From contig SHMX01000003.1 in NCBI GenBank assembly GCA_008080745.1, forward strand, positions 480,001-512,000: a stretch of DNA of 32,000 nucleotides, read 5' to 3'. Below the pieces are notes generated by a model. The model saw only the letters and a program-made list of their open reading frames with translations. It searched no databases and had not been told where the DNA came from. The translations under genes and the position numbers were made by a program. Every line of letters starts with the position of its first letter. Position 1 is the stretch's first letter. This document shows positions 1 through 32,000 of this stretch, one piece after another. The stretch is from Candidatus Thorarchaeota archaeon (GTDB taxonomy: Archaea > Asgardarchaeota > Thorarchaeia > Thorarchaeales > Thorarchaeaceae).

Positions 1-9007: not shown

Positions 9008-10687
9008 CTATAGAATATCTGGAGCTCTATATTCGCCAAATACATCTCGTAATACCTGGCAAATCTCGCCAAGAGTAGCATATACTTTCACCGCATCTAT
9101 GAGAGCTGGCATTAGGTTCGCATCACTCTCAGCGACTTTTTTGATTCGATGCAGCGCCTCGACAACGTCAGTAATTTCACGTGAGCCCTTCATATACAAT
9201 AATTGTGTTATTTGACTGGTTTCCGAAGCTGGGTCTATGCGGAGATAATCGAACTCCTGCTCTTCATCCACCTTAAATCGATTAACCCCAACAACAATAC
9301 GAGATTCCTCGTCTACCGCACGCTGAAAGGCATAGGCACTCTCATGAATTTCACGTTGAATGAATCCTTTTTCAATCGCTGCTGGTGCTCCACCCATAGA
9401 ATCAATCTGCTCGATGTATTCCATTGCACGTTGCTCAATCTCATCTGTAAGCGTTTCTATAAAGTAAGATCCTGCAAGGGGATCGATAGTATCTCCAGCT
9501 CCAGTTTCAAATGCAATAATCTGTTGTGTTCTGAGTGCAATCTGAACAGATTCGCGAGTTGGTAGAGATAGAGCCTCATCACGAGAATTGGTATGTAAGG
9601 ACTGGGTTCCACCGAGAACTGCTTGTAAGGCCTGTAATGTCACACGAACAACATTATTGTCTGGTTGTTGTGATGTGAGGGTACATCCAGCAGTCTGAGT
9701 ATGAAATCTCATTCTGCATGATTGCTCATCTTTTGCATGAAATCGTTCTTTCATGATTCGAGCCCACAAACGTCTTGCTGCTCTAAACTTGGCTATCTCT
9801 TCAAAGAAGTCACTATGGGAACCAAAGAAAAATGAGAGACGGGATGCGAAACTATCAACATCAAGCCCTGCATCAATAGCAGCTTGGACATAGGCAATAC
9901 CATCTGCAAGTGTAAATGCCACTTCTTGAACAGCTGTGGACCCTGCTTCTCTTATGTGATAACCAGATATCGATATGGTATTCCACCGAGGCATATTTTC
10001 AGAACAGAATTTGAAAGTGTCCGTTATAAGACGCATAGAAGGCCCTGGAGGAAATATGTACGTCCCACGAGCCACATATTCTTTGAGAATGTCATTTTGA
10101 ATTGTACCTCGTAGTTTATCCATGGACACACCCTGTTTCTCAGCAACTGCAATATACATAGCTAGTAATATGGCAGCTGGAGCGTTAATAGTCATAGAGG
10201 TTGAAACCTTATCCAGAGGTATTCTATCAAAGAGTACCTCCATGTCCGCAAGCGAGTCAATAGCGACACCAACCTTTCCAACTTCACCCTGCGAGAGAAG
10301 ATGATCTGAGTCATATCCAATCTGAGTAGGTAAATCAAATGCTACAGAGAGTCCAGTCTGACCCTGGTCAAGTAGAAAGCGGAAACGTTGATTGCTCTCT
10401 TTGGCCGTTGCAAATCCACTGTATTGTCGCATGGTCCAGAATCTACCACGGTACATCGTTGGCTGTACACCCCGAGTGAAAGGAAATTCCCCGGGGAAAC
10501 CCAAGTCCGCCATGTAATCCTTTTCTTTGATATCAAGAGGGGTATAGATTTGTTTCAATGGAATTTCTGAAATGGTATAAAACTCCTCTTTTCGTTCCGG
10601 ATACTTGGTAATGGTTTCAGAAAGGGTAGTATTTTCCCAGTCTTTCAATGCATCCTTGATTTCCTTCTTCTCATTCATCTTTTCCAC
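9008..10687 (-). CDS. mcmA1: Methylmalonyl-CoA mutase, substrate-binding (large) subunit
   Basis: [46 protein letters not shown] and [12 protein letters not shown]. Tyr in RQY and Arg in KEYVAR indicate methylmalonyl-CoA rather than isobutyryl-CoA specificity. Confidence 0.95.
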
Positions 10688-11661
10688 TACTCTCTACAAC
10701 TTGCAAGGAATTTTGTAATCAGTCGTTCAGCAATAGTATAGGGGTCTACATCTCGTCTTGCTATTCGTTTTATTGCCTGATCAAACTCAGGAGTGCCTTG
10801 TAGCTTGGTCATCAGCTCTCGAGTGAGTTTGTACTCCATAATCTGTTCCAGCTCGTCCTTACTACGCTGTAACCCTTTATGTTCTAATACACCTGAGGAT
10901 TTCAGGTACGCCATATGTTCTTGGATTTCATCAACCAGTTCGGAAATTCCCTCACCAGTTCTACCGTTTGTCTTCATGACAGGAGGACGCCATTTATCAC
11001 TAGTTGGTGCTATATCCAGCATGGCATTAATCTCGGTGACCTTCTTATCAGCTCCAGGTAGGTCAGCCTTATTCACAACAAAAATGTCAGCAATCTCCAT
11101 GATACCAGCTTTGATTGCCTGAATATCATCTCCACTCCCGGGTACATCGGTGACTAGAACAGTATGAGCAATCTCAACAACTTCAACTTCAGACTGTCCT
11201 GCACCAACGGTCTCTACAAGCACAATATCCTTTCCAGCTGCATCGACCGCTCGAACCGCATCAGAAGTAGACCGAGCGAGACCACCAAGATGACCTCGTG
11301 TACCCATACTTCGTACGAATACTTCCTTGTCTAGGGCATGTTCTTGCATGCGTATTCGATCACCCAGAAGAGCTCCACCCGTAAAAGGACTAGAGGGGTC
11401 AACACAGATGATACCAATAGTGAGTCCGCGAGAGCGTAACTCGGTTGTTAAACGTGTGACTAATGTGCTCTTTCCCGAACCTGGAGGTCCTGTAACTCCA
11501 ATAATGTGAGCTTTGCCGGTGTGCCGATATAGTTTCGCCAGTATTCGGGATACGGACGAATCCTCATCCTCTATGAGAGATATCAGACGTGCAAGAGCCC
11601 TTCTCTTTCCACTCAGGACTCCCTCAATCAATTTGTCCTCTGACAATTCAACTATCCTCAC
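10687..11661 (-). CDS. meaB: MeaB/ArgK mutase-associated GTPase
   Basis: [10 protein letters not shown]-loop, [27 protein letters not shown] and NKAD. Confidence 0.95.
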
Positions 11662-11666
11662 GGAGG

Positions 11667-12068
11667 CTATGCATTAACATTCTCGCGAATATATTTCACA
11701 ATATCCTCAAGTGGAGTTCCTGGACCAAAGATTTCATTGATTCCACATTTCTTCAGCTCAGTGATGTCATCTTCAGGAATGATGCCACCACCAACAACAA
11801 GTATGTCATCTGCATCCTCAGCTTTTAGCAATTCCATAACTTTTGGAAATAGTGCCATATGAGCACCACTCAGAATGCTCATTCCAATAACATCAACATC
11901 TTCTTGGATAGCAGCTTCTACAATCATCTCAGGGGTCTGCCTGAGACCTGTATAGATGACTTCCATTCCAGCATCACGCAAGGCACGGGCAACTACTTTT
12001 GCACCACGGTCATGGCCATCCAGACCGGGCTTTGCCACAAGGACTCTGATCTTTTTTGATGAACTCAA
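11667..12068 (-). CDS. mcmA2: Methylmalonyl-CoA mutase cobalamin-binding (small) subunit
   Basis: [12 protein letters not shown] (DxHxxG), SILSGAH and GGGIIP. Confidence 0.95.
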
Positions 12069-12135
12069 GTGCCAACCTCAGATTGTTTGTGTTCGATGTC
12101 CTGTTGTTGAGATATAAAGGCTTTCGATTTACTCT

Positions 12136-12633
12136 TCAAGTTGAGCTGGTAAGAATCCTATATCGTACAAAACCGGCAATGACCGAGAAAAGGGGTGGAA
12201 AGGGAAAAGTAACCAATGAGATAACTTGGAAATTTGGTAAAACCGCATTCTCCACGAAAAGATGTGGTAGAATTGCAAAAATAACGACTAGCGCTAGCGA
12301 ACTGATTGTGAGATATCCAATGCTCTCAACGGATTCCAGAACAAAAAATAAAGTTGAAAGGATGATGACAGCCGAGATCCAAGCTGCTGAGAGAAGAATC
12401 AAATAACTGGAATCCAATGCTCCGAATTGTGTGGGTCCGTATAGACCAATTCGAAATGAGACAAGATTTAGCCCACCCCATACGAAATAGAGGGATTGTG
12501 AGGCATCAGAAGTAAGAGTAGATGTCCAATCCATATACATCATTGGAAAGAAGATTCCTGAGAGAAGAATGAGAATAGGTGTGATTCGATCAAGATTGGA
12601 AAGTGTAAGGACTCCTCTTAGTGAAGATGACAT
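12136..12633 (-). CDS. Hypothetical 4-TM membrane protein
   Basis: 165 aa with four hydrophobic segments; co-directional with and upstream of mcmA2. Confidence 0.7.
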   Translation of the reverse strand: MSSSLRGVLTLSNLDRITPILILLSGIFFPMMYMDWTSTLTSDASQSLYFVWGGLNLVSFRIGLYGPTQFGALDSSYLILLSAAWISAVIILSTLFFVLESVESIGYLTISSLALVVIFAILPHLFVENAVLPNFQVISLVTFPFPPLFSVIAGFVRYRILTSST

Positions 12634-12784
12634 GATGGCTCAACGCAAAATTAAGATATTTCTCCCCCTATCTAGGTATCGGTGAATATACCAAAACAAG
12701 AAAATGTTTGTGTAGTCGGGCACGCCTTCAAGATTATTAGGGTCCGTGCGAATAGCTACTCAGACAAAAACAAGAGGAAAGTCG

Positions 12785-13057
12785 ATGTCAGTAGAGAAGG
12801 ATGATTATACCGAACATGATTGGTATGCAGAGGCAAAAGGAAGAGAATCAAACGGCGAACTTGAAGAAGCGGTTGAAGCTTATAGGAAATCTATAGAGAT
12901 TAATCCAGATTACGCAAAGTCATGGTATTACATGTCGATGGTGCTTGAAAAACTGGGCAAGAAAGAAGAGGCAATTAAGGCAGCCAAGAAGGCCCTCGAA
13001 TTAAAACCGGGATGGAAAAAGCATGTTGAAGAATTCCTTCCCGAAGCAGTCGAATAG
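12785..13057 (+). CDS. Small two-repeat TPR protein, paralog of 8222-8494
   Basis: GELEEAVEAYRKSIEINPDYAKSWYY...LEKLGKKEEA...KKALELKP. ATG 12785 preferred over GTG 12746 by alignment with the paralog. Confidence 0.85.
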   Translation: MSVEKDDYTEHDWYAEAKGRESNGELEEAVEAYRKSIEINPDYAKSWYYMSMVLEKLGKKEEAIKAAKKALELKPGWKKHVEEFLPEAVE

Positions 13058-13066
13058 AATTTTTCT

Positions 13067-13084
13067 GGGGCCTTGCAAGGCCCC
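13067..13084. terminator. Perfect 18-bp palindrome between convergent genes, putative bidirectional terminator
   Basis: GGGGCCTTGCAAGGCCCC with T-rich flanks, between the stops at 13057 and 13096. Confidence 0.65.
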
Positions 13085-13095
13085 TTTAACTGTTT

Positions 13096-13581
13096 TTACT
13101 TAAGAGCCTGTGACGAGTCAGGAAAGAGCAGTACATATACCGCTTGATTCAGGGTCAGGATGCCCCGATCAACCCATTCCATGACCATAGTAACATTCTC
13201 GTTTGTAGATATTTTTCCAAGGGCAGTCATCACAGAATCCTTGTATTCCGGAACCGTTAGAAGTTCCTCAATGGTCCGAACTAAAATAATCTGTCGTGCA
13301 TCGGGTCCCGTTTCAGTCAGCCAGTAGAGTACATTGTCTTTTTCGTCAGAATCGATATCTGATTTTTTAGCACCACTAGAAATTGCATCTGCAATCTTGG
13401 ACTCATCAGCCTGAACACCCTTTAGCTCCTGTTCGACAATGGTTACAATTGCATCCGTAATCTCAGGACTACTTTTCAGTATATCAATCAGGTCAGACCT
13501 TGCTTTCATTGGTCCTTTTTCCTCATCCTCTGTCAACGAAATTACAGCTCCATATACTCTAGCGTACAAGGATAATCTCAA
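13096..13581 (-). CDS. Hypothetical acidic alpha-helical protein
   Basis: 161-aa ORF with TTG start; fills the gap and is co-directional with the HAD gene. No motif recognised. Confidence 0.7.
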   Translation of the reverse strand: MRLSLYARVYGAVISLTEDEEKGPMKARSDLIDILKSSPEITDAIVTIVEQELKGVQADESKIADAISSGAKKSDIDSDEKDNVLYWLTETGPDARQIILVRTIEELLTVPEYKDSVMTALGKISTNENVTMVMEWVDRGILTLNQAVYVLLFPDSSQALK

Positions 13582-13641
13582 AAATCTTCTTAATAACAGT
13601 ATTTTGTCTGTCTAGAAAAAACATCCGCATAATTTTAGCAT

Positions 13642-14385
13642 TTACAGGTACTCTAAAAGATCTCCTAAAGATGTGATAACAAGGTCAGGGTGAAAATCCG
13701 CACCATGAATATCGAGATATTCTTCGAGGATGCTATTATGACGGTTTATCCACACCGTGTACATCCCGAATCGACTGGCACCTACAATATCTGCATAGAA
13801 CTCATCCCCGATGAATACTGTTTTCGAGGCTGACACATTCAAGTCAGAAACTACTCTTTCGAATATTCTGCTCATAGGTTTGTATGCTTTAACGGTACCT
13901 GGGTCAATGACAGAATCGAAATATTCTGCTATTCCTAGTTTCTCCAGAATGATAGGGGCATGTCCCTCCCAAGAATTGGTGATTATTCCTAGGTGTATCC
14001 TCCTTTTCTGCAACTCTTCCAGCAATTCCAGGGTTGCTGGCTGTAATGCAGAATACTCAACATGAAAGGATTTGAACTGGTCCATTCCTCTAAGCAAAAC
14101 TTCTGGATCTGGCTTTATGCCGTACTCTTCCAATGTGGTGATGGTCGCGTCCCGTACACACTCAAAGGGTGTTTTGTATTCACAACCCTCTACAATTAAC
14201 ACAATCTCTTTCTGGTAGTTCTTTACTAAGCGGGGAAGGTATCCTTTGATGATTTCTTCATAATCATCTGTACTATGTCGTAGAATCCATAGACTTGCTT
14301 TTGCGGGATAGCTAGCTGTATCTGTGAGCGTTGAATCGAGGTCGAATACTACGGCCTCGAATTCACTCAATTGGAAATCAGTCAA
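13642..14385 (-). CDS. HAD family hydrolase
   Basis: FDLDSTL (motif I), ITNS (II), YKP (III) and GDEFYADIVGA (IV). Confidence 0.92.
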   Translation of the reverse strand: MTDFQLSEFEAVVFDLDSTLTDTASYPAKASLWILRHSTDDYEEIIKGYLPRLVKNYQKEIVLIVEGCEYKTPFECVRDATITTLEEYGIKPDPEVLLRGMDQFKSFHVEYSALQPATLELLEELQKRRIHLGIITNSWEGHAPIILEKLGIAEYFDSVIDPGTVKAYKPMSRIFERVVSDLNVSASKTVFIGDEFYADIVGASRFGMYTVWINRHNSILEEYLDIHGADFHPDLVITSLGDLLEYL

Positions 14386-14402
14386 TGGTTCTTTGGCCCC
14401 TA

Positions 14403-15176
14403 CTAACCTCCACCTTTACCCAGATAGATGCCGTTTGGATCCAAATTTTGCATGATATCAATCTGTTCTTGAGTGGGTATTTCAGTAGTAGGAACCTCAT
14501 CGGGTATCAATAGGTCAAACATGACATTGTCTACTACATCTTGTACAGAATAACCGGGATGTACCGACATCAGACGAATCTTGAGGGTCTGTGGTTCAAA
14601 GTCCATTTGACACATGTCGGTGATGACAACTTCAGGACCACCTCCGACTAGATTCCATTTTTCACGAGAGCCAGGCCCGTCTATATGGCCAGGACTAGTG
14701 AAATAGTCGAGTTTCTTGACAAATTTGCGTTTATCATGAGTCATCATGATGATCAATCGTTTTGCAGAAGAGGCAATATCATTACCCCCACCACTACCCG
14801 GTAGCTTAACTTTCGGTTTCTCGAACGATCCAATATAGGTCGTATTGAGATTTCCATATTCATCGATCTGAGCAGCTCCAAGAAATCCAACATCGATTCT
14901 TCCACCTTGTAGAAGGAAACCTAAGGTCTCAATGAGCCCAATTGACGCAGACGCTCCATAGTAGTATCTAGAGTCCGCAACAGATAATGGAACGTTTCTG
15001 GGTCTTGCATCAATAAAGCCCGCTTCGGAGATGAGGTTAGATTTCGGTGCGTGTGTCTCTTTTGCTAGAAGAGCAGCTAAGAGAGGCAGGCCAGTACCTC
15101 CAAAGACGTGTTCTCCATCGCGAACGTGACGTGAAGCGCATGCAGTTAGAAATTCAATTTTAGTGTATTCAACCAT
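14403..15176 (-). CDS. gctB: Family I CoA-transferase beta subunit (GctB-like)
   Basis: FGGTGLP, ISEAG (catalytic Glu position), FLGAAQIDEYGNLN and LPGSGGGNDIAS. Confidence 0.88.
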   Translation of the reverse strand: MVEYTKIEFLTACASRHVRDGEHVFGGTGLPLLAALLAKETHAPKSNLISEAGFIDARPRNVPLSVADSRYYYGASASIGLIETLGFLLQGGRIDVGFLGAAQIDEYGNLNTTYIGSFEKPKVKLPGSGGGNDIASSAKRLIIMMTHDKRKFVKKLDYFTSPGHIDGPGSREKWNLVGGGPEVVITDMCQMDFEPQTLKIRLMSVHPGYSVQDVVDNVMFDLLIPDEVPTTEIPTQEQIDIMQNLDPNGIYLGKGGG

Positions 15177-15187
15177 ATTCTTACCTC

Positions 15188-16099
15188 CTAGTATCCCATT
15201 GGTTTCACTGCTCTGAGAGCATTCAACCTCTGCCAGCCAATCTTTTCCAAGTATTCCTGATGATTCTCGACTCCAAGTATGTATTCATCCAAATAGTCCT
15301 GCCAACCCTCTTCGGTCTTGGTCATCTTATGGAACATCTGAAGGAATGGAAGGTCGTAATCGTAGTACATATGACACTGCATTGGATGTGCTACGAATGG
15401 CTCAATGACAACATGATCAACATAGAGTGCTGGAATCTTTGTCTGGTCAGGTCGATTCTTGACCTCCTGAACATCTATCAGTTCTTCAGCGAGCACGATT
15501 AGTTTCTTTCCACACCTCGAGCCCTCAATATCTTCACCCACGATTCCATCGATTTGCGCATTTCCGCTCATATCAACCCTTTGTACATGAACTATGCTGA
15601 AATCGGGCTGTAGAGATGGAACAAGACAAATCTTATCGCCCGTGAAGGGGCAATCGATGATCTTCAACTTGTCCTTACGATATCGGATCTTCTCTGCCAT
15701 GTCGGTACCCATCAAGCTACGAATTGGCATGAAAGGCACATTTAATGCACCTCCAAGGAATCGCATCGCCATGGCAAGATTACTGTAATCCTCAACCTCT
15801 ACTTTTCCTTCTGCCACTCTTCGCCTCATGTTATAGGCCAATCCAAGTGCCTCGATAGCAGTAAAAGCAATCTCAAACCGATGTGCAACACCTGCACCAG
15901 CCATGATTTCAAGATCAACCTCTGAGCCACAAGTATGGATCGTGATATTACGTTTCTTTTGTCGAGCGAGCTCACTTGCAAAAGCAATGGGCGCTCGTTG
16001 ATAACCAAAGCCGCCCCAGAACATGTCAGCGCCATCTGGCACCATTTTGGCTGCTTCTGCCAAAGTTATCCTCTTATCTTCAACCTCGGCCTCTGTCAA
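15188..16099 (-). CDS. gctA: Family I CoA-transferase alpha subunit (GctA-like)
   Basis: RFLGGALNVPFMP, SLMGTD, HVQRVDMSGN and IPALYVDHVV. Likely start is TTG 16099 after an AGGTGA RBS; the ORF track extends to 16210. Confidence 0.88.
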   Translation of the reverse strand: MTEAEVEDKRITLAEAAKMVPDGADMFWGGFGYQRAPIAFASELARQKKRNITIHTCGSEVDLEIMAGAGVAHRFEIAFTAIEALGLAYNMRRRVAEGKVEVEDYSNLAMAMRFLGGALNVPFMPIRSLMGTDMAEKIRYRKDKLKIIDCPFTGDKICLVPSLQPDFSIVHVQRVDMSGNAQIDGIVGEDIEGSRCGKKLIVLAEELIDVQEVKNRPDQTKIPALYVDHVVIEPFVAHPMQCHMYYDYDLPFLQMFHKMTKTEEGWQDYLDEYILGVENHQEYLEKIGWQRLNALRAVKPMGY

Positions 16100-16253
16100 A
16101 ATATTCACCTGATTATAGTAGATGATTCTCCGGCCGTCAAAGGCATCCTCCCTTTTATGTTTGACCGTGAAAAAAGGTAATTCATTCAAATTAATAATAT
16201 ATTGTCCCAAGTAATTACCAAAGACACCTTAATTTCTAAGGCGCGTGGAATAA

Positions 16254-19200
16254 GTGAGATCTAAAATTTTTGCACTTGTAGTCATAACCTTGTTAGTGGT
16301 TCCGTATATGCTCCCACTAACTCAACCAATTAGTTATAATCATAGGACTGATGCTAGTAACTTGGATACAATCAATGAAAGTAAGAAGGATATTACTCAT
16401 GATGGGTATCATCCAATGTTTACAGACAGATCTGTAATCAGTAGTCACCAGAGTTCAAATGTAACAGTATTAGCAAGAACTAGTACATCACAAGACATCA
16501 ATTTTGAAAAGGTATGGTATCAAGAGTATGACGTAGAGGTTCTCAATCCTAATGTCTTTCGTATTGGGAGAAATTGGGTGTCTCTCGATGTCACATTTTG
16601 GGCCAGACTGACCTTGACAGTACCAGTGAGGATTCAAATTATAGAACCGGATACCGAGCTGCTTTCAGGAACAGTACAGCAAGCTGTAGTGTCTGTTGAA
16701 ACACTTTCAGCACCGCAATATTGCTTGGATGTGGGTTTTGATGCATATCTGGACTATCGTGTTTTCAAACCAAAAGAGCTGGCTCTCCAAAGTATATTTG
16801 ATTGGCATGTTGAAACCCCCGAACCTAGGCCTAGTAAATACAATTGGTCTACAAGCTTTGAGGGTGAATTCTGGGCATTTTCTCCTTCAGGACGTTCTCA
16901 CGCCCCCTGGGGATTTCACCATGAATTTGTTGATAATCCTCTGTTGTACTTGGCCCTCAGGGCGGTCCCTTGGTATGAAGGAAAACTGAGCGCCGACATA
17001 GACGTATCAGGAGGTGGAGCAGTAGCATCTTCTAAGACATACTACTGGAATGCAGTTGAGAACAAAGTCATTCCTATCGAGATTGATGAGAATGCTGGGG
17101 ATGGAGACCCCATAGAGTTGACATTAAGTAACATCAACTATAAGTTACGATGTGGTATAGACTGGTTTGCAGAAGTGGAGCTTAGGACAATCCTTGCACT
17201 TTTCGCAGTGATCTTTGTAAGGAAGAAGATTCCAAGAGAAATCTTATTGGCAACATTCCCAGAAACCGATTGGATTACTCTAACACCGACTACACCAGAT
17301 GCTATGTCGGTATCTATGACAACGACAGCCATGCGTTATGATCACGTCAACATCCATGTCAAGAGGGTGATATCAAGTGGCGATACAGAGCCATTTCCGA
17401 TTCATAGTAACTCCTATGCAACTCTAACACTTACACAATGGGATGATTTCAATAACTGGTGGACCGTCTTTCTGAACAGCGATAGTGTTGCAACTTTTGT
17501 TGATTTAGACCCAGAACTACGGTATTGTTGGGTCCTAATGATTGACGGAGTAGTAGTGGCAACTTCAAGTTCATTTTATGAGATGGGAAGTTCCATAGCT
17601 CCGGAGGATGAGCATTTTGTTTGGGATAATACTCAAGAAAATGTAGATCTGTTAGTTACAACCGATATGACAGGGTATGTCGATATCACATTTAGTGCCT
17701 TCAATAGCACAGGAGAAGTATTGGAGTCAATGGAAGATACTACAATATGGATAGGAAAGATAGAGCCGAATCATGGTGACTATTGGGCTGCCATTACGAA
17801 TCCTGAAGCTTTCAATATGGCAATGATGGGGGACATGAGTGTAGATCTCCTAAGTCTAAGATATCTCACTGTTGATGATAACGGTCAGACCTTCTGGACT
17901 CAAAATACCCGACCTAATGGTCAATACAAGATTTGGGTTGTGCAAGGATTCGAATACGAACAAGGATGGTTTACTGAAGACCAAGTCATATTTGAAAAAG
18001 AGATCTCCATCACCCAGTCAGGGAATTATATATTGATAGGAGATCAGACTCAGGGTCTTGATTCCTTGAAGATTCTAAGAGATCTTGAAGATCCCGAGAC
18101 AAGCTCCAGCAGCACAATGCTTTATCCCAGCTATGAGGTTTCAGGGAGATATCACATTGGGGGTACAGTTCAAGTTAGAATGAGAGTCACTGATGATATC
18201 GAGGTGCCAATGGCCTGGGCAGAGCTGGACACCGGCCACCGAATTTCTATGACCTCCTTTGGGAATGGTTATTTCTACACAGAGATTAATCTAAGAACCA
18301 TAGAAACAGGGAGTCAAAATATAACTCTGGACATCATGGATGTAGCTGGTAAGACAGATTCCATCGTTATTCCAGTCCATATTGATAATACTGCGCCAAT
18401 AATTGAGGATATAGATATCACAACCAGTTCAGGAACCTCCACCTTTAGTTGCAATGTATATGATGATACTCCAATATACTCAGCAGAGGTATACTATCTA
18501 AATGGTGATGTGGTTCAGAGTCAATCTCTCTCGATAACCCAAGGGAATCCTGCTGTGATTAGTGGTACATTTCCAGAGTCTGATGACTTCTATGTTGAGA
18601 TATCGGATTATGTACTAAATACTGGATACTATGATACTACTCCTCCAAACATCACTATTCTAAATGACTATGAACGAATTGACTTGAATCATATGAGAAT
18701 ACACCTTGATGTGTCTGATTTTGGAAGTGGTCTTGACTCCTATCTAGTATTGTTTAACGGCTCTCTCTGTACAAGTGATACCGGAGAGTCCTTCGTTCTA
18801 GATCTTCGGATACCATCTATAGGACCAGCTCAGTTAGAGAAAGAATGGAACTGGACCCTAGACGGTGGTCCAATGTACCGCCAACTCCATGCAGGAGATT
18901 TGAATGGAGATGGATATGATGATCTTGTCTGGACATGCCTTATGCTCTATGATGATAATGGGACAACAATGTTCCTCCATCTTCTTCAAGCATTAGACGG
19001 AAAGACGAGAACACTAATTCTGAATGAAACCATCTCAGATTCCGATCTGGGATGGGATAATGTTCTTGATCCCTGCATTTATGATTTCGATGGAGATGGA
19101 AAAGATGAGATTGCCTTTGCTAGTCATATACTTGGAAACGTGAGGCTATTTGATGGTGAAACGGGTTCCATTCTTTGGACTCACTCTCTGGGAGGATATA

Positions 19201-20906
19201 TCCATACATCGACAGAACCAGACAGGGTTATTGGCGAGATTTTGGTTGGAGAATTCGATGGAAGTGGACACAAAGATATTCTCCTCACTAGAGGTTACGG
19301 TGCCTACGCAGTAGACGGAAGTACTGGATTCTACATCTGGAAGTGGAATTCAACCTATTCATACTGTACTATGTACGACTTTACAGTCGGGAATTTCAAC
19401 GCCGATGGCTATGATGACCTCTACGTACTAAGAAATGATGGTCTATTCTACATCATAGATGGGAACGGAGGAATAGAAGATCTCGAAAGTTGGAGTATAG
19501 ATATCAAAGGAATTGCTTCCGGCGATGTATTGCCTGCTGAAGGAATCGAGTGCCTTACTATTACAGGGGATAAAGTAGGTTCGGTCTATGAAAATGTCTC
19601 GCTGTGTATTTGGGACTCGACAGGAGAACTGACATTCTACAACCTGCCCTATGGTGAAAACTCGTCTCTTAGTAGTGTCTACATCGAAATTGCTAACGCC
19701 GATTCGGAGGGTCTGGATGAGGTCATCGTAAAGTACTCATATAATAATGGCACTCATACCATCTATCAAATTAGATGTATTAGACCTACCACAGGAGAAA
19801 CAATATGGTACAAATATTCCAGCGAAAAAATCAACGAGATCAAAGTGGTCGATGTCAATCAAGATGGTAGTCCTGAAGTGATAGCTGCTTACGATTTTGG
19901 TGTAGGAGCAAATATTCTTCGAGTATATGATGGATTAAATGGTGCATCATTAGCAGAGGGAATGGACAATCAAGCCATCAATCTAAACGCTTTTGGTGAT
20001 TATGATGCTGACGGTCAGGTTGAATATGCTTATCGTTTCTCAGATGAGATAGAGGTATGGGACCTTTGGAATGATGCGGGTTCACTGATCATCGGAGGAT
20101 GGGTAAACATCACCATCATCGCAGAAGATGGAACAGGCAATAATGCAACCGACTCGGTGATAATCGACATCACTGATATTGATGCCCCGGCCGCTCCAAC
20201 CATAGTAAGTTCATCTGCAAATGATACAGCTGTTGAATTCACATGGTCTGAATCAGCAGGTCCTAATGTCGTAGGATATGAGATCTATAGAGGGAATGGC
20301 ACAAGTCCTTCACCTCATGCAATGGATCCTATCGCAGAGGTATCCAGCAGTATAACAAGCTACACAGATGATGAACTCCTTCCAGGAAAATACCATTATT
20401 GTGTTTTAGCCATAGATGAGGATGATGTGAGGTCTGCTCGTTCTAACGAGATTTCTCATCTGGTTGGAGACCCCATAGATTGGTACACATTTGGAGGACC
20501 AGAAACCCCATGGCATATACGACTGAATCGAACCGAGACCGGAGTTGAACTAACCTGGAATACACCATCTAGCCCAGATATAACAGGCATTCGTATTTAC
20601 AGGGATGACGAATCTATCAACGATATCTCAGTTGGTGTTCACGAGGAAGTGGGAGCAACAGTAGTCGAGTTCACAGAGAGCCTCGAAGAGGATGAAGGAT
20701 ACTGGTATGCCCTGACAGCAATTGATTCAGAGGGGCGAGAGAGTCCACTCAGTATCAGTATGTACTCAGGTACGTTGGTTCAGCCGGTTAACACTGCAAC
20801 ACCACCATCCCTGATAGACCAAATACTAGGAATCCTACTGCATCCAGCCACATTGATTATCATCGCGGTTGTTGTTGTGGTCTTGATACTTGTATTCAGA
20901 GAATAG
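16254..20906 (+). CDS. 1550-aa membrane-anchored surface protein: signal peptide, unknown N-region, Ig-like domains, FG-GAP-like beta-propeller, two FN3 domains, C-terminal TM
   Basis: N-terminal MRSKIFALVVITLLVV; about eight GDxNxDGxxD-type repeats at ~18830-20075; FN3 patterns (VEFTWSES..VVGYEIYRG; VELTWNTP..ITGIRIYRD); C-terminal LIIIAVVVVVLILVFRE. Confidence 0.85.
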   Translation: MRSKIFALVVITLLVVPYMLPLTQPISYNHRTDASNLDTINESKKDITHDGYHPMFTDRSVISSHQSSNVTVLARTSTSQDINFEKVWYQEYDVEVLNPNVFRIGRNWVSLDVTFWARLTLTVPVRIQIIEPDTELLSGTVQQAVVSVETLSAPQYCLDVGFDAYLDYRVFKPKELALQSIFDWHVETPEPRPSKYNWSTSFEGEFWAFSPSGRSHAPWGFHHEFVDNPLLYLALRAVPWYEGKLSADIDVSGGGAVASSKTYYWNAVENKVIPIEIDENAGDGDPIELTLSNINYKLRCGIDWFAEVELRTILALFAVIFVRKKIPREILLATFPETDWITLTPTTPDAMSVSMTTTAMRYDHVNIHVKRVISSGDTEPFPIHSNSYATLTLTQWDDFNNWWTVFLNSDSVATFVDLDPELRYCWVLMIDGVVVATSSSFYEMGSSIAPEDEHFVWDNTQENVDLLVTTDMTGYVDITFSAFNSTGEVLESMEDTTIWIGKIEPNHGDYWAAITNPEAFNMAMMGDMSVDLLSLRYLTVDDNGQTFWTQNTRPNGQYKIWVVQGFEYEQGWFTEDQVIFEKEISITQSGNYILIGDQTQGLDSLKILRDLEDPETSSSSTMLYPSYEVSGRYHIGGTVQVRMRVTDDIEVPMAWAELDTGHRISMTSFGNGYFYTEINLRTIETGSQNITLDIMDVAGKTDSIVIPVHIDNTAPIIEDIDITTSSGTSTFSCNVYDDTPIYSAEVYYLNGDVVQSQSLSITQGNPAVISGTFPESDDFYVEISDYVLNTGYYDTTPPNITILNDYERIDLNHMRIHLDVSDFGSGLDSYLVLFNGSLCTSDTGESFVLDLRIPSIGPAQLEKEWNWTLDGGPMYRQLHAGDLNGDGYDDLVWTCLMLYDDNGTTMFLHLLQALDGKTRTLILNETISDSDLGWDNVLDPCIYDFDGDGKDEIAFASHILGNVRLFDGETGSILWTHSLGGYIHTSTEPDRVIGEILVGEFDGSGHKDILLTRGYGAYAVDGSTGFYIWKWNSTYSYCTMYDFTVGNFNADGYDDLYVLRNDGLFYIIDGNGGIEDLESWSIDIKGIASGDVLPAEGIECLTITGDKVGSVYENVSLCIWDSTGELTFYNLPYGENSSLSSVYIEIANADSEGLDEVIVKYSYNNGTHTIYQIRCIRPTTGETIWYKYSSEKINEIKVVDVNQDGSPEVIAAYDFGVGANILRVYDGLNGASLAEGMDNQAINLNAFGDYDADGQVEYAYRFSDEIEVWDLWNDAGSLIIGGWVNITIIAEDGTGNNATDSVIIDITDIDAPAAPTIVSSSANDTAVEFTWSESAGPNVVGYEIYRGNGTSPSPHAMDPIAEVSSSITSYTDDELLPGKYHYCVLAIDEDDVRSARSNEISHLVGDPIDWYTFGGPETPWHIRLNRTETGVELTWNTPSSPDITGIRIYRDDESINDISVGVHEEVGATVVEFTESLEEDEGYWYALTAIDSEGRESPLSISMYSGTLVQPVNTATPPSLIDQILGILLHPATLIIIAVVVVVLILVFRE

Positions 20907-20914
20907 TTAACATG

Positions 20915-20951
20915 GAGCTCATCGTAAAGATGAGCTCAATCTCTCTTTTTT
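20915..20951 (+). terminator. Hairpin plus T-tract downstream of the surface protein gene
   Basis: GAGCTCATC-GTAAA-GATGAGCTC (9-bp perfect stem, 20915-20937), then CTCTCTTTTTT. Confidence 0.7.
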
Positions 20952-21230
20952 GATCTAAGATCAGCGATTAGACTTCACCGGAATATGCCGTTGCACAGAA
21001 CTTGGACAAAGGTGGACAGGTGTCCTCATCTGCTGTCTGTTTCCTGTTTCATCGAGGCTGCATCACCTCTCGCAGAGGATGGGGGATGTCTTACTCTCTC
21101 TCTCCACAGGCGTTTAACGCCTCCGTGCAACTCACGGTGGCATATCTATCTTAGATATGATTCCTAATAACCCCCCTCTTCTGATGGTCTAGGTATACAC
21201 TCCCGGTGGCTGAGCTGCAGGGGATACCAT
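20952..21230 (-). ncRNA. Candidate structured non-coding RNA of unassigned family
   Basis: About 51% GC by hand count. Nested long-range helices whose mismatches become G-U pairs only on the minus strand. See findings. Confidence 0.55.
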
Positions 21231-21245
21231 ATACAGGTCAATACA

Positions 21246-21605
21246 TCAAAGAGTCAATTGATATATGTCCAAGATTGTCCACGTTTTGATCAGCTGTTGC
21301 ATACCCCTCAGAATTAAGGCTAAAGATACCAGTACAATAAATAAGAAACATAATCCAACAACACATATCCCACAAGCCCTCACGCCGGATGTTTTTCCCT
21401 TCGGTTTTACAAAGGAGTCTGGAGTTTTATGGTCTAAAGGGGGCAATGCTCTTTCAGAATCCATTGGGAACGTGCCAAACCCAGAATGATATTCAAACAA
21501 ACCACCACAATTTGAACAGGTCATCTTCACACTGGAATCATATGGAACAGAACCAGAAACGGGTACAGATGTATCACAGTAAGGACATATTGGTGATTCA
21601 GACAT
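21246..21605 (-). CDS. Zinc-ribbon protein with Cys-rich C-terminal TM helix (paralog 1)
   Basis: CPYC-x19-CSNC, then a linker, then CGICVVGLCFLFIVLVSLALIL. Confidence 0.8.
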   Translation of the reverse strand: MSESPICPYCDTSVPVSGSVPYDSSVKMTCSNCGGLFEYHSGFGTFPMDSERALPPLDHKTPDSFVKPKGKTSGVRACGICVVGLCFLFIVLVSLALILRGMQQLIKTWTILDIYQLTL

Positions 21606-21739
21606 TCAAATAGTGCTCCAGCTCCTTAGAGGTAATCCCACTATATTGACTTATCTCAATCGCACTTGATTACTGGTCACTCCTAGATTTCAAACACTTT
21701 TTCGATACTATTGCTTTGGTTATTAGTAACTCCTCCATA

Positions 21740-22168
21740 TCAGAAGAAAATAAACCAAAAACCAGGAGTTAGTATTAGCAGCAGTACAGCTAGTAGAATA
21801 TCGAGAAGACAGCATAGAGTACAAATGATTGCACATCCCTTTCCGCAGGAAGTTCCGGAGTCATCACTACGTCTCCGTTCAAGGAGTGGATCTGGAATAG
21901 GAGTCGAAGGATCTAGATAATCACGTCGACCAGTCTGAGTGTCATAAGACCGCGATGAATCATCATAGCTTCGAGAGCTGCGTGGTTCTAGACCATCACT
22001 ATATGTCGAAACAGGTCTATCATCGGATGAAAATGCGCCAAATCCTGAAACATACTCGAAAGTACTACCACAATTTGGACAATTCACTTTCACTTTAGTA
22101 TCATAAGGGAGAGAGCCTTGAATACTCACATTTGTCCCACAGTAAGGGCATATTGGTGTTTCAGCCAT
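21740..22168 (-). CDS. Zinc-ribbon protein with Cys-rich, CYSTM-like tail anchor (paralog 2)
   Basis: CPYC-x19-CPNC, an acidic/Ser linker, then CGKGCAIICTLCCLLDILLAVLLLIL. ATG 22168 aligns with the paralog start; the track starts at 22183. Confidence 0.8.
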   Translation of the reverse strand: MAETPICPYCGTNVSIQGSLPYDTKVKVNCPNCGSTFEYVSGFGAFSSDDRPVSTYSDGLEPRSSRSYDDSSRSYDTQTGRRDYLDPSTPIPDPLLERRRSDDSGTSCGKGCAIICTLCCLLDILLAVLLLILTPGFWFIFF

Positions 22169-22301
22169 AGAGCAATTCTCCATTACCAGTAGTATCTGGT
22201 TGCTAACCTGTGCTATACGTGAACAGAAATATAGTTACCGAGTGAGAAGTGACAGAATAACATAATAAGCTAGATATTGAGGGAAAAGAGGTGAGTTCAC
22301 A

Positions 22302-22949
22302 ATGTCGCTAAAAGATAGAATACTATCTCTGCCAAGATATGCTCTACTAGGTTATTTTGCCCCACTAATATCATTAGTATGCATCATGATTGCAATCGGG
22401 CTCTCGCCGGATTTTCTTTGGACCGATAATGCACTCAGTGATTTGGGTCATTATACTAGAACAGATCTAGGTGGGCCCCAACTTCTAGTAGCTATCATTT
22501 TCAATGGAGGTCTAATCACAACTGCAATTCTCGTTCTATATTCTACCTTCCTATTATTCAGCGAGTTCAAAGATCCATTCACCAAGATAGCATTTGGGAT
22601 ATTTTTCATTGCAAGTCTTTTCCTTCTCGCAATTGGAATATTTAGTGAGAATTTTGGATCTCTGCATTTTATTGTATCCGTTGGTTTCTTTCTCTCGTTT
22701 CCATGGGCAATGTGGATCTCTGCATTCAGCTGGATAAGATACCCATCGCTGAGAATAGCATCTGTATTGTATCTCATCCTCCCGTTCCTCTCTGTGTTTC
22801 TCTGGATAACCCCCTATCCCACCGAGGTATTTGGATGGACTGGTGTTGCCATTCCTGAGATTCTAACAGCTCTGACTGCAATTCTCTGGTTATGGATACT
22901 AATTTACCATAAAGAAACGGGTCGAATGAGTATGCTGTTGAAAGAGTAG
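22302..22949 (+). CDS. DUF998-family membrane protein
   Basis: NALSDLG, IFNGGL and GIFSENFGSLHF; about 6 TM; GAGGTGA RBS. Confidence 0.75.
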   Translation: MSLKDRILSLPRYALLGYFAPLISLVCIMIAIGLSPDFLWTDNALSDLGHYTRTDLGGPQLLVAIIFNGGLITTAILVLYSTFLLFSEFKDPFTKIAFGIFFIASLFLLAIGIFSENFGSLHFIVSVGFFLSFPWAMWISAFSWIRYPSLRIASVLYLILPFLSVFLWITPYPTEVFGWTGVAIPEILTALTAILWLWILIYHKETGRMSMLLKE

Positions 22950-22956
22950 AAACAAA

Positions 22957-22989
22957 GCTTCTCTTCTAAGGGAGAAGCACCATTTTTTG
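22957..22989 (+). terminator. Hairpin plus T-tract after the first DUF998 gene
   Basis: GCTTCTCTT-CTAA-GGGAGAAGC (7 WC + 2 G-U pairs, 22957-22978), then ACCATTTTTT. Confidence 0.6.
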
Positions 22990-23036
22990 AAAACTTTAAT
23001 TGGTTTCGCACTAAGAGAGTCATGTGAGTAATCGTC

Positions 23037-23750
23037 TTGAGTGCCGCTTTTGACAGTCTGATAATTGTATTTGTCTATGCTAGTATTGTAGCATTGGTGT
23101 CCTTAGTGTTCAGCTATGTATCTCCAAAGCTACCAGGATTCTCAGGTTGGCGATTCTTTAGAAGAAAGATTCTGCTTTTACCTGCAATCACATTTGTTTT
23201 GACCTTATTCATTACACCTGCCATTGTGACCCTGCCTATAACACCATACAAAGGTCCCAATGAGGCAGCAAGGCCGGTCTTTGGAGAAGAGTCAGTACAA
23301 TTTACCATGTATGAGAGTAATGTAGCATATACTAATCATGTGAAATTGTATGGTTCTGCTAATTTAATGGAGGGATACAGCGTGGTTATCACAGCAAACT
23401 TATCTCAGAATGACACTCTCGTCACTTCCATACAATTGACTCTAACTCCTGACAACGATGAAAGAGAAACGTCTACAACTCTTGCTCCGGGAGAATACAC
23501 AGTAGAGTTCAACGAGTCTTGGTATTTTGAGATGGAGCCCACTGATGATCAATATACATACATGCAGGTCTCACAAGAGATGACAGAGGAGCATTTCAAA
23601 GAGCTGATAGATTGGGATACTGCTCGATTCGTCATGATTGTTTCTTCATTCTTCGTATTATTAGGGGGTATTTGTGTAGACACCAGTTCTGTTGAAAAAG
23701 AAGAGAAAATTCCCGAGAGCATAGTTTACCGAAGTTATGATGTGGAATAA
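23037..23750 (+). CDS. Hypothetical 3-TM protein with a soluble beta-rich domain
   Basis: Two N-terminal TM helices, a beta-rich middle (TLAPGEYTVEF) with NxS/T sequons, and a C-terminal TM. TTG start. Confidence 0.7.
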   Translation: MSAAFDSLIIVFVYASIVALVSLVFSYVSPKLPGFSGWRFFRRKILLLPAITFVLTLFITPAIVTLPITPYKGPNEAARPVFGEESVQFTMYESNVAYTNHVKLYGSANLMEGYSVVITANLSQNDTLVTSIQLTLTPDNDERETSTTLAPGEYTVEFNESWYFEMEPTDDQYTYMQVSQEMTEEHFKELIDWDTARFVMIVSSFFVLLGGICVDTSSVEKEEKIPESIVYRSYDVE

Positions 23751-23796
23751 TAAAAGGAAAAACAAGTTGAAATAGTGGAATGTCAATTCCAATGAC

Positions 23797-24423
23797 ATGT
23801 CTGTCCTTGAAAGATTACGTAGCATACCTCAGTTCAATCTGATAGGTTTTATCAGCCCCTTCATTGGATTGATTGGCATCTTTATTTCCATTCTTCTGCT
23901 TCCCGGATGGACATGGAATGATGCAATAAGTGACCTTGGCAGTTGGTTCAGAACCGATATGGGAGATTTACAGATACTAAGTGCTATCATATTCAATACT
24001 GGTCTGATTCTGACTGGAGGGCTCTTATTCTACTTTACAATCAGTTTCATCAAAAGAACGACTGACATCTGGACAAAACTGGGAATGATTATCTTTGCAG
24101 GAACATCACTTTTTCTTTTGCTTGTGGGTGTTTTTTCCGAGGATTTTATGCTTCAGCATTTCTTTGCAGCATTTTCATTCTTCCTCTCATATCCATTTGC
24201 GATGTGGGTGATTGGTATAGCATGGTTACGTTTTCCTAAAGTTCGTTGGTTTGCGGTCTTTTCCCTATTTCTGCCATTTTTCTGTCTGTGGGCAATCCTT
24301 ACTCCATGGGCGGGCTTTGCTATCAGGGAATTGGTTTCTGCACTCGGAGCGATACTTTGGATCTGGATAGTTAATGTCCTTCACTATAGCGGTAAACTAG
24401 ATGTTGTGATGAAAGATGAATAA
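23797..24423 (+). CDS. DUF998-family membrane protein (paralog of 22302-22949)
   Basis: DAISDLG, IFNTGL and GVFSEDFMLQHF. Confidence 0.75.
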   Translation: MSVLERLRSIPQFNLIGFISPFIGLIGIFISILLLPGWTWNDAISDLGSWFRTDMGDLQILSAIIFNTGLILTGGLLFYFTISFIKRTTDIWTKLGMIIFAGTSLFLLLVGVFSEDFMLQHFFAAFSFFLSYPFAMWVIGIAWLRFPKVRWFAVFSLFLPFFCLWAILTPWAGFAIRELVSALGAILWIWIVNVLHYSGKLDVVMKDE

Positions 24424-24533
24424 TAGAGATGAAAAAGGTATATTTCAAATAGATTATTAAATTACAGAGAAGTATACACATTCCATTGAGATTATTTTAC
24501 ATGGGATATAATAGGGAACTCCGAGGAAGATAC

Positions 24534-26129
24534 ATGTCTGAAGAGAAGAGAGTGGCCGAACACCAAGATATGTTCAAACAAGAAAGGATGGCATATCAGG
24601 CCATAGCGGAGGCTGCTATAGAGATAGACCGTCCTGAAGTGCTACTCAGCAGAATTCTCGCTACTCTATCAGATATCTTTCATTTCAATATGGGTACAGT
24701 TCGAATATTCAACAGTGAAAACAATACACTTGACCTCATTGCATCTATTGGAACGGGGGAGCAAGAGTATACAGAGTCACTTGATATCTCGGACGAATCA
24801 ATGATTGTAAGTGAAGTGGCAAGAACAAAAACCGCAATATTTGCACCGAATGTAGAAGAGGAAACGAAGCTTCAAAAATATAATAGCTATCTGGTTATTG
24901 GAGCAAAATCACTCATTGCATTACCAGTGTTGGGCGAAAATGATAATCTGTTAGGTGTCATGAGTCTTGCAAGCCCAGAACCAAAACAAATCCCTGATGA
25001 ATTCTCCAGTTTTTTTGACACACTGGCAAAGATTCTAACCACAATCTTGGAGAGACAGCGAGCAAAAGAAGCTCTCCGAAAGAGTGAGATTCAATATCAA
25101 ATGCTATTTGAAAAAGCAAATGATGCTATATTTCTGATGAAGTTTGATCAGTTCATCGAATGCAATTCAAGAGCCACAGATATGTTTAGGTGCGATAGAG
25201 GAAAATTGCTTGGTGGGAAACCCTACGATTTCTCTCCAGAAATTCAGCCAGATGGAAGGGACTCGAAGGAAAAAGCCATTGAAATGATTCAACAGGCACA
25301 TGATGGCAAATCGCTCTATTTTGAATGGCAGCATATGCGTTGTGACGGAACCATATTTGATGCTGAGGTGGGTTTGAATCGAATTATCCTAGGAGAAGAA
25401 ATTATTCTTCAAGCCATTGTAAGAGACATCTCTGAACGGAAGAAAACAGAAGAAAAGATGAAGAAAATCGCTGAAACCGCTACACTCTACTTGGATGTGA
25501 TGGGACATGATATCCGGAATCAGCTTCAGGCAATTCTGATGGGTTCGTCTCTCCTAAGAGAATTGGAGAGAACAGGTACAGCAGAACGAGCGTTAGATAT
25601 GATAGATTATGCAATAGAATCATGTCAGAGCATAATCACCAACGTCCACAGCACAGAAGGTCTTTTGGAGTCCCATCTACAGGAGATAGATGTCACACCA
25701 ATCATGGAACGGATTATAGAAGAGGTAAAAGCAAGACATCCAGATGTAAAAATTGAGATGAAGGGTGAATGTGACTCCAGCTCAATTATTGGTGATCAAT
25801 ATTTCGACTACCTGCTTTTTAGCATAATTGAGAACGCAGTGATTCACAACCCCAATAGACTCAAAAAAATTTGGATAAATAAAGAAGAAACGGATGACCA
25901 ATGTATCATCTCTGTAAGTGATAACGGTCCTGGAATTCCGGATAAACGAAAAGAGTATCTATTTGATGCAACGAGAAGATTTGGCGGAGTCGGGCTTCAT
26001 CAAGCATACCAGATTATTCAAAAATATGGTGGAGACATTAGTATAACAGACCGTATTGAGGGACATCCAGAGAAGGGTGTTAAATTCGTAGTTAGAATCC
26101 CTAAAACCAAAGCATCTAATATTGAATAA
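24534..26129 (+). CDS. Soluble GAF-PAS sensor histidine kinase
   Basis: GAF (KSLIALPVL..LLGVMSL), PAS/PAC (FEKANDAIF..WQHMRCDG), H-box GHDIRNQL, N-box ENAVIHN, DNGPGI and GGVGL. ATG 24534 preferred; the track starts at 24486. Confidence 0.9.
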   Translation: MSEEKRVAEHQDMFKQERMAYQAIAEAAIEIDRPEVLLSRILATLSDIFHFNMGTVRIFNSENNTLDLIASIGTGEQEYTESLDISDESMIVSEVARTKTAIFAPNVEEETKLQKYNSYLVIGAKSLIALPVLGENDNLLGVMSLASPEPKQIPDEFSSFFDTLAKILTTILERQRAKEALRKSEIQYQMLFEKANDAIFLMKFDQFIECNSRATDMFRCDRGKLLGGKPYDFSPEIQPDGRDSKEKAIEMIQQAHDGKSLYFEWQHMRCDGTIFDAEVGLNRIILGEEIILQAIVRDISERKKTEEKMKKIAETATLYLDVMGHDIRNQLQAILMGSSLLRELERTGTAERALDMIDYAIESCQSIITNVHSTEGLLESHLQEIDVTPIMERIIEEVKARHPDVKIEMKGECDSSSIIGDQYFDYLLFSIIENAVIHNPNRLKKIWINKEETDDQCIISVSDNGPGIPDKRKEYLFDATRRFGGVGLHQAYQIIQKYGGDISITDRIEGHPEKGVKFVVRIPKTKASNIE

Positions 26130-26240
26130 GCACTCCTGACGTTAAGCATCCTTTAATGGTTTTAGATGAATATAATTTTCTTGGAATTTGATATCACATC
26201 TTTGGAAACAAGCAGAAAGCATAGAAAAGAAGTGAGAAGA

Positions 26241-26257
26241 CCCTGTAAGATACAGGG
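26241..26257 (-). terminator. Hairpin downstream of the Fe-S gene
   Basis: CCCTGTA-AGA-TACAGGG (7-bp perfect stem), followed on the minus strand by a pyrimidine/T-rich tract. Confidence 0.6.
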
Positions 26258-26270
26258 CCTTGAAAATAAA

Positions 26271-27584
26271 TTACAATAGTTCATCCAGTAGTTCGAGTAG
26301 CTCAACCACTACAAGCTTTGAGCCAACATCGGAGAGATCCTTTCCAGTTTCCTCCTCTTCCTTCTTCAATGCCTTAATACCATCATTGAAGTTCGTGACA
26401 CAGAAGGGACAACTAGTCATGAGGACCTCGGCACCAGTAGCTGCTGCCTCTTTGAGTCGTTCCTTGGATGCGAACACAGCTAGATCTGGGAATTGTGCCT
26501 TAACACCACCACCAGCACCACAACAGAAGCTATTACCTCTGTTACGATACATTTCTACTAGTTCGAGACCCGGTATGCTATTGAGGACAATTCGTGGAAT
26601 CTCATAGTGAGCCTCCTTTGCCTTCTGAGCCTTTCGACTATCTAAGAGCCAGTTCTTTGAGTCAGCTAAAATCTCCTTCTCGATAGCAATTCCAACATGA
26701 CGGATACTATGACATGGGTCGTGCCAAGTTACTTTCTTTGGGTACTCCTTCTTGATATCGAGCTTGCCTTCTTCCAGTAGGTCGTATGCGTACTCAACTG
26801 CATGGCGAACTTTGAATGGGAGGGGTTCTCCACTATGTGAAGGATAATCGTTTCTGAAGGTCTTGTAACATCCAGCACAACTGAATAGTACCAGATCATA
26901 ATCCTTGAATAGATCCAAATTCTCTTTCATGACCTCTTTGAAAGCATCACGTTGTCCGGTTCTGAGAATGGGAGATCCACAACATACCTCATCGCTTACT
27001 ACTGTAAAATCAACACCCATCTTCTCTAAGATGCTAACAGTGTGATCTGCAATCTGCTGTTGTCGATATGCAGCAGTGCATCCTACATAGTATGCGATCT
27101 TAGCGTCCTTGTCGATAACATCAATGTTATCTCCAAGCCACTTGGTCCGTTCTTCTCGAGGTTCTTTGTATGGGTTTCTTAGCTCTTCGTTCCGTACCCG
27201 CTCTCCGAATATTTTATGTTTGTCGAGGGGTTCAACACCAGCTTCTATAATAGCAGCTCGCAGAGCCTCTGTAACATGTACGGTGTCAATGTAGTTGGGA
27301 CACTGAGTCTCACACATACCACAAGTTGTGCAGGCCTCTGTAACCTCAAGTAGTTCTTTGCTTGCTGGAAGTTCATTATTCAGAAATGCCCTTGCCATCC
27401 ATTGCTTGCCTGAGTTGAAATAACCTTCCCAGCCATAATAAAGTCCAGCAGGACATCCTTGGAGCATTCCAGTGTAGGTCTCGTCTTCACCTTCTCTGTC
27501 AGGCTCTCCTGAATAGGCGTACTGGCACGCACGACAATGAATACACCGTGCATTGATCTTTCGCAGCTCTTCTAGACTTGTCAT
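26271..27584 (-). CDS. (Fe-S)-binding oxidoreductase subunit, GlcF/HdrD-like
   Basis: CIHCRAC...CP and CTTCGMCETQCP ferredoxin motifs; two CCG domains (VGC, VCCGSP, SCAGC; HDPC, FCCGAGGG, SCPFC). Confidence 0.9.
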   Translation of the reverse strand: MTSLEELRKINARCIHCRACQYAYSGEPDREGEDETYTGMLQGCPAGLYYGWEGYFNSGKQWMARAFLNNELPASKELLEVTEACTTCGMCETQCPNYIDTVHVTEALRAAIIEAGVEPLDKHKIFGERVRNEELRNPYKEPREERTKWLGDNIDVIDKDAKIAYYVGCTAAYRQQQIADHTVSILEKMGVDFTVVSDEVCCGSPILRTGQRDAFKEVMKENLDLFKDYDLVLFSCAGCYKTFRNDYPSHSGEPLPFKVRHAVEYAYDLLEEGKLDIKKEYPKKVTWHDPCHSIRHVGIAIEKEILADSKNWLLDSRKAQKAKEAHYEIPRIVLNSIPGLELVEMYRNRGNSFCCGAGGGVKAQFPDLAVFASKERLKEAAATGAEVLMTSCPFCVTNFNDGIKALKKEEEETGKDLSDVGSKLVVVELLELLDELL

Positions 27585-27656
27585 CTCAATCGTTCCTCCA
27601 TTCCATTTCTAGTGTATTTAGTGTTACGCTTGGTAACTTATTCATCCCCCTAGGTT

Positions 27657-29177
27657 TCACTCCTGTAAGGGACTTGGTTCATCACTGACAGATTCCCATG
27701 GAATTGCCAGGCGACCAGGATGCAGGATCAAATTGGGGTCCAGAACCTTTCTGAACTTCACCAGCATCTTGTAGTATTCTTTTGCCTTTGAGAAGGTCTC
27801 CGGAGCATGGACAAAGGTGTCGGGACGATAGTTGATCCAGCCCTTCTTCAAGAAGCTCTTTGTTGTTTCGAGATTGAACTCACGAATCTTATCAAAAATG
27901 CCAGGCTCTGTACTGTCGTAACAGAGAATGGGCATGACAATTGCCTGTCGTGCGTGGTCAATGGACGCAACCCACATGGTTGGTGGGAATCCATAGTTTT
28001 CCATCGCAGTACAATACTCCTCCATCATCTCACCAGACTCAAGCCATGGACAATACCATGTGATGAACAGAAATCCTGCCTGCCAGAGAGAGTATGGGAT
28101 GGCAATCTTGTTTGGTTTCTTCAATCGTGAGGCAACCTGTTTTGGATGAAGGTCCTGCTGAGGTAGAGTCCTTTTCTCTCTGACTTCATAGTCTTTGTAG
28201 ATCTTGTCGATACCCTGAAGGGTCTCATCAAGCTCCTCTTTGGACCAAGCCCAACACTCGTAGTTCATCCATTTCTGGTCTACACCAATCTTCTTGTAAA
28301 ACTCATAATCAACAGGTACATTCTCTTTTGGCCAACGGGTCATAACAAGTTCGTAGTTACCACCTTGAACCATGACAGTTCGTTCAGCTATCCCCATCTC
28401 ATGCTTGGAAATCTCCCAAGCAGGACGGATGATATCATCCCATGTCTCGCCACCATAGGCGACGACTGTCTTGTAATGTGGATGAGGTACCATCTTGATA
28501 GCACATTTTGTGATTATACCCATGGAACCCTGTGAACCGAGAAAGAGACCATCTGGGTTGGGACCAATACCCCATCGATAGAAGGGTTTGGCTCCTGGGA
28601 GCGCCCATGAACCAGTGTGGAAAATCTCACCAGTCGGCAGGACTACCTCCATACCCATGATCATGTCAGCCTGTGGCCCGTATACACCGGTCACAAGTGA
28701 AAAACCTCTCTCGATAGCATCGCCAAGCACTGTTGCAGCTGGAGGGGCACCATCAGGTATGGGAGGGGCCCAATCAGGGTATTTGGTCTTAAAAATTCTC
28801 CATGCGTCACCAGATTTGACACCAGGTTCAACGACCATGACTCGATTCTCCGTGTCGACGGTCATTTTGTCCATCCTTGTCATATCCATGTATATTCCGC
28901 CAGGCTCGATAGCTGGGAGCGCAAAGCCTCCACTGAGGCCTCCGGCAGCAGGTGTTACGGGGCTAAGGTTCTCATTTGCAAGAACGAGTATCTTGGAGAC
29001 CTCTTCTGCATTGGCAGGTCTCACAATACACTCTGGGAGAACAGCTTCATTGCCCATGATACCTCTGGCCATATAGCTGTGACGAAGGGGTTCGCTCGTA
29101 GTGACGTATTGGTCGCCACAAATTGCAACGAGTTTTTTGACCACTTCATCAGTGACTTTGTTGTACATCTGTGTCAC
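27657..29177 (-). CDS. FAD-binding oxidoreductase, VAO/PCMH-GlcD superfamily
   Basis: VRP...EEVSKIL, VEPGV, GMEVVLPTGEI, DGLFLGSQGSMGIITK and LDPNLILHPG. GTG start. Confidence 0.9.
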   Translation of the reverse strand: MTQMYNKVTDEVVKKLVAICGDQYVTTSEPLRHSYMARGIMGNEAVLPECIVRPANAEEVSKILVLANENLSPVTPAAGGLSGGFALPAIEPGGIYMDMTRMDKMTVDTENRVMVVEPGVKSGDAWRIFKTKYPDWAPPIPDGAPPAATVLGDAIERGFSLVTGVYGPQADMIMGMEVVLPTGEIFHTGSWALPGAKPFYRWGIGPNPDGLFLGSQGSMGIITKCAIKMVPHPHYKTVVAYGGETWDDIIRPAWEISKHEMGIAERTVMVQGGNYELVMTRWPKENVPVDYEFYKKIGVDQKWMNYECWAWSKEELDETLQGIDKIYKDYEVREKRTLPQQDLHPKQVASRLKKPNKIAIPYSLWQAGFLFITWYCPWLESGEMMEEYCTAMENYGFPPTMWVASIDHARQAIVMPILCYDSTEPGIFDKIREFNLETTKSFLKKGWINYRPDTFVHAPETFSKAKEYYKMLVKFRKVLDPNLILHPGRLAIPWESVSDEPSPLQE

Positions 29178-29394
29178 TCGATAATCCTCCGTTTTCGACG
29201 GCTAGGTCGAATCGTTAATTGTCGATAGTAAGACGCCGCATATTAATACCGACATAAATAGGCATCGCCTGAATTGAACTATAGTTATGTTCGACTCATT
29301 CTATTGGAGATCAAGTCGTGGGCAAATTGATTTGTAATTACACTAAACAACAGTTACAAAAGCAACATTCAGTATCGATACTTTGGTTGTGCGT

Positions 29395-30384
29395 ATGAAG
29401 ATTGGAATCCATATAGAACCTCATGTTGGCTATTCGTATGACGATATCACGAAGTTGGCACAAGCTGCAGACGAGGCGGGTTTTTACCGCTTTACAGTTT
29501 CCGACCACTTTTTCGGCTATCCAAAGGGCACTGAAAATCAATGCTATGAGGCATGGACTACTATTGCTTTATTGGTACCCCAGACTGAAAATATTCTCCT
29601 AGGTACACAAGTCACATCACAATCCTATAGAAATCCAGCTCTGCTAGCCAAGATTGTTGCCAATTTAGACAATGCGTCCAATGGTAGAATTGACCTAGGA
29701 ATTGGAGCAGGATGGAAGGAAGCTGAATACGATGCCTATGGATATGAATATCCATCAGCAAAGACTAGGATTCTACAGCTCAGAGAAACACTCCAGATAC
29801 TCAAACTGCTTTGGACAGAAGATCGCCCCAGTTTTGAAGGTGACTTTTACAAGATAAAAGATGTCAGATTTCTTCCAAAGCCAGTACAACAACCTCATGT
29901 TCCGATTTGGGTTGGAACTGAAACTCTTGAGGCACCTATGATGGAGGAGACTGCAGCAAGATATGGTGACGGTTTGGATTTTGTCAAAGCAACCCCCGAG
30001 AAATATGTCAGAAAGAAAGAACGAATGAAGAACATGTGTGAAAAGGTTGGACGAGACTTTGATGATATGAAATGGTCGGTAGGCACCATGGCAGTCGTTC
30101 TTGGAGAGGATGAGGACGACTACAGGAACAGAATACAGGCAGTCCTGGATGAAGAATGGATGGAAAAGACGATTCCTGATGAGATGAAATCAAAGTGGAT
30201 TGATACTACTATTGAAAAACACAAACAGCTAGGTGGTCCTCCTGAGGACGTATTAGAGAGATTGACAGCATACAAGGGGATTGTTGATATTGTAAATATT
30301 TGCCTCCCCATTGTTGGAAATATTCGAAAGAATGGACTCGATACAATTCGGATTCTCAAAGAATTAGTAGTGCCAAAGATCTAA
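29395..30384 (+). CDS. LLM-class (probably F420-dependent) oxidoreductase
   Basis: VSDHFF, EAWTT, LGTQVTSQSYRNPALLAK, GIGAGW and PKPVQQPHVPIWVG. ATG 29395; the track starts at 29383. Confidence 0.88.
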   Translation: MKIGIHIEPHVGYSYDDITKLAQAADEAGFYRFTVSDHFFGYPKGTENQCYEAWTTIALLVPQTENILLGTQVTSQSYRNPALLAKIVANLDNASNGRIDLGIGAGWKEAEYDAYGYEYPSAKTRILQLRETLQILKLLWTEDRPSFEGDFYKIKDVRFLPKPVQQPHVPIWVGTETLEAPMMEETAARYGDGLDFVKATPEKYVRKKERMKNMCEKVGRDFDDMKWSVGTMAVVLGEDEDDYRNRIQAVLDEEWMEKTIPDEMKSKWIDTTIEKHKQLGGPPEDVLERLTAYKGIVDIVNICLPIVGNIRKNGLDTIRILKELVVPKI

Positions 30385-30437
30385 GAAAGCTGCTGAAAAT
30401 GAAAGGGTTATATTATACCTAACTTTCAGTTTGAAAC

Positions 30438-32000
30438 ATGAGATTTGCCACCGGTCTTATTATTCTCACAGCAATACTGTTGTGTATGCCACTTCCGATT
30501 CAATCAATGGCTCAAGAAGAATTGACGGAGCATATGATTGCGGAGGACATTATATATTCTACAGATATCGCTTCAGAAGTTTATCATGCTGCTGATCAGA
30601 ACCGATACAGAAATTACTTGCAGGAGCTAACAGCAAACGGTTCACGAAGTTATAGCTCGGATCAAAATGTCCATGCTAGAAACTGGCTGGTTCAGAAATT
30701 TACCGAGCTCACAGAGGGAAAAGCTGAGATTTCTATAGATGGAAATTATGATAATGTAATAGCTCGTTTGCCAGGGACGCTCGGAGATGAAGCACCCTCC
30801 GTAGTTGTTGGAGCTCACTATGACACTGTGTCCTGCGATGGTGCCAATGATGATGGAAGTGGAACGGTTGCACTCTTGGAACTAGCACGAATTCTCTCAC
30901 CCCATACATTTCCAGCAGACATCTACTTTTGTGCATGGAATGCAGAGGAATACGGATTGTTAGGCAGTTATGAGATGGCTCCTGAGTTTTTGTATAATGA
31001 GACTGACATTCTTGTATATTACAACATGGACATGATTTTGTATCCACATCCGGGTCTTCCTGAAGAGGAAAGCGTGTATATGTATTACACAGACACAGGA
31101 ACATCAATCTATCAAGACGCACAGTTATGGGCTGAACAAACTGAGGCTATGAATCAAAATTTCGGTACTAGAATGATACAAGCACAACCACACGGTATGT
31201 GTCCTTATTGGCGTCAGTCAGACCACTACCCGTTCTATACTCAGGGATACAAATCCGTGATTTTCGCTACCGAATCGGGAATCACAGTAGACAATTATCT
31301 TCATACTGAGGAGGATACCGCTGATAACCCAGCATATGACTATGCTGTAGGTACTGAAACAGTAGCTAGTATGGGTGCTGCGATTGCCTTCGGGCTCAGC
31401 AGACCACAGAACCAGATGCTTCACGAGAGATACGACTTCACTCTTGATGGCGGAGAGAGTCGTAAACTACTAGTCTGTGTGACTAAGGATACACAATTCG
31501 ATGTATCAGCAAATGTAAGCGTAGAGCAGGACTATCGAATTGCCTTTACAGATCCTACTGAAGCAGAAATTCTGAATTATAGTAGTTCCTTTCCAACGGG
31601 AGCTACTGTTGATTTCATTTCTACATCAGTAACAGATCTTGGACAATATGAGATTGTAATCACAAATGAAGGTACAACAACCGCAAACATCGAAATTGAA
31701 ATAGTCCATGATGTAGATATAGAAGGTAATGGTATCTCAGATTCTGAGGAAAACTGGGCAAATGGTTTTCATATAGATTCAGATAATGATGAGATACCTG
31801 ATGCACAAGAAGAGATTATTGGAACAAGCCGGTTCAATGCAGATGGAGATGATGATGGGCTTTCTGACTATGAGGAAGTGTACATCTACAGAACTGGACC
31901 AAATACCAACGATACCGACCGGGATGGAATTCCAGACCTCTATGAGATACAAAATGACCTGCACCCTCGACTAGATGATGGAGAGCAGGACCGTGATGGA
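30438..32000 (+). CDS. Secreted M28 family metallopeptidase with a beta domain and TSP3-like Ca-binding repeats; runs off the right edge
   Basis: My translation gives 521 open codons from ATG 30438: signal MRFATGLIILTAILLCMP; GAHYD, GANDDGSG, NAEEYGLLGS, YNMDMI, SDH and LHT; then DSDNDEIPD, DGDDDGLSD and DTDRDGIPD repeats. Missing from the ORF track because there is no stop in the window. Confidence 0.9.
   Translation, partial: MRFATGLIILTAILLCMPLPIQSMAQEELTEHMIAEDIIYSTDIASEVYHAADQNRYRNYLQELTANGSRSYSSDQNVHARNWLVQKFTELTEGKAEISIDGNYDNVIARLPGTLGDEAPSVVVGAHYDTVSCDGANDDGSGTVALLELARILSPHTFPADIYFCAWNAEEYGLLGSYEMAPEFLYNETDILVYYNMDMILYPHPGLPEEESVYMYYTDTGTSIYQDAQLWAEQTEAMNQNFGTRMIQAQPHGMCPYWRQSDHYPFYTQGYKSVIFATESGITVDNYLHTEEDTADNPAYDYAVGTETVASMGAAIAFGLSRPQNQMLHERYDFTLDGGESRKLLVCVTKDTQFDVSANVSVEQDYRIAFTDPTEAEILNYSSSFPTGATVDFISTSVTDLGQYEIVITNEGTTTANIEIEIVHDVDIEGNGISDSEENWANGFHIDSDNDEIPDAQEEIIGTSRFNADGDDDGLSDYEEVYIYRTGPNTNDTDRDGIPDLYEIQNDLHPRLDDGEQDRDG

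Follow-up and report, generated by a model that had tools for sequence, protein, structure and literature searches.

We found that the stretch of 32,000 nt analysed here (the window) contains, on its minus strand between 21306 and 20988, what is very probably a miniature, non-autonomous element derived from a tnpA-tnpB insertion sequence of the IS607 family; its right 159 nt correspond to a TnpB guide-RNA scaffold, which we infer to be served in trans. The region had been put forward in a preliminary description as an unassigned, minus-strand structured RNA of about 280 nt with alternative pairings, lying between two convergent genes. The feature is real, its structure was partly misread, and it is an ordinary transposon derivative of a known kind. 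Judged by sequence, two known classes both apply, the IS607-family mini-elements and the TnpB omega RNA or reRNA (PMC11061315). Such guide RNAs are transcribed from the 3′ end of tnpB through the right end of the element, and the adjoining flank becomes the guide (PMC10097598; PMC11061315; 10.1101/2023.03.14.532601).

Copies and ends of the element

The region was used to search its own genome, a marine-sediment MAG of 3.16 Mb in 19 contigs with a completeness of 98%. Sixteen matches with 81-92% identity to the window copy were obtained: 11 full-length copies (83-92% identity), one copy without the first 34 nt, three 5′-truncated copies that retained the common 3′ end, and one 1.4-kb element bearing tnpB. 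The repeat unit measured 319 nt in the window and 312-318 nt elsewhere. In a run search, the locus was present in two DNA sequencing runs, both from one marine-sediment study, and no RNA run was listed for it. The element and its ends are as follows.

20988-21306, minus strand: whole miniature IS607-type element of 319 nt, running from the left end at 21306 to the right end at 20988; ends shared by the copies
21262-21306, minus strand: left end, with the GG core at 21306-21305 and two subterminal TGGACA(A) repeats that are mirrored at the right end
20988-20989, minus strand: GG core dinucleotide of the right end; the scaffold terminates in ...CAACGG

The preliminary description had placed the feature at 21230-20952; the true unit, 21306-20988, is longer on one side, where it extends into the open reading frame 21246-21605, and shorter on the other. 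All copies started with GGGTATGCAAC..., and 11 of the 12 copies examined terminated in ...GTGCAACGG. The terminal motif CAACGG was likewise seen in 11 of 12, with CAACAG in one truncated copy. Across the 12 copies, the left junction read N-(A 8, G 3, T 1)-GGG, and every junction pair (12/12) read ...GG/G-TATGC. The double TGGACA(A) repeats at the element ends formed an imperfect inverted pair. When the copies were aligned, their flanks were unrelated and showed no target-site duplication beyond the GG core. IS607 elements recombine at GG, and their guide-RNA scaffolds terminate in ...UCGG or ...CGG (10.1101/2023.11.20.567912). The GG at the junctions, on the left in all copies and on the right in nearly all, together with the ...ACGG terminus, therefore puts the element in agreement with the IS607 rules.

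The full-length copies are 83-92% identical, a divergence of 8-17%, which indicates that the transposition burst was not recent. The left end was the best-conserved part among copies (94% mean pairwise identity). Mean conservation was 92% for the RNA module versus 88% for the tnpA remnant, a gap too small to decide selection; the slight excess could be at most a faint sign of selection within the mini-elements.

Four relatives of the same family (G004, G028, G063 and G067) carried 22-38 copies of the reRNA module each, many of them on shorter mini-elements of about 280 nt that consisted of a 42-nt left end plus the module. Repeated independent miniaturisation in this lineage is suggested.

Origin of the two halves

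The internal parts of the element were assigned as follows.

21173-21236 (approximate limits), minus strand: decayed 5′ remnant of tnpA (MerR-type HTH, serine recombinase), aligned with the start of the tnpA reading frame at C1
21141-21159, minus strand: junction at which the deletion joined the left-end half to the tnpB 3′ half, with the local hairpin CAUAUCUA-AGA-UAGAUAUG

The left 134 nt were 72% identical to the left end of a 2.6-kb tnpA-tnpB element (C1:300666-303309), which splits a tldD/pmbA-like gene; its products are a large TnpB-like protein and a TnpA stub of MerR-HTH/Resolvase type. The tnpA reading frame of this element matched Pfam MerR and Resolvase. The remnant in the mini-element covers about the first 25 codons, and its reading frame is broken. 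The right 159 nt (21146-20988) aligned, both as DNA and as residual translation, with the last ~45 codons and the right end of the tnpB at C2:235701-236936; the tnpB 3′-end homology begins near 21146. Since the left half matches the C1 tnpA-tnpB element and the right half matches the C2 tnpB, the window element is an internal-deletion derivative of IS607 type. By its sequence, the deletion appears to have fused the left end and the tnpA start to the last ~45 tnpB codons and the right end. The hairpin at the junction, which the preliminary description had listed as a competing helix, is kept via wobble pairs in other copies and lies outside the conserved RNA module.

The C2 tnpB encodes 412 aa and is the sole intact tnpB of its clade in the genome. 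Its product showed the Pfam domains HTH_OrfB_IS605, OrfB_IS605 and Cas12f1-like_TNB, and the motifs GVDLG, IEDL and DRDHNAARN were visible. The closest TnpB relatives were labelled Candidatus Thorarchaeota. When compared with TnpBs of solved structure, the protein matched ISDra2 at E 2e-75 and ISFba1 (8IAZ) at E 2e-54. This C2 TnpB is presumed to be the trans partner of all the mini-elements. A related genome (G023) carried a Resolvase-type tnpA, tnpB and the same 3′ RNA module in one locus.

The C2 gene sits in a 1.4-kb tnpB-only element (C2:235582-236977; locus L031, 2083-3478) with the IS607-type ends GGGTATGCAAC... and ...CAACGG, and the reRNA overlaps the last ~45 codons of its tnpB. Two queries recovered no clearly intact serine-recombinase tnpA in the assembly; at 98% completeness, the assembly could have missed an intact copy. 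Two tnpA copies were found, both cut short, one of ~150 aa at C16:9230-9938 and one of 124 aa at C1:302877-303248. The C16 contig ends shortly past its tnpA, and an intact copy may be lost at the contig break.

Structure and distribution of the guide-RNA scaffold

The scaffold was divided into the following parts.

20988-21146, minus strand: TnpB guide-RNA (omega RNA / reRNA) scaffold module of 159 nt; 159.6 bits with model R1
21118-21142, minus strand: 5′ hairpin (helix 1), whose loop holds the pseudoknot strand GUUG (21131-21128); 7 of 8 pairs changed on both sides among 73 loci
21041-21110, minus strand: RAGATH-18-like core, with outer helix CCUG/CAGG, a kink-turn-like internal loop GGAG / CGAUGAA and a variable apical stem
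20995-21040, minus strand: 3′ flanking stems, helices 7-9, nested; helix 7 covaries
20990-20993, minus strand: 3′ pseudoknot strand CAAC, four bases before the guide; partner 21131-21128

Eighteen copies of the module, contributed by this genome and eight related ones, served to build a covariance model, R1. It matched 16 places in the own genome. Among 60 further genomes of the taxonomic family, 22 carried the module, in up to 38 copies each. When the own TnpB was used as a protein query, 80 tnpB loci were retrieved, 73 of which were searched with R1. The model matched all 73, always on the strand of the gene and at the tnpB 3′ end. These loci came from Thor-, Hermod- and Promethearchaeota, Thermoplasmata, Chloroflexota, Bacillota, Actinomycetota, Chlamydiota and others.

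The 73-locus alignment showed standard pairs in 95.2% of cells versus 33.5-48.6% when the partners were slid by 1-3 columns. Changes on both sides were seen in 37 of the 40 pairs, and none of 500 shuffles reached the observed values. A family alignment of 35 sequences gave the same pairing picture. The alignments were fitted to R1 and thus favour its structure; the conclusion on structure is safe despite this because of the effect size and the slid controls. The preliminary description had called for a check of covariation among homologues. The covariation is strong, and what it supports is the fold of a TnpB reRNA rather than most of the helices proposed there.

The consensus fold consists of a 5′ hairpin, the RAGATH-18-like core, two to three nested 3′ stems and a pseudoknot. 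Of the 40 consensus pairs, 38 are retained in the window copy and all 40 in others. The pseudoknot GUUG/CAAC was paired in 99.3% of cells, and its variable position was CG in 42, GC in 21, UG in 4, UA in 2 and GU in 1 of the 73 loci. Core helices 3 to 6 covaried among the same loci, and helix 7 was 97-100% paired with four to five of its five pairs compensatory (ACAGA/UCUGU versus CCGAA/UUCGG). A constant scaffold is followed by a locus-specific flank: in every copy, identity stops at ...CAACGG, and the flanks differ.

Earlier base-pairing proposals

All strings quoted in the preliminary description were present on the minus strand where it had located them, and its GC values were reproduced (138/270 or 51.1% at 20961-21230 and 32.5% at 4741-4860, with a window mean of 42.3%). 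Its call of a structured RNA on the minus strand was right. The inner hairpin CCUC-UGCGA-GAGG and the GAGG/CCUC helix that it had drawn are covarying helices of the real RNA. The proposed 11-bp helix GUUGCACGGAG / UUCUGUGCAAC survived in part: its first four pairs, GUUG (21131-21128) with CAAC (20993-20990), are the covarying pseudoknot, but pairs 5 and 6 were unpaired in 24 of 35 and 16 of 35 homologues, and pairs 7-11, pairable in most homologues, compete with the strongly covarying helices 1 and 7.

Other proposed pairings fared less well. The helices AUAUGCC/GGCAUAU and CACCGGGA/UCCGGUG, the closing pair UCAGC/GCUGA and the alternative AUCUAAGAU/AUCUUAGAU all draw on the flank 20987-20953, which lies outside the repeat and whose sequence was different in every other copy. 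The flank-element duplex energy was -21.0 kcal/mol versus -20.7 ± 2.8 for shuffled flanks, and 42% of the shuffles were equal or better. A specific pairing of the 3′ flank with the element was thus indistinguishable from shuffled flanks and was rejected. The alternative pairings were mostly chance complementarity with the insertion-site flank. The hairpin AGGCG-UUAAA-CGCCU was not conserved, as relatives pair GGC/GAC upstream in helix 1 (CG 33, UA 32, GC 4), and the suggested pseudoknot between a G-run and a C-run (GGGGGGUU/GACAUCCCCC) was private to the window copy. The proposed single-sequence folding check gave z = -1.18 (minus strand) and z = -1.19 (plus strand), unusual on neither.

Rfam matches and the kink-turn-like core

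At gathering thresholds, Rfam gave no match in the whole window. When 20850-21350 was scanned by E-value, the sole meaningful match was RF03064 (RAGATH-18) at 21110-21041 on the minus strand, with 27.6 bits and E 0.0043 over the full length of the model; the gathering score of the family is 44.9. Formal membership in RF03064 was therefore rejected, 27.6 bits being below that threshold. When the parent tnpB 3′ end (L031) and a Bacillota relative (L077) were likewise scanned by E-value, no match at E <= 1 was obtained, so membership could not be anchored through relatives. A further Rfam scan of 17 loci returned tRNAs only. The sub-threshold match sits exactly at the place of the motif in published IS607 reRNAs (PMC11061315) and hence counts for reRNA identity. 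The RAGATH-18-like module adjoined tnpB in relatives at 73 of 73 loci. The module is best called a RAGATH-18-like, divergent archaeal reRNA, formal RF03064 membership having failed.

The kink-turn pattern of the window copy was canonical, CCUGUG-GA-GAG opposite CUC-GAU-GA-AACAGG, with GA on both strands. Most sister copies had AA instead of GA on the unbulged strand. In its apical stem, the window copy was closer to the tnpB-borne parent than to the other mini-elements, and this likeness suggests that the window copy may be a separate subfamily or a recombinant.

Insertion site and host gene

The following features describe the insertion site.

21246-21605, minus strand: host zinc-ribbon/TM gene; the last 20 codons and the stop (21246-21305) are supplied by the inserted element
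20968-20987, minus strand: predicted 20-nt guide, the insertion-site flank CAUAUUCCGGUGAAGUCUAA; taken, by the family rule, as the variable stretch that follows the right end on its 3′ side
21305-21309, minus strand: candidate target-adjacent motif GAGGG at the left junction, which includes the core GG

The element is inserted at GG, seven codons before the stop of a gene for a zinc-ribbon membrane protein. Excision of 21304-20988 in silico joined ...CTGAGGG to CATATTCC... and restored a reading frame ending in ...LILRAYSGEV*. The restoration shows that the element now supplies the last 20 residues and the stop, and the protein matches agree: residues 95/99-119 matched only other copies of the element, and orthologues matched residues 1-99. 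The orthologues and an adjacent paralogue of the gene were without the element. The present last 20 residues of the protein (GMQQLIKTWTILDIYQLTL) derive from the transposon's left end, and the native end would be ...RAYSGEV*.

From the position of the right end, the guide is predicted to be 20987-20968, a flank unique to the window copy. This stretch equals the last seven codons (six residues plus stop) of the reconstructed uninterrupted host gene. Published target-adjacent motifs (TAMs) of IS607 TnpBs are G-rich (AGGAG, GAGGG, TGGG; PMC11061315; 10.1101/2023.11.20.567912), and the left junction, a candidate TAM, would be in line with them.

On the plus strand, at 20916-20950, we observed a perfect 9-bp hairpin, GAGCTCATC-GTAA-GATGAGCTC, followed by a run of six T. 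It sits 10 nt past the stop of a gene for a 1550-aa surface protein and is likely the terminator of that gene. This terminator-like hairpin explains a spurious mir-2209 match nearby.

Proposed mechanism

Transcription would proceed on the minus strand and would probably start in the retained tnpA promoter region, which has a conserved TATA-like sequence (ACATATATCA). The transcript would run through the scaffold into ~20 nt of flanking DNA, the putative guide, and would be bound in trans by the 412-aa TnpB of C2:235701-236936. Once a serine recombinase had excised the element, the emptied donor site, recognised by its G-rich motif and its match to the guide, would be cut by the complex, and homologous recombination after the cut would restore the element. 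This cut-and-restore model is established for IS605 and IS607 elements and has been put forward for PATE-like elements that lack genes (10.1101/2023.03.14.532601; 10.1101/2023.11.20.567912). As a 3′ UTR switch of the host gene, the RNA has no role. As the two queries found no clearly intact tnpA, present-day mobility, and hence a need for retention, is hypothetical. The scaffold kink-turn may, in an archaeal host, additionally recruit L7Ae. We regard it as possible, with doubt prevailing, that the dozen mini-elements make up a working genome-wide set of guide RNAs that use a single TnpB in trans, each being transcribed from the retained tnpA promoter and protecting its own insertion from loss.

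Alternative explanations

An equally tentative reading accepts the same element and takes it for an inert fossil, untranscribed and unloaded, whose scaffold looks intact because limited time has passed since insertion. The divergence of 8-17% among copies, the failure of the queries used to find an intact tnpA, an RNA module only marginally better conserved than the neighbouring junk, and the three 5′-truncated copies, which represent decay under way, are all consistent with such a fossil. It has to be set against the pairs kept in the window copy (38/40) and in the others (40/40), the one intact TnpB in the genome with all three catalytic motifs, and the conserved TATA-like region of the left end; we consider the fossil unlikely on this balance, to about the same degree as the working guide-RNA set.

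The preliminary description had taken the region for an ncRNA of the host, either novel or highly divergent, or else for a switchable element in the 3′ UTR of the zinc-ribbon genes. It was correct in seeing a minus-strand structured RNA that is neither SRP RNA nor RNase P RNA and in one long-range contact; the novel ncRNA or 3′ UTR switch itself we hold to be very improbable. The complementary segments exist as written, and the element does lie at the 3′ end of the gene and alters its C-terminus. Nevertheless, the unit, of 316-319 nt, recurs at 11 further loci that are unrelated, it is missing from orthologues and from the adjacent paralogue, the defining pairings use flank bases that are absent from other copies and do no better than shuffles, and the folding energy is ordinary (z -1.2). 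A known class, and many dispersed copies, had both been named in that description as outcomes that would speak against it, and in substance both were found, the copies having defined transposon ends. The chance that the region is instead a divergent SRP RNA, RNase P RNA or riboswitch is negligible. Merely short sequence reminiscences had brought these families to mind, and no such family matched the region at E <= 10. As the preliminary description had advised, the SRP and RNase P RNAs of the genome were looked for, and both were located elsewhere, the SRP RNA at C2:303444-303753 (94 bits) and the RNase P RNA at C12:4769-5102 (163 bits). Archaeal SRP RNA (RF01857) and RNase P RNA (RF00373), having no match here, were rejected as candidates.

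Comparison with known systems

The miniature IS607-type element and its scaffold were compared with three kinds of system. The RAGATH-18-derived reRNA of ISFba1 (PDB 8IAZ; Ren et al. 2024, PMC11061315) likewise belongs to an IS607-type element with a serine recombinase, where it occupies the 3′ end of tnpB and the right end. Its described layout of 5′ flank, RAGATH-18 and 3′ flank recurs here as a 5′ hairpin, a core with a kink-turn-like loop and 3′ stems, and in both a pseudoknot links the loop of the 5′ hairpin to the 3′ end (PMC11061315). In both, the guide, here a predicted one, is the flank past the right end and the junction motif is G-rich. They differ in that the scaffold here overlaps the last ~45 tnpB codons, whereas that of ISFba1 starts 13 nt past the gene; the host here is an Asgard (Thorarchaeota-like) archaeon, whereas that of ISFba1 is a gut Firmicute; and the window copy has no adjacent tnpB. 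A further difference is that the RAGATH-18 model, whose gathering score is 44.9, gives the scaffold only 27.6 bits and fails to detect the parent copy at all.

ISDra2 TnpB (PDB 8H1J / 8BF8; PMC10097598) is the closest natural solved relative of the TnpB of this genome (E 2e-75). There, too, the RNA overlaps the dispensable C-terminal tail of tnpB, and the stretch directly 5′ of the guide forms a pseudoknot with the scaffold's 5′ part (PMC10097598). However, ISDra2 belongs to the IS200/IS605 elements, has a Y1 transposase and hairpin ends and uses a TTGAT TAM, in contrast to the IS607-type ends, GG cores and serine-recombinase remnant found here.

The PATE-like elements of Geobacillus stearothermophilus and the mini-IS of CboIStron are gene-less and consist of a left and a right end, as is the case here (10.1101/2023.03.14.532601; 10.1101/2023.11.20.567912). 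They are also alike in that the omega RNA would have to be served by a TnpB encoded elsewhere and the element mobilised by TnpA in trans. PATEs are IS605-type and bacterial, whereas the window family is IS607-type and archaeal and has recognisable tnpA and tnpB stubs. A search of the literature available to us returned no direct precedent for IS607 MITEs with TnpB in archaea.

Implications

A false lead has been removed, since what looked like a GC-rich "structured RNA" between convergent genes derives from a transposon and is no new RNA class. The annotation of the zinc-ribbon gene is corrected as well; readings of its C-terminal tail must allow for the last 20 residues being transposon-encoded. 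The covariance model R1 and the covarying pseudoknotted structure detect the RNA where the Rfam RAGATH-18 model fails. The IS607 TnpB guide RNAs catalogued so far, with their gene-less derivatives, are still mostly bacterial; an archaeal example from the Asgard lineage is now added. If the proposed trans-acting role is true, the guide of the window copy would match the native 3′ end of the host membrane-protein gene, and it would be seen for the first time how mini-elements with a trans-acting omega RNA function in Asgard archaea.
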